A DNA stretch of 64,000 nucleotides, taken from positions 18,005 through 82,004 of the forward strand of contig SVIR01000002.1 in assembly GCA_015069395.1 (NCBI GenBank), given 5' to 3'. Each line of letters opens with the position of its first letter. Positions within the stretch are counted from its first letter, which is position 1. A program made the translations under genes and the position numbers. Under the pieces are notes generated by a model. That model was not told the DNA's origin. It did not search any database and saw nothing but the letters and a program-made list of their open reading frames with translations. This document shows, piece by piece, positions 1-64,000 of this stretch. The DNA comes from Clostridiales bacterium. GTDB taxonomy: Bacteria > Bacillota > Clostridia > Christensenellales > UBA1242.

Positions 1-1089
1 CAAGAAAAAGTTTTAAACAAAATATCTAAAGAGATTTTTTTATTTGATATAAATAGAATATCAAAAGAAAAAACAATTTTTTCTTGTGCATATTCTGATC
101 GCAAAAAAGTTGAAAAATGTCTAAAAAGCAATAATTTTAATATAGTTTTTATTAAAAATGAAGGTTTTTTTTATATTTTTTCTAAATTTTTAACAAATTA
201 TGGTTTGATTTTTGCTATTTTAATTTTTTTTATTTTTTATTTTACTCAATCGAATCTGATTTTGCAATATGACATAAGTGGCGAGAGTGTTTTGCAAGAG
301 AAAGAGGTTGTATCTTTTTTAAAAGAAAATCTTTCTAGAAACAAAAAAGAGATTGATTTGCAAGAGGCAGAGAATGCACTTCGGACAAACTTTGACGAAA
401 TCAGCTTTGTGTCTTGTATTATCAAAGGGCAAACCCTTATCGTAAATATCAAAGAGAAACTTTTGCCAAATGAGATATATGGAGAGTTTGAGCCAATTTT
501 ATCTACTAAAAATGGAAAGATTAAAAGTATTGATTTAGTTTCGGGAACTCTTAATGTCAAAACTGGTGACTTTGTAAAAGAAGGAGATGTGTTGGTCTTG
601 CCTTATGTGATTGATGCTTCTGGTGAGATTAAAGAGGTTGAACCAAAAGCGACAATTGTCGCTGAAGTTTATTATGAAGGGGTTGCCGAACATTATCAAA
701 GCAAAGTTGAAAGGATAAGAACGGGAAGAGTGGTTGAAAAGAATTCGATCACATTGTTTGGTCTTGAAATATATTCGTATGAGCCAGATATTCAATTTGA
801 AAAATATGAATCAGAAGAGGAGGAAGTTGAATTAGTAGACAACCTTTTATTGCCATTAAAAATGAAAAAGACGATATGTTATGAGGTCGAAGAGGTTTTA
901 GTTGAAACTGACTTTGAAAACGTGAAAGAAAAATTTATCGAAGATGCTAAGCAAAATGCGTTGTCAAAAAGTGAAGGTTGTGATAAAATAATTGAAGAGT
1001 TTTATACTCTTAGGCATTTGTGTGGTATGACAACTGTCAATTATTGCATAGTGGCCGAACAACAAATAGGAGGAAACAATGATAATTGA
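1..1089 (+). CDS. yqfD: Sporulation protein YqfD-like, 5' end outside window
   Basis: Frame 1 is open from nt 1 (QEKVLNKISKEIF...) into the tracked ORF 205-1089. It has one TM segment (LIFAILIFFIFYF) followed by a beta-rich region resembling Bacillus YqfD as I recall it (KGQTLIVNIKEK, VKEGDVLV). It lies directly upstream of ybeY-era, as in the Bacillus yqfD...ybeY...era region. Confidence 0.65.
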   Translation, partial: QEKVLNKISKEIFLFDINRISKEKTIFSCAYSDRKKVEKCLKSNNFNIVFIKNEGFFYIFSKFLTNYGLIFAILIFFIFYFTQSNLILQYDISGESVLQEKEVVSFLKENLSRNKKEIDLQEAENALRTNFDEISFVSCIIKGQTLIVNIKEKLLPNEIYGEFEPILSTKNGKIKSIDLVSGTLNVKTGDFVKEGDVLVLPYVIDASGEIKEVEPKATIVAEVYYEGVAEHYQSKVERIRTGRVVEKNSITLFGLEIYSYEPDIQFEKYESEEEEVELVDNLLLPLKMKKTICYEVEEVLVETDFENVKEKFIEDAKQNALSKSEGCDKIIEEFYTLRHLCGMTTVNYCIVAEQQIGGNNDN

Positions 1090-1540
1090 AGGAAGTTTAT
1101 TTCCTTATAAAGGCAAAATAACAAAACTTTTTGACGTAGCAGAAGAAGTTTTGAAAGAGAAATTTTCAGATGTTTGTGTGTCTATCAATTTTATAAACGA
1201 AGAAGAAATAAAAGAGCTTAACAAAAACTTTAGAAACGTTGATAGAAAAACTGATGTTTTGTCATTTCCAAATTTAGAAAAATCCCCAAATCAAAAACTG
1301 AAGGTTTTTGAAAAAGAAAAATGTGATGGGGTTTTGTTTTTAGGAGACATAGTTATTTGCAAAAATGTTGCTTATGCTCAAGCAAAAGAATACGGTCATA
1401 GCAAGAAGAGGGAGGTTTGTTTTTTGGCTTTGCATGGACTTTTACATTTGCTGGGTTATGATCATATTGAGGTTGAAGATGAAAAACTTATGCAAAAAAT
1501 AGCAAATAAAATCTTGGACAAGTTTGGAGTGCAAAGATGA
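1079..1540 (+). CDS. ybeY: Endoribonuclease YbeY (rRNA maturation)
   Basis: 153 aa with the zinc motif HGLLHLLGYDH. It overlaps the upstream gene and overlaps era by ATGA. Confidence 0.9.
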   Translation: MIIEGSLFPYKGKITKLFDVAEEVLKEKFSDVCVSINFINEEEIKELNKNFRNVDRKTDVLSFPNLEKSPNQKLKVFEKEKCDGVLFLGDIVICKNVAYAQAKEYGHSKKREVCFLALHGLLHLLGYDHIEVEDEKLMQKIANKILDKFGVQR

Positions 1541-2364
1541 AATGTGGGTATGTAGCTGTGTTAGGCAGACCAAATGCTGGAAAAAGTAGTTTAGTCAACT
1601 TTTTGGTTGGAGAAGAAGTTGCTATTGTTTCTCATAGGAAGCAAACTACTAGAAATTCTATTTTGGGGATAAAAAATGGAGCAGGGTATCAAATTATTTT
1701 TGTGGATACTCCAGGGATTCACCACTCAAAAAATAAGTTGGACAAATTTATGATGAAAAACGTACGCAGTGCTTTGGCTGGAGCAGATGTTGTTTTGTAT
1801 TTGTTTGATGGGACAAAAGAATTAGACGAAGAAGAACTGCAATATATCGAAATGTTAAAATCAAAAACAGAAAACTTGATTTTGTTGCAAACAAAAGCTG
1901 ACAAAACTCAACTTGATCATAAAATTGATGCAATGCAAGTGTCGGCAGAAAATGGAAAGAATGTTGATATTTTGTTAAATGAAATAGTAAAGCTCTTACC
2001 AGAGAACAATGCAGTATATGACGAAGATTATTATACGGACAAATCAATATCATTTTTAGTAGCAGAAAAAATTAGGGGGATTTTGCTTAATAATTTAGAC
2101 AAAGAAATTCCACACGGAGTCGCAGTTGTTATCAATTCTTTTAATGAAACGTATGACAAAGTATTTATAGAGGCAGATATTGTCTGTGAAAGAGAACAAC
2201 ACAAGGGGATTATTATTGGCAAAGCAGGCTCTTTTTTAAAAAAAGTAGGGCAGGAAACAAGGGTATATGTTGAAGATTTATTGGAAAAACAATGCATTTT
2301 AAAACTTTTTGTTAAAGTAGAAAAAGATTGGAGAGATAAAAACACACAAGATTTTGGTTATTAA
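1537..2364 (+). CDS. era: GTPase Era
   Basis: G1 motif GRPNAGKSS, G3 motif DTPG, G4 motif TKAD, and a C-terminal KH-like segment GIIIGKAGSFLKKVG. Confidence 0.92.
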   Translation: MKCGYVAVLGRPNAGKSSLVNFLVGEEVAIVSHRKQTTRNSILGIKNGAGYQIIFVDTPGIHHSKNKLDKFMMKNVRSALAGADVVLYLFDGTKELDEEELQYIEMLKSKTENLILLQTKADKTQLDHKIDAMQVSAENGKNVDILLNEIVKLLPENNAVYDEDYYTDKSISFLVAEKIRGILLNNLDKEIPHGVAVVINSFNETYDKVFIEADIVCEREQHKGIIIGKAGSFLKKVGQETRVYVEDLLEKQCILKLFVKVEKDWRDKNTQDFGY

Positions 2365-2415
2365 TGTATGAAATTTTTCTTTTGAGTTACAATAGATTCA
2401 AAGGAGAAAAAGAAT

Positions 2416-2667
2416 ATGATTATTGCAAATTATATTGCCTATATTTTGACAATTATCGGAGCATTGAACTGGGGTCTTGTTGGAATTTTCAACTTTGACC
2501 TTGTAACCTTTATTTGTGGAGGTTTCAGAAATGGTTGGGGAATTGCTATATATGTTTTAATTATGCTCGCAGCGATTTGGCTTATTATTTCACCAATTAT
2601 ATCTCGTGGAATGCTTGATCTTGGTTGTCCTTATAGACGCAGCAAAGAACAAAAAAACAGCAAATAA
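2416..2667 (+). CDS. DUF378-family small membrane protein
   Basis: 83 aa with two TM segments and the motif GALNWGLVGIFNFDLV typical of DUF378. AAGGAG lies upstream of the ATG. Confidence 0.7.
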   Translation: MIIANYIAYILTIIGALNWGLVGIFNFDLVTFICGGFRNGWGIAIYVLIMLAAIWLIISPIISRGMLDLGCPYRRSKEQKNSK

Positions 2668-2682
2668 TTGCTGTTTTTTTTG
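2651..2682. terminator. Bidirectional rho-independent terminator between convergent genes
   Basis: A-run, stem CAGCAA/TTGCTG (2658-2663 / 2668-2673), then a T-run. Confidence 0.6.
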
Positions 2683-2696
2683 TTATATTTTTAAAA

Positions 2697-3335
2697 TTAT
2701 AGCATTTTTGACTCTTTCTTCTTTGCTAAAAGTTTTTCAATCTCTTTTTCGACAGCTTGACCTAAAAGGCCGTGACTGGCTTTTGTTAAGTGTTCGCCAT
2801 CTTCTCCAACTTCTAGATTTAAAGCTGAAGCAAAAGAAAGGTTTAATCTTTTACTCAAAACTTTATAACCAATATCTAATTTTTGACTTTTTTCTTCTGC
2901 GCCCACATAATATTTGTCTGTGATAGGAGTTCCTCTTTTTATAAAGGGTGGACTTATGAGCAAAAGTTTTGCATTGGTTTTGCTTCTTATTTGTTGAATA
3001 AAATTTTCCATTTGGAAACAGATTTCTTCTGATGAGAGTGCGAATCTGCTTTTACAATCGTTTGTTCCTAACTGAATAATACACAAATCGGTATTTTCTA
3101 TGTCATTAAAATCTTGATCAAAGGTCTTTGTTGCATTTCGACCCGTTATCCAAGGATCGTCGCTGTTTATTGTTCTTCCACACAATCCATTTACAACGAC
3201 CGAGTGTTTTTTAGATAGATTGTACCACCATATTTGTTCAAGGGGATATCTTTGTGGAATTGCGTCTTTGGAATAACCATTAATATTTGGAATATACCCC
3301 CAAGTATTGCTATCTCCATAAATAAAAATGTTCAT
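2697..3335 (-). CDS. SGNH/GDSL-family hydrolase
   Basis: Block I is IYGDSNTWGY, block II is GLCGRT, block III is LGTNDC and block V is DGEHLT. AGAGG lies upstream. Confidence 0.75.
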   Translation of the reverse strand: MNIFIYGDSNTWGYIPNINGYSKDAIPQRYPLEQIWWYNLSKKHSVVVNGLCGRTINSDDPWITGRNATKTFDQDFNDIENTDLCIIQLGTNDCKSRFALSSEEICFQMENFIQQIRSKTNAKLLLISPPFIKRGTPITDKYYVGAEEKSQKLDIGYKVLSKRLNLSFASALNLEVGEDGEHLTKASHGLLGQAVEKEIEKLLAKKKESKML

Positions 3336-3400
3336 TTTCTACCTCTTGACTAAATTTTAACACAAGAAATATCTTTTGTAAAGAACTTGTTAGGCAAATA

Positions 3401-3428
3401 AAAAAAGCCTATTTAAAAGGCTTTTTGT
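3401..3428 (-). terminator. Terminator downstream of tRNA-Trp
   Basis: The sequence AAAAAAGCCT-atttaaa-AGGCTTTTT forms a hairpin with a T-run on the minus strand immediately after the tRNA 3' end. Confidence 0.6.
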
Positions 3429-3429
3429 T

Positions 3430-3503
3430 TGGCAGGGGTGGAAGGAATCGAACCCTCCTCTGGAGTTTTGGAGACTCTCATTCTACCGATGAACTACACC
3501 CCT
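3430..3503 (-). tRNA. trnW: tRNA-Trp (anticodon CCA), CCA-3' encoded
   Basis: The reverse complement AGGGGTGTAGTTCATCGGTAGAATGAGAGTCTCCAAAACTCCAGAGGAGGGTTCGATTCCTTCCACCCCTGCCA folds as a 74-nt cloverleaf. The anticodon loop is CTCCAAA and the T-loop is TTCGATT. Confidence 0.9.
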
Positions 3504-3515
3504 AAAAACGATTTT

Positions 3516-3544
3516 ATTTTACTATAAAAAATTATTTATGTCAA
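3516..3544 (-). promoter_or_regulatory. Sigma-A type promoter of tRNA-Trp
   Basis: On the minus strand, TTGACA-N17-TAAAAT ends 12 nt before the mature tRNA 5' end. Confidence 0.6.
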
Positions 3545-3601
3545 TAAATTTGTTTGTATTTGTGAAAAAATATTGTATAATTAATGCTGTTTGGAGAAAT
3601 T

Positions 3602-4216
3602 ATGAATGTTTTAAGAATTGAAGCTGACTTGCTAGATAGCAATGTTTTTGTAGCGACAGAAAATGATGTTTGTGTAATTGTTGATGCAGGGGCTTCTTTA
3701 GAGAAAATTAAACAAGTTGTAGGAGAAAAAAAGGTCGTAGGAGTATTGTTAACCCATGCTCATTATGATCATTGTTATTATGCTCAAGATTATGCAAAAG
3801 AATTTTCTTGCAAGATCTATTGCAGTAAAAATGCAAGAGAATATTTAGAAAATTCAGTTTACAATTATAGTGAAGGTCATTTCAAGGTGGAAGGCTTTTC
3901 TGAATTTATTTTTCTTGATTGCGAAGGAAAATTGTCGTTTGATGGAATTAAAGTTTCTTATACTCAGCTTGGTGGACACAGTCTTGCAGATATGATCTTT
4001 AAAATTGAAAACGACGTTTTTGTGGGGGACTTGTTGATAGGTCGAGATATAGGTAGGTTGGATCTTTATGGTGGAAGCAAAGAGGGTATGAAAAGCAGTT
4101 TGGATTATTTGATTAAATTAGATTTTGAAACAATTCATTCTGGACACGGAGAAGACAATTCTAAAGATTCGCAAATTAAGGTTATGAAATTATGGCAGAA
4201 ATTTTTAAATAGATAA
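3602..4216 (+). CDS. MBL-fold metallo-hydrolase
   Basis: HxHxDH motif LLTHAHYDHC and a later HSGHG. I moved the start to ATG 3602, behind GGAG, because the tracked ATG 3584 lies only 2 nt after a TATAAT box (3576-3581). Confidence 0.8.
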   Translation: MNVLRIEADLLDSNVFVATENDVCVIVDAGASLEKIKQVVGEKKVVGVLLTHAHYDHCYYAQDYAKEFSCKIYCSKNAREYLENSVYNYSEGHFKVEGFSEFIFLDCEGKLSFDGIKVSYTQLGGHSLADMIFKIENDVFVGDLLIGRDIGRLDLYGGSKEGMKSSLDYLIKLDFETIHSGHGEDNSKDSQIKVMKLWQKFLNR

Positions 4217-4281
4217 AATAATAAAAAATTAATAAAAAAACTATTTTTTAATTAAAAATAAATTTTTTTATTATAAAAAAT

Positions 4282-4312
4282 AAAAAAAATCGCATTTTTG
4301 AGCGATTTTTTT
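4282..4312. terminator. Bidirectional terminator
   Basis: A-run, stem AATCGC/GCGATT, then a T-run, located between the convergent MBL and dnaI genes. Confidence 0.6.
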
Positions 4313-4314
4313 AA

Positions 4315-5202
4315 TTATTTTCTATTTTTCAATCTAAAATCTTGACCAGAGAGGAAATAATTTATTGATGTTTTTTTATCTCCAATACGAGAGTAAATTC
4401 TTTCGTCATATCTATTTCTTATGTCGTCTAGATCAAGATTTGTGGTTATGATTGTTGGAAGTTTTTTCATTTTTCTTTCGTTTATGATTAGATACAAAAA
4501 TTGTTCGGTTACATTTTTATATAGAGGTTCTGTTCCTAAATCGTCGATAAACAAAATTTCAATGTCAAGATAGTTGTTTAAAATGGTTTCGTCGTTTCTC
4601 TTAGAAAATTCTTTCATATCTTGATTGAGATTTAGAGCTGTAACTATTTTTACCACTTTTCCTTTTTCAATCAAAGTTTTGGCCATACACTTTGCTAGGT
4701 GTGTTTTTCCAACTCCGACTTCTCCAGCAATCAAAATTAGATTTTTGCTGAAAGAACTGTCGCACCATTGTTGCATTTTTTTATAAAAGGCTTTAGTAGT
4801 GTTGTCAGAAAATTGAGCCTTTTCAAAATCTTCTAATTCGTCAAAGCCACTATTTTCTAAAAGAAGTCTTGAGATTTCTTGATTTAAGCATTTGCATCGA
4901 TCACCATTTAAATATCCCGTATCTTTACATAGTGGGCAGGAGTATTCTACCTCGCCAACATTTATAGAGTTTTTGTATTCTTTAATTTGTTGGTGTAGCT
5001 TGTGCTCTAAAGATTTGTCAACTGTTTCACCCAAGCTTTCTTTTCTTGCATTTTCAATCATAGTTCTTGTATATTCTTTTTCAAGATTGACGAAATTTGG
5101 GTTTGAATAAAGGCTTTTGGTCTGCGTTTCGTATTTTCTTTCAGCAGCCAATTTTCTTTCTAAAATTTTATTAAGAGCCTTTTTTACAATGTTGTCTTTC
5201 AT
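4315..5202 (-). CDS. dnaI: Helicase loader DnaI/DnaC family
   Basis: N-terminal zinc motif CPLCKDTG...C.C, Walker A GEVGVGKTH and Walker B LFIDDLG. It lies directly downstream of a DnaD-domain gene, as in the Bacillus dnaB-dnaI pair. Confidence 0.8.
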   Translation of the reverse strand: MKDNIVKKALNKILERKLAAERKYETQTKSLYSNPNFVNLEKEYTRTMIENARKESLGETVDKSLEHKLHQQIKEYKNSINVGEVEYSCPLCKDTGYLNGDRCKCLNQEISRLLLENSGFDELEDFEKAQFSDNTTKAFYKKMQQWCDSSFSKNLILIAGEVGVGKTHLAKCMAKTLIEKGKVVKIVTALNLNQDMKEFSKRNDETILNNYLDIEILFIDDLGTEPLYKNVTEQFLYLIINERKMKKLPTIITTNLDLDDIRNRYDERIYSRIGDKKTSINYFLSGQDFRLKNRK

Positions 5203-5210
5203 ACTTCTCC

Positions 5211-6653
5211 TTAAATTTCGATTTCGTCAATAGATTGAAACAATGAATTTGCCTCTTCTTTTGTGTAACTTCTTCCCGTAGAGAAACTTGATTTCTTTTC
5301 TTTTGGACTAACTATATTAAACGATGTTTTGGCATCTTCAATAGTTTTGATATTCTTATCATTAAAAGAAGCCAATATTGTTGAAAGATATTGCATTGGT
5401 TGATCTTTTCCGACTGCCAACGAACAAGCATATTCGACAAGTTCGTCAGAAAAAAGCCAAACGTCTTTCCAGATTTTGTATTTGTCCCTATCATATTGGT
5501 TGACGTTTCTAGAGAGTCCAACGCTTTCAAGAATCGCTTTTATTTTTTTGTCTTTGACCAAGACTTCGTCAAAATATTCAGCAAGAGCATTTTCGCTCAA
5601 AATTCCCATCTTATGGAATTTTGCAAGAACTCTATCCATTCCGTCTAAAGAACGAACGTTTGTCTTAAAACAAAAATTTGAAACTTCTTCTAGCATTTTT
5701 TCAGAAAAACCCATATTAAGCCAATTGAAAACATAATTGTCAATGACGGGTTCGAGGTTTTCATAATATAGTCCCAAGTTTTTGAGAAGGCAGGTGGTGA
5801 TTTTGAATATGTTTTTCTTTTCTTCTTCGAAAGTTTTAATTTCGTCAATAGAGAAGAGTTTGAGTGAAAAATATTTGTCCAATTGTTTGTCGATCGCTTC
5901 GAAAACAAAGTTTTTTCCTTTGCATTTTTTTGCAACAAACTCGACAATTTCGAGATCAAATCCTTGGTTGACAACCCACTTTTTAAAGAGTTCAAGTTCG
6001 TCAACATTTAATGCTCTCTTCAGGCCCAAAGATTTAATTAGTCCTTCGGTTTCTCCATACAAGCCTTCAATTTCACTAATCTTTTCTTCAATTTGTTTTG
6101 CTGTCGTGATTTTTTTGTTCGCCCAATCTTTTGCTATTGTAGAAATATAAGCATAGCTGACATTATTCCCTTTGACTTTCACGCAATAGCCGATTATCAT
6201 TAAAAGCCCTTCTTTTTCGATATGTAAACGTTCAACAAGATCATAATATTCTCTATATTCGTTTGGCGTAATCATTCTTCCATTTAGGATTTCTTGGGCT
6301 TGAGTATTGAAATTTACATATTTTTTCTCATTGTATTTTTTGTAGTTGTTCAAAACGTCAGTTATAGGCAAATATCTTACCTCAAAAGGAATCACGTTCA
6401 AGATATGAACAAGCCCTTGTTCGCTCCAGTAAGCAAAAGCTTTTTCGATTTCTTCAGTTGACAAGTGAAGTTCGTTTGCAAAATTTTCGATTGTGTTGTC
6501 TTTACTGTTCGAGTCCTGACACTTATATAGACCATAAAGATAAACCTTTACAAACATAGGGTCTGCATATGGGAGATAATTGTTGATAAAGATATTGTCA
6601 ACAGCTGTTGTATTGTTTGCTAACATATCAAAAGAATATTTACAAAAAGCCAT
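5211..6653 (-). CDS. DnaD-domain replication initiation / membrane attachment protein (B. subtilis DnaB-like)
   Basis: About 480 aa, helical, positioned immediately upstream of dnaI. I placed the start at ATG 6653, preceded by AGGAGGG. The tracked upstream extension to 6731 has no SD. Confidence 0.65.
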   Translation of the reverse strand: MAFCKYSFDMLANNTTAVDNIFINNYLPYADPMFVKVYLYGLYKCQDSNSKDNTIENFANELHLSTEEIEKAFAYWSEQGLVHILNVIPFEVRYLPITDVLNNYKKYNEKKYVNFNTQAQEILNGRMITPNEYREYYDLVERLHIEKEGLLMIIGYCVKVKGNNVSYAYISTIAKDWANKKITTAKQIEEKISEIEGLYGETEGLIKSLGLKRALNVDELELFKKWVVNQGFDLEIVEFVAKKCKGKNFVFEAIDKQLDKYFSLKLFSIDEIKTFEEEKKNIFKITTCLLKNLGLYYENLEPVIDNYVFNWLNMGFSEKMLEEVSNFCFKTNVRSLDGMDRVLAKFHKMGILSENALAEYFDEVLVKDKKIKAILESVGLSRNVNQYDRDKYKIWKDVWLFSDELVEYACSLAVGKDQPMQYLSTILASFNDKNIKTIEDAKTSFNIVSPKEKKSSFSTGRSYTKEEANSLFQSIDEIEI

Positions 6654-6772
6654 AATCCCTCCTGTGCAATCTTTGTAAAAAGTTTGTTTTGTCAAATTAT
6701 GATAACACAAAAGGTTTAATTTTTCAACCATTTTAAAAGAATGTTTGCCTTGAATTGTGAATAAGGTATTAT

Positions 6773-8215
6773 ATGAAAAAATTGTGGTTGGTTTTGGTAT
6801 TGATTGTTCCGTTCTTCTTCTTTGGATGTGAAAGCGAAGAAATATTTTCTACGTATAATATTTGTGCTGAATATGACAAAGAAAACAATCAACTGAATTG
6901 TCAGCAAGAAGTTGATTATGTAAACAATTCTTCTAATATATTAAATAAAGTCTGCTTTTTTCTTTACGCAAATGCTTTTGACGAAGATCAGAAACCCGTA
7001 TCGGTATCTAGTCATTCAAAAGCATATTACAATGGCGAAAGTTATGGAAATATAACAGTTGAATCGGCTTTTGTGAATGGAGCAGAAGCCATATTTGAAA
7101 TTTCTGAAGCTAAAAATGTGTTAACAATAGAACTTCAAGAAGAGCTATTCCCAAACGAAATTGTTGAAATTGAAATAACTTATCAAATTAATTTAGCAAA
7201 TATCAATCATAGACTGGGGAGAGGAGAAAACACAATAAATTTTGGAAACTTCTTTCCAAGGGCTTTGGTGTATGAAGATGGAGAAGGGTTTATAGAGCAA
7301 AAACTTGTTGCAAATGGAGACCCCTTTTATAGTGATATTTCAAATTATCAGGTAGAGCTAACCTTTGACCAGTGTTTTGATTTGGCAAGCACAGGCACAT
7401 TTGAAATTGAACTAAACGGAGATAAAAAAACAGCTTTTTGTAAAGCTGAAAAAGTAAGAGATTTTTGTTTTGTTTTATCTGAAAAATTTGATGTTTTATC
7501 GCAAGATTGCAATGGGGTGCAAGTAAATTATTTTTATTATGACGAAGAAGAGCCACAAAGTAGACTGCAAACATGTGTAGATGCTTTAAGGACGTTTGAA
7601 ACTTTGTATGGTGAATACCCTTACAAACAACTAAGTGTTGTAAAAAGCAGTTTTTGTTATGGAGGTATGGAATATCCCAATCTGGTTTTGATTTCTGACG
7701 ATCTTGAGGAAATGGATATGGATTATGTTATAGTGCATGAAATAGCACATCAATGGTGGTATTCCGTGGTAGGAAACAATCAATATGACGAGGCTTGGCT
7801 TGACGAGAGCGTTACTGAATTTTCAACAATGATGTTTTATGCAAAAAACGAAGGTTACGGAGTTGATTATCAAACACTGATTAACAATGCAAAAGAAAAT
7901 TATGTGCGTTTTGTTGAGATTTTCTCTGATATTAAAGGAGATGTAGATCAATCTATGAACAGGTCTTTAGACGAATTTAAAACTGAACCTGAATATGTAA
8001 ATTGTGTTTATGTTAAAGGAGTGTTGTTGTATGATAGTTTAAGAGATGTTTTGGGTGAAAAAAAACTATTGAAATGTCTTAAGTCTTATTTCGAACAGTA
8101 TTCTTATAAAAATGCGAAAACAGAAGATTTGATTCATGTATTTTCTAAAACTTCTAAAATAAACCTGCAAGCGTATTTTGATTCTTGGTTAAATGGATCG
8201 GTCGTAATTGAATAG
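6773..8215 (+). CDS. M1-family zinc metallopeptidase, lipoprotein
   Basis: Lipobox FFFFGC, GxMEN-like motif GGMEYP, and HEIAHQWWY followed 18 residues later by WLDESVTEF (HExxH-18-E). Confidence 0.8.
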   Translation: MKKLWLVLVLIVPFFFFGCESEEIFSTYNICAEYDKENNQLNCQQEVDYVNNSSNILNKVCFFLYANAFDEDQKPVSVSSHSKAYYNGESYGNITVESAFVNGAEAIFEISEAKNVLTIELQEELFPNEIVEIEITYQINLANINHRLGRGENTINFGNFFPRALVYEDGEGFIEQKLVANGDPFYSDISNYQVELTFDQCFDLASTGTFEIELNGDKKTAFCKAEKVRDFCFVLSEKFDVLSQDCNGVQVNYFYYDEEEPQSRLQTCVDALRTFETLYGEYPYKQLSVVKSSFCYGGMEYPNLVLISDDLEEMDMDYVIVHEIAHQWWYSVVGNNQYDEAWLDESVTEFSTMMFYAKNEGYGVDYQTLINNAKENYVRFVEIFSDIKGDVDQSMNRSLDEFKTEPEYVNCVYVKGVLLYDSLRDVLGEKKLLKCLKSYFEQYSYKNAKTEDLIHVFSKTSKINLQAYFDSWLNGSVVIE

Positions 8216-8218
8216 CAA

Positions 8219-8248
8219 CAAAAAAAACAGCCGTTTTGGCTGTTTTTT
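8219..8248. terminator. Bidirectional terminator
   Basis: A-run, stem ACAGCC/GGCTGT, then a T-run, between convergent genes. Confidence 0.6.
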
Positions 8249-9431
8249 ATTTATAATTGTTTATAATGTTTGGCTTTAAACCTTTCTTCTTACAGTCAAA
8301 GTCTTTGTCCCAATCTTTAATTGCTTGTTCAAACATCTCAATATAAAAAGGCATACTTTTTTCGATAGTAAATTTATGAGCGTGTTGTTCTACTGCTTTA
8401 CGTTCGGCTTTGAGTTCTTCTGGGTGTTCAATCCACCAGTCAATCTTTTCGGCCAAATCTTTGTAATCGCCGTGCTTAAACAAACTTTTTTCATGAACTG
8501 TAAATTGAGGTGTGGCGCTCTTTGGGCTGTCTCCAACCAAAGCAGGACAACCACAAGCGATCGCTTCAATACAGCTCATTCCTTCAACTTCTATATCAGC
8601 CGGGTGAATATACAAGTCTGCATAATTGAAGAGCGATACGAGTTGTTCTCTTGTGAAGAATGAAAAAACAGGATAATTTGGAAGTTTTTTAGCCGTTTTC
8701 ATTATATGTTTTTTAGTAGGGCCTTTTCCACCGAAAACAAGTTGGATTTTGTCTCGATATTTGCTGGCATTTACTGCCTTAATAATAAGATCGTGTCTTT
8801 TTTCTCTTGAAAATCTGCCAATGAAAGTAATCAAAAATTTGTCTTTATATTCTTCAGGGCGAACGGATTCTTGAACTTTGAAAATGTCGTTGTATCCATT
8901 TGAAATCACGTGCATATTACAATTGTATTTGTGTTTTTCGAGTTGTTTGGCTATCATTAGAGAAGGCGTATGGATATGTTTTGCGTATCTATAAACCTTG
9001 TTTTTAAAGCTTGACCAAAGACAACCGTTCACAAGTTTTGATTTGTTTAAATACAGGGTAGAAGTAATGTTTTCTGGAGCTAGATGGAATGCTGCAGAAA
9101 ATGGTACGTTCATTTCTCTACAAAGCTGAATAGTTTTTTGTTCGAGTTTAAATGGTAAATAAACGTGAACAATATCTGCTCCCGTTATTGCTTTTTTCAA
9201 GATCTCTTTATCAAACTTTGCAAATTGAAAGCCTTGAGAGTTGATAATTTTCGTTATGGTTTTTCCAAAATATCTTTCCTTAAGAGAGTAGATAGAATTG
9301 TTTGATTCGTCAATAGAAACAACTCTAACAGTATGTCCCAATTTAACCAATCCATTATAAAATCTTTGAGCAGAGATGCTCGTTCCGTGATTGTTTTGCC
9401 AAAACTGATCTGTAACTAATGTGATAACCAT
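8247..9431 (-). CDS. Glycosyltransferase family 4 (GT-B, retaining type)
   Basis: The N-terminal half is a Rossmann fold and the C-terminal half carries the EX7E region EGMSCIEAIACGCP. I moved the start to ATG 9431 (MVITLVTDQF). Confidence 0.75.
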   Translation of the reverse strand: MVITLVTDQFWQNNHGTSISAQRFYNGLVKLGHTVRVVSIDESNNSIYSLKERYFGKTITKIINSQGFQFAKFDKEILKKAITGADIVHVYLPFKLEQKTIQLCREMNVPFSAAFHLAPENITSTLYLNKSKLVNGCLWSSFKNKVYRYAKHIHTPSLMIAKQLEKHKYNCNMHVISNGYNDIFKVQESVRPEEYKDKFLITFIGRFSREKRHDLIIKAVNASKYRDKIQLVFGGKGPTKKHIMKTAKKLPNYPVFSFFTREQLVSLFNYADLYIHPADIEVEGMSCIEAIACGCPALVGDSPKSATPQFTVHEKSLFKHGDYKDLAEKIDWWIEHPEELKAERKAVEQHAHKFTIEKSMPFYIEMFEQAIKDWDKDFDCKKKGLKPNIINNYK

Positions 9432-9555
9432 AATTAAATCCTTTTTTTTAGTGCTTAATAACATTCTATCATATAAAAAAGAATTTTCAAAATAAATTTA
9501 AAAAATTTTAATTAAAGATTGTATCGAAAGTTCGTAATATGATTTTTTAAACAAG

Positions 9556-9568
9556 CTCGTGACACGAG
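9556..9568. promoter_or_regulatory. Perfect palindrome CTCGTG-A-CACGAG abutting a -35 box (candidate operator)
   Basis: Read directly from the sequence. It ends 3 nt before the TTGACT at 9572. Confidence 0.4.
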
Positions 9569-9571
9569 TTC

Positions 9572-9600
9572 TTGACTATTAGGCTTTTTTATGTTATTAT
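9572..9600 (+). promoter_or_regulatory. Sigma-A type promoter of the small-ORF/PIN cassette
   Basis: TTGACT-N17-TATTAT. The tracked ORF start at 9572 is the TTG of this -35 box. Confidence 0.55.
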
Positions 9601-9619
9601 AAATATAACTGGAGGAAAA

Positions 9620-9766
9620 ATGGATAAACAAATTAAAAAAGACCTTGATGCCAGAATCTCAAAAATGAATGAAACTGAAAGAAAACAATATATTGTAGAT
9701 TCTTTGCAAGAACTAGAAGCTTTTGCTCAAGAAACAAAATGTAAAAGGCATAAGTTTAAGGTGTGA
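9620..9766 (+). CDS. 48-aa charged helical protein, candidate antitoxin/partner of the PIN-like gene
   Basis: The ATG lies behind GGAGG (9611-9615). The product is MDKQIKKDLDARISKMNETERKQYIVDSLQELEAFAQETKCKRHKFKV. Its stop overlaps the next gene's start (GTGTGA). Confidence 0.5.
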   Translation: MDKQIKKDLDARISKMNETERKQYIVDSLQELEAFAQETKCKRHKFKV

Positions 9767-10536
9767 GTATGAAAGAGAATGCAAAAACCAAAAGAAAACC
9801 TTTTTATCTTGCAATTGACAGTGATTTTTTAAGAAGTTTCTCTTATTTCTTAGGAGGGAAAGATTCCCTAGAAGAAAAGAAGAGAAGAGATGTAAACATT
9901 AGAAACAATTATGGCTATTTTGGACATATTAAAGATTTGATGGAGGGAGACTTTGTTAGATTTGTTGTTACGCCTACAGTATTTCAAGAAGTAAAACATG
10001 GAGAATCATTTAAAAATTTTATCTCAAAACATTGTATAGTTCCTCAAATTAATCCTGAAAACTATCAGAGATATTCAAACAAAGTCAATGAATTGGCAGA
10101 GGCTTATTGCACAGAAACAAGTTATGTAGAAGACCACGTGGCAGCGCCAATGCATTTAAACTATGTGGCAGCAATTGGCAAATATGTGCCTACAAATGAT
10201 GCATTTATTATGGCAGAGGCGACTGTGTTGGGTTTATCTTTATTGACTTGCAATGTAAATGACTTTTTGCAAAGCAGGATATGGAGAGAAAGAGCTGAAA
10301 AGAGCAAGTTTGAATATGGAAACGATATTGCTAAAGGAATTTCAATTATAAATAAAAAATACCATTATGTTTTTGATAGCACATCTGAAGAATCTGTTTT
10401 TTCTATTCCTACACCTTTGGCGCCTTATTTACTTTGCAATTTAACAAAAACCACAAAAAAGGTTGCAGAATTTAGCACTCCAGTCCCTATTATAGACGAA
10501 AATGGAAAACTAGATGCAAAAGAACTTGAAAGATAA
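9763..10536 (+). CDS. PIN-like domain protein with C-terminal extension
   Basis: Acidic and polar positions are spaced like a PIN fold: LAIDSDF, TPTVFQEVKH, TNDAFIMAEA, LLTCNVNDF. An uncharacterised tail of about 80 aa follows. Confidence 0.55.
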   Translation: MSMKENAKTKRKPFYLAIDSDFLRSFSYFLGGKDSLEEKKRRDVNIRNNYGYFGHIKDLMEGDFVRFVVTPTVFQEVKHGESFKNFISKHCIVPQINPENYQRYSNKVNELAEAYCTETSYVEDHVAAPMHLNYVAAIGKYVPTNDAFIMAEATVLGLSLLTCNVNDFLQSRIWRERAEKSKFEYGNDIAKGISIINKKYHYVFDSTSEESVFSIPTPLAPYLLCNLTKTTKKVAEFSTPVPIIDENGKLDAKELER

Positions 10537-10557
10537 AAAGCCGCAAGGCTTTTTTTA
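10536..10557 (+). terminator. Rho-independent terminator
   Basis: Stem AAAGCC/GGCTTT with loop GCAA, followed by a T-run. Confidence 0.65.
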
Positions 10558-10637
10558 TTAAATTGAACAAAAAAGCAATAAACAAAAGTTGCAAATTTAG
10601 TTTCTTGTATAAAATTATCAGAATGTTGAATTTTTTG

Positions 10638-10667
10638 TTGACAAGATTCAGTATTTTGGTTTAAAAT
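10638..10667 (+). promoter_or_regulatory. Sigma-A type promoter of the XRE/RSH/TGase-like operon
   Basis: TTGACA-N18-TAAAAT. Confidence 0.5.
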
Positions 10668-10692
10668 AACAACACCATGAGTGAGGTGTGTT

Positions 10693-11652
10693 ATGAGCAA
10701 TTTTCAAAAAAATCTTAAAAAATTGGCAGACAAATATACTCAAAAGTACATTGCAGAACAAACGGGTTTTTCGCAATCAAGCATAAACAATTATCTTACA
10801 AAATCAAGCGAGCCGTCTATACAGTTTCTGATAGCATTAAAAAATGCCTTCGGAATCTGTTTGGACGACTTTTTATTTTCTGAAATGGAGGATAGTGAAG
10901 ATATTTCCTATGAAAGATTTATAGGGAATTATATTGTTTATTATTACAACAACAATGCTTACAAGGGAGAGATACATAGCAATTTGAGCAACACTTTGAA
11001 TTATGGTGTTGTAAGCATCATAAAAGAAGGAGTAAACAAAAATGTTGTGGTATATGGAACCTTCTTGAAAGAAAAATCTGAAGCCGTAAAACTTTTAAAA
11101 AGAGTTAATGCAACTAAAAATTCTACAGAAATTTTAGAAGAACATAAAAAATACAACAATCTTTATAAGGGAACGTTGAATTATAACCAACAAAGTATTT
11201 TTATAGAGCTTGGTAGCAAATCTAAGGGAGATCAAAGTTATATGATTTTCAACAATCCACCATCAAATAATGATTATATAGGTGGTGTTGGAACGGTTAA
11301 TACAGTTGCTAGAGGAAGAGAACACAACCCTTGTGTTGAGTTTATCATTATTTCAAAAAAATTGATAGATAAGCCAGACGGAGAACTTTATAAATGTCTT
11401 AAGTTTGACGATTTCAGTGTAAATTTTGACAACGCCATTTCAGATTTAGTAGAGCTGTTTAAGAGATTATTTGTTGAAAACAATGAGATTTCAACAAACT
11501 TGTTAGAGAACCAAAAATATGCAATCATACAAAACAAATTTGAGTTTATTTTTAATGAAATTGTACAGGCGAATTTGTTTAGATTTGCCAAGATTTCAAA
11601 CAAAGAGGACGACACAATCTATAAACTCATTAAGGAGGGAATAGATGTTTGA
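10693..11652 (+). CDS. XRE-family HTH protein with unrecognised C-terminal domain of about 250 aa
   Basis: N-terminal HTH YIAEQTGFSQSSINNYLTKSSEPSIQFLIALKNAFG. The start is ATG 10693, behind GAGGTG. The C-terminal part looks beta-rich and ends in helices. Confidence 0.75.
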   Translation: MSNFQKNLKKLADKYTQKYIAEQTGFSQSSINNYLTKSSEPSIQFLIALKNAFGICLDDFLFSEMEDSEDISYERFIGNYIVYYYNNNAYKGEIHSNLSNTLNYGVVSIIKEGVNKNVVVYGTFLKEKSEAVKLLKRVNATKNSTEILEEHKKYNNLYKGTLNYNQQSIFIELGSKSKGDQSYMIFNNPPSNNDYIGGVGTVNTVARGREHNPCVEFIIISKKLIDKPDGELYKCLKFDDFSVNFDNAISDLVELFKRLFVENNEISTNLLENQKYAIIQNKFEFIFNEIVQANLFRFAKISNKEDDTIYKLIKEGIDV

Positions 11653-13084
11653 AAAAATAGACGATAGATTTGATTTGATCAGACAGCAATTTTTAAAAAA
11701 TGGACTCTCCGTTGATATGATTGAAAAAGCTTATGGGTTAGCAAAAAAACTGCATAAAGATCAAATAAGAAAAGATGGGACTCCTTATCTTGCGCACCCG
11801 GTTGAAGTGGCGATAATTTTAGCAAAATTGGGGTTTGATGAAGATGTAATAAGTGCTTGCTTGTTGCATGATGTTGTAGAAGATTGTGGTTATACTGTAG
11901 ACGAAATAGGCAAAGAATTTAACAAAAATGTAGCAGAAATGGTTGATTGTGTAAGTGCCATTGACAAAGAGAAGTATATTTTTGACAAAGACGATGTTTA
12001 TGAAAGTGAAGATTTTGAAAAAGCATCTATAGAAGAGCAATCTTTTAAAAAGCTTATTGCAATTGGCAAAAAAAATCCAAAAGGTTTTTGTATAAAGTTT
12101 GCAGATAGACTTCACAACTTAAGGACCATTGAGTGTTTTGATTATGGCAAACAACTTGAAAAGGTTAAGGAAACCGAAAAGTGGATTATTCCAATTGCAA
12201 AAATTTTAAATGCAGAATATTTTTATAGGTCTTTAAAAAACGAATGTTTTAAAATTGTTCACAGATATGACGGACAAGAGTTTTTTGAATTATATTCAAA
12301 TTTTCATAATGCAAATGCAAAAAACATCGAATCTTTGCTTGAAAAGTTTAATGAAGTATTTTTAAACACACCAATAAAAACGATCAAAATAAAACCCGTA
12401 AGGGAGTATAAAGTTTTTCAAGATTTACAAAAAATCTTGAAGAATTTGAACATCTCAAAAGTTTCACAAGGACAAATTTTGAAAGTGACAAATTTCAATA
12501 TATATTTATTGTATGACAATGTAAAATACAGAGAAATAATTGGTGAGATTGTCAATCGATTAAACAACAAGTTTAGCAAAATAAAGATTATTGATGCGAA
12601 GGTTGGAAGTTTTACAAACAAACCGTATTTTCAGTTGCAAGACGATATTAAAACAAAATTTAATCTTTATGTAATGTCGCATTATGATTATGCTATTCAA
12701 AGAAATGGAACATTGGACGGGCAAGTAAATTATCTTATTGACGAAGACAATCTCGACAGTCTAGAAACCGAACTTATCAAAGTTAAGACCCGTTCAGGAG
12801 AGGTTAAGTACATTGCAAAAGGAAGCACGGTTTTGGACTTTGCTTTTAAAATTCACAAAGACATTGGCTTTGGTTTTAAATATGCGATAATAAACAATTC
12901 AAAGACAAAGTCACCACCTTATACAAAATTGATTGAAGGGGATCAAATCGAAGTTTTTGTTGAAAGAGATTCAAACGGAAAAATCAAAAACAATGCAGAT
13001 CTTAAATGGTTTGCATATGTAAACACAGATTTAGCTAAAAAAGTTTTAATTAAAAATTTTCAAGAAGTGATGTCTAAAAAATAA
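11645..13084 (+). CDS. Truncated long RelA/SpoT homologue: HD hydrolase + degenerate synthetase-like region + TGS
   Basis: HD motifs HKDQIRKDGTPYLAHP, LLHDVVEDC and FADRLHNLRT are present, as is the TGS segment IKVKTRSGEVKYIAKGSTVLDFAFKIH...IEGDQIEV. The ATG is preceded by AAGGAGGGA and overlaps the XRE gene's stop by 8 nt. Confidence 0.8.
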   Translation: MFEKIDDRFDLIRQQFLKNGLSVDMIEKAYGLAKKLHKDQIRKDGTPYLAHPVEVAIILAKLGFDEDVISACLLHDVVEDCGYTVDEIGKEFNKNVAEMVDCVSAIDKEKYIFDKDDVYESEDFEKASIEEQSFKKLIAIGKKNPKGFCIKFADRLHNLRTIECFDYGKQLEKVKETEKWIIPIAKILNAEYFYRSLKNECFKIVHRYDGQEFFELYSNFHNANAKNIESLLEKFNEVFLNTPIKTIKIKPVREYKVFQDLQKILKNLNISKVSQGQILKVTNFNIYLLYDNVKYREIIGEIVNRLNNKFSKIKIIDAKVGSFTNKPYFQLQDDIKTKFNLYVMSHYDYAIQRNGTLDGQVNYLIDEDNLDSLETELIKVKTRSGEVKYIAKGSTVLDFAFKIHKDIGFGFKYAIINNSKTKSPPYTKLIEGDQIEVFVERDSNGKIKNNADLKWFAYVNTDLAKKVLIKNFQEVMSKK

Positions 13085-13100
13085 TTATAAGGAGAGTTTA

Positions 13101-13649
13101 ATGTTTAATAAGCTTAATATTAAAACCCCTCAAGACTTAATGCAATATTTTAAAGACAATCTCAATTATGGGTTTGTTTATAGAAAGCAAAAATTTACAG
13201 ATATGGAACCTGATTTTCAGAAAAATATGGACAAATTGTATAAAATAAGGTTGGGTAAAGATTTTTTAAAACATAAATATGGTGTTTGTTGGGATTTTTG
13301 TGAGCTTGAAAGAACCTTTTTCTTAAAAAATAATATAGAACATCATTGTTATTTTATCGAAAGTTATATCAATCGTTCTGAAGGAGGCCCCACTCATACT
13401 TTTGCATTGTTCAAACAAAACAACAAGTGGTGTTGGTTTGAGTATAGTTGGTTTTATCATAGGGGAATATGGGAATACAATTCAAAAGAGGAGGCTTTGC
13501 AAGATATTTTATTAAAGTTTGAAAAATTTTTTGATAGAAAATTAATCAATATTAGAATATATGAGACAGCTCAAGTCAAAAAACGACTAAATGCCTTTGA
13601 ATTTGTAGAGCATTGTTTAAAAGGACAAAAGTTGGAATTGACCATTTGA
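13101..13649 (+). CDS. Transglutaminase/papain-fold-like Cys protein (hypothetical)
   Basis: Candidate Cys-His-acid order: YGVCWDFCE, PTHTFALF, WFEYSW. AAGGAGAG lies upstream and the gap after the RSH gene is 16 nt. Confidence 0.4.
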   Translation: MFNKLNIKTPQDLMQYFKDNLNYGFVYRKQKFTDMEPDFQKNMDKLYKIRLGKDFLKHKYGVCWDFCELERTFFLKNNIEHHCYFIESYINRSEGGPTHTFALFKQNNKWCWFEYSWFYHRGIWEYNSKEEALQDILLKFEKFFDRKLINIRIYETAQVKKRLNAFEFVEHCLKGQKLELTI

Positions 13650-13660
13650 ACATAGTCAGA

Positions 13661-13699
13661 AAAAAAGACTAGGAGATTTAAGTTTTCATAGTCTTTTTT
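13661..13699 (+). terminator. Operon terminator
   Basis: Stem AAAGACTA/TAGTCTTT followed by a T-run. Confidence 0.5.
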
Positions 13700-13753
13700 A
13701 TTGAATAAAATAGGCTCTAGTTACCCAGAGCCAACTTAATACGTATTTCACAA

Positions 13754-15121
13754 TCAAATATAAGAAAAAGTTATTTGAATATTTTCTGTTACGTTTTCTA
13801 TTGTATAGTAGCCATTTTCGTCTAGGCTTAATTGTTCACCATTTGCTTTTACTATCAAATTTTGTAAGTCATAATTAGGTCTAATATAAGGCAATTTAAA
13901 TGAACAATTTTTATTCTTTTCTACAATTAAAGTTTTAGCTCCTTTTGATTGATAAAGTGAGAATATATTATCATTATAGTTGTCAGAAATGATTTGGTCG
14001 TCTTGAAAGTATGTTTTTAAATAATGATAAGCAATGTATACTTCATATCCTTCAAACATCTTTAAATAGTATGTTTTTTTTGTTGCTCTGGCCAATGGTA
14101 TAAAATCCATACCACTATATAAAGGACGATAAAGTGGGAGCGTGTTGTATTCAATTCTTTTTTTATACCCCTTGTCTTCATATATCTCAAAACAATAGCC
14201 ATATCTTTTGTCGGCTTCAAAAGTAGAACGAAAATTTGGTAAAAATGTATTTTGTAACGAAGAGTATTTGTTGTCAGAATAATTATATTCTAATGTGGTG
14301 TCGAATTGATCATAATTACAATCGAAAGTAATAGAATAGTCTATATTTGTTCTATTATTAGCAACTATGGACAATATAGGACAACATATTGACAACATAC
14401 ATATTAAAATTATCGGCAAGATATAAATTTTTTTACTAACTTTTTTTGGCTCAAATTCGACAGGGGTGGAATTGTTTAGATATTTTAACTGTACAACTTG
14501 TATAATTAGAGAAACTATAATTCCTGCAAAGAAAGCAGAATAATGTCCCAAATTGCTTAACAAATCATAAGGATAAGGCTTGAAAGAGAAACCGTCAGTT
14601 CCTCCATCAAAGCACATCGCCAAATACATTAATGCTATTATTATTGCACCTAAAATAGTGTTTGTTTTATTCCTTTTGTATTTATGAAATGAAAAAATAT
14701 AATCTATAAGTATGTATGCATAACAAATATATACCAATCCAGAAGCACCGTGAAATTCTACTGAATAGCTACCAGCGGCACTAAACGCACCTTCTATAAA
14801 AGTTAAGCCTAAAACTAACAATAAAAAGTTAAATGTCCCTGTTTTTCTTTCAATATATAAACCACAAAATGAAAAACACAACATATTTAAAAGAACGTGT
14901 TGCCAATTCGAATGTTCGAAAGCATTTAAAAATACTCTAAAAATATTGCTTAAATCAAGTTTGCCATACCAAATATGTTGTCCACCAATGCCATCTGTAA
15001 AATAGTTTCCCAACAATGCAAACAATAATATATTTAAAGTAATGATGGTTAAAGTCCCTAAAAATAAATAGTTTCTACTATACCAACTTAATTTTTTGTG
15101 TTTATCGTCAACAAATTTCAT
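13754..15121 (-). CDS. Rhomboid-family intramembrane serine protease fused to a C-terminal extracytoplasmic domain of about 200 aa
   Basis: Motifs HSNWQHVLLNM, catalytic HGASGLVY and downstream LGHYSAFFAGI. An extra TM segment follows, then a Tyr/Asn-rich domain. Confidence 0.8.
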   Translation of the reverse strand: MKFVDDKHKKLSWYSRNYLFLGTLTIITLNILLFALLGNYFTDGIGGQHIWYGKLDLSNIFRVFLNAFEHSNWQHVLLNMLCFSFCGLYIERKTGTFNFLLLVLGLTFIEGAFSAAGSYSVEFHGASGLVYICYAYILIDYIFSFHKYKRNKTNTILGAIIIALMYLAMCFDGGTDGFSFKPYPYDLLSNLGHYSAFFAGIIVSLIIQVVQLKYLNNSTPVEFEPKKVSKKIYILPIILICMLSICCPILSIVANNRTNIDYSITFDCNYDQFDTTLEYNYSDNKYSSLQNTFLPNFRSTFEADKRYGYCFEIYEDKGYKKRIEYNTLPLYRPLYSGMDFIPLARATKKTYYLKMFEGYEVYIAYHYLKTYFQDDQIISDNYNDNIFSLYQSKGAKTLIVEKNKNCSFKLPYIRPNYDLQNLIVKANGEQLSLDENGYYTIENVTENIQITFSYI

Positions 15122-15212
15122 AAATTCTCCTAAATTGAGTATAACACAAACAAGTTCTATTTGTTACAAAAATTTTAGTATTTTTGACTATATAACAAAC
15201 AGAAACCATAAT

Positions 15213-15255
15213 AAAAAAAGACACCAAAATTTGCTTATAATCTGTCAAAAGTGTC
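15213..15255 (-). terminator. Possible terminator after tRNA-Lys
   Basis: On the minus strand, GACAC...GGTGTC is followed by seven T. The stem is short and the loop is long. Confidence 0.3.
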
Positions 15256-15328
15256 GTCAGATGTATTATTTGGGGTCAAACAAGTTATACTGATATAACA
15301 ATAGTAGTGCTTTTACACACATTTTAAC

Positions 15329-15404
15329 TGGTGGATTGCCAGGGGCTCGAACCCTGGACCCTTCGATTAAGAGTCGAATGCTCTACCAACTGAGCTAGCA
15401 ATCC
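15329..15404 (-). tRNA. trnK: tRNA-Lys (anticodon CTT), CCA-3' encoded
   Basis: The reverse complement GGATTGCTAGCTCAGTTGGTAGAGCATTCGACTCTTAATCGAAGGGTCCAGGGTTCGAGCCCCTGGCAATCCACCA folds as a 76-nt cloverleaf. Confidence 0.92.
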
Positions 15405-15432
15405 ATAATTTTGCACGTGAAAAACTATGTGT

Positions 15433-15461
15433 ATTATACTACACAAAAATCCTCTTGTCAA
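15433..15461 (-). promoter_or_regulatory. Consensus sigma-A promoter of tRNA-Lys
   Basis: Minus strand TTGACA-N17-TATAAT. Confidence 0.65.
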
Positions 15462-15489
15462 TTAAAATATTGAATTGATTTTAAAAATT

Positions 15490-15672
15490 TTAATCTTCAA
15501 TTTCGTTTGCAACTTCAATTTCGCCGTGCAATCTCTCAAAATCATTTAAATATCTTTTTATAGCAGTTTCGATTTCTTTGTTTTTGCTTCGCCCATTGAA
15601 ATTTGCTGTATATTTTATTTTTGACAACAAAGATTTTGGGATTCTTAAAGTGTAGCGTGGAAGGTTAGTCAT
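15490..15672 (-). CDS. Arc/MetJ-type ribbon-helix-helix DNA-binding protein
   Basis: 60 aa. YTLRIPKSLLSKIKYTANFNGRSKNKEIETAIKRYL matches the Arc-family pattern. GGAGTG lies upstream. Confidence 0.6.
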   Translation of the reverse strand: MTNLPRYTLRIPKSLLSKIKYTANFNGRSKNKEIETAIKRYLNDFERLHGEIEVANEIED

Positions 15673-15723
15673 AATTCACTCCTTGAGCAAATTTTACTAA
15701 ACTTTTAAAAAAATTACACCAAA

Positions 15724-15744
15724 GTGACGGCATAAATTCGTCAC
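15724..15744. promoter_or_regulatory. Inverted repeat GTGACG-N9-CGTCAC in the divergent RHH/alr intergenic region
   Basis: Read directly. A third GTGAC copy at 15787 coincides with the putative alr -35 box. Confidence 0.35.
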
Positions 15745-15786
15745 ATCTTATTAAAATTCGACAAAATTATGCAAAGAAATAAAGCT

Positions 15787-15816
15787 GTGACATATTTTAA
15801 TTTTTAAACCTATAAA
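15787..15816 (+). promoter_or_regulatory. Putative alr promoter
   Basis: GTGACA-N18-TATAAA, with the ATG at 15822 only 5 nt after the -10 box and no SD. Confidence 0.4.
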
Positions 15817-15821
15817 TAATT

Positions 15822-16811
15822 ATGGCGAATTTTAAAATTTTAAGCAAAGAAAATATGCTGTACAATTTAAAGAAATTTTGTTCTAAAAAAGTCTGTGCAA
15901 TGGTTAAAGCAAATGCTTATGGTCACGGTATAGAAAATGTCGTGCCCTTGATAGAAAACGAGGTAGAGTTTTTTGGAGTTTCAAGTTTAGAAGAAGCAAA
16001 ATTTGTAAGAAAATTTACAGACAAGAGAATCTTAATTTGTTCGAAAATATTGGATTTTAAAGCAACAAAAGAATTTGACATAATGATTGATAACAAAAGT
16101 GATTTAATAAAATGTTTGGAAGAAGGAAATATAAAAAATTTGCATCTCAAAATAAATTGTGGAATGAATCGCTATGGAACAAATTGTTTTTATGAACTTA
16201 GAAAAATCAATAGTCTGTTGGAAGACAACAAAGTTAAATTAAAATCAATATACACTCATTTTCACAATTTAGAAAACAGAAAAGAAACTTTTTTAAATTA
16301 TCAAAGATTTCAAGATTTAAGAGAAGAGATTTCGCAAGATACTATGATTTGTTTTGGAGGCTCGGGAACAATTAATTATCCTTTTGAGTATGATATCTTG
16401 AGATTGGGAATAGGACTATATGGTTTTGAGAATAAGAATTTGAAACCTGTTATGAGCATTAGGTCTTTTGTATCAAAAATTTTTTATGCAAAGAAATCAG
16501 ACTTTGTCGGTTATGGAAAGGTGGGGAAAGTGTATCAAGATTCTAAATTTGCAGTTGTGCCGGTTGGCTATGCAGATGGGCTGAGAAGAAACCTTAGCAC
16601 CAAGATTGAATGTTTGATTAATGGCAAAAAGTATAATTCTTTTGGCAACATTTGCATGGATTGTTTTTTTCTTGAAATTGACGAAAATGTAAAAGAGGGG
16701 GATATGGTAGAATTTGAAGATATTACATCTTTAGCGAAAAAAGCTAAAACTATAAGTTATGAAATTTTGACTGGACTTTCAAATTTTCGTGGAAAAACTA
16801 TTTTTATTTAA
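15822..16811 (+). CDS. alr: Alanine racemase (short form)
   Basis: PLP-lysine motif AMVKANAYGHG and the C-terminal motif VPVGYADG. Confidence 0.85.
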   Translation: MANFKILSKENMLYNLKKFCSKKVCAMVKANAYGHGIENVVPLIENEVEFFGVSSLEEAKFVRKFTDKRILICSKILDFKATKEFDIMIDNKSDLIKCLEEGNIKNLHLKINCGMNRYGTNCFYELRKINSLLEDNKVKLKSIYTHFHNLENRKETFLNYQRFQDLREEISQDTMICFGGSGTINYPFEYDILRLGIGLYGFENKNLKPVMSIRSFVSKIFYAKKSDFVGYGKVGKVYQDSKFAVVPVGYADGLRRNLSTKIECLINGKKYNSFGNICMDCFFLEIDENVKEGDMVEFEDITSLAKKAKTISYEILTGLSNFRGKTIFI

Positions 16812-16820
16812 TCTTCTTTG

Positions 16821-16829
16821 TGTTATAAT
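16821..16829 (+). promoter_or_regulatory. Extended -10 promoter (TGTTATAAT) of rsmD
   Basis: TGn plus TATAAT, with exactly 6 nt to ATG 16836 and no SD. Confidence 0.45.
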
Positions 16830-16835
16830 AAAATT

Positions 16836-17363
16836 ATGAGAGTAGATGCAGGAATTTATAAGGGTAGAAGGTTGGTAGAAAACAAATATGATCACATTAG
16901 ACCAACTACAGACAAAGTTAGACAAGCACTTTTTGTAAAATTGCAATTTTTTGTTCCTGAAAAAAGGGTTCTTGACTTGTTTTGTGGTACTGGTGCTATG
17001 GGAATAGAGGCTTTAAGTCGTGGGGCAAGTGAAGTTGTATTCGTTGATAAAGATGCAAGAAGTGTCGAAATGACAAAGGCAAATTTAAAAAACCTTAAAA
17101 TAAACAACAAAGTTTTCAAATGTGATGCTTTGGTGTTTTTAGAAAAATGTGATAAACAATTTGATTTAATAATATTAGATCCTCCATACAAGAGTGGGCT
17201 TTATGAAAAAGTTTTGGATAAGATTTATGAAAAAGAACTGCTTGCTGAAGATGGAATAATTGTTTGTGAGCATGCTACCGAGGATGTATTTGAAGACGGA
17301 AAATTTAAAGTCTTCGACGAAAAAAGATATGGCAACATAATGTTGACATATCTAGAGAAATAA
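16836..17363 (+). CDS. rsmD: 16S rRNA (guanine966-N2)-methyltransferase RsmD
   Basis: Motifs RPTTDKVRQALF, SAM-binding LDLFCGTGAMGIE and DPPY. Confidence 0.85.
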   Translation: MRVDAGIYKGRRLVENKYDHIRPTTDKVRQALFVKLQFFVPEKRVLDLFCGTGAMGIEALSRGASEVVFVDKDARSVEMTKANLKNLKINNKVFKCDALVFLEKCDKQFDLIILDPPYKSGLYEKVLDKIYEKELLAEDGIIVCEHATEDVFEDGKFKVFDEKRYGNIMLTYLEK

Positions 17364-17391
17364 AAAAACAAGTGTTGTCACTTGTTTTTTT
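17362..17391. terminator. Bidirectional terminator
   Basis: A-run, stem ACAAGTG/CACTTGT, then a T-run. Confidence 0.65.
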
Positions 17392-17392
17392 G

Positions 17393-18121
17393 TTAAATTT
17401 CAGGATCAAATTTTTCAAAAATAATGTTGTCGCAGTGTTTTACAACTTTTATATATTCTTCTTTGCTTCTTATGGTCCAAGCAAGAAGAGGGAGGCTTTT
17501 ATACTTTCTAACGGTTCTGTTTGGAAGAGCAGAGGCTTCATAAGAAATAAAATGTGGTTGGCTGACTTTTTTGTTGAGTTTCATTGTTCTTAACATATAT
17601 TTTCTAATCCAAGACATTTTTTCTGTTTTAAATGTTCCTGCCAATTGTCCCCTAAGAATTTCAGGTGCATTTTCTCTGAAATATCCAAGAGAAAATGGGT
17701 TGAAAGACTGAACAGCAAACTCGCCTTTATATTTTCTTAAAATATTTATAAGTGCTTGTTCAAGTTGACCAACCTTGTATTTGTTTTTGATTTCAATAAG
17801 CAAAGGAACTCTTCCGTCAACAACTTTCAAAACCTGTTCGAGAGTAGGGATAGTTTCTTTAGAGTCCTTCAATTTTAGAGCCTTCAAGTCTGGTTTGTTT
17901 AAATATTTTAAATAGCCATCATTTCCTGTCATTCTGGCTAAAGATTCGTCGTGAAAGACAACAACAGTGTTGTCTGCCAGGAGTTGAACGTCAAGTTCTA
18001 TCGCGTAGCCCTTTTCAATCGCTTTTTCGAAAGCTGCGATTGAATTTTCAGGAATATTTTTATTGTGGTAGCCCCTGTGGGCGATAGGTGTTTCCACCAA
18101 CCAAGACTTGAATAAATCCAT
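17393..18121 (-). CDS. Glycerophosphodiester phosphodiesterase
   Basis: Motifs IAHRGYHN, ENSIAAFEKA and IELDVQL. Confidence 0.85.
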   Translation of the reverse strand: MDLFKSWLVETPIAHRGYHNKNIPENSIAAFEKAIEKGYAIELDVQLLADNTVVVFHDESLARMTGNDGYLKYLNKPDLKALKLKDSKETIPTLEQVLKVVDGRVPLLIEIKNKYKVGQLEQALINILRKYKGEFAVQSFNPFSLGYFRENAPEILRGQLAGTFKTEKMSWIRKYMLRTMKLNKKVSQPHFISYEASALPNRTVRKYKSLPLLAWTIRSKEEYIKVVKHCDNIIFEKFDPEI

Positions 18122-18186
18122 ATTTTTTTCCTCAATATTATTATATTAATTTTATTCTATCTTATTTTCGAAAAATTGTCAAATAT

Positions 18187-21100
18187 TTATGATTTAATAA
18201 ATTTTTTTATTGTTTCAATACGTTTTTTAGCATCTTCTTTGCTTTGTTTAAGCAATTCTTCAGCCTCTTCTCCTTTCAATTCTTTTAAAGCGCTGAAACG
18301 ACTTTCGCTGTTTATAAAATCTTCATATTTGTCAAAATCGCATACGCTATCAATTGAAAGATTGTCTTCTTGTGGGTTGTATCGTAAAAGTGACCAATAG
18401 CCACATTCAACTACTCTGCGCATTTCAGTTGAGGTTTTCGACATATCGCAACCGTGATTCGTACAAGGACTATAGGCGACAATCAAACTTGGTCCGTTGA
18501 AAGCTTCAGCTTCTTTGAATGCTTTTATACATTGTGACATATTTGCACCAAGACTGACTTGTGCCACGTAACAATTTTTTGAGGCGATAGCCAAAGCAAC
18601 CAAGTCTTTTTTCTTTGTTTGTTTTCCGGCATTTGCAAATTTTGCCATCGCTCCACGAGGGGTTGATTTTGAAGCTTGACCACCCGTGTTTGAATATACT
18701 TCTGTGTCAAGAACCAAAACGTTTACATTTTCATTTCCGTTTAATATATGGTCAAGACCCCCATAACCAATATCATAAGCCCAGCCATCGCCACCAATAA
18801 TCCAAACACTTTGATTTTCATTGCTACCATATCTCGAACCCAATTTCATTCCAAGACCAAATTCGGCGTTGTCTTCAAACAATGAGTTTGCCCAAGCAGG
18901 ACCTCTTCCGTTTTCGTCTTTTAAATAAGGACAGCTTGGGTAAGAGCCTCCATAAATACTTGAACAACCAGTTGCATTTGCGATAAGCATTTTTTCTCCA
19001 AACAAAGTGGTCGCTAATCTTATATATGGCGTTTCACCGCATCCACCACAGGCACCGGAGAACCCAAAATAACTATCTTTAAATTGCAGGCCTTTTGGCA
19101 AATCTGTAGAGAAAGGAGTGTTCTTTTCGGTTTTCAATGTTTTACAGACTTGATAGTTTTTCTTTTCTTCGTCTAAGATTTCGTTTGCCATAGTCATTTC
19201 AAGAGCTTTGTTTCTTGAAGGACAGACGCTTGCGCAAACACCACATCCAGTACAATCCTCAGGGCTGACTTGAATGCGATAATAACAACCGTTCATTCCA
19301 AAAGCAGAGGCAAATTCGATTTCTTCAGGCGTTTCACCTTTCACCAAAACGGCTTTGATTGCATTGTGAGGACAGGACATTATGCATTGACCACATTGAA
19401 TACAATTTTTAGAGATCCATTTAGGAAGATGTGCTGCGAAACCTCTTTTTTCAAATTCTGCTGTGCCTTGAGGAATTTTTCCTGCCTTATCAAAGACTGA
19501 AACTGGCAATTCGTCACCATCGAGTTGTTCGATAGGTTTCATAATTGTTTGATAAAAGTCGTCTTTGATTTCTTTTTGGCTTAGCTTGATGTCTTTCATT
19601 GTAAAGGTCGAAATGTCAACTTCTTCAATTTTATCAACTGCCAAAGCAGAAGCCTTTTTGTTTTTCTCAACAACGACACTTCCTTTCTTTGCAAAAGTTT
19701 TTTCAATATACACATCAATTTGTTTTTTTGCTTCTTCAAAGTCAATAATTTGAGAAACTTTAAATAGTGCTGTTTGCATTATGATATTGATTTTGTTTCC
19801 GAGCCCAACTTCTTCAGCTATCTTTTGAGCATTGATTACAAAAAGTTGAGCATTTTTTTCTTTTAAAGTTTTCTTGTAAATATCAGGCAGGATTTTGTCT
19901 ACTTCTTCAGCAGAGAAGAAAGTGTTTATCAAAACCTTTCCGTTTTGCTTCAATCCTTTTAAACAATCGTATCTATGCACAAAAGAGAAATTGTTGATTG
20001 TAATTATATTTGGGTTTTCAACCAAATATGTGCTTCGGATTGGATTGTCGCTAACCCTTATGTGAGAACGCGTCAAACTTCCACTTTTTTTGCTGTCGTA
20101 TTCAAAATAACCTTGAACATATTTGTCAAGAGTTTCCCCTAAAATTTTGATTGTGCTTTTGCTTGCAGAAACGGTTCCGTCTGAGCCCAAGCCAAAAAAC
20201 TTCATTTCAAAGTTTTTGGTTTTTGGTTGATAATCTTCAAGTGGGAGAGAACTAAAACTTACGTCGTCATTGATTCCCACTGTAAAATTGTCTTTTTCTA
20301 TTTTAAAGTTGTCAACAATAGCTTTGACCATCGAAGGAGTGAAATCTTTTCCACCAAGACCATATCTTCCACCTAAAACCTTGATGTTTTGTCTTGCTTT
20401 TAGTGCTGTGCAAACATCTAAGAAAAGAGGGTCTCTTGCACCACATTCTTTTGTTCTATCCAACACAATGACTTTTTCAACGCTTGCGGGTAAAACGTCG
20501 GCAAACTTTTCATAGTTGAACGGACGATAGAGCCTTACATTCAAAAGAGCGACGTCTTTTGCGAGCTCTGGTTCGGTTTCTAAAAACTCTCTAATTGTTT
20601 CGCAGGAAGAGCCCATTGAAACGATAACGTTTTTAGGGTTAGAACTTCCATAAAGTTGGAAAGGCATATACTTTCTGCCTGTAACTCTATAAAAGTCGTT
20701 CATACATTTTTCAGCCATTTCATAAGCGTTGGTATATGCGGGCGTAGAAAGCTCTCTATTTTGGAAAAAGACATCAGGATTTTGAGCAGTGCCTTTTTGA
20801 TAAGGTGCAGCAGACGTCATTCGTTGATCTTTGAATTTTTTGATTTCTTTTAAAGGCATCATAGCATGAAGAGTCAAGTCGTCTTTGAGCAGTTCGATTT
20901 TTTGCAATTCGTGAGAAGTTCTAAAACCGTCAAAAAAGTGAATGACCGGCAAAGACGCACTATATGTCAACGAATGTGCAACAACTGCCATATCATAAGC
21001 CTCTTGGACTGAAGTTGACGACAACAAAATGCAACCTGTTTGTCTAGTAGCCATTACGTCACTGTGGTCTCCAAAGATTGAAAGGGCATGGGTGGCTAAA

Positions 21101-21435
21101 GTTCTTGCCGCAACGTGTAAAACGCAAGGGAGATGTTCTCCTGCGAGTTTATACAAATTTGGAATCATTAACAATAAGCCTTGACTTGAGGTAAAGGTAG
21201 TTGACATTGCTCCTGAACATAGAGCTCCGTGCAATGCTCCGGCTGCACCACCTTCAGATTGCATTTCAACTAGTGTAGGAAGTTGTCCAAACACGTTTTT
21301 AGCTTTTGCAGACAATTGAGAATCGCAATATTCTGCCATAGGAGAAGATGGGGTGATCGGATAAATTGGTATAACTTGTGACAATTTATAGGCGACCGTA
21401 GCGGCAGCCGTATTTCCATCAATAACTTTTTTCAT
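18187..21435 (-). CDS. nifJ: Pyruvate:ferredoxin (flavodoxin) oxidoreductase
   Basis: Two 4Fe-4S motifs (CIQCGQCIMSCP and CTGCGVCASVCP), the CGGCGETPY cluster and the TPP motif GGDGWAYDIGYGGLDH. The start is ATG 21435, behind AGAGGTG. Confidence 0.92.
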   Translation of the reverse strand: MKKVIDGNTAAATVAYKLSQVIPIYPITPSSPMAEYCDSQLSAKAKNVFGQLPTLVEMQSEGGAAGALHGALCSGAMSTTFTSSQGLLLMIPNLYKLAGEHLPCVLHVAARTLATHALSIFGDHSDVMATRQTGCILLSSTSVQEAYDMAVVAHSLTYSASLPVIHFFDGFRTSHELQKIELLKDDLTLHAMMPLKEIKKFKDQRMTSAAPYQKGTAQNPDVFFQNRELSTPAYTNAYEMAEKCMNDFYRVTGRKYMPFQLYGSSNPKNVIVSMGSSCETIREFLETEPELAKDVALLNVRLYRPFNYEKFADVLPASVEKVIVLDRTKECGARDPLFLDVCTALKARQNIKVLGGRYGLGGKDFTPSMVKAIVDNFKIEKDNFTVGINDDVSFSSLPLEDYQPKTKNFEMKFFGLGSDGTVSASKSTIKILGETLDKYVQGYFEYDSKKSGSLTRSHIRVSDNPIRSTYLVENPNIITINNFSFVHRYDCLKGLKQNGKVLINTFFSAEEVDKILPDIYKKTLKEKNAQLFVINAQKIAEEVGLGNKINIIMQTALFKVSQIIDFEEAKKQIDVYIEKTFAKKGSVVVEKNKKASALAVDKIEEVDISTFTMKDIKLSQKEIKDDFYQTIMKPIEQLDGDELPVSVFDKAGKIPQGTAEFEKRGFAAHLPKWISKNCIQCGQCIMSCPHNAIKAVLVKGETPEEIEFASAFGMNGCYYRIQVSPEDCTGCGVCASVCPSRNKALEMTMANEILDEEKKNYQVCKTLKTEKNTPFSTDLPKGLQFKDSYFGFSGACGGCGETPYIRLATTLFGEKMLIANATGCSSIYGGSYPSCPYLKDENGRGPAWANSLFEDNAEFGLGMKLGSRYGSNENQSVWIIGGDGWAYDIGYGGLDHILNGNENVNVLVLDTEVYSNTGGQASKSTPRGAMAKFANAGKQTKKKDLVALAIASKNCYVAQVSLGANMSQCIKAFKEAEAFNGPSLIVAYSPCTNHGCDMSKTSTEMRRVVECGYWSLLRYNPQEDNLSIDSVCDFDKYEDFINSESRFSALKELKGEEAEELLKQSKEDAKKRIETIKKFIKS

Positions 21436-21494
21436 AAAACACCTCTTTTTCAAAAAATAGTTTAATCTTTTTTTGAGTTTCAAGTCAAATTATT

Positions 21495-21523
21495 TTGCTT
21501 ATATGTCAGATTAATTATATAAT
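21495..21523 (+). promoter_or_regulatory. truA promoter
   Basis: TTGCTT-N17-TATAAT, with exactly 6 nt to ATG 21530 and no SD. Confidence 0.5.
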
Positions 21524-21529
21524 ATAACT

Positions 21530-22273
21530 ATGAGTAGAACAAATTTTAAAATGAAAATAGAATACAATGGAAGTAATTTTTTTGGTTGGCAAAAACAAAA
21601 TGGAAAAAGAACTGTTCAAGGCGAACTAGAAAATGCTTTTCTTGTTTTGACACAACAAGAAGTTTCTGTAGAAGGAAGTGGAAGAACTGACAAAGGCGTT
21701 CATTCACTTGGGCAAGTTGCTTCAGTTGAATTTGATAATAAAATGCCCGTAAAAAAAATAAAACAGGCTCTCAACAATTTGTTGCCAAAAGATATTGTTG
21801 TAAAGTCAATAACAAAAGTTCCTTTTGATTTTCATGCACGTTTTTCAGCAAAGAAAAAAACATATAGATATACCGTTCAAATCAAAGGAGATCGTTCGGC
21901 ATTAAACTTTGATAGAATTGCTTATTATCCTTATGAAGTAGATCTTGATAAAATCAAAAAGATTTCAAAAAAGTTGGAGGGAGTTCACAATTTCAAGGGT
22001 TTTTGCAGTTCGGCAACCTCAACCAACAATTTTGAAAGAGAAATTTATTTTATAAAAATCAAAAAGGTTGGAAACAACTTGATTTTTGAAGTTTGTGGAA
22101 ATGGTTTCTTGTATAATATGGTAAGAATTATTGTTGGGACTCTTTTGGAAGTCGGCAGAAACAAACTGACAGAAGAAGATGTTGAAAGGGCTTTGCAAAA
22201 CGGAGACCGAAAATTTTCAGGAAAGACCATGCCTGCTTGTGGGCTTTGTTTAATGAAAGTAGAATACAAATAA
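21530..22273 (+). CDS. truA: tRNA pseudouridine(38-40) synthase TruA
   Basis: Motifs YNGSNFFGWQKQ and the catalytic GSGRTDKGVHS. Confidence 0.9.
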   Translation: MSRTNFKMKIEYNGSNFFGWQKQNGKRTVQGELENAFLVLTQQEVSVEGSGRTDKGVHSLGQVASVEFDNKMPVKKIKQALNNLLPKDIVVKSITKVPFDFHARFSAKKKTYRYTVQIKGDRSALNFDRIAYYPYEVDLDKIKKISKKLEGVHNFKGFCSSATSTNNFEREIYFIKIKKVGNNLIFEVCGNGFLYNMVRIIVGTLLEVGRNKLTEEDVERALQNGDRKFSGKTMPACGLCLMKVEYK

Positions 22274-22276
22274 AAT

Positions 22277-22304
22277 AAAAAAACAGCAAAAATGCTGTTT
22301 TTTT
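22277..22304. terminator. Bidirectional terminator
   Basis: Stem ACAGCA/TGCTGT flanked by an A-run and a T-run. Confidence 0.65.
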
Positions 22305-22310
22305 GAATTT

Positions 22311-23123
22311 TTATTTGTTTAAATTGTCGTAATTTAAAATTAAATAATATGTTTTTGAGTCAGAGTCATTTATATTAAAATCAAATTCAAAAACTATTTT
22401 ATAAGACCCCTCAGAGTATGTCACTTCATAAGAATAACCTTCCATTTCTGTTTTTGCAGTGTTTGAAAAAACATCAATGGTTGTTCTGAAATCAATTGTT
22501 CGAGCAGCGTAAGAATTTTGAAGATTTGCAGAAACAATAATATGCTGTTCGGTTGACAAATACAAAATTTGGTCAAATTCGGTTGGGGCAAAAAGAACAT
22601 TGTTTTTGAGAGGTAAATTGTTTTGGATGAAAACAGTTTTTTCTCCTTGTCTTATTGAAATGTTTGAATTAAAAGTGGTTTCTTGAGTGCCCATATCAAG
22701 TTCAGGAGTAGAGGTTAGATTGTCTGTTATATAAAAATTTGTAAGCTTTGCATACTCCATGTACGTTTCGTCAAATACGGCAGTATAATTCCCTTGTCTT
22801 TCTTTTGACATTGTAAAAGTAAGTGTGCTCTTAGAGATTTCTTGTTGGCTGTTTTGGGTGTTTACAATTTTGAAGGTTTCGTTGTCTGAAATAAGGGTAG
22901 AATCTTGAAAAACCCAAGCGATAAAGTTGTTGTTTGGTTTTGCTGTAGCAGTCAAGGTTACTGTTTCTCCTTCGTCATAAGTGCCTTGACCGACCACCTC
23001 ACCAGCATTTACCCAACTCGAAGAAACTGTTATGTCCCACGAAGGAAGATCTTCGCAACCAAAAAATGCGAAAACAGGCAACACAAACAAAGTTAATAAA
23101 AACAAAGACAATTTTTTCTTCAT
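22311..23123 (-). CDS. Lipoprotein with InlB-B-repeat-like segment (hypothetical)
   Basis: Lipobox AFFGC. The segment GQGTYDEGETVTLTATAKPNNNFIAWVF resembles the Listeria-Bacteroides repeat. The start is ATG 23123, behind GAGGAA. Confidence 0.5.
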   Translation of the reverse strand: MKKKLSLFLLTLFVLPVFAFFGCEDLPSWDITVSSSWVNAGEVVGQGTYDEGETVTLTATAKPNNNFIAWVFQDSTLISDNETFKIVNTQNSQQEISKSTLTFTMSKERQGNYTAVFDETYMEYAKLTNFYITDNLTSTPELDMGTQETTFNSNISIRQGEKTVFIQNNLPLKNNVLFAPTEFDQILYLSTEQHIIVSANLQNSYAARTIDFRTTIDVFSNTAKTEMEGYSYEVTYSEGSYKIVFEFDFNINDSDSKTYYLILNYDNLNK

Positions 23124-23257
23124 AATTCTATTATTCCTCAAAGTATTTATAATTCATATTATGTCCAAAAGTCAAATAAAAAAGAATGTTTCACAAAAAT
23201 AAACTTTTTTGAGTATTTTTCATTCGCTTGCATAAAATAGTGAGGTAAGGAGTTTTT

Positions 23258-24028
23258 ATGTGGGAACTTTCTATCTCTGTGAATTCTAAAAATATGCACA
23301 TAGCAAAGTTTATCTATCAGAGTTTAAAGGCTCAAACAGAGGATTTGGGAGCTGTCGTAACTTGTTATGAACAATATGACAATGTAAATATTGTTTTCGG
23401 TTGTCCAATTATTGAAAAATCTCGTGCAAACGTTGTTTTAGAGCGATTGATAATAAAAGTTATTACAAATTTCTATAAAGAAGAGTTTTTATGCGACAAT
23501 TTGCATTTGCCGATTTATGAAAATATGAGTTTGACGGCATTTAAGAAAGCTTTGATAAATTTCGATAAAGAAACAGATTTTTATCTTATTAGCAAAAATT
23601 TAGATTTAGAAAAAAATTTACACCTAGATTCATTTTATGCTTTTAGGCTTAAAGCTTTAAGGGAAAAGTGGTTTGAATTAGTCTCTTTGGCAAACGAAAA
23701 TAGTGAATATTTGGTTAGCAATGACTCGTTTTTTGATTTGCTTAAATTTTTAATAGACAATTTGGAGATTTGTGAGGAAGAAATTGATGTTTTTCAAGAC
23801 GAAAATGGTTATTTTTTCAATCCACAAAGTTCAGATGTCGAAAATTCAGGCCTTTCAAAAGAAGCTCTTGTGTCTTCTTTGATTGATTTATGTCCGAAAA
23901 AAATTAATCTCTTTTGTAAAAGTGACGACAACACGGCAGGATTCTTGAGCAAGATTTTTGAAGAACGAATCAATGTATGCTACAATAAGAACATGGAAAA
24001 AATTGACAACTTTTCAGTTTTGAAATAA
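23258..24028 (+). CDS. ytxC: YtxC-like sporulation-associated protein
   Basis: It lies directly upstream of the thrS leader, as in Bacillus. The segments FYAFRLKALREKW and LCPKKINLF...IFEERINV resemble B. subtilis YtxC as I recall it. Confidence 0.55.
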   Translation: MWELSISVNSKNMHIAKFIYQSLKAQTEDLGAVVTCYEQYDNVNIVFGCPIIEKSRANVVLERLIIKVITNFYKEEFLCDNLHLPIYENMSLTAFKKALINFDKETDFYLISKNLDLEKNLHLDSFYAFRLKALREKWFELVSLANENSEYLVSNDSFFDLLKFLIDNLEICEEEIDVFQDENGYFFNPQSSDVENSGLSKEALVSSLIDLCPKKINLFCKSDDNTAGFLSKIFEERINVCYNKNMEKIDNFSVLK

Positions 24029-24043
24029 ACCTTAAAATTTTTC

Positions 24044-24072
24044 TTGACAAAAACAAATTGTTGGAGTAAACT
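24044..24072 (+). promoter_or_regulatory. Promoter of the thrS leader
   Basis: TTGACA-N17-TAAACT. Confidence 0.55.
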
Positions 24073-24078
24073 TTAGTT

Positions 24079-24292
24079 AAGTGTTTAGCAAGGGACAAGT
24101 AGTTTTTAAAACTTTGTGTACAGAGAAGAGTTGTTTGGTGAAAAACTTTGACAAATTTGAAAACGAAACCACTTTTGCGTTTGAAGATACGAAAAAAAAG
24201 AGAGGCACTTTTGTGCAATTAAGGTGGAACCGCGGTTTATAATCGTCCTTAAATTCAAGTTTATCTTGTCTTTAAGGATTTTTTGTTTTTAT
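24079..24292 (+). promoter_or_regulatory. T-box riboswitch leader (Thr specifier)
   Basis: T-box sequence AATTAAGGTGGAACCGCGG (about 24217-24236) and an AGAGA element. The candidate specifier is GAA-ACC-A at 24168-24170. The terminator is TCCTTAAA...TTTAAGGA (24247-24278) plus a T-run. Confidence 0.85.
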
Positions 24293-24317
24293 AGGCAAGA
24301 AAAAAAGGAGTTTAAAA

Positions 24318-26084
24318 ATGGAAAAGAAAGAAAAAAATGAAAAGTTGCAAATGGCGAGACATTCTCTTGCTCATATTTTGGCAAAAACTCTTGTAGAGCT
24401 TTATCCAAACACAAAGCTTACAATTGGACCTGCAATTGACGATGGATTTTATTATGACATCGATACTGATGTTGTTATAACTCCAGACAAATATGCCGAA
24501 ATTGAAAAAAGAATGAAAGAAATCTTAAACAAAGGTGAAGCATTTGAAAGAAAGGTTGTTTCAAAAGCCGAAGCGTTAAAACTTTTTGACAACAATCAAT
24601 ACAAACAAGAAATTATCAATGAACTTCCAGCAGATGCAGAAATTTCGTTGTACTACACAGGAGATTTTTTTGATCTTTGTTCTGGCCCACATGTAGATAG
24701 TAGCAAAAATATTCAAAATTACGCATTTAAGATTCACGCTGTAAACGGAGCATATTGGAGAGGCGACGAAAAAAACAAAATGCTTCAAAGAGTTTATGTT
24801 TATGCTTTCGCTGACAAAAAACAACTCAATGATTATGTAACAATGCTTGAAGAGGCAAGAAAACGTGATCATAACAAACTCGGAAGGGAACTCGAACTTT
24901 TTACAACAGTTGATTATATTGGTCAAGGCTTGCCAATTCTTCTCCCTAAAGGTGCAAAAGTAATTCAAATAATGCAAAGATTCGTTGAAGACGAAGAAGC
25001 TAGACGTGGCTGGCAATTGACCAAGACGCCATTTATGGCAAAGAGTGATTTGTACAAAATCTCGGGACACTGGGATCATTATAAAGACGGAATGTTTGTT
25101 TTAGGAGACGAAGCAAAAGACAAAGAAGTTTTGGCTTTGAGACCTATGACTTGTCCATTTCAATATCAATGTTATTTAAACAAAGCTCGCTCTTACAAAG
25201 ATTTACCTTTGCGTTATAATGAAACATCTACTCTTTTTAGAAATGAAGCTAGTGGAGAAATGCACGGACTTATTCGTGTAAGACAATTTACAATTTCTGA
25301 AGGCCACTTGATGTGTACTCCAGAACAATTGGAAGAAGAATTTAAGGGCTGTTTGGAACTTGCAATCTTTATGCTTAAAACTTTGGGATTGTATGAAGAT
25401 GCTTCATATAGATTCTCTCAATGGGACCCAAACAACAGGGAAAAGTATATCGGAACAGACGAACAATGGGACGAAGCTCAATCTACTATGGAAAAGATTT
25501 TGAAGCATCTTGAAATTCCTTATGAAGTAGGTGTTGGGGAAGCGGCCTTCTATGGACCAAAACTTGATATTCAAATTAAAAATGTTTTTGGCAAAGAAGA
25601 TACTTTGATTACTATTCAAATTGATCAAATGCTTGCTGAAAAATTTGGTATGGAATATACAGATAAAGATGGAGTTAAGAAAAACCCTTATATTATTCAT
25701 AGAACAAGTATTGGATGTTATGAAAGAACATTGGCTTATCTTATTGAAAAGTATGCAGGAGCATTCCCACTCTGGCTTGCACCAGTTCAAGTTAAGGTCT
25801 TGACGTTGACTGACAGAAGCAATGAGTATGCAAAAAGCATTGTTGCAGAGCTTAAGAAAAACGATGTGAGAGTTGAGCTTGACGATAGAAATGAAAAGGT
25901 TGGTTACAAGATTCGTGAAGCACTTTCTATGAAGATTCCTTATCTTATTATTGTTGGGGACGAGGAAGAATCAACACAAACAATTTCAATTCGTGGAAGA
26001 GGTTATGAAAATGCAACAGGGTTAAGCCTTTCTGATTTTGTTGAAAGACTCAAAAACGAAATCGAAACAAAGATAATCAAATAG
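24318..26084 (+). CDS. thrS: Threonine--tRNA ligase lacking the N-terminal TGS domain
   Basis: 588 aa. It starts in the editing/SAD region (MARHSLAHILA) and has class II core motifs and an anticodon-binding C-terminus. Confidence 0.93.
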   Translation: MEKKEKNEKLQMARHSLAHILAKTLVELYPNTKLTIGPAIDDGFYYDIDTDVVITPDKYAEIEKRMKEILNKGEAFERKVVSKAEALKLFDNNQYKQEIINELPADAEISLYYTGDFFDLCSGPHVDSSKNIQNYAFKIHAVNGAYWRGDEKNKMLQRVYVYAFADKKQLNDYVTMLEEARKRDHNKLGRELELFTTVDYIGQGLPILLPKGAKVIQIMQRFVEDEEARRGWQLTKTPFMAKSDLYKISGHWDHYKDGMFVLGDEAKDKEVLALRPMTCPFQYQCYLNKARSYKDLPLRYNETSTLFRNEASGEMHGLIRVRQFTISEGHLMCTPEQLEEEFKGCLELAIFMLKTLGLYEDASYRFSQWDPNNREKYIGTDEQWDEAQSTMEKILKHLEIPYEVGVGEAAFYGPKLDIQIKNVFGKEDTLITIQIDQMLAEKFGMEYTDKDGVKKNPYIIHRTSIGCYERTLAYLIEKYAGAFPLWLAPVQVKVLTLTDRSNEYAKSIVAELKKNDVRVELDDRNEKVGYKIREALSMKIPYLIIVGDEEESTQTISIRGRGYENATGLSLSDFVERLKNEIETKIIK

Positions 26085-26157
26085 AAAATATTAAACTTGT
26101 CAAAATCTGTCGAAAAAACAAAACGACAAAAAATTTCAACGATTTTAAATTTTAATC

Positions 26158-26186
26158 TTGAAAATTTGTTTGGTTTATTTTATAAT
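26158..26186 (+). promoter_or_regulatory. Consensus-like promoter upstream of the sORF and yajC
   Basis: TTGAAA-N17-TATAAT. Confidence 0.55.
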
Positions 26187-26219
26187 TTATGGTAGTATCA
26201 TAAAAGGAGTAAATTTTCG

Positions 26220-26294
26220 ATGGACATAAATACTTTGATAATACCATTTGGTGTGGTGTTCATGGTTTTGTTGATGGGATTTTATTTCAAATAA
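26220..26294 (+). CDS. 24-aa hydrophobic small ORF (not in the ORF track)
   Basis: AAGGAG lies 10 nt upstream of the ATG. The product is MDINTLIIPFGVVFMVLLMGFYFK, a single TM-like peptide, 18 nt upstream of yajC. Confidence 0.3.
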   Translation: MDINTLIIPFGVVFMVLLMGFYFK

Positions 26295-26312
26295 AAAAAA
26301 GGAGATAAAAAA

Positions 26313-26828
26313 ATGTCATTATTGTTAGCAGCAGAAACAAATGTATGGAACTATGTTTTGATTGGTGTTGTTGTCTTGCTTTTGATTGCACTTCCTATTT
26401 TAATGAATGCAAGAAACAAAAAAGAAAGCCAAAAAATCCAAGAACAAACAAATTCTTTGAAAGTTGGAGATAAAATTTTGACTACAAGTGGTGTTTATGG
26501 AACAATCACAGAACTCAAATTTGACGACACTCAAAAAATGGTTGTTATTGAAACTGGTGGAAAAACAAAAAGTTATATGAGTATTGACGCTTATGCAATT
26601 TACACTGTTTTCAAAAGCGAGGCAGAACTTCAAAGAGAAGCTGCTTTGAAAGCCGAAGCTGAGAAGAAGGCTGAAGAAGAAAAGCAGGGAGACAAAAAAG
26701 TTGAAAAAGATTCTGCGACAGAAAAAGCTGAAGAGCCTAAAGAAGAAACCAAGGTTGAAGTTAAAGAGCAAATCAAAAAGCCTAGAAAGAAAAAGACAAC
26801 AGCAGAACCAAAAGAAGAAAACAAATAA
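26313..26828 (+). CDS. yajC: Preprotein translocase subunit YajC with long Lys/Glu/Ala-rich tail
   Basis: One N-terminal TM segment, the YajC core LKVGDKILTTSGVYGTITEL, and then a charged low-complexity tail of about 80 aa. Confidence 0.8.
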   Translation: MSLLLAAETNVWNYVLIGVVVLLLIALPILMNARNKKESQKIQEQTNSLKVGDKILTTSGVYGTITELKFDDTQKMVVIETGGKTKSYMSIDAYAIYTVFKSEAELQREAALKAEAEKKAEEEKQGDKKVEKDSATEKAEEPKEETKVEVKEQIKKPRKKKTTAEPKEENK

Positions 26829-26858
26829 AAAGGTGGCGCAAAGCCACTTTTTTTTTAT
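26827..26858 (+). terminator. Rho-independent terminator
   Basis: Stem GGTGGC/GCCACT followed by a long T-run. Confidence 0.65.
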
Positions 26859-26983
26859 TTTGGAGATTGCCAAAGAATCTTGTTTTAGTAGACATTATTA
26901 AAAAAATGCTTGCATACCTTAAATTATCAAAATGTTTTTAAACTATGCTCGTCAGGGGTTTAATTTTGAGTATGGAGGCAATA

Positions 26984-27385
26984 ATGAAAGTGAAGTCTTT
27001 GGGAAAAGAAAAAAATGGCAATATCGCTCTTTGTGTTGTGAAAGGCGTTGCAACTGGGCTCTGTGTAGCCTTGGTGGGAATTTTGCTTTTTGCTTTTGTT
27101 TTGAGATTTACAAACATATCGGACAAAATAATTGCTCCAGTAAATCAGGTTATCAAAGGTGTTAGCATATTTCTTGGTGTGTTTATTGGTTTGAAAAAAC
27201 ACAAAGAAATGGGGCTTTTAAGTGGTCTTTTGATTGGTCTTTTTTTCACAATTGTAGCATTTTTGGTTTTCTCATTGCTTGATGGGGCTTTTTGCTTTGA
27301 TAAAGCACTTTTAAACGACATTATTTTCGGCAGTGTTATTGGCGCGATTTGTGGCATAATTTGCGTTAATCTGAAAAAAAATTAA
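26984..27385 (+). CDS. Small polytopic membrane protein (about 4 TM), function unknown
   Basis: ATG 26984 lies behind GGAGG. The product is hydrophobic throughout. It sits between yajC and secD. Confidence 0.55.
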   Translation: MKVKSLGKEKNGNIALCVVKGVATGLCVALVGILLFAFVLRFTNISDKIIAPVNQVIKGVSIFLGVFIGLKKHKEMGLLSGLLIGLFFTIVAFLVFSLLDGAFCFDKALLNDIIFGSVIGAICGIICVNLKKN

Positions 27386-27393
27386 ATTTTTAA

Positions 27394-27422
27394 TTGACAT
27401 CAGCCCCTTTATGTATTATAAT
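27394..27422 (+). promoter_or_regulatory. Perfect consensus sigma-A promoter of secDF
   Basis: TTGACA-N17-TATAAT. Confidence 0.65.
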
Positions 27423-27473
27423 TTACAAGGTATAATCTTTAAGTAGATAAATATGTATTTTTAAGGGGAAGTA

Positions 27474-28823
27474 ATGGCTAGAAGTAAAGTAAAGAGAAAT
27501 TCCGTTTTAAATTTCGTTGCTGTAACCATTTTGACAATTATCGGCATTGTATTGTCTGTTTGCAGTTTTGATATTCCTTACACACCATACACCTACAATG
27601 GTTTTGCAAACTCGATTTCACTTGGGTTGGACCTTGCAGGAGGTGTTTCTATTGTTTATGAATGTTCTGAATCTGGTCAACAAGACTTAGACAAGGCTAT
27701 CGAAGCTACTGTTACAAGACTTACAGACGTAATTGCTGGTGAATATAATGAAGCAACTATCACAAGACAAGGCTCTACAAAAATAAGAATTGAGGTTCCT
27801 TCTGTTTCTGATAGTGAAGAAATCTTCAATTTGATTGGCGAACCAACGCCTCTTTATATGACTCTTCGTGAAGGTGGAGACGCTCTTTTGACTGGAGAGG
27901 ATATTGAAGATGTTGAAGTTGCTTATCAAAAAAGCTCTGAAGGTTCTTCTTACGAATATGGTGTAAACTTGAAATTCAATTCTGAAGGTTCTAAAAAGTT
28001 TGCAGATATTACAGGACAAGCAGCCGATGGGGACCAAAAGATTTATGTTTATATTGGAGAAATTGGAGAAGTTGACCCATTGACTCTTACTTGTGAAGAG
28101 AAAATTGTGGGAGACTCGACTTTCATTTCAGGAAATTTTGAATCTTATGAAGATGCAGAAGCTTATGCTTTGAAGCTTATGAGTGGAACTTTCAGCTGCA
28201 AACTTACTTTGCTTGAAAATACTGTTATCTCGGCTACTTTGGGTGCTGACGCTCTCAAATATTGCCTTATCGGTGGATTTGTTGGACTTTTCTTAATTTT
28301 TGTTTTGATGTGGTGGAGATATGGTGATTTCGGACACTTAGTTTCATTCTCTCTCATTATTTATATAGTGTTGATGTTATTTTTCTTACAAGCAATTCCA
28401 GCAGTTCAACTTACACTTCCAGGTCTTGCTGGAATTGTGTTGAGTATAGGTATGGCAATAGACGGTGCGATTATTATCCTTGAAAAAGTTAGGGAAGAAT
28501 ATCGCTCAGGAAAGAAAATTCCAATGTCCGTTAAGGCTGGATTCAAAAGTGCGTTCTGGCCAATTTTTGACAGTAATATCACAACAATTATTACAGCTAT
28601 CGTGCTTTACATTTTGGGGACGGCATCAATCCAAGGCTTTGCAATAACGTTGCTTATCGGTATTTTGCTTTCAATGTTTATGAACTTGGTAATCTTGCGT
28701 TTCTTTATGAAATGGTATTTGCCATTCAATAGTGTCAAAGCTAAAAAACTTCACTTGCCAAAACAAGAAAGACTTGTCAAAGAGACAGAAGTGGCAACAG
28801 AAGGAGGACAAGCAAATGACTAA
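27474..28823 (+). CDS. secD: Protein translocase subunit SecD
   Basis: N-terminal TM segment, periplasmic-type domain, and C-terminal 5-TM block with LAGIVLSIGMAIDGAIIILE. Confidence 0.9.
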   Translation: MARSKVKRNSVLNFVAVTILTIIGIVLSVCSFDIPYTPYTYNGFANSISLGLDLAGGVSIVYECSESGQQDLDKAIEATVTRLTDVIAGEYNEATITRQGSTKIRIEVPSVSDSEEIFNLIGEPTPLYMTLREGGDALLTGEDIEDVEVAYQKSSEGSSYEYGVNLKFNSEGSKKFADITGQAADGDQKIYVYIGEIGEVDPLTLTCEEKIVGDSTFISGNFESYEDAEAYALKLMSGTFSCKLTLLENTVISATLGADALKYCLIGGFVGLFLIFVLMWWRYGDFGHLVSFSLIIYIVLMLFFLQAIPAVQLTLPGLAGIVLSIGMAIDGAIIILEKVREEYRSGKKIPMSVKAGFKSAFWPIFDSNITTIITAIVLYILGTASIQGFAITLLIGILLSMFMNLVILRFFMKWYLPFNSVKAKKLHLPKQERLVKETEVATEGGQAND

Positions 28824-29925
28824 AAAATATAAGAAAAGCAAATTTTCTTTGGATGCAGCAATTCAAAACTCAAAGTTTAATTTTTGTAAAAATCTCAAAT
28901 GGTTTATAATTGCACCAATTTTGATTTGTATAGTTGGAATTGTTATGTTGTGCACAATGGGCTTTAATCTAGGAATTGATTTCACAGGTGGCTCAAATAT
29001 GACTGTTTATGTTGACACAGAGGGCTCTTATTCAAGCTTAACATTTGATTACGATAAAGATCTGGACAAGATTGAAGATGTTGCAAATTCTGTTCTTGAA
29101 GAATATGGTCTTAAGGTTGGTACGATTCAAAAAACAACAATGTCTGTTGACGATTTAGGAATCAAAGATGCAAATGCTGTTATTATCAAATATCAAAATG
29201 ACAACTCGCTTGAAACCGAACAGATTGAAAAAATAAACAAAGAGATTCGTTTTGAAATGCTCAAGAAATTTGGATTTATTGACAAAAATGTTTTAGAAAC
29301 TGATTTGGATCTTCAAGATAATGCAGGTCTTATTGTCAATGGTGGCGTTACTACAGCAAGTGCTAGTGCTGAACTTATGATGAAATCATTTATAGCACTT
29401 TTAGTTGCAGTTGTTCTGATTTTGATTTACGTTGCTATTCGATTTGAATTTACAAGTGGTATGGCAGCAATCTTGGCATTGTTCCATGATATTTTGGTTA
29501 CAGCTTCTGTTATGCTTATTTGCAGAATTCAAATTAACGTTGCTTTCATAGCTGCATTGATTACTATTTTGGGTTATTCAATCAACAATACAATTATTAT
29601 CTTTGATAGAATGCGTGGAGATTTGAAAGTTGCAAAACAAACAAAGTCAAAAATCAATACTTATGAAATTGCAAACAATGCTGTAAGAAGCACAATGACT
29701 CGTTCGATTTTAACAACCTTGACAACCTTTGTTATGATCTTTATGATCACAGTTATCGGGGTGGCAGATATTAGAGAATTTGCATTCCCAATTATGATTG
29801 GTATTTTGGCAGGATTCTACTCTTCAGTGTTTCTCACTCCGGGTTTGTGGGCATTGGCTTATAAACCAAGAAGAAAAAAGAAAACCGTTGTCGTTGAAGA
29901 AACTGAAAATACAGAAGAGGCTTAA
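28816..29925 (+). CDS. secF: Protein translocase subunit SecF
   Basis: ATG 28816 lies behind AGGAGG and overlaps the secD stop. Motifs GIDFTGGS and ILGYSINNTIIIFDR. Confidence 0.9.
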   Translation: MTKKYKKSKFSLDAAIQNSKFNFCKNLKWFIIAPILICIVGIVMLCTMGFNLGIDFTGGSNMTVYVDTEGSYSSLTFDYDKDLDKIEDVANSVLEEYGLKVGTIQKTTMSVDDLGIKDANAVIIKYQNDNSLETEQIEKINKEIRFEMLKKFGFIDKNVLETDLDLQDNAGLIVNGGVTTASASAELMMKSFIALLVAVVLILIYVAIRFEFTSGMAAILALFHDILVTASVMLICRIQINVAFIAALITILGYSINNTIIIFDRMRGDLKVAKQTKSKINTYEIANNAVRSTMTRSILTTLTTFVMIFMITVIGVADIREFAFPIMIGILAGFYSSVFLTPGLWALAYKPRRKKKTVVVEETENTEEA

Positions 29926-29927
29926 TG

Positions 29928-29957
29928 AAAAAAACACTCGTTTTTGAGTGTTTTTTT
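29928..29957. terminator. Bidirectional terminator
   Basis: Stem ACACTC/GAGTGT with a flanking A-run and T-run. Confidence 0.65.
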
Positions 29958-29966
29958 GTTGGATTT

Positions 29967-30473
29967 TTACTTTTTAATTGTAGGTTCTTCACAAACAACC
30001 TCGATGTTTTGATCTTCTTGTCCGTGATATAAATCGGCGTTTCCTTCTTTGTGTTTTGCTTCTTCTTTATGTATGTTTTCTCTTACATAAGCTTGCAAAC
30101 CTCTTTTAAATTTGTGAAAATCAACAGGTTTGTTCTGAGCGATAGAACCAGCCCAGTCTTTTGTCAACTTTGGAAACTTATTTTCTTCTAGCTTTTGAAT
30201 CCACTCTCTTCCATATTGATAAGATAAAGAAATCACGTCTTCAAAGTCTGTTCTTGTAGCAGATGTTGGAAGAAACTTTTTAATCATATAAAAATACAAC
30301 ATATTAAAAACTTGGTCGTGAAAAAGCTCGGTTGCTCCTTCATAGCCCTTTCTGATGTATCTCAACGATTTGTGATATTCTGCCTCATTCAAATCGTGAT
30401 TATAATCAAAAGTAGGACTGATTCTTTTAACTATCGTTACAAATTCTTGTTCTCGTGCTTCTATTTCTTGCAT
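29967..30473 (-). CDS. Hypothetical 168-aa cytoplasmic protein
   Basis: Strong SD (AAGGGGGA) and its own promoter. I recognise no motif. Confidence 0.5.
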   Translation of the reverse strand: MQEIEAREQEFVTIVKRISPTFDYNHDLNEAEYHKSLRYIRKGYEGATELFHDQVFNMLYFYMIKKFLPTSATRTDFEDVISLSYQYGREWIQKLEENKFPKLTKDWAGSIAQNKPVDFHKFKRGLQAYVRENIHKEEAKHKEGNADLYHGQEDQNIEVVCEEPTIKK

Positions 30474-30494
30474 AATTCCCCCTTAATTGTGAAA

Positions 30495-30523
30495 AGTTTA
30501 ACACAAGGACAGGTTGTTGTCAA
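30495..30523 (-). promoter_or_regulatory. Promoter of the 168-aa gene
   Basis: Minus strand TTGACA-N17-TAAACT, starting 12 nt after the dinB stop. Confidence 0.55.
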
Positions 30524-30534
30524 TAGCAAATGAG

Positions 30535-31728
30535 TTATTTTTGTTCTTCATTTTCGTTTTTTCTGTTGATAAAAGAAGCTCCGTCGCTGGCAATAAAGAT
30601 TTTGTTCTTTCCATATTTGTTTTTTATTGAATTTATTGCATCTTCAAGGTTTGTTTGATCGAAAAAAGAAAGCTGTTTTGCCTTGTCAGTTTTTTTAAGG
30701 GAAGAAACTCTAACTCTTATTGCTCTAACATATTGATCATACTTCCAAAAACTATCTACCAAATTCATAGCTTGCTCTGAGATTTCTTCAAGGGTTTGAA
30801 TCGGGCTGATGGTTCGTGAATGTCTATATTTTTCGAAATTGTTTGTTTTTAAAGTGACTGTTATAGTGCTAGCTTGATATCCGTGTAGACGAAAAGCGAC
30901 CTTTTCACTAAGAAAAACGATTACTTTTTTGATCTCTTCTCTAGTTTTAACGTCAGTTATTGTTGTTGTTCCATTTCCTATACTTTTTGGCGGCGCGAGA
31001 AGGTAATAATTTGCAACTTTTTCGTCAAAACTTCCATTTAATTTGTGCCAAAGTTCAAATCCTGTTTTTCCCATAATGTCTGACACAAACTCTATTTTTA
31101 AAGAGGCGAACTCGCCTATTGTTGTGATATTCATTTTTTCAAACTTCTTCTCTAGCCGACTTCCAATTCCAATGATAGAATTCAATGGTAAATGATAGGT
31201 CTTTTCTTTAAATTTTTCTTTTTCTATAATCGTCGTAAAATCAGGTTTTCTTAGGTCGCTTCCAAGTTTGGCAAAAAGTTTGGAAAAGGATACGCCTACA
31301 GATACGGTAAATCCGAATTGTTTCTTAACCTTTTCTCTTAGTTCGTCTGCGATTTGTTGGCCTGTTTTTTTTAAGTAATTTAGCGAATTAGTCACATCAA
31401 GCCAACATTCGTCAAGACCTAAAGGTTCTACGAAGTCTGTATATTGAAGATAAAGTTCGTGAAGTTGTTTTGAAATTTTTTCGTATAACGCATAATGGGG
31501 CCCCATAGTAATCAATTCTGGGCATTTTTGCTTTGCTTGCCAGATGGTTTCGCCAGTTTTTATTCCAAATGATTTGGCTATTTGGTTTTTTGCCAAAATT
31601 ATACCCGTTCGTTTTTCGGGGTTACCCGTAACGGCGAGGGGCTTGTCTTTTAAATTTGGATTGGTTGCACATTCAACAGAAGCATAATAATTGTTTACGT
31701 CTATATGTAAAATTGTTTTTTCTATCAT
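30535..31728 (-). CDS. dinB: DNA polymerase IV (Y-family)
   Basis: Motifs ILHIDVNNYYASVE and GLDECWLDVT, plus a little-finger C-terminus. Confidence 0.9.
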   Translation of the reverse strand: MIEKTILHIDVNNYYASVECATNPNLKDKPLAVTGNPEKRTGIILAKNQIAKSFGIKTGETIWQAKQKCPELITMGPHYALYEKISKQLHELYLQYTDFVEPLGLDECWLDVTNSLNYLKKTGQQIADELREKVKKQFGFTVSVGVSFSKLFAKLGSDLRKPDFTTIIEKEKFKEKTYHLPLNSIIGIGSRLEKKFEKMNITTIGEFASLKIEFVSDIMGKTGFELWHKLNGSFDEKVANYYLLAPPKSIGNGTTTITDVKTREEIKKVIVFLSEKVAFRLHGYQASTITVTLKTNNFEKYRHSRTISPIQTLEEISEQAMNLVDSFWKYDQYVRAIRVRVSSLKKTDKAKQLSFFDQTNLEDAINSIKNKYGKNKIFIASDGASFINRKNENEEQK

Positions 31729-31797
31729 TTGCCTTTACTCTCACTTTTTTGTTATAATTGTTATGTTAAAAAATGTGATTTGTTATACGGAGGATTT

Positions 31798-32802
31798 ATG
31801 CAAACATTGTTTAAAAATGCAAATCTTATAGATATTTCTAGTGGAATAATATCAAACGTCGACATTTTGGTAAGAGATCAAAAAATTGAGTCTATTGCAA
31901 GGGGACTTGACGAAAAATGTGAAATTGTTGATTTAAACGGAAACTATGTTTTGCCGGGCTTTGCAAATGTTTTTTGTGACAGCCAGAAGGCGTATGCTCA
32001 AAGCTCAGGGAATTGGATTGCTCAGGATAATATAAAAGAAATTTTTGACCAGAAAAATGCTTTGGCAGGAGTTGTTTTTCAAAATGACTTATCATATACT
32101 TCAGCAACGTGTTTAGAAGGGATTAGTGAGAGAGAAGAAAAAGAGTTGAGTCAGTTTAGCAATCAAGTTGCGAAGGATAAAAGTTTGCTGTTTTTGAAGG
32201 TAGGACAGTCATTGGACGAACTTGGGCAAATTGATAAAACTTATAAAAAACCATTGTCACAGGTCTTGGAGGATTTTGGTTTTTTGGACAGAAAGCCCGT
32301 TGTCGTTGGGGGAAATTGTTTTGAAAAAGACGAACTTCAACTTTTCTCGCAATATGAATGTGGTTTTTGTATTACTCCAAGTGAAGACGGAAGAATGGCT
32401 AGGCGTCCTACAAACTTGTTGGCGTTAAAATCATTGGATTTTAGGGTTGGAATAGGAAGTGGATATTCTTTTGAAGTGGACTTTTTTGCTTTTATGAGAC
32501 AAATTGTACTTACACAAAGAGGTTTGTTTGAAGATGTTGATTGTATTAGCGAACAAGAAGTTTTAAAACTTGCAACAATCAATAGTGGAGACATTTTAGG
32601 GTGTGATTTAACCGTCAAAGAAGAAAATTTCGCCAATTTTATAGTTGTTAGATATTCAGAATCTATTTATAACAATATTTTTAAAACTTTGATTTGGGAA
32701 AAATCAAAACAAGATGTGCTTTATACAATAAAAAATGGAAAAATAATTCAAAAAAATGGTGAAATTTTGATAGGTTTAGCTAAGAATTATGGTAAAATAT
32801 AA
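31798..32802 (+). CDS. Amidohydrolase-fold protein with degenerate metal site
   Basis: The N-terminal beta-sandwich (LFKNANLIDISSG...VLPGFANVF) is typical of the MtaD/guanine-deaminase-like family, but CD replaces HxH. The start is ATG 31798, behind GGAGG. Confidence 0.6.
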   Translation: MQTLFKNANLIDISSGIISNVDILVRDQKIESIARGLDEKCEIVDLNGNYVLPGFANVFCDSQKAYAQSSGNWIAQDNIKEIFDQKNALAGVVFQNDLSYTSATCLEGISEREEKELSQFSNQVAKDKSLLFLKVGQSLDELGQIDKTYKKPLSQVLEDFGFLDRKPVVVGGNCFEKDELQLFSQYECGFCITPSEDGRMARRPTNLLALKSLDFRVGIGSGYSFEVDFFAFMRQIVLTQRGLFEDVDCISEQEVLKLATINSGDILGCDLTVKEENFANFIVVRYSESIYNNIFKTLIWEKSKQDVLYTIKNGKIIQKNGEILIGLAKNYGKI

Positions 32803-32831
32803 GAAGGAAAAGAAAACAAGGAGAAATAAAA

Positions 32832-34982
32832 ATGACTATTAAAGAAAGACTTTCAAGTGAATTTGCACTTAGAGAAGATTATTCACAAAACATTATTGAT
32901 TTGATTGACGAAGGGAATACAATTCCTTTTATCGCAAGATATAGAAAAGAAATGCATGGCTCTTGCGACGACCAAGTGCTTAGAGATTTTGCTGACAGAT
33001 TGAAATACCTTAGAAACTTAGAAGACGAAAAAGCAAAAGTTCAAAAAGTTATAACAGAGCAAGGCAAATGGACTGAACAACTTGCAAAAGACTTAGAAAA
33101 CGCTATGACTTTGACTGAAGTTGAAGATATCTATAGACCTTACAAGCCAAAGAGAAAAACAAGAGCCTCTGTTGCTATTGCAAAAGGTTTGGAAGGGTTG
33201 GCAGATGTTTTGCAAGCGCAATCAAAAGAATACCAAATTTGGGAAGAAGCAAAGAAATATATAACAGAAGAAGTTCCTACTGTTGAAGAGGCTGTAGCAG
33301 GAGCAAAAGATATTGTTGCAGAAAGAATTTCTGACAGTGCAGAACTCAGAAAAGAACTTCGTGAACTTATTGCAGAAAAAGCTTTTATCGTGTGTCAACT
33401 TGTTGAAAATGAAAACAATTTGACTTATGAAACATATTCAAACTTTAAGCAAGAAGTTAAGACTCTTCCTAGTCACAGAATTTTGGCGATAAATCGTGGT
33501 GAAAAAGAAAAGTGTTTGAAAGTTGACATTGAGATTGATACAAAATTGACTTTCCCTCGTATTGAAAAACATTTTAAAAAAGACAATGAAGATACAAATG
33601 TTTTAATGGACGAGGTAATTGCAGATGCTTATGAAAGGTTGCTTTTCCCATCTCTTGAAAGAGAATGCAGAAGCAATTTGACAGATGTTGCAAACGAACA
33701 AGCCATCAAAATGTTTGAAGTAAACTTAAAACCTTTACTTATGGAATCTCCACTTAAAAACAACATTATTTTGGGATTGGATCCAGCTTATAGAACTGGT
33801 TGTAAAATCGCAGTTATTGACAAAAACGGAGCCGTTTTGGATACTACGGTGATTTATCCAACTCCACCACAATCAAAAACTGAAGAAAGCATTGAAAAAT
33901 TGAAAGTTTTGATTGAAAAACATAATGTTGATATTGTTTCAATTGGAAATGGAACAGCATCAAAAGAGGCTGAGATATTTGTTGCAGAACTTATCAAACA
34001 CGTAAATAGACCTGTTAGCTATGCAGTTGTAAGCGAAGCAGGGGCTTCAGTTTATTCTGCTTCAAAATTGGGGGCAGAAGAATTTCCTGACTATGATGTT
34101 TCTTTAAGAAGTGCTGTTTCAATTGCAAGAAGACTGCAAGATCCTTTGGCAGAACTTATTAAAATTGATGTAAAATCAATTGGTGTTGGTCAATATCAAC
34201 ATGATATGCCACAAAATCGCTTGACTGAAGTTTTAACAGGTGTAGTAGAAGACTGCGTTAACAGCGTCGGGGTAGATTTGAACACAGCTTCTCCAAGCCT
34301 GTTGTCATATGTTTCTGGGCTTAATATGTCTATAGCTAAAAATATTGTGGCATTCAGAACCAAAAACAAAGGCTTTAAATCAAGAGAAGAACTGCTGTCG
34401 GTTCCTAAATTGGGACCAAAAGCTTTCGAGCAATGTGCAGGTTTCTTGAGGGTTGTTGGAGGGGAAAATGTGCTTGACAACACCTCAGTGCATCCAGAAA
34501 GTTATGAAGCAACAAGAAAACTTTTGAAACTTTTTGAATTGAGTGAAGCAGATGTAAAAGAAAACAATCTTGTTCTTCTTCCAAAAATGATTGAACAAAA
34601 AGGAGAACAAAACGTTGCCGAAGAATGTGGCATTGGTGTACCAACCTTAAACGACATAACTTCAGAACTTTTGAAGCCAGGTAGAGACATAAGAGAATCT
34701 ATGCCAAAACCAGTTTTAAGAAGTGATGTTATTCATATGGAAGACCTAAAAGAAGGTATGACATTCTCTGGAGTAGTAAGAAATGTAGTTGATTTTGGTG
34801 TGTTTGTAGATATAGGGGTTCACCAAGATGGGCTTGTTCATATTTCTCAACTTTCCGATGGCTTTGTAAAGCATCCCTCAGACATTGTAAAGGTTGGAGA
34901 TGTTGTTGACGTAAAAGTTATGGCGATTGATCTTGCTAAAAAACGTATATCTCTCACAATGAAGGGCTTGGACAAGGAGTAG
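32832..34982 (+). CDS. tex: Tex-like transcription accessory protein (S1 domain)
   Basis: 716 aa with N-terminal IPFIARYRKEMHG, a YqgF-like and HhH middle region, and a C-terminal S1 domain (GVVRNVVDFGVFVDIG). Confidence 0.9.
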   Translation: MTIKERLSSEFALREDYSQNIIDLIDEGNTIPFIARYRKEMHGSCDDQVLRDFADRLKYLRNLEDEKAKVQKVITEQGKWTEQLAKDLENAMTLTEVEDIYRPYKPKRKTRASVAIAKGLEGLADVLQAQSKEYQIWEEAKKYITEEVPTVEEAVAGAKDIVAERISDSAELRKELRELIAEKAFIVCQLVENENNLTYETYSNFKQEVKTLPSHRILAINRGEKEKCLKVDIEIDTKLTFPRIEKHFKKDNEDTNVLMDEVIADAYERLLFPSLERECRSNLTDVANEQAIKMFEVNLKPLLMESPLKNNIILGLDPAYRTGCKIAVIDKNGAVLDTTVIYPTPPQSKTEESIEKLKVLIEKHNVDIVSIGNGTASKEAEIFVAELIKHVNRPVSYAVVSEAGASVYSASKLGAEEFPDYDVSLRSAVSIARRLQDPLAELIKIDVKSIGVGQYQHDMPQNRLTEVLTGVVEDCVNSVGVDLNTASPSLLSYVSGLNMSIAKNIVAFRTKNKGFKSREELLSVPKLGPKAFEQCAGFLRVVGGENVLDNTSVHPESYEATRKLLKLFELSEADVKENNLVLLPKMIEQKGEQNVAEECGIGVPTLNDITSELLKPGRDIRESMPKPVLRSDVIHMEDLKEGMTFSGVVRNVVDFGVFVDIGVHQDGLVHISQLSDGFVKHPSDIVKVGDVVDVKVMAIDLAKKRISLTMKGLDKE

Positions 34983-34984
34983 AA

Positions 34985-35134
34985 ATGCAAAAATGTGCTA
35001 AATGTCAAACAGACATTCAAGAGATAATGGAAACTGGATTTGTGGGATGTGAAAAGTGCTATGAATTAGAAGCCGTAAAGAAAGCTGTAGACAAATCTTT
35101 TGGTGGTAAAAGACACAAAACAAAAGAAGAATAA
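34985..35134 (+). CDS. 49-aa zinc-ribbon protein, minimal McsA-like (not in the ORF track)
   Basis: The product is MQKCAKCQTDIQEIMETGFVGCEKCYELEAVKKAVDKSFGGKRHKTKEE. The CxxC...GCxxCY pattern resembles the second zinc finger of B. subtilis McsA. The gene lies immediately upstream of mcsB. Confidence 0.55.
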   Translation: MQKCAKCQTDIQEIMETGFVGCEKCYELEAVKKAVDKSFGGKRHKTKEE

Positions 35135-35161
35135 ACAATAAATTAAACGTTGGGAAATCAT

Positions 35162-36172
35162 ATGAACGAAAATTTTCAAAAAATTGCTATTTCTTCAAGA
35201 ATACGATTGGCTAGAAATTTTTCTGGCTTCAATTTTTTCACGAAACTGCGTAGGGAGACTGACGCAGTTTTTATCTTAAACACTGTTTCAAATGTTCTTG
35301 AAAAATTTGGTGATTTTGACATAAGTCGTCTTAAAAATCTTTCCTTAAATGAATGTAATGCTTTATTAGAAAGACATATAATAAGCAAAGAACTTATAGA
35401 AAATAAAGATATTTCAGCATTTGCTTTAAGTGGCGACGAACATTTGATTGTTATGGTGAATGAAGAAGATCATATTAGGGAACAATGCATTATGAATGGC
35501 TTTAATCTTTATCGCCCTTTTAGAGAAATAAAGAAGCTTGACGACTTTTTGTTAAGAGAAATTGATGTTGCTTATTCAGAAGATTATGGATTTTTAACAG
35601 CTAGTCCTGCAAATCTGGGCACGGGAATGAGAGCCTCAGTTATGTTGTTTTTGCCTGCACTAGAAAGAAATAATGATATTAATCTCATAATAAATGAAGC
35701 AAGAGCACAAGGTTTTACATTGAGAGGAATTTATGGCGAAGGAACAGAAAATATAGGAAGTCTTTATCAAATTTCAAATCAAAATTCGTTGGGGCTTACA
35801 GAAGAAGAAATTGTAGATGGTGTTTCTGATTATGTTTACAACATATGCGAAATGGAACTCTCTGCACGAGAAGATATTTTGGCAAGCAATCACGATCAAC
35901 TTATTGACGAGGTTTACAGAGCCTATGCAGTTTTGAAAGAGGGCTATTTACTTAACGAAAAAGAGATGGTGGAGTTGTTGTCCTTAGTTAAATTCGGAGA
36001 CGCTCTTGGATTTTTAAAAATCTTAGATATGAAAAAATTTGACAAACTTTCAATTGAAGGAGCGAGTGCAAACTTAAGAGAACTTAATGAAAATTTTTCA
36101 AATAAAATCAAGGAAAATGTTCTTAGAAGCGAGTATATAAATAAGAAAATAAGCGAACTTGTTGCAAAATAG
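35162..36172 (+). CDS. mcsB: Protein arginine kinase McsB
   Basis: ATP:guanido phosphotransferase motifs NEEDHIREQ and NLGTGMRASVMLFLPAL. The start is ambiguous between ATG 35162 and TTG 35150. Confidence 0.88.
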   Translation: MNENFQKIAISSRIRLARNFSGFNFFTKLRRETDAVFILNTVSNVLEKFGDFDISRLKNLSLNECNALLERHIISKELIENKDISAFALSGDEHLIVMVNEEDHIREQCIMNGFNLYRPFREIKKLDDFLLREIDVAYSEDYGFLTASPANLGTGMRASVMLFLPALERNNDINLIINEARAQGFTLRGIYGEGTENIGSLYQISNQNSLGLTEEEIVDGVSDYVYNICEMELSAREDILASNHDQLIDEVYRAYAVLKEGYLLNEKEMVELLSLVKFGDALGFLKILDMKKFDKLSIEGASANLRELNENFSNKIKENVLRSEYINKKISELVAK

Positions 36173-36180
36173 GAGGTTTT

Positions 36181-38601
36181 ATGGCTTTAAACAACAATTT
36201 GTTTTCTGATAGCATTGAAAAAGTGATAAAAAACGCTAGCAAAATCGCTTTGCGATTTGGTAGCAATTTGGTTGGCACAGAACATATTTTGTATGGTCTT
36301 GTAAGTGTTAAAGAATGTACGGCTTCAAAAGTTTTAGCCGAATTGGGCGTGACAGAAAATGCTCTTTTCGAACTTTTTGAAGAGTCTTCGAGTGGAATAT
36401 CGCTTTTTGGCAATGTAGAACTCACACCAAGAACAAAAGAATTGTTTCAAATTGCTCAGCATATAGCAATGGATTTGAATCATTCTTTTATTGGAACGGA
36501 ACATCTTTTGTTGGCAATTTTATCCAGCAAAAGTTGTTATGCAACAAAGGTTTTAGAAAATGTTTTTGCTATAAATGTAGACGACTTGAAAGCAAAAATT
36601 TTGGCAACCCTGCAAGCTTCAAGAGAAAGAAAAAAAGTAGAAGACAGCCAATCTGGGAGTGAACTGCCAGAGAAATTGCTTGAAATGGGAAGTGATATAA
36701 CTTTAAAGGCGCGTCAGCATAAACTTGACCCAGTAATTGGTAGAGAAGAAGAGATTCAAAGAGTCATAGAAATTTTGTGTAGAAAAACGAAAAACAACCC
36801 AGTGCTTATAGGAGAAGCTGGGGTTGGAAAGACGGCTGTTGTTGAGGGGTTGGCTCAAGCGATTGCGAGTGGAGATGTGCCAGAAGAAATCAAAAACAAG
36901 AGCATTTTCTCTCTTGAAATTGGTGGGCTTATGGCCGGAACAAAATATCGTGGTCAAATGGAAGAGAAACTTAAAGATACTATTGAAACTATTATAGAAA
37001 ACGGCAATATTATCGTATTTATCGACGAAATTCATACATTGGCTCAAGCAGGAAGTGAAAAAGGAGAAACTAGCCCATCTGATATGTTGAAGCCTTATTT
37101 GGCCAGAGGAGAGTTGCAAACAATTGGTGCGACTACTACAGACGAATATCGCAAATATATTGAGAAAGACAAAGCTTTAGAAAGAAGGTTTCAACCTGTT
37201 ATGGTAAATCCTCCATCCGTAGAGCAGACGATACAAATTTTGAAGGGACTTAAGGATACCTACGAAGCTTTTCACAAAATAATAATTACAAATGAAGCGA
37301 TTGAAGCTGCTGCAAATTTGTCAGATAGATATATTACTGATAGAAGTTTGCCAGACAAAGCCATTGATCTTATTGACGAAGCTTGTTCTAAAGCAAAAGT
37401 TAATTTTACCTTAAAACCTCAAAAAGTTAGGGATTTAGAAGAGAAAATCAAGTCGTTATCTGCAAGTAGAGACGAAGCTTCGATTCAAAGAAATTATGAA
37501 AAGGCAGCAAAACTGCAATCAGAGATAATAAATCTCGAAAATGAGCTTAAGACTCACAATGATTCGATTGTAAAAAAGAGTGCCAGTGGGCAAATTGGCG
37601 AAAACGAGATTGCTGAAGTTGTGTCAAAGTGGACAGGAATTCCAGTGACGAAACTCACTGAAGGAGAGAAAGAAAAACTTATTCACTTCGAAGAAATCTT
37701 ACACAAGAGAGTTGTTGGTCAAGACGAAGCAATAAATGCTGTTTCAAAAGCTATAAGAAGGGCTAGAGTTGGTCTTCAAGATAGCAAACGTCCAATAGGT
37801 TCGTTTTTGTTTATGGGACCAACGGGAGTTGGAAAAACTGAGCTCTCAAAAGCAATTGCTGAAGCCCTTTTTGACAATGAAAACAATATTGTTAGAATTG
37901 ATATGAGTGAATATATGGAGAGTCATACGGTTTCAAAACTTATTGGTTCTCCTCCGGGATATGTGGGTTTTGACGAGGGTGGCCAACTTACAGAGCAAGT
38001 GAGAAGAAAGCCATATAGTGTCGTTTTGTTTGACGAGATAGAAAAAGCGCATCCAGAGATTTTGAACGCACTTTTGCAAATCTTGGACGATGGTAGACTA
38101 ACCGATGGCAAAGGCAGAACGGTAAGTTTTAAAAACACTGTTATAATAATGACCAGCAACATAGGGGCCAACGAAATCAGACAGCATAAACAACTTGGAT
38201 TTGGAAACGAGTCTGCTGATAAGGTTTCTGAAAAAGATGTTTATATGGACGCTTTGAAGAAAAAGTTTAAGCCAGAGCTTATAAACAGAATTGATGTTAT
38301 ATGCATATTTGAGAGTTTGTCTAAACAGCACTTAATCAAAATTTCAGATATTATGATTGCAAGCCTCAACAAAAGACTTGCTTCGAAAAATCTGTATTTA
38401 AAAATAGATCCAAAAGCGATTGATTATATAGTAGCAAAAGGATCAAATTTGATTTATGGTGCTAGACCACTTAAAAGATTTATTGAGCAAGAAATTGAAG
38501 ATCGAATTGCCGAAAAGATTTTGCTCGGACAACTTCCAAGTAGGGGAGTGATTGAAGTCGACCTTGAGGGAGATAAATTGATATTTAATTCAGTTGAATA
38601 A
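36181..38601 (+). CDS. clpC: ATP-dependent Clp protease ATPase ClpC
   Basis: Duplicated Clp_N repeats, two AAA+ modules (GEAGVGKTA and GPTGVGKTE) and a short UVR-like linker. Confidence 0.93.
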   Translation: MALNNNLFSDSIEKVIKNASKIALRFGSNLVGTEHILYGLVSVKECTASKVLAELGVTENALFELFEESSSGISLFGNVELTPRTKELFQIAQHIAMDLNHSFIGTEHLLLAILSSKSCYATKVLENVFAINVDDLKAKILATLQASRERKKVEDSQSGSELPEKLLEMGSDITLKARQHKLDPVIGREEEIQRVIEILCRKTKNNPVLIGEAGVGKTAVVEGLAQAIASGDVPEEIKNKSIFSLEIGGLMAGTKYRGQMEEKLKDTIETIIENGNIIVFIDEIHTLAQAGSEKGETSPSDMLKPYLARGELQTIGATTTDEYRKYIEKDKALERRFQPVMVNPPSVEQTIQILKGLKDTYEAFHKIIITNEAIEAAANLSDRYITDRSLPDKAIDLIDEACSKAKVNFTLKPQKVRDLEEKIKSLSASRDEASIQRNYEKAAKLQSEIINLENELKTHNDSIVKKSASGQIGENEIAEVVSKWTGIPVTKLTEGEKEKLIHFEEILHKRVVGQDEAINAVSKAIRRARVGLQDSKRPIGSFLFMGPTGVGKTELSKAIAEALFDNENNIVRIDMSEYMESHTVSKLIGSPPGYVGFDEGGQLTEQVRRKPYSVVLFDEIEKAHPEILNALLQILDDGRLTDGKGRTVSFKNTVIIMTSNIGANEIRQHKQLGFGNESADKVSEKDVYMDALKKKFKPELINRIDVICIFESLSKQHLIKISDIMIASLNKRLASKNLYLKIDPKAIDYIVAKGSNLIYGARPLKRFIEQEIEDRIAEKILLGQLPSRGVIEVDLEGDKLIFNSVE

Positions 38602-38666
38602 TAAAAATCGTTTGGAATATTATACCTTTTTTGATAAAATGATTATGTAACAAATAGGAGGGAATT

Positions 38667-39188
38667 ATGAAAATTACATTTGTTGAAAAAAAATATGCAA
38701 TAGGAAATCGCTTTAAAGATGTTATTTCTGAAAAATTGGAAAAGTTACAAAAATATTTTGGTGAAGACGCTTCAGCAAGGGTTGTTTGTTCAAAACAAAA
38801 CAACATTGAAAAGTTGGAAGTAAATGTTACAAACAAAGGTCTTTTATATAGAGCAGAAGTTTCAAGTGACAATATGTATGACAACATTGACCTCGCATTG
38901 CCAAAGATTGAAAAGCAAATTGTAAGAAATAGAGAAAAAACGACACAAAGCAAAAGGGTTGCCAAGCCTACATTTGAATTTTTGGAAGAAATGCCAGAAG
39001 TAAAATTGCCAGAGGTTTACAAGAGAAAAGTGTTTGATTTGGAACCAACATTGCTTGAAGATGCAAAAGACGCCATTGAGCGTTTGGGACACTCTTTTTA
39101 TGTATTTCTTAATGCGGAAACAGGAAAAGTAAATATTCTTTATAGAAGAAACGATCAAAAATATGGTTTGATTGAAGTAAATTATTAA
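38667..39188 (+). CDS. hpf: Ribosome hibernation promoting factor, long form
   Basis: An N-terminal S30AE-type domain and a C-terminal dimerisation domain (HSFYVFLNAETGKVNILYRR). Confidence 0.88.
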   Translation: MKITFVEKKYAIGNRFKDVISEKLEKLQKYFGEDASARVVCSKQNNIEKLEVNVTNKGLLYRAEVSSDNMYDNIDLALPKIEKQIVRNREKTTQSKRVAKPTFEFLEEMPEVKLPEVYKRKVFDLEPTLLEDAKDAIERLGHSFYVFLNAETGKVNILYRRNDQKYGLIEVNY

Positions 39189-39231
39189 TTTTAAATAAAT
39201 AATTTATAAAGAAAACAAGCATAATAACAAT

Positions 39232-39750
39232 ATGAAAAAGTTTATTCTTATTGTTTGGTGTGTTTGTTTTTCTTTTTTGTTGGTAGGTTGCAGTGGAGAG
39301 ACAAAAATTATGTCTGCTCATTTGTCAGATTCTACTGGAGCTTTGAGTACAAAATATGCAGTAAAACTTGTTTTGGACAAAGACGATAGGGTTAATGACA
39401 AATATGTAGATGTGCAAGTGCGTTCAAGCAAAGACGAACAAATTCTAAATTTTGGTGTAGAAGCCGGCGATCAATATTCGATATATTTGCCTAAAAAAGA
39501 TTTTTGGTACAATTTGACATATTTGATTAGCAAAACCAATGGGACCTCTGTTGAGGCAGGATATCAAAAATATGAAGATTATGGAAACAAAATCTTTAAC
39601 TTTTGTGCCGATAATGATGTGGATTTAACTTTTAGAGTAGTTGCAGGGCAAGTTAAAGTCAATGAAAAAACGCAAGAAGAAATCTTGGTTTTGAGCGAAG
39701 GAATATCGAAAGAATTGAAAATAGAAGTAAAAAAATGTGAAGAAAAATAA
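39232..39750 (+). CDS. Lipoprotein, function unknown
   Basis: Lipobox LLVGCSG. The upstream geometry is CATAAT-N6-ATG with no SD. Confidence 0.5.
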   Translation: MKKFILIVWCVCFSFLLVGCSGETKIMSAHLSDSTGALSTKYAVKLVLDKDDRVNDKYVDVQVRSSKDEQILNFGVEAGDQYSIYLPKKDFWYNLTYLISKTNGTSVEAGYQKYEDYGNKIFNFCADNDVDLTFRVVAGQVKVNEKTQEEILVLSEGISKELKIEVKKCEEK

Positions 39751-39817
39751 CTTTTCTCACAATTTTACTTTTATTTTTTTTTGAGATATAGTATCATATA
39801 GACATAGGAGCAAAACT

Positions 39818-40459
39818 ATGTTGTCTATTAAAAACCTAAATTTAAAATATACAAAAGAATTCTATGCCCTTCAAGATATAAATATAGACGTTGAGGCTGG
39901 TGAAAGCGTGGCATTTATTGGAGAAGAAAACAGTGGAAAAACGTCTCTTTTGAGGGTAATCGTAAAGCTTGAAGATTTTGATAGTGGCGAAATTTATATA
40001 AACAAAATTCCTCTTAAAAAAGTTGATTTTAAAACTGATTTAAGTGTCGGTTATGTTCCATATTGCCCTGTTTTTTTAGAAAATAAGACCGTTTATGAAA
40101 ACTTTAAATATATTTTGCACAAGAAGGGTGTAAAGCCTGCAGAAGCCGAAAAAATGATAAACAATGCAATCATTGATTTTTCTCTTGAAAAAATTAGAGA
40201 TGAAAAGATTAAGAATATTAGGATTGAAGATAAGTATATTCTTTCGCTTATTAGATTGTCCTTTAGACAACTTGATTTGTTGTTGGTAGACAATATCTTT
40301 GACCAAATTTCAGATGTTTACATTGATGCTATTTTGAGCTTGATAAAAAAACTAAAAACTTCTAATACAACCTTAATCTTGGCTTGCACTAGACCTGAAA
40401 TAGCAGAAAAAATCTGCAAAAAACACATTTATTTCGACCATGGAAAATTGGTTGAATAA
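39818..40459 (+). CDS. ABC-type ATPase-like protein with degenerate catalytic motifs, no adjacent permease
   Basis: Walker A GEENSGKTS is present. There is no LSGGQ signature, Walker B reads LLLVDN, and the H-loop position reads ACTRPE. Confidence 0.6.
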   Translation: MLSIKNLNLKYTKEFYALQDINIDVEAGESVAFIGEENSGKTSLLRVIVKLEDFDSGEIYINKIPLKKVDFKTDLSVGYVPYCPVFLENKTVYENFKYILHKKGVKPAEAEKMINNAIIDFSLEKIRDEKIKNIRIEDKYILSLIRLSFRQLDLLLVDNIFDQISDVYIDAILSLIKKLKTSNTTLILACTRPEIAEKICKKHIYFDHGKLVE

Positions 40460-40768
40460 TCAAAGTTCTTCGATTTCAATATCAACACTCTCATTGGAGG
40501 GTGTTTTTTTTGTCATTAGGTTTGATAATGTTTCCATCATTTGTTGTGGTTGAGCAGATCCTAGATTCGAAAAAAGATTTGGCATATTTCCTTTAAACAA
40601 AAAAGAAGACAAAATGCTTGAAATGTCCAAATTTCCAGAAAGTAGTCCCATAAGATTGTTTGGCATAAAGTTGGTCTGAGAGTGTTGTTGTTTTTGATTG
40701 TTTTCGGGATTAGTATTATCAAAATTAAGATCTTGAGGATAAAAACTTGAATTTTTAAAATTTTCCAT
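40460..40768 (-). CDS. Hypothetical 102-aa Asn/Gln/Ser-rich protein
   Basis: The ORF abuts the ABC gene's stop with zero spacer. It is low-complexity and has no clear SD. Confidence 0.3.
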   Translation of the reverse strand: MENFKNSSFYPQDLNFDNTNPENNQKQQHSQTNFMPNNLMGLLSGNLDISSILSSFLFKGNMPNLFSNLGSAQPQQMMETLSNLMTKKTPSNESVDIEIEEL

Positions 40769-40846
40769 AATATTTTATATGAATGAAATATGGTTAAGTT
40801 GTAAATTCTGCACAAATTTTTCATATATTGATTTTAGGAGAATTCT

Positions 40847-41101
40847 ATGAAATTAAGCGAGATGTCACAAAATCAAACAAAAACATCAACAAGAGAAAAG
40901 GATATAAAACAGAGCTATGAAGAACTTAAAAACTGCTCCTCAAACGAACTTATGGATAGGCTTTCTAATCAAATAAGAGAGCAAAAGGTAAGCGGAAAAT
41001 TTGATTATAATGGCTTGCAGTCTTCAGTTGAACAACTTAAAAATTATCTTCCAAAACAAACCTATGAGAATATGTTGAGAATATTGGAAAGTTTTAAATG
41101 A
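40847..41101 (+). CDS. Hypothetical 84-aa helical protein coupled to the S8 protease gene
   Basis: AGGAG lies upstream. It shares an ATGA stop/start overlap with the next gene. Confidence 0.45.
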   Translation: MKLSEMSQNQTKTSTREKDIKQSYEELKNCSSNELMDRLSNQIREQKVSGKFDYNGLQSSVEQLKNYLPKQTYENMLRILESFK

Positions 41102-42246
41102 ACGAAAATAAGATTGATGCAAGGCTTTTAAATCAAATTCAAATATTAAATTTCAATAGAAAAGCGCCTTGCTTTGTTTACGGAAGAAATTTTTATGAAA
41201 CAAAAGCAGTTTTAGAAAGAAATTCAATACAAATTTGCAATGAATATTTATTCATAAATTCTTTTTATTGCAAGGCATCACAAAAAGAAATTTTTGCCCT
41301 TTCAAATCTTTGTGAAATTGACTATATTTTTTCGATAGCAACTGCAAGCTGTATGATGTTTGTCTCTAAAAAGATATTGAATACAGAATCTTTGAGTTTT
41401 TATGGAGAGGGTGTGGGGATAGCTTTTATTGATACAGGGCTTGCGCCTCATTGTGATTTTATGGTCGGAAAAAATCGAATTTGTTTGTTTAAAGATTTTG
41501 TAGCCGACAAGACATCGTTGTATGACGACAACGGGCATGGAACTTTTGTTTGTGGAGTGTGCTCTGGAAATGGGGCTTTGTCAAAATTTAAGTATTCTGG
41601 AACCGCCCCTAAGTCAAATATATTTTCATTGAAAGCCTTAAATGAGAGTGGGGAGGCTAGCGCAAATAAGATTTTAGACGCAATGGAATGGGTTTACGAC
41701 AATCACAAAAAACAAGGAATCGATGTCGTTTGTATGAGTTTTGGGAGTGAGCCTTTGGGTGCAAACGATCCAATTATGATTGGCGCAGACTCTCTTTGGA
41801 AAGATGGTGTTGTGGTTGTAGCTGCCGCTGGAAATAGTGGTCCAGAATATCAAACCATCAAGTCCCCAGGTATAAGTTCAAAAATAATTACAGTTGGAGG
41901 AATAGACGACAATCGCTATGACGATATGTCCTTCGATAAAAACTTTTTTGAGATGGCTAAATTTTCTTCGCGCGGCCCAGCTTTTAGAAAAACAAAGCCT
42001 GACGTTGTGGCCCCAAGTGTAGATATTGTTTCTTGTGGAATTAAACAAAATTATACGAAACTGAGTGGAACTTCAGTTGCAACTCCAATGATAGCTGGCC
42101 TTTCAGCTTTGTTGTTAGAAAAATATAAAGGTGCAACCCCAACAGAGATAAAAAATATTTTGTTAAAAATATCTCAACCCCTTGGCTTTGAAATGAATTA
42201 TGAAGGCTATGGTTTGCCAAATTTAAAAAATTTAAAAATAAATTAA
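41098..42246 (+). CDS. Subtilisin-family (S8) serine protease, AprX-like, no signal peptide
   Basis: Catalytic triad AFIDTGL (Asp), HGTFVCG (His) and SGTSVATPMIAG (Ser), the oxyanion motif AAGNSGP, and an N-terminal pro-like region of about 100 aa. Confidence 0.85.
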   Translation: MNENKIDARLLNQIQILNFNRKAPCFVYGRNFYETKAVLERNSIQICNEYLFINSFYCKASQKEIFALSNLCEIDYIFSIATASCMMFVSKKILNTESLSFYGEGVGIAFIDTGLAPHCDFMVGKNRICLFKDFVADKTSLYDDNGHGTFVCGVCSGNGALSKFKYSGTAPKSNIFSLKALNESGEASANKILDAMEWVYDNHKKQGIDVVCMSFGSEPLGANDPIMIGADSLWKDGVVVVAAAGNSGPEYQTIKSPGISSKIITVGGIDDNRYDDMSFDKNFFEMAKFSSRGPAFRKTKPDVVAPSVDIVSCGIKQNYTKLSGTSVATPMIAGLSALLLEKYKGATPTEIKNILLKISQPLGFEMNYEGYGLPNLKNLKIN

Positions 42247-42300
42247 AATTGGTGTATTTATTAAAGAAAAATATAAAAATATTTGTTTTTTATTAAAATT

Positions 42301-43338
42301 TTAGTTTTTTATATATTTATAAAGAATTTCAAGAATGTTATCAACTGCATTGTTTTTTGCAGTTTTTTTCATATTTTGTATAATATTTTGTTTGTTTTTT
42401 GATATTTTTTCTATTTTATTGAAAAAAAATTCAAAACCAAATTCTTCTTCTTCAATCATTTCTGCATAGCCTAACTTTTCAAAAAGTTTGGCGTTTTCGA
42501 TTTGGTCTCCACGAGAACATTTTTTTGAAAGAGGGATTAGCAACATTGGTTTTTGCAAAGAAAGAAGTTCGTTTATTACACCACTGCCAGCTCTGGCAAC
42601 AACTAAGTCTGCGCTTGCATAAAAATCTTCGATGTTTTCTGCGTATGCCACACATTTATAATTTTTGTGTTTTACATCTTTAAAGTTTTTCTTTCCGGTG
42701 ATGTGCAAAAGATTATAATTTTTGGTCAAAGAGTCTAAATTGTCAAAAATGATATCATTTAAGAATTTTGCGCCAAGGCTTCCACCTAAAATTAATATAG
42801 TTGGTTTGCTTTTATCAAAGTCAAGATCTAATTTTTTGCCCATAAAAATTTTTTGTCTAATCGGTTGACCGGTATAAACACATTTTGAATTTGTCGAGGC
42901 TGTTTGTTTGAAACTGGTGCACATAGTGTCACAATATTTTAATATGATTTTATTAGCCAAGCCCATACTTAAATCGCTTTCATGGCTAATGGTTGGAACC
43001 TTAGTTTTTTTTCCGGCAATTACAACCGGAACGGAAACAAATCCTCCTTTTGAGAATATTAAGGAAGGAGAGACTTCTTTCAAAATTTTTTTTGATTCTT
43101 TTATTGATTTTAAAAGTTTGAATGGGATTAACAAGTTTTTTAATGTAAGTTTACGTTCTAATTTGACTGTCGATATTTCGTGGAATTTTATATTTGGATG
43201 TTGGTCTAAGATTTCTTTCTCCAAACCATTTCCTCCGATGTAATGCAACTCAAAGTCCTTAAGTTTTTCAGCAACGGCCAAGGCTGGATAAATGTGTCCT
43301 GCTGTGCCTCCTCCAGTAAAAACGATCTTTTTTTTCAT
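42301..43338 (-). CDS. murG: UDP-GlcNAc:lipid I N-acetylglucosaminyltransferase MurG
   Basis: Motifs FTGGGTAGHIYPALAV and ARAGSGVINELL. The start is ATG 43338, behind GGAG. Confidence 0.88.
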   Translation of the reverse strand: MKKKIVFTGGGTAGHIYPALAVAEKLKDFELHYIGGNGLEKEILDQHPNIKFHEISTVKLERKLTLKNLLIPFKLLKSIKESKKILKEVSPSLIFSKGGFVSVPVVIAGKKTKVPTISHESDLSMGLANKIILKYCDTMCTSFKQTASTNSKCVYTGQPIRQKIFMGKKLDLDFDKSKPTILILGGSLGAKFLNDIIFDNLDSLTKNYNLLHITGKKNFKDVKHKNYKCVAYAENIEDFYASADLVVARAGSGVINELLSLQKPMLLIPLSKKCSRGDQIENAKLFEKLGYAEMIEEEEFGFEFFFNKIEKISKNKQNIIQNMKKTAKNNAVDNILEILYKYIKN

Positions 43339-43494
43339 AAATATGCTCCAAAAATGACAAAAATTCGACTTTTTTTGATATTTTATGTCATTTTTTTGAT
43401 AAAAATAACTTTTTTTAGAAAAAAATAGAAAAATGTTTGACACCAAAAATTGATTTATGATATCATAGCCTCGCTCTGCGCTCAGGAGGGAGTT

Positions 43495-44853
43495 TTGAAT
43501 TTTTTCAAAAAAATTATGTTAGTTATGATATTTTTGATGTTGGGAATGGGTGTCGTTGTGATAGCCGAATGCTTTATTCCAATGGCTATTGGAAGTGAAA
43601 ATCCCGACAGTGAAACTGTATTTGGAATCAATGAGATTTCTTTGGCTAAGAATGATTTTTCGGTCAACGAACCTTTGTCGGTTGAAGGGTCAAAGCTTTC
43701 TGTTGATGTGGGAGAAGGTTCTACAAAAATAGTGCCACTGCAACAATCATATGTTCTAAATTTTTCTACAAATGAAGTTGGGCAATATAAAATGATTGTC
43801 TCTTATGAAGGTTTTTCTGAAACAGTAGACTATTCGGTTGGTTACAAAACAGTTGACTTTGGCAATCAAGTTTTTGATTTTGAATTGAATCAAACCCTTG
43901 GAAAAGATCTCAAAATTTATTGTTACGACCATTTCGACAAAGTTGTTTTTGTGGATACTTTTGAAAATGTAGAGATTTTAGATTTTGACACTTCGTCTTT
44001 GACAGAAAAAAGAACGGCCGTTGTTTCTTATCGGGGACAAGAACTTTATTTTGATTATTCGGTAGGTTATTTTTCTTCAGTTTCAAATTATGTTGGAACT
44101 TCAGCCGAAGTTGAAGACTGTGTCTATGAAGTGTTGGAATTTGTTCCTGATACAAAAACGACATTAAAGGTAGCAAAAAAGATTGCTTCTTTGAATGTTG
44201 TTGAAAAGGTTTATGAATTTTCATTAACCAGGGTTGATGCTTTGAATTATTCTATGTTCTTATCAGGAAATGCTGTTGCAAAAATAGAATATCAAAAGTT
44301 GACATTAATGAAAGGGGTTATCGGCAATTTACGTGCTATAGAAATTCCAATAAATGTTGGAAAAGCAAAAGTTGTTGATGTTCCGACAATCAAATCAATC
44401 TTGACCGTTGAGGGTTTTTCTGATAATTTTGTTTTAAATCAAGAAGCAAACGTGCAAAGCGTTGAGTTGGTTTTGATTTTAAGTAATTTGTCGCTCATAA
44501 AGGTTTGTGCTGAAAATGTTGAAAATTTTTCTACAGACAAAGTTGGAACTTTTACAGCAAAGTTTGATTTCTATAGCTTTTCATATTACAAAACATATTC
44601 TGTTGTTTACAAATATATTGAAATTCTTGGAGCAAACAAGGTTTTCCAATTTAAACAATTTAGTGACGACATATTTGAATTGATATTGGTTTGTTATGAT
44701 GTAAATGACACGCCTATTGCAATCAAAAATGTTGGAGATAGTGATGTGTCTGTACAAAATTTTGATTCGTCTATCGCTTCAAATGGAGAAGTTAAAACTG
44801 CGATCGTAGTTTCAAATGGTGCGACTTGTTTTATCAATTATGTTATCGTTTGA
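43495..44853 (+). CDS. Secreted or anchored protein with repeated Ig-like modules
   Basis: A TTG start at 43495 lies 5 nt after AGGAGG and gives MNFFKKIMLVMIFLMLGMGVVVIA. Module ends recur: YKMIVSYEGFSETVDYSVGY, RTAVVSYRGQELYFDYSVGY, FTAKFDFYSFSYYKTYSVVY and KTAIVVSNGATCFINYVIV. Confidence 0.5.
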   Translation: MNFFKKIMLVMIFLMLGMGVVVIAECFIPMAIGSENPDSETVFGINEISLAKNDFSVNEPLSVEGSKLSVDVGEGSTKIVPLQQSYVLNFSTNEVGQYKMIVSYEGFSETVDYSVGYKTVDFGNQVFDFELNQTLGKDLKIYCYDHFDKVVFVDTFENVEILDFDTSSLTEKRTAVVSYRGQELYFDYSVGYFSSVSNYVGTSAEVEDCVYEVLEFVPDTKTTLKVAKKIASLNVVEKVYEFSLTRVDALNYSMFLSGNAVAKIEYQKLTLMKGVIGNLRAIEIPINVGKAKVVDVPTIKSILTVEGFSDNFVLNQEANVQSVELVLILSNLSLIKVCAENVENFSTDKVGTFTAKFDFYSFSYYKTYSVVYKYIEILGANKVFQFKQFSDDIFELILVCYDVNDTPIAIKNVGDSDVSVQNFDSSIASNGEVKTAIVVSNGATCFINYVIV

Positions 44854-45008
44854 TTATGAATAAAAATACAGATAATTAAATATTTATACAATTCAAGAGT
44901 TTGCAAATCAGAACGTTTTGTGTAAAACTCGAAAAATTGTATAAATTATTTTTTTAATTTGGGCTTTTGTGCTATACTATTTAAAGATGTAAACAAATTG
45001 GAGAAATT

Positions 45009-46964
45009 ATGGCAGAAAAAAAATATGAGTCAAAAGATATTGTTGTTTTGGATGGTCTTGATGCTGTTAGGTTAAGACCTGGTATGTACATTGGTACGAC
45101 AAGCTCAAGAGGTTATCACCATATATTGTGGGAAATTGTAGACAATGCAATTGACGAAATCTCAAATGGCTTTGGAGATACAATAAAAATCATTTTACAC
45201 AAAGATGGAAGTGCAACTGTAGAAGACAATGGAAGAGGTATCCCTGTTGATGTGCACCCAACGTTGAAAAAGAGTGGGGTTGAAGTTGTTTATACAACTC
45301 TTCATGCTGGTGGAAAGTTTAATAATGAAAATTATAAGTTTTCTGGTGGTTTGCATGGTGTTGGGGCTTCTGTTACAAATGCTCTTTCAAAATGGTGTAA
45401 AGTCACCGTAAATAAAGGTGGAAAAAAATATTTTATAGAATTTAATTCTTTTGAAGATAAAAATGGAAAAATACATAGTGGTGTGCCTGTCGCCCCATTA
45501 AAAGAGATTGGCATAAGCAAGACTACAGGAACTTCAGTTTCATTCTTGCCAGACGATAGAGTTTTTGGAGAGCAAAAATTTAGTTTTGAAACCATTTCAA
45601 GGCGCGCAAGAGAATTGGCATTTTTGAACAAAGGACTGAAAATAATCGTTGAAAATGAAGAGACAAAAGAGAAAGGAGAATTCTGTTATGAAGGGGGCAT
45701 CAAGGATTATGTCTCTTATTTAGTAGAAGGCAAAAATCCTCTTTTCAAAAATCCAATATATTTTTCAGCTGAAAGCAAGATTGTAGATCTGGAAGTGAGC
45801 TTTGTTGCTACTGATTCTTATACAGAGAATACATTTTCATATGTAAACAATATTCCTACTACCGAGGGAGGAATGCATGAAATTGGATTTAAGAGTGCTT
45901 TGACAAAAGCGTTCAATGACTTTGCAAGAAGCAACAATATGCTTAAAGAAAAAGAGCCAAATCTTCTAGGTGAAGACTTTAGAGAGGGTCTTGTTACGAT
46001 AGTAAACGTCAAAATGAGCAATGTTCAGTTTGAAGGACAAACCAAGACAAAATTAGGAAATCCAGAAGCGAGGACAGAAGTTGAGGCATTGTCATTGCAA
46101 GAGCTTGGAAAACTTTTGTCTGACAAGAAAAACTTTACATATGCAGAAATTATTGTCAACAAAGCAAAGCAAGCAGCAAAAGTAAGACTTGCAGCAAAAA
46201 AAGCAAAAGAACTTACTCGAGCAAAAAACAGTGCAGAAAATTTTAATTTGGTAGGAAAGCTTGCAGCTTCGACTTCTAGAGACAGAACAAAAAGCGAACT
46301 CTTTATCGTGGAGGGAGATTCTGCGGGAGGAAGTGCAAAACAAGGAAGAGACAGAAAGTTTCAAGCCATTTTGCCTCTTAGGGGTAAACCTCTTAATGCA
46401 GAAAAGAAACGTATTGACCAAGTTTTGGCAAACGAAGAAATAAGAACGATTATTTCAGCCTTGGACACTGGCTTTGGAGAAGATTTTGATTTATCTAGTT
46501 TGAGATACAACAAAGTTATTATTCTTTCCGATGCCGACCAAGATGGTGCACACATAAGGGCAATTTTGCTGACGTTCTTCTATCGTTATATGAAACCTTT
46601 GATTATGGATGGGCACGTATTTATTGGGCTTCCTCCACTTTATAAAGTTTATAAAAAAGATTTTGAGAAATATGTCTACAGTGACAATGAGCTTGCCGAA
46701 GCTGTTGCATCTGCAGGAAAGGGCTATATGATTCAAAGATACAAAGGTCTTGGAGAAATGAATCCAGAACAGCTTTGGGAAACAACTATGGATCCACAAA
46801 ACAGAACGCTCATTCAAGTGACTATTGACGATGCTGCACAAGCTGAAAAAATGATTACCACTTTGATGGGGGATGCTATTGAAGAAAGAAAGGCTTATAT
46901 TAGCGAGCACGCAAACTTTGATAGAGAAGATACATTTATGAGAGAGTATAAAAAGTTAGATTAA
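45009..46964 (+). CDS. parE: Type IIA topoisomerase B subunit, ParE-like
   Basis: GHKL ATPase motifs ([10 protein letters not shown] and EIVDNAIDE) and Toprim motifs ([15 protein letters not shown] and DADQDGAHI). The C-terminal segments [21 protein letters not shown] and [15 protein letters not shown] resemble B. subtilis ParE more than GyrB, judged from memory. Confidence 0.85.
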
Positions 46965-46977
46965 GTTGAGGGCTAAA

Positions 46978-49611
46978 ATGAACAACAAAAATGACGAATT
47001 TAAACCTAATGTTATAGAACCTATAGAAGGACAAATGCGTTATGACGAACTTTTGATTCCTCAAAAAGAAGAAGAGAAAGTCGATAAGATAGAAAAAGTT
47101 GAAGGGCAAATGGATATTTGGTCTGTTCAGCCTCAACAAAAGGAAGTTAAAGTGGAAGAAAAAAAGACTAAACTTGCATTAGAGAAAGAAGGTGACAATT
47201 CAAACGGTTCAAGTGGAAACGGTGGAAACATTTATGGCGGCGACGGAGTTTTGTTTAAACCATTGGAAGAAGTTTTGCACGACTCAATGATTCCTTATAC
47301 AGAACACGTAGTTATGGACAGAGCGTTGCCAAGAGTTGAGGATGGTCTTAAACCTGTTCAGAGAAGAATTTTGTATTCAATGCTCGAACTCGGGCTTTCT
47401 CCTGATAAGCCATATAGAAAATCAGCAAGAATTGTCGGCGATTGTATGGGTAAATATCACCCACACGGAGATAGTTCTGTTTATGATGCTATGGTAAGAA
47501 TGTCACAAAACTTTATTCTTAGAGCTCCACTTGTTGATGGTCACGGAAACTTTGGGTCTATTGATGGTGACAGTGCCGCAGCGATGCGTTACACCGAAGC
47601 AAGAATGACTCCGTTGGCGATGGAGCTTTTAAGAGATTTAGAAAAAGATACTGTTCGTTGGGGGCTTAACTTTGACGATACGTTAAAAGAACCTGATGTT
47701 TTGCCAGGAAGATTTCCAAACCTTTTGGTAAACGGTGCTTCAGGTATTGCCGTAGGGGTTGCAACAAATATTCCTCCTCACAATCTTGGAGAAGTTATTG
47801 ATGGTGTTGTAGCCTATATAGACAATCCGAAAATAACTCTTGATAAAATGATGAAAATTATCAAGGGACCTGATTTTCCTACAGGGGGAGAGGTTATTTT
47901 TGGAGATGGCCTAAGGAGCGCATACGAAACGGGAAAAGGCAAGATTGTTTTGCGTGCAAAAGTGGGAATAGAACAAAATGGCGATAAACAAAGTTTGGTG
48001 ATTACAGAACTTCCTTATCAAGTAAATAAAGCTTTGTTGCTTCAAAAAATTGCCGAATTAAAAGAAAAAAACAAAGATAAACTTTCTGTAATTAGTGAAA
48101 TTAGAGACGAAAGTGATAGAAATGGTATGAGAGCCGTGATTCGCCTTAAGAAAGAGGCTGACGCAAAGAAGATTTTGGGGCTTTTGTATCAATCTACAAA
48201 TTTGCAAGTTTCGTATGCAATCAATATGGTTGCGATTGCAGGTGGAAAACCAAAACTTATGAATCTGATGGATATCATTTCATATTATACTGCTTTCCAA
48301 AGAGATGTGGTTGTTAGAAGGACAAAATATGATCTCAACGTAGCCAAAGAAAGAGCCCATATTGTTGAAGGGCTGCTTATTGCTATCAAAAATATTGATG
48401 CTGTAATCAAAATTATCAAGACCTCTGCAAATGTGAGTGAAGCCAAAACAAAATTGAGGGCAAAGTTTAATTTGTCTGAAAAACAAGCTCAAGCAATTTT
48501 GGATATGAGATTGGCAAGACTCGTCAATTTGGAAGTAAACAAATTGACAGAAGAACTTGCTGGTCTGAAGGCAAAAATTAAAGAGTTTGAAGCAATTTTA
48601 GCATCTCAAAAACTTCAACTTGAAGTGGTTAAGAAAGAAATTTTGGATATCAAAAAACGTTTCAACACTCCAAGACGTTCGGTTGAGGCAGGTTCGGACG
48701 AAATTAACCTTACAAAAATAGAAGAAATTGAAGAAACAAAAGATTATCTTGTAGCCCTTTCTGCAGGGAAGACGATAAAAAAAGTTAATATGAAAAATTA
48801 TGCAAAGTCACAAAAAACTTTGAGCGATAGTTCTACTTTGTTTGATATTCATACGACTTTGTTGGGGGTTAAACCGACTGATACAGTTTTGATTTTCACA
48901 GATAGAGGAAATTGTTTAAAAACAACTGTTGACAAAATTCCTGAATGTAAGTGGAGGGAAAAAGGAACAACTCTGAAACAACTCGATAAGTCAATTGATA
49001 TTATGGAAACCCCAGTTGCAGTTTTGAAAGTTGAAGGAGAAGGAGAAATTTTGTTCTTTACCGAAGCCGGTATGGTTAAACGGAGTGAAGAAAAAGAACT
49101 TGTTATTTCAAAATCTTTCTACCAAGTCGTAAAACTGGGAGAAAAAGACAAGCTTATTTCTGTTGAACATTCCATAAAAGGCAAAACAATTTTGATTCTT
49201 TCAAAACTTGGAAATTGTGTAAATTTTGAAAAGAGCGAAATTCCTGTTCAAGGCAGAGTTTCTGGTGGAGTAAAAGGAATAAATTTGGACGATAAAGACT
49301 CAGTTGTTTTTGCTGGACAAAATCTAACAGAAGATTTGTTTATTATCGCAAACAATGGCTTTGTAAAACGTTTGAACGCAATGCAAATTCCGATGTCTGC
49401 TCGTTATAGAAAAGGCGTAAAATATATCAATTTCGACAAAAACGGAAAGTTTGTGTCTTATGTTGGCACCAAAGAAAAAGTAGTTGTTGATCAAGGGCTT
49501 AAGTTTGTAGTTTTAGAAAAGAAAAAGTTTAAGATCTCAAACGATAGGCTTGCGTGTGGGCAAGAAGAAATAAAGAAAAAATTCTTAGGGGTTTATGATT
49601 TGGTCGACTAG
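46978..49611 (+). CDS. parC: Type IIA topoisomerase A subunit, ParC-like, with an N-terminal extension of about 90 aa
   Basis: Motifs [31 protein letters not shown] and [10 protein letters not shown] (catalytic Tyr). The beta-pinwheel C-terminal domain has no canonical GyrA box. The start is ATG 46978, behind GAGGG. Confidence 0.85.
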
Positions 49612-49651
49612 CTTTTAATAAAAAGAGCCTTTATAATAAAATATTATAAAA

Positions 49652-49696
49652 AAACGATAAAACTTGTAAAATTATTTTGAGTTTTGTCGTTTTTTG
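49652..49696 (+). terminator. Possible AT-rich terminator after parC
   Basis: AAACGATAAAAC...GTTTTGTCGTTT, with one G-U pair and a 17-nt loop, followed by a T-run. Confidence 0.35.
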
Positions 49697-49704
49697 TTTA
49701 TAAT
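49677..49704 (+). promoter_or_regulatory. Promoter of the GLUG-protein gene
   Basis: TTGAGT-N16-TATAAT, with exactly 6 nt to ATG 49711 and no SD. Confidence 0.45.
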
Positions 49705-49710
49705 AAACAT

Positions 49711-52700
49711 ATGAAGAAAGGTCTTCTTGCTTTGTTTGCAATGTTGTTAACCATAGGTATAGCTTGTGGCAGTGGTTTTTTGATGTCACAATATATACCC
49801 GTGTCTACCGAACAAAGTGAAGAAGAAATTGAAGCTCAGGCATCAGGAAATTGGTTTGATTATGTAGACGACAACTACGATTCTTATAGTGGACTTGGTA
49901 TAACAAGTGACGGCTATATTTGGATTGATAGTGCATTAGATTTGGCTGTTGTCATGCACAGGATAAATGATGGAGGTTGGACTCTGTCAGGAAAAGACTA
50001 TGACGATTATGATATTAGGCTTGGCTGTGATATAGATTTGAGAGAAAAATTTTGGTCGGGAATAGGCACCAATAAACATCCGTTTAGTGAGACTTTTGAT
50101 GGAAATGGTTACAAAGTTTCTGTTACATTGGATATGGATAAGGATGCTTATAAAAAAGAATCAAACGAATATTGTGCGGGGTTTTTTAGTTATACAGAAA
50201 ATGCAGAAATCAAAAATCTTACTTGTCGAGTTCAAACTAATTGGTCTTCAACATCTTCTCTTGACAACAATGACGGCATCAATCTTGGAATGGTTGGAAA
50301 ATCGTCAGGAAATTTGTCAATAACAAATTGCAAAGCAGAAGGATGGTTGGAAGCAGGGCTCAATACTTTTGATTGGCATCATATAGGTGGATTTGTAGGT
50401 AAGGCCTCTGGTTACACCACAATATCTGATTGTACAAACTATTGCTCTGTTGGGCTTTTATCTAGTATTGAAATTGATGAATGCAGCAGTTATAATTATG
50501 TAGGTGGATTTGTTGGGTATTTTATGTCCTCTGGCTATATCAGAAGAAGTACGAATCGTGCAGTGGTAAGACTTTTAGGCTATACAGATATGACGGGTCT
50601 GTGTACTTATGGTGGGTTTATAGGCACTGCAGGAAACAGCATAAATTTGGGACTGTCTATTTCGTTGGACGATTGTATAAATTATGCACAGGTTTGTGGT
50701 GATTGTGGTGATGTCGTTGGAGCGCAATCTGTAGTCGGTGGCATTTTAGGACGAGGTTATGGAAGGAATATAACAGTGAGAAATTGTCATAATTATTGTG
50801 ACGATTTATATGATTCCGGTGGCAGTGGTTTGGCAAGGTTTGGCGGTATTGTAGGAATGTCCTATGATTGTAATATGACTGTAAGCAATTGTACTAATTT
50901 TTCAGATTTTGTAATTGATCGATCAGTTTCTCACAATGTTTCTTATGTTTATGATGAAGAGGAAGGTTATGGTGGTATTGTAGGTCTTGGTTATGGATAT
51001 TCTTCTGGATCTTTTCTACTTATACAAGATTGTGCAAATTATGGTGATATCATAATAAAGAAAAATTCTTCTGGAAACATAGAAGTCAAATATGTTGGTG
51101 GAATTTTGGGGGCCATGAATGACAACGGATTGATCAATCGTTGTATAAATCATGGACATATAGACGTTTCAGAAAATGTAATCGGAATTGCAGTGGGTGG
51201 AATCGCCGGAGGTATAGGAGGTTTAGGATCCGGTTCGATGGTTGTTGGTGTGTTTAATTGCATTAATATGGCCAAAAATATATACATAGTTTATTATACT
51301 GGTGATATATCTATTGGGTCTTTAGTTGGCAGAATGGAGAAGTCAGGAAACTGTTTTGGAAGTAATTATGTCAGAAGAGATGCAAATATTTCACATATGA
51401 TAGGTTATACTGGATCAGGGGGCTCTTACTCATGGTCGGACTCAAATCTTAAAAAATACTATTCTGATTTTACTGGATATAACATAACATATAGATCGTG
51501 GACATCAACTACGTTTGATGGGCATAGTGTAAGTGGATATACTTTTAGTTCTTCGGTTTCAACAACTGCTACAGAAGGAAAATGGTTGACGTCTTCAGGT
51601 GTGGTATACAACTATTATGAAGATTCTGACACACTGTCTTCAAAAGGTATGAGTTCTTCAAATACGATCCCTGTTCCTATGGCTGCTACAGCAAAAGGTG
51701 TTTTAAATGTAGTTTGGTCAAAGAGGGGGTCCAACTATACAGAAGATTTGTATGACATTTTCTCAGCAAAAATATTTACACAGTCTGCTGATTCTAGTGC
51801 CACACAAGAATTTGCTTATTTGAGAGGGGCAGACAACAACAAATTTATAAAAATAACAAAAAAATTGCCGAGCAATTTCAATTTAAGTTTGTCTGCCGTT
51901 TCAGAAGTTAAATATACAGACCTGACAAAGACACCTGTAGAGATTGGTGTGGAGAACTATTTCCCTACCACCAGTTATTCTTCTACGATTGGTTATTATG
52001 CTTTGAATATAAACCTAACATTTGAAGCAAAATCTTATTCAAGAAGTTCTATTACGAGGGAATACTATCTTGACAGTGAAAGTACGACGTTTAATAAAGG
52101 TTCGGCAACACTGAGTTCTACTTATACATCTTTGATGTTTAATGACGACCTGACACTAAACGTCTCTGTTCCTGTGGGATATTATCTATATGCAGTAAGA
52201 GGAACTCCTTTAGCAGGATCTCCGACTAATTATATCTACACCGATGATGTTTTAGGAAATAGGAAAATAACCTATGACTATCATTATGAAACAACATTGA
52301 AGTTTATTTATAAGAAGGTTAATTATACTATAGATATTGACATAGAATTATATGATGCAGAGGGCGACTATTATTCGGGAGCTGAAAAAACCGTAACAAA
52401 CAAAACTATTGATTCTACGATAGATTTCTTTACAGAATTTGAACAAATATTTGAGCATGGATATCGCTTTTTATTATATTATGACGACGAGGCTATCACA
52501 AGTGCAAGCTACAATCCAAATTATACTGCAACAATGAGTTCTATTTTGGCAGTCGTAAACGACAATACCATAAATAGATTTTCGCTAGTCCTAAAAGTTG
52601 AAGCGCTTACGTTTGAAATGGAGTTTAAGGGGAAGACCAATTCTTTTAAAGATTTGTCGACATTTGCTAATGGAAATGCGAATATAGAATGTGATTACCT

Positions 52701-54300
52701 TTCATTTTCTGTTGATACTGTAAATCTTGGTTTCTTTGTAAAGCCAGATAACGGGTACTACTTAAGGACGCTTAATCTTTTTGATAAGTCCACATGGGGA
52801 ACTTTAAATCTCAATGCAGGATACAATGGAAGCATCTTTGGACAAGACCTTTCAAATAGTGACATTTCAACTGAGATAAATGGAAGAAATGTAGTTACAA
52901 CAGGCAGAGACATAATAAATACCTTTGTTGATGGTTATGTTGGGTTTGGTTTCGGAGCTGGCTATCAAGGAATAGCTTCTCTTACCAATGGAACTGGCTT
53001 AATTGCGAAAATTCCTATCATTGCTTATTATATGTTGGGACAATTTGATTTTACTGGAAAAATTTATATTGACGACGTTGAAATTCCAAATGCTTTGCAA
53101 GTTTCAATGAAATCCACAGAAAATTATGGAGCGACTGGCTATAAGACAAAAACTTTTGCAAGCACAAAGCTTTATTATAGAACTCCAACCATTATTACTA
53201 TAACAATTACGGACGACTATGCTTTTGATGGATATTATTTGATTGGAACAACCAAACTTTTGTGTGCAAATACAACTTATACATTTGAAAATGCAACTTC
53301 TGATGGTTCAATAGAAATTAAAGTTTCTGTATATAGATATGCTTCACAAGAAGTAGAACCTCCAAAAAATAATGGAGCTTATATAGTTTCTGAAGCACGA
53401 CATCTTATTTGGATTGGCGAACAAGTAACACTAAGGAAAAATACGTTTGATGGACAAAGGTTTATTCAGACAAAGAATATAGATGTTTCAAGCATATTCT
53501 TTAGACCAATAGGTACCGACCAATATCCTTTTAAAGGTTCTTATGAAGGCAATGGTTTCTGTATTATCGGACTTGGCAATGGTTGGAAACAATCTATGAA
53601 ACACATGGGATTGTTTGGTGTGGTTGAAAATGCGATTGTTAGAAACGTAAACTTTGTAGAAGGCAACATAAAAGGCTTCGAACATATTGGTGCACTGGCT
53701 GGAGAGGCAAGAAATTCTACTTTTGAATATATAAACAACAGTGATTGTAATTTAGGCTTAGACTCAATGCTGACTTATGATGTTGCTGGAGACGTAACAG
53801 AAACTAAAGTTTCTTTTGTTGAGGCAACTGTAAGTGCTGTTAGCTCAGAAATTGACAGGAGCAGCTGTATTGGAGGATTGGTAGGAAAAGCTACAAATTG
53901 CACATTCTATGCGTGTTCAAATAGAGCGAGTATAGGAAATGCTGCTTTTTTGAGAGATAACGATCCTAATTATGTCTCAGGTTTAGTAGGGTATGCAACT
54001 TCTAGTAGTTTTGACAATTGTTTTAACGAAGGTTTGATTTGTGAGAAAAACACGTTTACGGATACGGGACTAAGTGATCTTGTTGCAGGATCAGGAATTA
54101 CATATCGAAATTGTTATTCAAGTTTAAGAGCCAGAACAAACGGTTTGCACTTTGCAATTTACAATGCAACAAGTACTAGTGGGACTGCAGTGAGTGGGAC
54201 AAAAACAAACACATCAAATGCTTATTATGATCAACTTGATAAAACAATATGGGTTTTAGTAAATGGAAAAACTACTTTAAGAGTGTTTTATTGGTATTAA
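49711..54300 (+). CDS. 1529-aa surface protein with two GLUG-motif beta-helix modules and a Tyr/Thr/Ser-rich middle region
   Basis: Signal/lipobox-like N-terminus MKKGLLALFAMLLTIGIAC. The G-G-(F/I/L)-(V/I/A)-G motif recurs every 25-35 aa (IGGFVGKASG, VGGFVGYFMS, YGGFIGTAGN, VGGILGRGYG, FGGIVGMSYD, YGGIVGLGYG, VGGILGAMND), with a second set near the C-terminus (IGALAGEARN, IGGLVGKATN, VSGLVGYATS). Confidence 0.7.
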   Translation: MKKGLLALFAMLLTIGIACGSGFLMSQYIPVSTEQSEEEIEAQASGNWFDYVDDNYDSYSGLGITSDGYIWIDSALDLAVVMHRINDGGWTLSGKDYDDYDIRLGCDIDLREKFWSGIGTNKHPFSETFDGNGYKVSVTLDMDKDAYKKESNEYCAGFFSYTENAEIKNLTCRVQTNWSSTSSLDNNDGINLGMVGKSSGNLSITNCKAEGWLEAGLNTFDWHHIGGFVGKASGYTTISDCTNYCSVGLLSSIEIDECSSYNYVGGFVGYFMSSGYIRRSTNRAVVRLLGYTDMTGLCTYGGFIGTAGNSINLGLSISLDDCINYAQVCGDCGDVVGAQSVVGGILGRGYGRNITVRNCHNYCDDLYDSGGSGLARFGGIVGMSYDCNMTVSNCTNFSDFVIDRSVSHNVSYVYDEEEGYGGIVGLGYGYSSGSFLLIQDCANYGDIIIKKNSSGNIEVKYVGGILGAMNDNGLINRCINHGHIDVSENVIGIAVGGIAGGIGGLGSGSMVVGVFNCINMAKNIYIVYYTGDISIGSLVGRMEKSGNCFGSNYVRRDANISHMIGYTGSGGSYSWSDSNLKKYYSDFTGYNITYRSWTSTTFDGHSVSGYTFSSSVSTTATEGKWLTSSGVVYNYYEDSDTLSSKGMSSSNTIPVPMAATAKGVLNVVWSKRGSNYTEDLYDIFSAKIFTQSADSSATQEFAYLRGADNNKFIKITKKLPSNFNLSLSAVSEVKYTDLTKTPVEIGVENYFPTTSYSSTIGYYALNINLTFEAKSYSRSSITREYYLDSESTTFNKGSATLSSTYTSLMFNDDLTLNVSVPVGYYLYAVRGTPLAGSPTNYIYTDDVLGNRKITYDYHYETTLKFIYKKVNYTIDIDIELYDAEGDYYSGAEKTVTNKTIDSTIDFFTEFEQIFEHGYRFLLYYDDEAITSASYNPNYTATMSSILAVVNDNTINRFSLVLKVEALTFEMEFKGKTNSFKDLSTFANGNANIECDYLSFSVDTVNLGFFVKPDNGYYLRTLNLFDKSTWGTLNLNAGYNGSIFGQDLSNSDISTEINGRNVVTTGRDIINTFVDGYVGFGFGAGYQGIASLTNGTGLIAKIPIIAYYMLGQFDFTGKIYIDDVEIPNALQVSMKSTENYGATGYKTKTFASTKLYYRTPTIITITITDDYAFDGYYLIGTTKLLCANTTYTFENATSDGSIEIKVSVYRYASQEVEPPKNNGAYIVSEARHLIWIGEQVTLRKNTFDGQRFIQTKNIDVSSIFFRPIGTDQYPFKGSYEGNGFCIIGLGNGWKQSMKHMGLFGVVENAIVRNVNFVEGNIKGFEHIGALAGEARNSTFEYINNSDCNLGLDSMLTYDVAGDVTETKVSFVEATVSAVSSEIDRSSCIGGLVGKATNCTFYACSNRASIGNAAFLRDNDPNYVSGLVGYATSSSFDNCFNEGLICEKNTFTDTGLSDLVAGSGITYRNCYSSLRARTNGLHFAIYNATSTSGTAVSGTKTNTSNAYYDQLDKTIWVLVNGKTTLRVFYWY

Positions 54301-54301
54301 A

Positions 54302-54328
54302 AAAACTGAGAATTTCCTCAGTTTTTTT
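54302..54328 (+). terminator. Rho-independent terminator
   Basis: Stem ACTGAG/CTCAGT followed by seven T. Confidence 0.7.
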
Positions 54329-54604
54329 ATTTTTATATTGCAAAAAAATTATATTTTATTAGTTTTATTTATAAAAAAAACAATTTTTAATTATTTTTCT
54401 ATTTTTTTATAGTTAAATAATTATTTTTTTAATATTTTTTATTTTGTTTAAATTATTTTTGTTCTAACCACAAAAAAGTTTCAATAATATAATTGTAGAT
54501 ATGTGTCAAATTATTCGACAAAGCAAGACAAAATTGTCTAATTTTATGCAAAATAAGCTTTGCCTTAAAATGTCCATAAATCTTATAATGAAAGCGAGGT
54601 TTGT

Positions 54605-55369
54605 ATGCATTTCTGCGTTATCAAATCAAGAACAATAAAAATCTGCATTGCAATGATTTTAGTTGCTGTGTTGTTGTCTTTGACAATAAACGGAACTACT
54701 TCTGCACAAGTTTATTTTGGGTATTCAACAAGAAAAGTTCCAATCTACAATGTTGATACACAAGAAAAACAGGTAGCTATTTCATTCGATGCAGCTTGGG
54801 GAGCTGATAAAACTGAAGGGATCTTAGATATTCTACAAGAATTTGATGTTGGAGCGACTTTCTTTTTGGTTGGTTTTTGGGTTGAGGATTATCCAGATAT
54901 GGCAAAAGCGATAAGCGAAGCAGGATATGAAATTGGAACACATTCAAACACACATCCGGATATGGTAAAATTGGATAAAGACAGCATCAAAAACGAATTG
55001 GAATCGTCCGTTTCAATTATTGAAGAAACAACCCAGACAGACGTGAAACTTTTTAGAGCACCGTTTGGGTCTTACAATAATGATTTGCTGGATGTCGCAG
55101 AAAGTTTAGAATTAAAAACAATCCAATGGGATGTGGACAGTTTGGACTGGAAAGGATTATCGGCTTCAGAGATTGCAAATAGGTGTATTTCAAGAGTGAA
55201 AAATGGTTCAATTATTTTAATGCACAACAATTCAGACAATATTCTTGATGGGCTTAGATTATTGCTAAACAAATTGAAAGTTCAAGGCTACAAAGTAACC
55301 TCAATATCAGATTTGATTTATCACGAAGATTACACAATTGACAGAAATGGTGTTCAACACAAAAATTAA
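54605..55369 (+). CDS. Polysaccharide deacetylase (NodB/CE4), membrane-anchored
   Basis: N-terminal TM segment, then the motifs SFDAAWG, TFFLVG and HSNTHPDM. Confidence 0.85.
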   Translation: MHFCVIKSRTIKICIAMILVAVLLSLTINGTTSAQVYFGYSTRKVPIYNVDTQEKQVAISFDAAWGADKTEGILDILQEFDVGATFFLVGFWVEDYPDMAKAISEAGYEIGTHSNTHPDMVKLDKDSIKNELESSVSIIEETTQTDVKLFRAPFGSYNNDLLDVAESLELKTIQWDVDSLDWKGLSASEIANRCISRVKNGSIILMHNNSDNILDGLRLLLNKLKVQGYKVTSISDLIYHEDYTIDRNGVQHKN

Positions 55370-55381
55370 GGAGGAATATTA

Positions 55382-56047
55382 ATGAACTATATACAAGAGG
55401 AAAATACAAATTTAGCAAAGATTTGTGGGTTGATTAGCAAAGAGCCTAAATTTTCACATCAAGTTGAAAATGAAAATTTTTTCGAGTTTGAAGTTGAAGT
55501 AGAAAGATTGTCAAAAATTAAAGATGTGATTCCAGTAACTATTTCAGAAAGAACTTTGGTTGGAAAGAGTTTGAAAATCGGTGATTTTGTCGAAATATTG
55601 GGAGAATATAGAAGTTATAACAAGCTTTTTAATGAAAAAAGCAAGTTGATGTTGCATTTATTTGCTAAAGAATTATCAATGTCTGAGGGCGAATTTGTAA
55701 ACGAAGTGAAACTGGTGGGGTTTGTATGTAAAGAGCCTGTATATAGAAAGACTCCGTTTGACAGGGAAATATGTGATGTTTTGTTGGCAATAAATAGGCC
55801 TAATTATCATAAAAGTGATTATGTTCCTTGTATAATGTGGGGCAGAAATGCAAGATTTATGAGCAATCAAAAGATTGGGTGTAAGGTTGAAATTGTAGGT
55901 AGAATTCAATCAAGGCAATACCTAAAGACAAATGAAAAGGGCGAAGAAGAATCAAAAGTTGCTTATGAAGTTTCTTGTCAGAGGATTGGTTTATTGTCCA
56001 ACGTTTCCAATGTTGTGGAAAGCAAAGACGAAACAAAGATTGTGTAA
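55382..56047 (+). CDS. Tandem OB-fold SSB-like protein without acidic C-terminal tip
   Basis: The second half, NEVKLVGFVCKEPVYRKTPFDREICDVLLAINR...SDYVPCIMWGRNARF...VEIVGRIQSRQY, matches the SSB OB pattern. The first half has the same layout. The protein ends in ESKDETKIV. Confidence 0.55.
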   Translation: MNYIQEENTNLAKICGLISKEPKFSHQVENENFFEFEVEVERLSKIKDVIPVTISERTLVGKSLKIGDFVEILGEYRSYNKLFNEKSKLMLHLFAKELSMSEGEFVNEVKLVGFVCKEPVYRKTPFDREICDVLLAINRPNYHKSDYVPCIMWGRNARFMSNQKIGCKVEIVGRIQSRQYLKTNEKGEEESKVAYEVSCQRIGLLSNVSNVVESKDETKIV

Positions 56048-56221
56048 TTTTTGGTTTGTCGCTATCTTCTTTTTAGATAAATACAAAAATTGCAACAAAG
56101 AAAAGGCAACAAGGTTATAACAGTTAGAACTAGCAAAAAAACCTATCATTTATGATAGAGTTTTTCTTTTATTTATTAATTGCGTTTATATATTCAAATT
56201 GGTCGGCTAAAAAATTTTTTA

Positions 56222-57718
56222 TTAGAATATTGGTTTGTCATAAGTTGATGGGATTTCAAGGCCCAACAATTTTAAAACGGTTGGTGCGATAGAGGTCAAA
56301 GACATATGCTTTTTTAATTTAGCTTTTTTATGTTTTTCACTGACTAAGATCATAGGAACAGGGTTTGTTGTGTGTTTTGTAAGTTTATTGCCGTCTTTAT
56401 CAAACATTTCTTCGGCATTTCCGTGGTCAGCACAGATTATGCAATCTCCACCAGCCATCAGAGTGGCTAAAGCAACTGCATAGGCTTGTTTGTCAACACA
56501 TTCAACAGCTTGTTTTGTGCTGTTAAAATTGCCCGTATGTCCAATCATATCAGGGTTTGAAAAATTCACCAAAACAAAATCATATTTTTGAGAGGCGATA
56601 GCTTCCATAGTTTCGGTCGTTATTTCAAAAGCCCTCATTTGAGGATAATTTGAAAAGTCTTTTGTGTTTACGCTGTCAATAAGTTTTCTTTCTTCTCCTT
56701 CATAAGGCTTTTCAATTCCACCATTGAAGAAGAATGTTACGTGTGCGTATTTTGTTGTCTCAGAAATGTGGAACTGAGTTTTGTTGTTTGCAGAAAGAAT
56801 GCTAGCCAAATTGTCTTTAACCACGATAGGAGGGTAAAGAGTGTTCAAATGTGCCAATTCGTCAGCATATTGGGTCATTGCAGTAAAAAGAAATTTTGTC
56901 GAAGATGTCTTAAATTCTTTAAATGTTGGGTCGGTCATAGCAAAGGCAAGTTCTCTTGCTCTGTCAGAACGATAATTAAAGAAAAGGAAACTGTCATTTT
57001 CTTTTATAGCACAATCTTCGACAACAACAGGTTCGAAATATTCGTCATAAACTCCGTTTTCATAACTGCTTTTGACAGCCTCGATTGCAGACGGTTCTTT
57101 CTTTCCTTTAGAGTTGAAAAGCAGGCGATAAGCTTTTTCAACACGATCATATCTTTTTTCTCTGTCCATTGCATAAACACGGCCAATTATTGTGCCAATC
57201 TTCGCATTTGTTCCTTCAATCTTTAATTCTGTTTTTTCAACAAACTTTAAACCATCTCTTACACCAGTATCTCTTCCGTCTAAAATAGCATGAATATAGA
57301 TATTTTTTATATCAAAGTTTTTAGCAAGATCCAAAATAGCAAAGAGGTGGTCGATACTTGAGTGAACTCCACCATTTGAAAGTAAGCCCATTAAGTGCAA
57401 ATTTGATTTGTTTTTTTCTGCGTGACTTAATGCTTTGACAAGTGCAGGGTTTTTAAAAAATTCTCCTGTTTCTATAGAATTATCGATTTCTTTCAAATCT
57501 TGTAAAATAACCCTACCGCAACCCAAGGTCAAGTGTCCAACTTCACTGTTTCCCATAATGCCCTTAGGCAATCCTACGGCTTCTCCACTCGCATTGAGGA
57601 GAGTATGAGGATACATTTTTTTTAATTTGTCTAAAAAAGGCGTGCCTTGACTTTTGATTGCATTGCCAAGCTTTTCTTTACGTTCGCCAAAACCATCTAA
57701 AATTACTAATGTTACCAT
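56222..57718 (-). CDS. gpmI: 2,3-bisphosphoglycerate-independent phosphoglycerate mutase
   Basis: Motifs ILDGFG, GNSEVGHLTLGCGR and SNPDMIGHTG. Confidence 0.93.
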   Translation of the reverse strand: MVTLVILDGFGERKEKLGNAIKSQGTPFLDKLKKMYPHTLLNASGEAVGLPKGIMGNSEVGHLTLGCGRVILQDLKEIDNSIETGEFFKNPALVKALSHAEKNKSNLHLMGLLSNGGVHSSIDHLFAILDLAKNFDIKNIYIHAILDGRDTGVRDGLKFVEKTELKIEGTNAKIGTIIGRVYAMDREKRYDRVEKAYRLLFNSKGKKEPSAIEAVKSSYENGVYDEYFEPVVVEDCAIKENDSFLFFNYRSDRARELAFAMTDPTFKEFKTSSTKFLFTAMTQYADELAHLNTLYPPIVVKDNLASILSANNKTQFHISETTKYAHVTFFFNGGIEKPYEGEERKLIDSVNTKDFSNYPQMRAFEITTETMEAIASQKYDFVLVNFSNPDMIGHTGNFNSTKQAVECVDKQAYAVALATLMAGGDCIICADHGNAEEMFDKDGNKLTKHTTNPVPMILVSEKHKKAKLKKHMSLTSIAPTVLKLLGLEIPSTYDKPIF

Positions 57719-57767
57719 AATAACTCCTTATGCATTAAGGATACTTTTTTGTAAAAAAAAAGTCAAA

Positions 57768-58097
57768 TTAATCTTTAAGATGTTCGTCAAACAAATTATT
57801 TTCATTAGAAGTTTTTGCTTTTTCTGTGGCAAGTAGGTCATTTTGAGCATATACAATCTCTTCTGTTTTTTTATTTTTTTTCTTTCTCTTTTCAAAAACT
57901 TTAAAGGTCCCTTTGTTGACTATTATTCTTATTACCAAATATATAGCTGCAACACCATATAAGATATAAACAAGACGAGAAAACATACTTGCTTGATAAC
58001 CAAAAAGACCAGCAATAAAATCGTATTGCAATAAACCAATCAACAACCAATTGATAGACCCCATCAAGGTTAATAAAAAGGCAATAAAGGTAAGCAT
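57768..58097 (-). CDS. DUF378-family membrane protein, second paralogue, with charged tail
   Basis: Motif GSINWLLIGLLQYDFIAGLFG. AGGAGGAAA lies upstream. Confidence 0.65.
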   Translation of the reverse strand: MLTFIAFLLTLMGSINWLLIGLLQYDFIAGLFGYQASMFSRLVYILYGVAAIYLVIRIIVNKGTFKVFEKRKKKNKKTEEIVYAQNDLLATEKAKTSNENNLFDEHLKD

Positions 58098-58228
58098 ATT
58101 TCCTCCTTTTTTCTTATTATTGGTTTTTAATTAAAAAAAAATCTAAAAAAGAGGAAATTTTTGGAATGTTTTGTATATTATAATTTGTAAGGCTCTTATC
58201 AAAAATTTGCTAAACCTTTAAAATTTGC

Positions 58229-58257
58229 TTGACTTTTTTGCTTAATTTAAATATAAT
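58229..58257 (+). promoter_or_regulatory. Consensus promoter of greA
   Basis: TTGACT-N17-TATAAT. The tracked ORF 58229-58429 begins with this -35 TTG. Confidence 0.6.
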
Positions 58258-58286
58258 TAGGGGGTTAAAAGTCATAGGTAGAAGTG

Positions 58287-58315
58287 ATAACCAAACTCGA
58301 AATGGTTATTTTTTT
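58287..58315 (+). terminator. Intrinsic terminator-like hairpin inside the greA 5' leader
   Basis: Stem ATAACCA/TGGTTAT with an 8-9 nt loop, followed by seven T. It lies between the promoter and the greA SD. Confidence 0.5.
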
Positions 58316-58341
58316 AAATTGTTATATGAAAGGAGACTATT

Positions 58342-58812
58342 ATGGAAAAACATTATCTTACACCAGAAGGAAAGAAACAACTTGAAGAAAAGCTTAATTT
58401 TTATAAAACTGTTAAAAGACCAGAAGTAGTTAAGAGAATTGGAATCGCAAGAGAATTTGGAGACCTTTCAGAAAACTCTGAATATGATGCAGCAAAAGAC
58501 GAACAAGCTCAAATCGAAGCTGAAATCGTTGAAATGGAAGGAATTTTGCTTAATGCCGAAGTTATTGACAAAAGCAATCTCAACAGCAATGAAGTTAGTG
58601 TAGGTTGTACAGTTACACTTTATGACGAAGATTTTGACGAAGAAGTTGAATATCGTATAACAGGATCTTCAGAAAGTGATCCTAGAAAGGGACTTATCAG
58701 CAACGTTTCTCCTGTAGGAAAAGCCTTGATAGGACACAAAAAAGGTGAAACCGTTTCGGTTAAAACTCCTGGTGGTACAACAACTTATAAAATCGTTTCA
58801 ATTCAAGTATAA
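58342..58812 (+). CDS. greA: Transcription elongation factor GreA
   Basis: N-terminal coiled coil with GDLSENSEYDAAKDEQ, and a C-terminal FKBP-like domain. Confidence 0.92.
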   Translation: MEKHYLTPEGKKQLEEKLNFYKTVKRPEVVKRIGIAREFGDLSENSEYDAAKDEQAQIEAEIVEMEGILLNAEVIDKSNLNSNEVSVGCTVTLYDEDFDEEVEYRITGSSESDPRKGLISNVSPVGKALIGHKKGETVSVKTPGGTTTYKIVSIQV

Positions 58813-58892
58813 AATTTATTTGATTTTTTTTCTGCCTTTTTGTATAATGAAAATGTAAATAAATTTTTGAACCTGAAGAGGATTTTTGTTTT

Positions 58893-59804
58893 ATGATGTT
58901 TGTAAATTCTTTAAAACTTTTTGGCTCAAATTGGAGCAAGACACTCAAATTTGTTTTATATTACATTTTTGTGTTGGGTGTGTGTTTTGCTATGCTCTTG
59001 CCATCTTTTTTTGAGTTTAAAGATTTATTTGTATCAAATTTTCAAACAACAAGTGCTCTTGGGGTAATGGCAGAAAATTATGGACAAGGGATTCAAAATG
59101 TAATTTTGACAACGATCACTACTATAATGGCTGCGTTTTCGCAAAATCTCGGTTTGGCAATTTATGCAATTATTGTTTTATTTTTGATTTTGCCATTTTT
59201 AGTAAATATAGGCAAATATACATTTTGTGAAATGTTGTATTCTTATATGACAAGCAAAACAAAAATTGGCTTTTTTAGTGCTATGATAAAGAGCTTAAAA
59301 AAGTCTATTCCTTTCTCTTTGTGTCGTATAGTTTACAATTGGTTGTTTTTGGCAATAATTGGTGGCGTAGTATATGCTTTGGTTTTGCCAACCAACGAAT
59401 TCTTTGTAAAATATTGTCTCGTATTTGTGCTCTATGCTGTTTTAGTGATTTTGTTTGCTTTAAACAAGATTATTCTTTTGGGGTGGACTCCAGCTTCGAT
59501 CGTGTTTGATGTAAATGTATTTTCTGCATTCAAAAAAGGAATCAAAGCCGTTAAGAGACATTTTTGGGCGATTTTTGGAACAACAGTTTTGTATTTTGGT
59601 CTTTTCTGGCTCTTGACGTTCTTGCTTGGAGCATATTCTTTAATTCCTATGGTTGTGCTTATGATGGCACTCTTGTCTATTTACAATATGACAGTTTTCT
59701 TTATGAGTCAAGGAATGAGATTTTATATCAACGACAACAAGATTCTTACGCCTAAGAAACTTGAGGAAGTAGATAATATAAACAAGACGGCATTCATTTT
59801 ATAA
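58893..59804 (+). CDS. Polytopic membrane protein, function unknown
   Basis: 303 aa with multiple TM segments. GAAGAGGA lies upstream. Confidence 0.5.
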   Translation: MMFVNSLKLFGSNWSKTLKFVLYYIFVLGVCFAMLLPSFFEFKDLFVSNFQTTSALGVMAENYGQGIQNVILTTITTIMAAFSQNLGLAIYAIIVLFLILPFLVNIGKYTFCEMLYSYMTSKTKIGFFSAMIKSLKKSIPFSLCRIVYNWLFLAIIGGVVYALVLPTNEFFVKYCLVFVLYAVLVILFALNKIILLGWTPASIVFDVNVFSAFKKGIKAVKRHFWAIFGTTVLYFGLFWLLTFLLGAYSLIPMVVLMMALLSIYNMTVFFMSQGMRFYINDNKILTPKKLEEVDNINKTAFIL

Positions 59805-59863
59805 GATGCTTTTTATGGTTTTTTGAACTAATTTGCCTTGTGACTATTTAAAATGTTTTTTAT

Positions 59864-59887
59864 TGTGTTTATAAACACAAATTTTTT
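59864..59887 (+). terminator. Palindromic hairpin plus T-run after the membrane gene
   Basis: TGTGTTTATAAACACA followed by AATTTTTT. Confidence 0.45.
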
Positions 59888-59905
59888 GATATATAAGGAG
59901 ATATA

Positions 59906-61561
59906 ATGAACAACAAATTAAAAATCACCTTCTTGGGTGGTGTGGGTGAAATTGGAAAAAATATGACTGCCTTTGAATATAACAACGAAATTATCGTTGT
60001 TGATGCTGGACTTACATTTCCAGGAGACGATTTGCCAGGAATTGATGTAGTTATTCCAGACTTTAGCTATTTGGTAAACAACAAAGACAAAATCAAAGCT
60101 ATTATATTAACACATGGACACGAAGATCATATTGGAGCATTGCCATTTGTTTTAAGTGAAATCAAGGTGCCTGTTTATGGCTCTAGATTGACATTGGCTT
60201 TGGTTGAAAACAAAATGAAAGAGCACCCAAAGGTTGCTTATAAGGCAATTACAGTAAAGCCTAAAAATGTTTTGAAGATTGGTTCTTTTTCAGTAGAGTT
60301 TATAAAAGTTTCTCACTCAATTGCTGGATCATTGGCTCTTTGCATAAACACTCCAGTTGGAAATGTTGTGCATACAGGAGACTTCAAAATTGATTTCGAA
60401 CCAATAGATGGAGTTATGACAGACTTGCAAAGATTTGGTGAACTTGGAAAAAAAGGTGTAAATCTTTTGATGTGTGAAAGCACAAACGTTTGTAGAAAAG
60501 GCTATTCTATGAGCGAAAAGAGTGTTGGAAGAGCTCTGGAAGAAATCTTTAAAACTCATACAGAAAACAGGATTTTTGTTGCAACATTTGCGTCAAACAT
60601 TCATAGACTTCAACAAATCTTGAATCTTGCCGAAAAATACGGCAGAAAAGTGGCGTTTACTGGAAGAAGTATGATAAACATCACTGAAGTTGGAATGAAA
60701 ATTGGAGAAATCTCATTCAATAAGCAAAACCTTATTGATATCGACAAAATTGATAAATATGCTGACAAAGAATTGGTAATTGTTACGACAGGAAGTCAGG
60801 GAGAACCCTTAAGTGCTTTGGCAAGAATGGCAACAGGAGATTTTAAACAAATCAAAATCGGCGAAAACGATTTGATTGTGTTCTCTTCTTCACCAATTCC
60901 AGGAAACGAAAAGAGTGTCTATAATGTTATCAATTCACTTTTCCAAAAGGGTGCAGATGTAATATATGACGAACTTTCAGATGTTCACGCATCAGGTCAC
61001 GCTTGTCAAGAAGAAATCAAAACAATCCATTCTTTGACTAAACCAAAATTCTTTATTCCTGTACATGGCGAATATAGACATTTGAAAATGCACAAACAAC
61101 TTGCTATGGCTTTGGGAATGGAAGAAAGAAACATTATTTTGCCTACTTTGGGAGCACAGATAGAGCTTTCAGCAAACTCTATCAAAAAATGTGGCTTTAT
61201 ACCTGCAGGACAAAGACTTATTGATGGTTATGGAATTGGTGATATGGACAGCAATGTTCTTAGAGAAAGAAAACAGCTCTCTGAAGATGGAATATGTGTT
61301 GCCGTAATGACAATCAACAATATTTCTGGCGATGTGGTAGGTGATCCATTTATTATTACAAGGGGAGTTGTATATCAAGACGAGGCTGAAGCTTTTGTTC
61401 AAGACACTAAAAATATGATTGTCGCATCTTTGAAAGAACAAGATCTTAGAGGTTGTGACCCTGCCGTGATTAAAAACACGATTAGAAGAAATTTATCAAA
61501 CTTTATTTTCAAAAGGACAAAGCGTAGACCAATGATTTTGACCATTGTTATGCTTGATTAA
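59906..61561 (+). CDS. rnj: Ribonuclease J
   Basis: Beta-lactamase motif THGHEDHIGALPF, a beta-CASP region and the C-terminal HASGH. Confidence 0.92.
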   Translation: MNNKLKITFLGGVGEIGKNMTAFEYNNEIIVVDAGLTFPGDDLPGIDVVIPDFSYLVNNKDKIKAIILTHGHEDHIGALPFVLSEIKVPVYGSRLTLALVENKMKEHPKVAYKAITVKPKNVLKIGSFSVEFIKVSHSIAGSLALCINTPVGNVVHTGDFKIDFEPIDGVMTDLQRFGELGKKGVNLLMCESTNVCRKGYSMSEKSVGRALEEIFKTHTENRIFVATFASNIHRLQQILNLAEKYGRKVAFTGRSMINITEVGMKIGEISFNKQNLIDIDKIDKYADKELVIVTTGSQGEPLSALARMATGDFKQIKIGENDLIVFSSSPIPGNEKSVYNVINSLFQKGADVIYDELSDVHASGHACQEEIKTIHSLTKPKFFIPVHGEYRHLKMHKQLAMALGMEERNIILPTLGAQIELSANSIKKCGFIPAGQRLIDGYGIGDMDSNVLRERKQLSEDGICVAVMTINNISGDVVGDPFIITRGVVYQDEAEAFVQDTKNMIVASLKEQDLRGCDPAVIKNTIRRNLSNFIFKRTKRRPMILTIVMLD

Positions 61562-61566
61562 GACTT

Positions 61567-62142
61567 ATGAAAAAAGAAGAACTTATTGGATTTGAAACTT
61601 ATCAATATACACCATTTATAAGGCAGAAGTCAGAAGAGGTTTTGGTTGACTTATTGAAAAAACACAATCCCAAAAGTGTATTAGAAATCGGAACATTTAT
61701 AGGATATTCTGCGACCTTAATATTAGAAAATGCACCAGAATGCAAATTGATAAGCATTGAAAAGGAAAAGAAAAATTTTGATAATGCTTGCAAAAACCTA
61801 AAAAAATATGAAGACAGAGTAATTCTAAAAAATAAAGATGCTTTAGAGTTTTTGCAAGAGGACGACAATCAATATGATTTTATTTTCTTAGACGGAGCAA
61901 AAGGGCAATATTTTAAGTACTTGCCATACTTAAAGAGAAACTTGACCGTTGGAGGAGTGTTGGTTGCAGACGATGTGTTGTTTTATGGAATGGTCGAATC
62001 TACAGAAAAGATCCCTCATAAACACAGAGCTTTGGTAAATAATTTGCGCAAATTTTTGCAAGCGTTAGACGAAGACAAAGAGTTTGATACCCAAGTCTTG
62101 TCAATAGAAGATGGTTTGAGCATTAGTATAAAATTAAAATAA
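61567..62142 (+). CDS. Class I SAM-dependent O-methyltransferase (family 3, YrrM/TrmR-like)
   Basis: Motifs VLEIGTFIGYSA and IFLDGAKGQY. Confidence 0.75.
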   Translation: MKKEELIGFETYQYTPFIRQKSEEVLVDLLKKHNPKSVLEIGTFIGYSATLILENAPECKLISIEKEKKNFDNACKNLKKYEDRVILKNKDALEFLQEDDNQYDFIFLDGAKGQYFKYLPYLKRNLTVGGVLVADDVLFYGMVESTEKIPHKHRALVNNLRKFLQALDEDKEFDTQVLSIEDGLSISIKLK

Positions 62143-62166
62143 TTGCATTCCAGTGCAATTTTTTTA
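62141..62166 (+). terminator. Rho-independent terminator
   Basis: Stem ATTGCA/TGCAAT followed by a T-run. Confidence 0.65.
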
Positions 62167-62201
62167 TGTAGTTAATGAATTTCAAATATTTTGAGTTTTA
62201 T

Positions 62202-62230
62202 TTGTTTTTTTTGTCATTATTTGATAAAAT
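62202..62230 (+). promoter_or_regulatory. Promoter of the PAP2 gene
   Basis: TTGTTT-N17-TAAAAT with an extended TGa, exactly 6 nt to ATG 62237, and no SD. Confidence 0.5.
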
Positions 62231-62236
62231 ACAAAT

Positions 62237-62803
62237 ATGGATTTTGAGATCAAGATAATTGAATTTTTGCAGGCAGGAAGAAATGTTTTCTTTGATACGG
62301 CATTTCAAATTATATCTGTAATTGGAAGCGCAGTAGGAGTGATTGCTCTTTGTTTGTTTTTCTTGATATTCAAAAAGAAACTTTGCTTTTGGTATTTATT
62401 TTCTTATGGTTTCGTATACTTGGCTGTAAGCACTATAAAAAGTCTAGTAGAAAGACCTCGGCCATTTTTTGTAGTTGATACCATTGCAAACATAGGAGAT
62501 GCTGTTACTGAATTTAGTTTTCCAAGTGGACATGCTGCTTGTGCAACTGCAATTGCTATCTTTTTAGGATATTTTTTGTTTATGGCTTTTAAACAAAAAC
62601 CTATAAGAATTTGCACTGTGATTTCTTGTGTATTGTTTGTAGGACTTGTTTGTCTGTCCAGAATGTATTTAGGGAAGCATTTCTTGACTGATGTAATAGG
62701 TGGTGTTGTTGTTTCGGCGCTAATTTGTTTTCTTGGCATATTGCTAATGAGAGTCTTTGAGAAGAAAAGGAAGAAAAATGAAAATAAAAATGGAAATCAA
62801 TGA
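62237..62803 (+). CDS. PAP2-family lipid phosphatase
   Basis: Motifs KSLVERPRP, FPSGHAA and SRMYLGKHFLTDV. Confidence 0.8.
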   Translation: MDFEIKIIEFLQAGRNVFFDTAFQIISVIGSAVGVIALCLFFLIFKKKLCFWYLFSYGFVYLAVSTIKSLVERPRPFFVVDTIANIGDAVTEFSFPSGHAACATAIAIFLGYFLFMAFKQKPIRICTVISCVLFVGLVCLSRMYLGKHFLTDVIGGVVVSALICFLGILLMRVFEKKRKKNENKNGNQ

Positions 62804-63224
62804 TTTAAATCAAACAAAAGAGTTTGCAAAGGTTTTTGCCAAGATGCTAAAACCATCTATGATTGTTATCTTAAACGGAGATTTGGGAAGTGGAAAGACG
62901 ACCTTTGTTAAAGAAGTTGTTGAGGCTTTAGGAAGTGAGGATGTGGTTACGAGTCCGACCTTCAATCTCTTGAACATCTATCAAGCAAATTTTCCCGTCT
63001 ATCATTTTGATATGTATCGTTTAGAGTCAGCAGAAGAAGCAATGAATGTAGGTTTTGAAGAATATTTCAACAAGCAAAATTTAGATGGTGTTTGTTTTGT
63101 CGAGTGGGCTGAAAACGTAGAAGGTCTAATAAACGAATATGACTTTGAAGTTGAAATCTTAAAAAATGGAGAAACTGCGAGAACGTTTATCATAAAGGAG
63201 GGAAAAGATGCTGTTGGCAATTAA
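62778..63224 (+). CDS. tsaE: tRNA t6A biosynthesis ATPase TsaE
   Basis: P-loop GDLGSGKTTFVK and motif HFDMYRL. The start is ATG 62778 or ATG 62790, and it overlaps the PAP2 3' end. Confidence 0.85.
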   Translation: MKIKMEINDLNQTKEFAKVFAKMLKPSMIVILNGDLGSGKTTFVKEVVEALGSEDVVTSPTFNLLNIYQANFPVYHFDMYRLESAEEAMNVGFEEYFNKQNLDGVCFVEWAENVEGLINEYDFEVEILKNGETARTFIIKEGKDAVGN

Positions 63225-63858
63225 TACGGCTTTTATGACGGCGAATTTGGGCATAGAAACGGCGAAGGGCGATGTTCTTTTAAAAGAACTAGACGCGAAG
63301 AGCAAACACTCTGAAAACGTCTTAAAAACGATAGACGAGATGTGTCAAGAATCTAATACCGATATCAATGATATAGAATCATTGGCAGTGGTCGTTGGAC
63401 CAGGTTCTTTTACAGGTTTAAGAATTGGCACAGCTATTGCACAAGCTCTTGGATGTGCAAACAAAAAGCTCAAATTTATAAAATTGACATCTTTAGAGCT
63501 TATGGCATATATTATTGTCAAAAACAAACTCAATAGCGAAGACTTTGTATGTGTAATTAATGCGTTGTCAAATTTGTTTTTTGTTTGTCATTTTGACAAA
63601 AATGGAATAAAACTCTCAGCAGAGGAAATTATAGATAAGCAGGCCTTTGAAAGCTTGAAACAGGAAAAGTTTGCTTTGAATGGTGATGTGCAGGCAGAAG
63701 GAATAAACTATATTGAAATAACATCTGAAAGCTTGTTTGAATTTTCAAAGAGCAAAGAAATTGCAAAAGAATTTGTGACACAAAGTGAGATGTTGCCGAT
63801 TTATTTAAGACTTTCTCAAGCTGAGGATAATTTGTTGAAAAAAAGTAAAAAAGACTGA
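63208..63858 (+). CDS. tsaB: tRNA t6A biosynthesis protein TsaB
   Basis: Motif VVVGPGSFTGLRIG. AAGGAGGGA lies upstream and the gene overlaps tsaE. Confidence 0.85.
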   Translation: MLLAINTAFMTANLGIETAKGDVLLKELDAKSKHSENVLKTIDEMCQESNTDINDIESLAVVVGPGSFTGLRIGTAIAQALGCANKKLKFIKLTSLELMAYIIVKNKLNSEDFVCVINALSNLFFVCHFDKNGIKLSAEEIIDKQAFESLKQEKFALNGDVQAEGINYIEITSESLFEFSKSKEIAKEFVTQSEMLPIYLRLSQAEDNLLKKSKKD

Positions 63859-63922
63859 AAATTAGTTGACATAAAATATAAATGTTTGTAGAATACTATC
63901 GAGCATACAAAAAGGAGATTTT

Positions 63923-64000
63923 ATGAAAAAACCTGTTTATATCAGATGCCCTAGATGTGAGCTTAATTACATCGAAAAGAAAGAAAAACTGTGTAGCGTT
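63923..64000 (+). CDS. Start of a zinc-ribbon-containing protein, 3' end outside window
   Basis: GGAG lies upstream of the ATG. The product begins MKKPVYIRCPRCELNYIEKKEKLCSV. Confidence 0.35.
   Translation, partial: MKKPVYIRCPRCELNYIEKKEKLCSV

Follow-up and report, generated by a model that had tools for sequence, protein, structure and literature searches.

Background

Outside the Beta- and Gammaproteobacteria, the textbook view of alarmone metabolism is that of a single bifunctional Rel to which small synthetases and hydrolases have been added. In the Beta- and Gammaproteobacteria, labour is divided between RelA and SpoT, and a long RelA/SpoT homologue (RSH) whose hydrolase is dead but whose synthetase is active is accompanied by a hydrolysing paralogue. 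Small alarmone hydrolases (SAHs; Mesh1, RelH, PaSpo/PbcSpo, and ATfaRel) are single-domain proteins of approximately 180 aa. Some SAHs act as antitoxins, and RSH-family proteins are known components of toxin-antitoxin (TA) systems (PMC7229694). Some SAHs also reverse the pyrophosphorylation of tRNA CCA ends (bioRxiv 10.1101/2021.04.30.441581). Among long RSHs, the hydrolase-only SpoT of A. baumannii (SpoT_Ab), a SpoT[Hs] of the Moraxellaceae, works next to a synthetase-only long RSH, and its pseudo-SYNTH, Core, and TGS domains hold the HD site active (PMC9974481). Another long RSH that has been cut short is RshC of some Bacillus strains, which is classed as [HS] and whose hydrolase and synthetase domains are both predicted to be intact (PMC3153485, Atkinson et al. 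2011).

The locus described here lies in a 64,000-nt stretch of DNA from a Clostridiales bacterium, the whole of which is referred to as the window, and comprises three genes. The product of gene 2 is like SpoT_Ab (structure 7qpr) in its HD motifs, its non-catalytic pseudo-SYNTH domain, and its TGS domain. SpoT_Ab, however, retains the HEL, ZFD, and RRM domains, which are allosteric activators of hydrolysis, and is not coupled to an XRE regulator, whereas gene 2 stops approximately 40 aa past TGS and is translationally coupled to one. The gene 2 lineage is Clostridial, and the split of activities would therefore be independent of that in the Moraxellaceae. In layout, gene 2 resembles RshC and is a second divergent Firmicute long RSH cut off after TGS, but RshC keeps its synthetase and has no XRE partner described, whereas the synthetase motifs of gene 2 are lost. 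With the SAHs, gene 2 would share the character of a monofunctional HD-type alarmone hydrolase, as judged from its sequence and model; SAHs are single-domain, whereas gene 2 keeps a pseudo-synthetase and TGS. The RelA/SpoT division of labour has its likeness in the full-length Rel and the gene 2-type RSH of a related genome, L011; the Clostridial case differs in having been seen in one genome and in having a shortened hydrolase with a transcription factor as its partner. A literature search for a described system pairing an XRE regulator with an HD-TGS protein found none, in agreement with the preliminary description of this locus.

Organization of the locus

The three tightly packed genes lie on the forward strand, as do all features given below, and a direct reading of the sequence places them between one strong promoter and one terminator. 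The sigma-70-type promoter (10638..10667) consists of TTGACA at 10638-10643, an 18-nt spacer, and TAAAAT at 10662-10667. It was the top-scoring site within 9400-14000 in a promoter scan, with 11/12 positions matched, and inspection of 17 orthologous genes by eye showed a TTGAC(A/T)/TA(T/A)AAT pair 5' of the majority. Gene 1 (10693..11652) encodes an XRE-family regulator of 319 aa. Its start was assigned to ATG 10693, which has a GAGGTG Shine-Dalgarno (SD) sequence in front and at which all orthologues begin with MSNFQKNL. The ORF list alternatively opens this gene at GTG 10681. Gene 2 (11645..13084) encodes a long RSH of 479 aa, truncated and of type [Hs], and its ATG is located within the final codons of gene 1, the two genes overlapping by 8 nt. 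Together with the SD sequence AAGGAGGGA (11632-11640), this ATG forms a translational coupling site (11632..11647) within the end of gene 1. Overlaps of 8-14 nt were also present in the database gene calls of the orthologous loci L003, L005, L008, and L033. Gene 3 (13101..13649), which encodes a DUF553 transglutaminase-like protein of 182 aa, follows after a gap of 16 nt with AAGGAG as its SD sequence. The intrinsic terminator (13656..13704) is an A/U-rich stem-loop followed by a U run; its predicted folding energy was -17.1 kcal/mol (z = -4.35), and none of 200 shuffled sequences was equally stable. It was overlooked by a consensus scanner because its stem is A/U-rich.

The preliminary description had already given this operon anatomy, with its promoter, 8-nt overlap, 16-nt gap, SD sequences, and terminator, and both the sequence and the RNA fold bear it out. 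It had also assigned gene 1 to an XRE helix-turn-helix (HTH) followed by about 250 aa of no assignable family, beta-rich and ending in helices, gene 2 to a truncated RSH with hydrolase signatures and TGS alone, and gene 3 to a transglutaminase-like protein; these assignments stand on the evidence presented below.

The truncated RSH

The gene 2 protein comprises an HD hydrolase domain (aa ~29-205), a pseudo-synthetase domain (~240-355), TGS (aa 376-440), and a C-terminal helix. Pfam searches gave matches to HD_4 (5.8e-26) and TGS (1.5e-11, aa 378-438) and no match to the RelA_SpoT synthetase family. The HP, HD, ED, and ADRLHN motifs of long-RSH hydrolases are all present, and H51, H75-D76, E79-D80, D154-R155, and H157-N158 were invariant over 31-100% identity (alignment A3). 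Outside the distant branch L039/40, this strict conservation argues that catalysis matters. The best sequence and fold matches were Rel/SpoT hydrolases, with alignment to Rel/RelA structures at 1.6e-34. In the AlphaFold2 model (pLDDT 83.5), the top Foldseek match was the hydrolase-only SpoT 7qpr (4.5e-23), and comparison with HD+SYN fragments of Rel gave target-normalised TM-scores (TMt) of 0.64-0.78. SAH structures matched the HD part (E ~1e-5 to 1e-3), but the protein is not a lone HD domain, as both the pseudo-SYNTH fold and TGS are present.

The middle region was missed as a domain in the preliminary description. It was found using hhalign to be collinear with the synthetase domain, with non-equivalent residues at the motif positions: the G-loop RxKxxxSxxxK, the Mg2+-binding Asp, and ExQIRT were not found. 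Foldseek matched the model to RelP 6ewz (9.4e-4); of the synthetase domain, the fold alone is retained. From alignment and model, this region is predicted to be a degenerate synthetase domain that has kept its shape and lost its motifs. The TGS domain keeps DFAFKIH, aligned to DFAYA(V/I)H of Rel, and this motif includes a histidine aligned with the one that in RelA/Rel contacts the tRNA CCA end (PMC7058999). With its last residue at aa 479, the protein stops ~40 aa past TGS and has no AH-RIS, zinc-finger, or ACT/RRM domains. Because the pseudo-synthetase and TGS are retained, gene 2 is considered to stem from a long RSH. The protein is probably a (p)ppGpp-degrading enzyme that does not synthesize the alarmone; (p)ppApp, NADPH, and pyrophosphorylated tRNA are other possible substrates of HD enzymes of this family.

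The XRE-family regulator

The N-terminal part of the gene 1 product matched HTH_3 (PF01381) at aa 14-55 with 3.6e-7, exceeding the Pfam cut-off for this family of XRE Cro/cI-type HTH domains. For the ~250 aa that follow, there was no match to any Pfam, NCBIfam, PHROG, or PADLOC model. The HTH gave a sub-threshold match to the NCBIfam RstR repressor family (3.8e-7; 30.3 bits vs a cut-off of 80), and the matches of gene 1 in PADLOC were generic HTH models alone (E>=6e-4). An AlphaFold2 model (pLDDT 89.5) was divided into the HTH (aa 1-62), a beta-rich region (aa ~78-221), and a helical bundle (aa ~229-314). Using Foldseek, the HTH was superposed on P22 c2, 434 Cro, SinR, ImmR, and C.AhdI, with an rmsd of 1.6-2.5 A for SinR, P22 c2, and 434 Cro. 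Beyond the HTH matches, searches of PDB and BFVD returned weak FABP/NanoLuc/LolA/Cap15-like barrels and nothing else, and for the C-terminal domain no solved structure (PDB) or viral predicted structure (BFVD) reached E<=1e-3.

The C-terminal domain (aa ~70-319; 10900..11649) represents an uncharacterised family that was kept from 100% to 23% identity, always with the HTH in front (alignments A1 and A2). Its motifs are YxGxYxxYY(F/N)(D/N)xxxYKG, YIGG(L/V)GTxN(S/T)V(S/A)xGRExxP, and NxFRxxK(I/V)SxxDD. At E<=1e-3, the gene 1 family comprised 227 representative clusters, and no relatives were found in phage, plasmid, or IMG/VR collections. The protein is like XRE/Cro-cI regulators with C-terminal sensor or oligomerisation domains in its N-terminal HTH_3 and in being encoded first in its own operon, but differs from them by a C-terminal domain that matches neither families nor solved folds.

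Conservation and inheritance of the gene pair

The XRE gene was followed directly by the HD-TGS gene in every locus of the Candidatus Onthoplasma clade in which downstream DNA was present, and the same pair was found in 6/6 distant branches at 23-44% identity (L029, L030, L031/32, L033, L038, and L039/40). All related loci inspected thus carried the pair, even where the identity of the regulator had fallen to 23%, and genes 1 and 2 form the conserved unit, a two-gene module across a group of gut Clostridia. Within the Candidatus Onthoplasma clade, pairwise identities of both proteins tracked those of CysRS from the same genome pairs, and those of PolA in most comparisons, not all. Because this divergence is in step with CysRS and mostly with PolA, the pair looks vertically inherited in the clade, and on these sequence comparisons it looks core-like rather than a patchy accessory element. 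Searches for phage, plasmid, and defence-system matches to the pair found none, and more than one copy of the pair was present in one genome only. In the distant branch L039/40, the HD site is degenerate and the pair lies beside conjugation-type genes, so the module is not always catalytic or part of the chromosomal core.

Both the pair and a full-length Rel could be observed in one genome, L011, in which a canonical-length Rel is located after recJ, 5 kb away and separate from the gene 2-type RSH; the truncated protein is accordingly not the sole long RSH of its lineage, a point on which the preliminary description had made its reading depend. The L011 Rel matched RelA_SpoT at 1.4e-39 (Pfam) and keeps the synthetase, TGS, RelA_AH_RIS, and ACT_4 domains. 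Its hydrolase site is destroyed: HP is absent, the HD..ED stretch is deleted, and KFATILYDLKL stands in place of ADRLHN. A long RSH predicted to be synthetase-only coexists with a putative [Hs] RSH in L011, the one genome in which both could be observed.

Genes downstream of the pair

Aminoacyl-tRNA synthetase genes were located 10-86 nt behind the RSH gene in seven loci: CysRS in L012, L019, L016, and L018, TyrRS in L024, a TrpRS/TyrRS-type gene in L011, and a tRNA-synt_2-like gene in L005. Further translation genes nearby were AsnRS/AspRS, IleRS, GatCAB, Sua5, and a TrmA-like gene, and a tRNA-Cys gene was near the pair in L014. The gaps of 1-28 nt that follow the RSH gene contained no hairpin terminator, and no T-box was detected at the synthetase genes behind it, even at a permissive threshold, whereas the ThrRS gene of the window carries one. 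No synthetase gene was nearby in the window, L008, L015, L021, L022, L025, L030, and L041, and several of the downstream synthetase genes have a promoter-like sequence of their own in the gap. The association is given as plain counts of phylogenetically related loci. Firmicutes rel loci are ancestrally near hisS/aspS, and some of it may therefore be inherited synteny.

In the window, the gene behind the pair is gene 3, which matched PF04473 (DUF553) at 7.9e-7 and 29.1 bits vs a gathering cut-off of 20.5. It is like this family of the transglutaminase-like/papain-fold clan in its Pfam score and in a putative Cys-His-acid triad of C63, H99, and E114, whose residues are in the expected order and are shared with L034, a homologue of 58% identity. 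It differs in having no relative in PDB by sequence and no conserved link to the pair. No homologue was found in approximately 25 other neighbourhoods of the pair, and a member of its at least 90%-identity cluster lies between unrelated genes, away from the pair; nucleotide similarity to that relative spans 13083-13641 alone. The trio, which the preliminary description had treated as a unit, is not one, since gene 3 is absent from the other loci and has a cluster relative elsewhere, the very finding which that description had named as counting against it. From these comparisons, gene 3 appears to be a recent passenger, co-transcribed here and outside the conserved module.

Predicted function and alternative explanations

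The best explanation of the locus, to which we assign a probability of roughly one half, is a two-gene module in which a SpoT-like dedicated (p)ppGpp hydrolase is placed under an XRE partner, with gene 3 incidental. The SpoT-like reading of the pair is preferred because the full-length Rel of L011 is hydrolase-dead and synthetase-intact. The gene 2 protein would be a hydrolase-only descendant of a long RSH Rel, with an active HD domain, a synthetase domain serving as scaffold, and TGS, and without the ribosome-binding C-terminal domains; it would most likely remove (p)ppGpp in a SpoT role next to a full-length Rel. Translational coupling would keep the gene 1 product at a constant ratio to the enzyme. 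The regulator may autoregulate the common promoter, which is proposed by analogy with other XRE proteins because no operator was identifiable upstream of gene 1, and its C-terminal domain may sense a ligand or bind the enzyme and thereby set the amount or activity of the hydrolase. Gene 3 would have landed behind the pair in the genome of the window and would ride on its transcript. The locus suggests a different division of the alarmone activities in a lineage of gut Clostridia, which appears to have a hydrolase-dead full-length Rel, as seen in L011, and a cut-down separate hydrolase. If borne out, this would be a natural experiment, independent of earlier ones, that shows what a long RSH must keep in order to hydrolyse; it would also add a new regulatory partner to alarmone turnover and a defined, widespread domain whose ligand or partner can be sought.

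A plain alarmone hydrolase leaves the frequent aminoacyl-tRNA synthetase and tRNA neighbours unaccounted for. In an alternative reading, the RSH would be mainly a sensing subunit, for uncharged tRNA at TGS and/or alarmone at HD, and would control how its XRE partner binds DNA; the complex would regulate the downstream genes, often synthetases, as a protein counterpart of the T-box. The seven loci with closely following synthetase genes, the gaps free of hairpins, the T-box found at the window's ThrRS and not at these genes, the other translation genes, and the tRNA-Cys of L014 agree with such a complex, and the retention of the pair in L039/40 despite a degenerate HD site hints at a possible non-catalytic role. 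We consider it unlikely, however, as the catalytic residues are strictly kept in all other members, many loci lack a nearby synthetase, promoter-like sequences precede several of the synthetase genes, and the enrichment consists of raw counts from related loci whose synteny may descend from rel near hisS/aspS. It is quite doubtful that the two proteins associate and that the C-terminal domain of the regulator stands in, in trans, for the regulatory domains lost from the RSH, with uncharged tRNA at TGS or alarmone at HD switching both the hydrolase and DNA binding; were this so, a protein-based starvation sensor would be wired directly to transcription, including that of synthetase genes without T-boxes. 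The tRNA and synthetase neighbours, the conserved CCA-contacting histidine, the precedent of the SAHs that act on CCA ends, and the conjugative-element-like context of a distant member are also consistent with tRNA-end repair, in which TGS would dock the tRNA 3' CCA and HD would remove the 3' pyrophosphate added by toxic small alarmone synthetases (toxSAS), shielding translation from phage, competitors, or the cell's own TA toxins. This, too, has a low probability: no neighbourhood contained a toxSAS gene, the member in the conjugative context is the one with the degenerate HD, and vertical, core-like inheritance suits housekeeping more than counter-defence.

In contrast to the SpoT-like hydrolase module, a type II TA system, in which the antitoxin would be the XRE protein and the toxin HD-TGS, is highly improbable. 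The bicistronic, overlapping order with the XRE gene first and the occurrence of RSH proteins in known TA systems would fit, but at 319 and 479 aa the partners are far above typical size and do not form the small, patchily or mobile-borne pair of such systems, and a hydrolase that has lost its synthetase motifs corresponds to the detoxifying activity in known systems. Multiple copies in one genome only, descent that looks vertical, and the lack of PADLOC matches and of plasmid or phage copies also speak against it. Very little probability is likewise given to the defence or immunity function proposed in the preliminary description, a three-gene accessory module of XRE sensor, alarmone hydrolase, and transglutaminase-fold effector. 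One promoter and one terminator do serve the tightly spaced genes in the window's genome, the genes behind the RSH vary by locus like the cargo of some defence islands, and a Transglut_core protein is encoded in the operon downstream of the distant pair L030. The L030 protein, however, belongs to another Pfam family and has no detectable similarity to gene 3, gene 3 accompanies the pair in no other locus and has its at least 90%-identity relative elsewhere, genes 2 and 3 matched no defence model in PADLOC-DB 2.0, no relatives of the regulator were found among phages, plasmids, or viruses, and the pair evolves like CysRS and mostly like PolA. The locus is no defence cassette, and the presence of a transglutaminase-like gene in it is incidental. 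Of the accessory-looking patch in which the locus had been placed, the adjacent PIN cassette received no HMM support (Pfam, NCBIfam, PADLOC, and PHROGs), and the dip in GC content is present and small, at 0.28 vs ~0.32.

Operon structure and chromosomal setting

Three open reading frames, all in one orientation, make up the region under study. Gene 1, the XRE regulator, extends from 10693 to 11652 (+), its start having been set by orthologue alignments at the ATG at 10693 (MSNFQKNL) and not at an upstream GTG; gene 2, a truncated RelA/SpoT homologue (RSH), extends from 11645 to 13084 (+), its ATG lying 8 nt within gene 1 and preceded by AAGGAGGGA; and gene 3 (13101-13649, +) follows 16 nt after gene 2 with its own AAGGAG. 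The top promoter match of the 4.6 kb scanned was TTGACA-18-TAAAAT (10638-10667, +; 11/12), and inspection by eye of 17 orthologous genes showed a promoter pair of the form TTGAC(A/T)/TA(T/A)AAT 5' of most of them. The terminator (13656-13704, +; RNA fold -17.1 kcal/mol, z = -4.35) was overlooked by a consensus scan because its stem is A/U-rich. These ORFs, junctions, promoter and terminator confirm the operon anatomy given in the preliminary description.

The window consists of ordinary chromosomal DNA from a Clostridia-type organism with low GC content (~32%); its genes include gyrB/gyrA, clpC, mcsB, tex, PFOR, thrS and a dnaB-type gene. Downstream, a 455-aa protein that bears a rhomboid domain at its N-terminus (13754-15121, -) is encoded convergently on the operon terminator, and a 60-aa Arc/MetJ-type ribbon-helix-helix protein (15490-15672, -) adjoins tRNA-Lys(CTT) at 15329-15404. 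Upstream, a cassette in which a 64-aa ORF shares 4 nt with a 257-aa ORF (9572-10536, +), with its own terminator at about 10537-10557, is found at the locus in this genome alone. It had been called a PIN cassette; HMM searches of Pfam, NCBIfam, PADLOC and PHROGs gave that name no support, and what is left of it is an acidic-residue pattern (DSDF...QEV...NDAF...NVNDF) that looks PIN-like by eye.

Gene 2, a predicted hydrolase with a pseudo-synthetase domain

Pfam assigned HD_4 and TGS domains to gene 2 and gave no RelA_SpoT synthetase match, and the HD catalytic residues (H51, H75-D76, E79-D80, D154-R155, H157-N158) were invariant over an identity range of 31-100%, in agreement with the earlier reading of the product as a truncated RSH that keeps hydrolase signatures and TGS only. 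Sequence searches of the PDB matched the hydrolase halves of Rel/RelA (1.6e-34) and, separately, the TGS domain, leaving the middle of the protein unaligned. The gene 2 profile was collinear with that of the clade's full-length Rel (147-479 against 118-466, 98.2% probability), with unrelated residues opposite the synthetase motifs. Foldseek searches with the AlphaFold2 model (pLDDT 83.5) gave the hydrolase-only SpoT of A. baumannii as best match (4.5e-23), Rel HD+SYN fragments with target-normalised TM-scores of 0.64-0.78 over 340-385 columns and, more weakly, the small synthetase RelP. Loss of the motifs combined with retention of the fold match to HD+SYN fragments and RelP identifies the middle of gene 2, as modelled, as a pseudo-synthetase domain.

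Disorder in the model was confined to a linker (368-374) and to a conserved acidic insertion (110-129). This insertion, KEKYIFDKDDVYESEDFEKASIEEQ, lies in the HD domain (window 11960-12031, about aa 107-129) and has a pLDDT of 41-45; being clade-conserved though predicted to be disordered, it may be an interaction segment. Gene 2 stops about 40 residues past TGS and so has none of the domains (AH/RIS, zinc-finger, ACT/RRM) by which Rel is tied to the ribosome. The TGS domain retains DFAFKIH, whose histidine occupies the alignment position of the one that stacks on CCA in RelA/Rel (PMC7058999).

Gene 1, the regulator

An HTH_3 domain at aa 14-55 was the only domain model matched by gene 1 in Pfam, NCBIfam, PADLOC and PHROGs. 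In its AlphaFold2 model (pLDDT 89.5, pTM 0.77) the HTH (aa 1-62) is followed by a beta region of eight strands and two helices (78-221) and then by a bundle of helices (229-314). Apart from HTH matches, Foldseek searches of the PDB and BFVD gave no structural relative of the C-terminal domain at E<=1e-3; the weak barrel-type matches (lipocalin/FABP/NanoLuc/LolA/Cap15-like, target-normalised TM-score 0.23-0.51) may serve as a lead only. No common operator stood out above shuffled controls when 19 upstream regions were scanned for k-mers with mismatches, a blank result attributed to the AT-rich background, which swamps the signal. Autoregulation, and the binding of a ligand or partner, are accordingly inferred from family membership and translational coupling. 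An inverted repeat, ACACC-N8-GGTGT (10672-10689), which overlaps the SD in the interval from the -10 box to the gene 1 start, was rejected as an operator, being absent from orthologous leaders.

Conservation and distribution of the pair

Clostridia MAGs contain abundant homologues of gene 1 (~320 aa, 68-81% identity) and gene 2 (~477 aa, 60-72% identity). When one genome per species was scanned, 19 loci turned up in 18 genomes, mostly named Candidatus Onthoplasma (Christensenellales per NCBI) or Clostridia bacterium, and wherever a locus includes DNA 3' of the regulator, the next gene is the HD-TGS gene, with overlapping or abutting codons. The conserved unit is the pair of genes 1 and 2, not the trio.

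Searched exhaustively with HMMER, the family of the gene 1 C-terminal domain comprised 227 representative clusters at E<=1e-3, of which 137 remained at E<=1e-10; the proteins are mostly 345-400 aa long, and the domain occupies roughly residues 100-370. In the broad family alignment (A2), the N-terminal region of 49 relatives was colinear with the gene 1 HTH; those having precomputed Pfam hits carried only HTH families in that region. Motifs common to this alignment are YxGxYxxYYFDTSxYKG, YIGGLGTxNSVSxGRExxP and NxFRxxKISxxDDDxWY. An HD_4(+TGS) protein was the next gene in all six distant branches (23-44% identity) whose context was inspected, and the two-gene module is therefore older than the Onthoplasma clade.

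Of these distant RSH partners, that at L030 (3201-9640) measures 615 aa and carries TGS twice; behind it come grpE, two Hsp70 genes, a Transglut_core gene (6.4e-7) and an AAA_2 ATPase gene, with an asparaginase gene on the upstream side. Loci L038 and L039 show N-terminal extensions of 150-190 aa. At L039/L040 (6001-9150) the RSH has an N-terminal extension of ~150 aa and degenerate HD motifs, and the pair adjoins T4SS coupling protein, ClpP-type and Exo_endo_phos genes, a setting that looks like a conjugative element. Candidatus Onthoplasma faecipullorum carries two copies of the pair on one contig (DWVI01000002.1; L025 and L027), the latter leading a cluster of eight genes (HAD/PNKP-like, PLP decarboxylase, HD, radical SAM and others) with TyrRS at its far end. 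In four genomes (L012, L015, L016, L018) the regulator is directly preceded by a giant ORF (2100-2600 aa, cluster c9). At L041 (236-8627) the pair directly follows a prophage lysis end (terminase, portal, holin), with a second integrase/cI/cro set 8 kb downstream (19101-21064); the sister contig L042 is without that integrase region. The regulator at L002 (20-991) was called as two ORFs (209 and 96 aa), a pseudogene or an assembly error.

Gene 3

Gene 3 matched the transglutaminase-like family DUF553 above the gathering score and has Cys63, His99 and Glu114 in the expected order, so that its earlier description as a transglutaminase-like protein appears well founded; all three residues are retained in a 58% homologue (L034, 6001-6545), which is broken across two frames by pseudogenisation or assembly error. 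At related loci, a gene 3 homologue was found only in the window and in one identical metagenome contig. A member of its cluster at >=90% identity has another setting (TGT, YajC, DUF4279, gene 3, ABC-F gene, MetRS), and at the nucleotide level that copy resembles the window only across the ORF and SD (window 13083-13641). Gene 3 is therefore a passenger behind the pair. Its absence from all other loci contradicts the trio as a conserved unit, and is the finding that the preliminary description had itself listed first as speaking against its proposal. Kinship of gene 3 with the Transglut_core protein of L030 was dropped, similarity being undetectable.

Inheritance and the full-length Rel

Genome pair by genome pair, the identities of the regulator and RSH follow those of CysRS, as in L016 vs L018 (93/89/83% for XRE/RSH/CysRS) and L012 vs L014 (77/68/70%). 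The same is true of PolA outside comparisons that involve L021; the PolA-like protein there, at ~44% identity, may be another paralogue. Neither tblastn against phages and plasmids nor IMG/VR yielded relatives of the regulator, which rules against a phage or plasmid origin; A2 was too divergent to serve as a pattern-scan source. PADLOC gave no match for genes 2 and 3. The pair therefore behaves, in the Onthoplasma clade, as vertically inherited and strongly constrained, as would be expected if the hydrolase were needed to balance a hydrolase-dead Rel.

A Rel of this kind was found in a related genome (L011), where recJ is directly followed by a 695-aa RSH (14577-16664) situated 5 kb downstream from the pair. 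This RSH keeps RelA_SpoT (1.4e-39), TGS, AH/RIS and ACT domains and an intact synthetase, and its hydrolase site is destroyed: HP is absent, the HD..ED stretch is deleted and KFATILYDLKL replaces KxADRLHNxRT. Judged by these motifs, this one genome would combine a synthetase-only long RSH with an XRE-linked hydrolase-only RSH, a division of labour as in RelA and SpoT[Hs] (hydrolase live, synthetase dead; PMC9974481). A search for a second hydrolase-dead full-length Rel in one more context (P0063) gave a prophage neighbour and no recJ-rel.

Comparison with known systems

Three known kinds of protein come closest. Moraxellaceae SpoT[Hs] shares the catalytic logic but differs in its complete C-terminus and its lack of an XRE partner. 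Certain Bacillus strains have RshC, which is, like gene 2, a long RSH truncated after TGS, but unlike gene 2 it is classed [HS], with both catalytic domains predicted to be intact (PMC3153485); small alarmone hydrolases, as single-domain proteins, are also unlike gene 2. Full-text literature searches turned up no published account of a module combining XRE with HD-TGS. The best explanation, which we give about an even chance (roughly 0.5), is that the pair is a regulator-coupled, SpoT-like dedicated alarmone hydrolase. The earlier proposal of a three-gene defence-type module is only partly supported: the operon anatomy and the domain assignments of genes 2 and 3 stand, whereas the trio is not conserved and no defence or mobile match was obtained.

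Genes behind the pair and a possible link to tRNA charging

The genes 3' of the pair vary between loci, and many are tightly spaced. CysRS lies downstream in five loci, and TyrRS, a TrpRS/TyrRS-type synthetase and a tRNA-synt_2-like protein also occur; other inserts are clusters of sugar- or small-molecule-modifying genes, several ending at a synthetase gene, and the remaining loci have unrelated neighbours. Variable clusters begin 1-28 nt past the RSH stop in L003 (9444-12426; archaeal-type AdoMet synthase and S51 peptidase), L005 (9447-14687; tRNA-synt_2-like gene, radical SAM, HAD and two S51 peptidases), L010 (12401-16506; radical SAM, PIG-L and WbqC) and L013 (4770-11396; Polysacc_synt_2, PLP decarboxylase, APH-type kinase and glycosyltransferase). 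No terminator hairpins were found in these 1-28-nt gaps, and some longer gaps hold promoter-like sequences. Genes thus seem to come and go just behind the RSH gene.

In eight distinct arrangements an aminoacyl-tRNA synthetase or synthetase-like gene lies within a few genes of the pair, and GatCAB, Sua5, a TrmA-like gene and tRNA-Cys were also found nearby. These neighbours are suggestive of a link to tRNA charging and feed two more speculative rivals to a dedicated hydrolase, namely a sensor-regulator complex and tRNA-end repair. The synthetase neighbourhood may partly be the old rel-hisS-aspS synteny of Firmicutes. Synthetase genes adjoining the pair showed no T-box even at a permissive threshold. 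That scan did detect a T-box leader (24077-24253, +; 87.8 bits, E = 1.1e-17) 5' of ThrRS (24318-26084) in the window, missed by default because its score is just below the Rfam gathering score of 93, and the view of a lineage without T-boxes, based on the lack of Rfam matches at the gathering threshold, was withdrawn. At L014 (8373-12615) the order is CysRS, XRE, RSH, tRNA-Cys(GCA), ~155 nt past the RSH stop, and tRNA-Leu.
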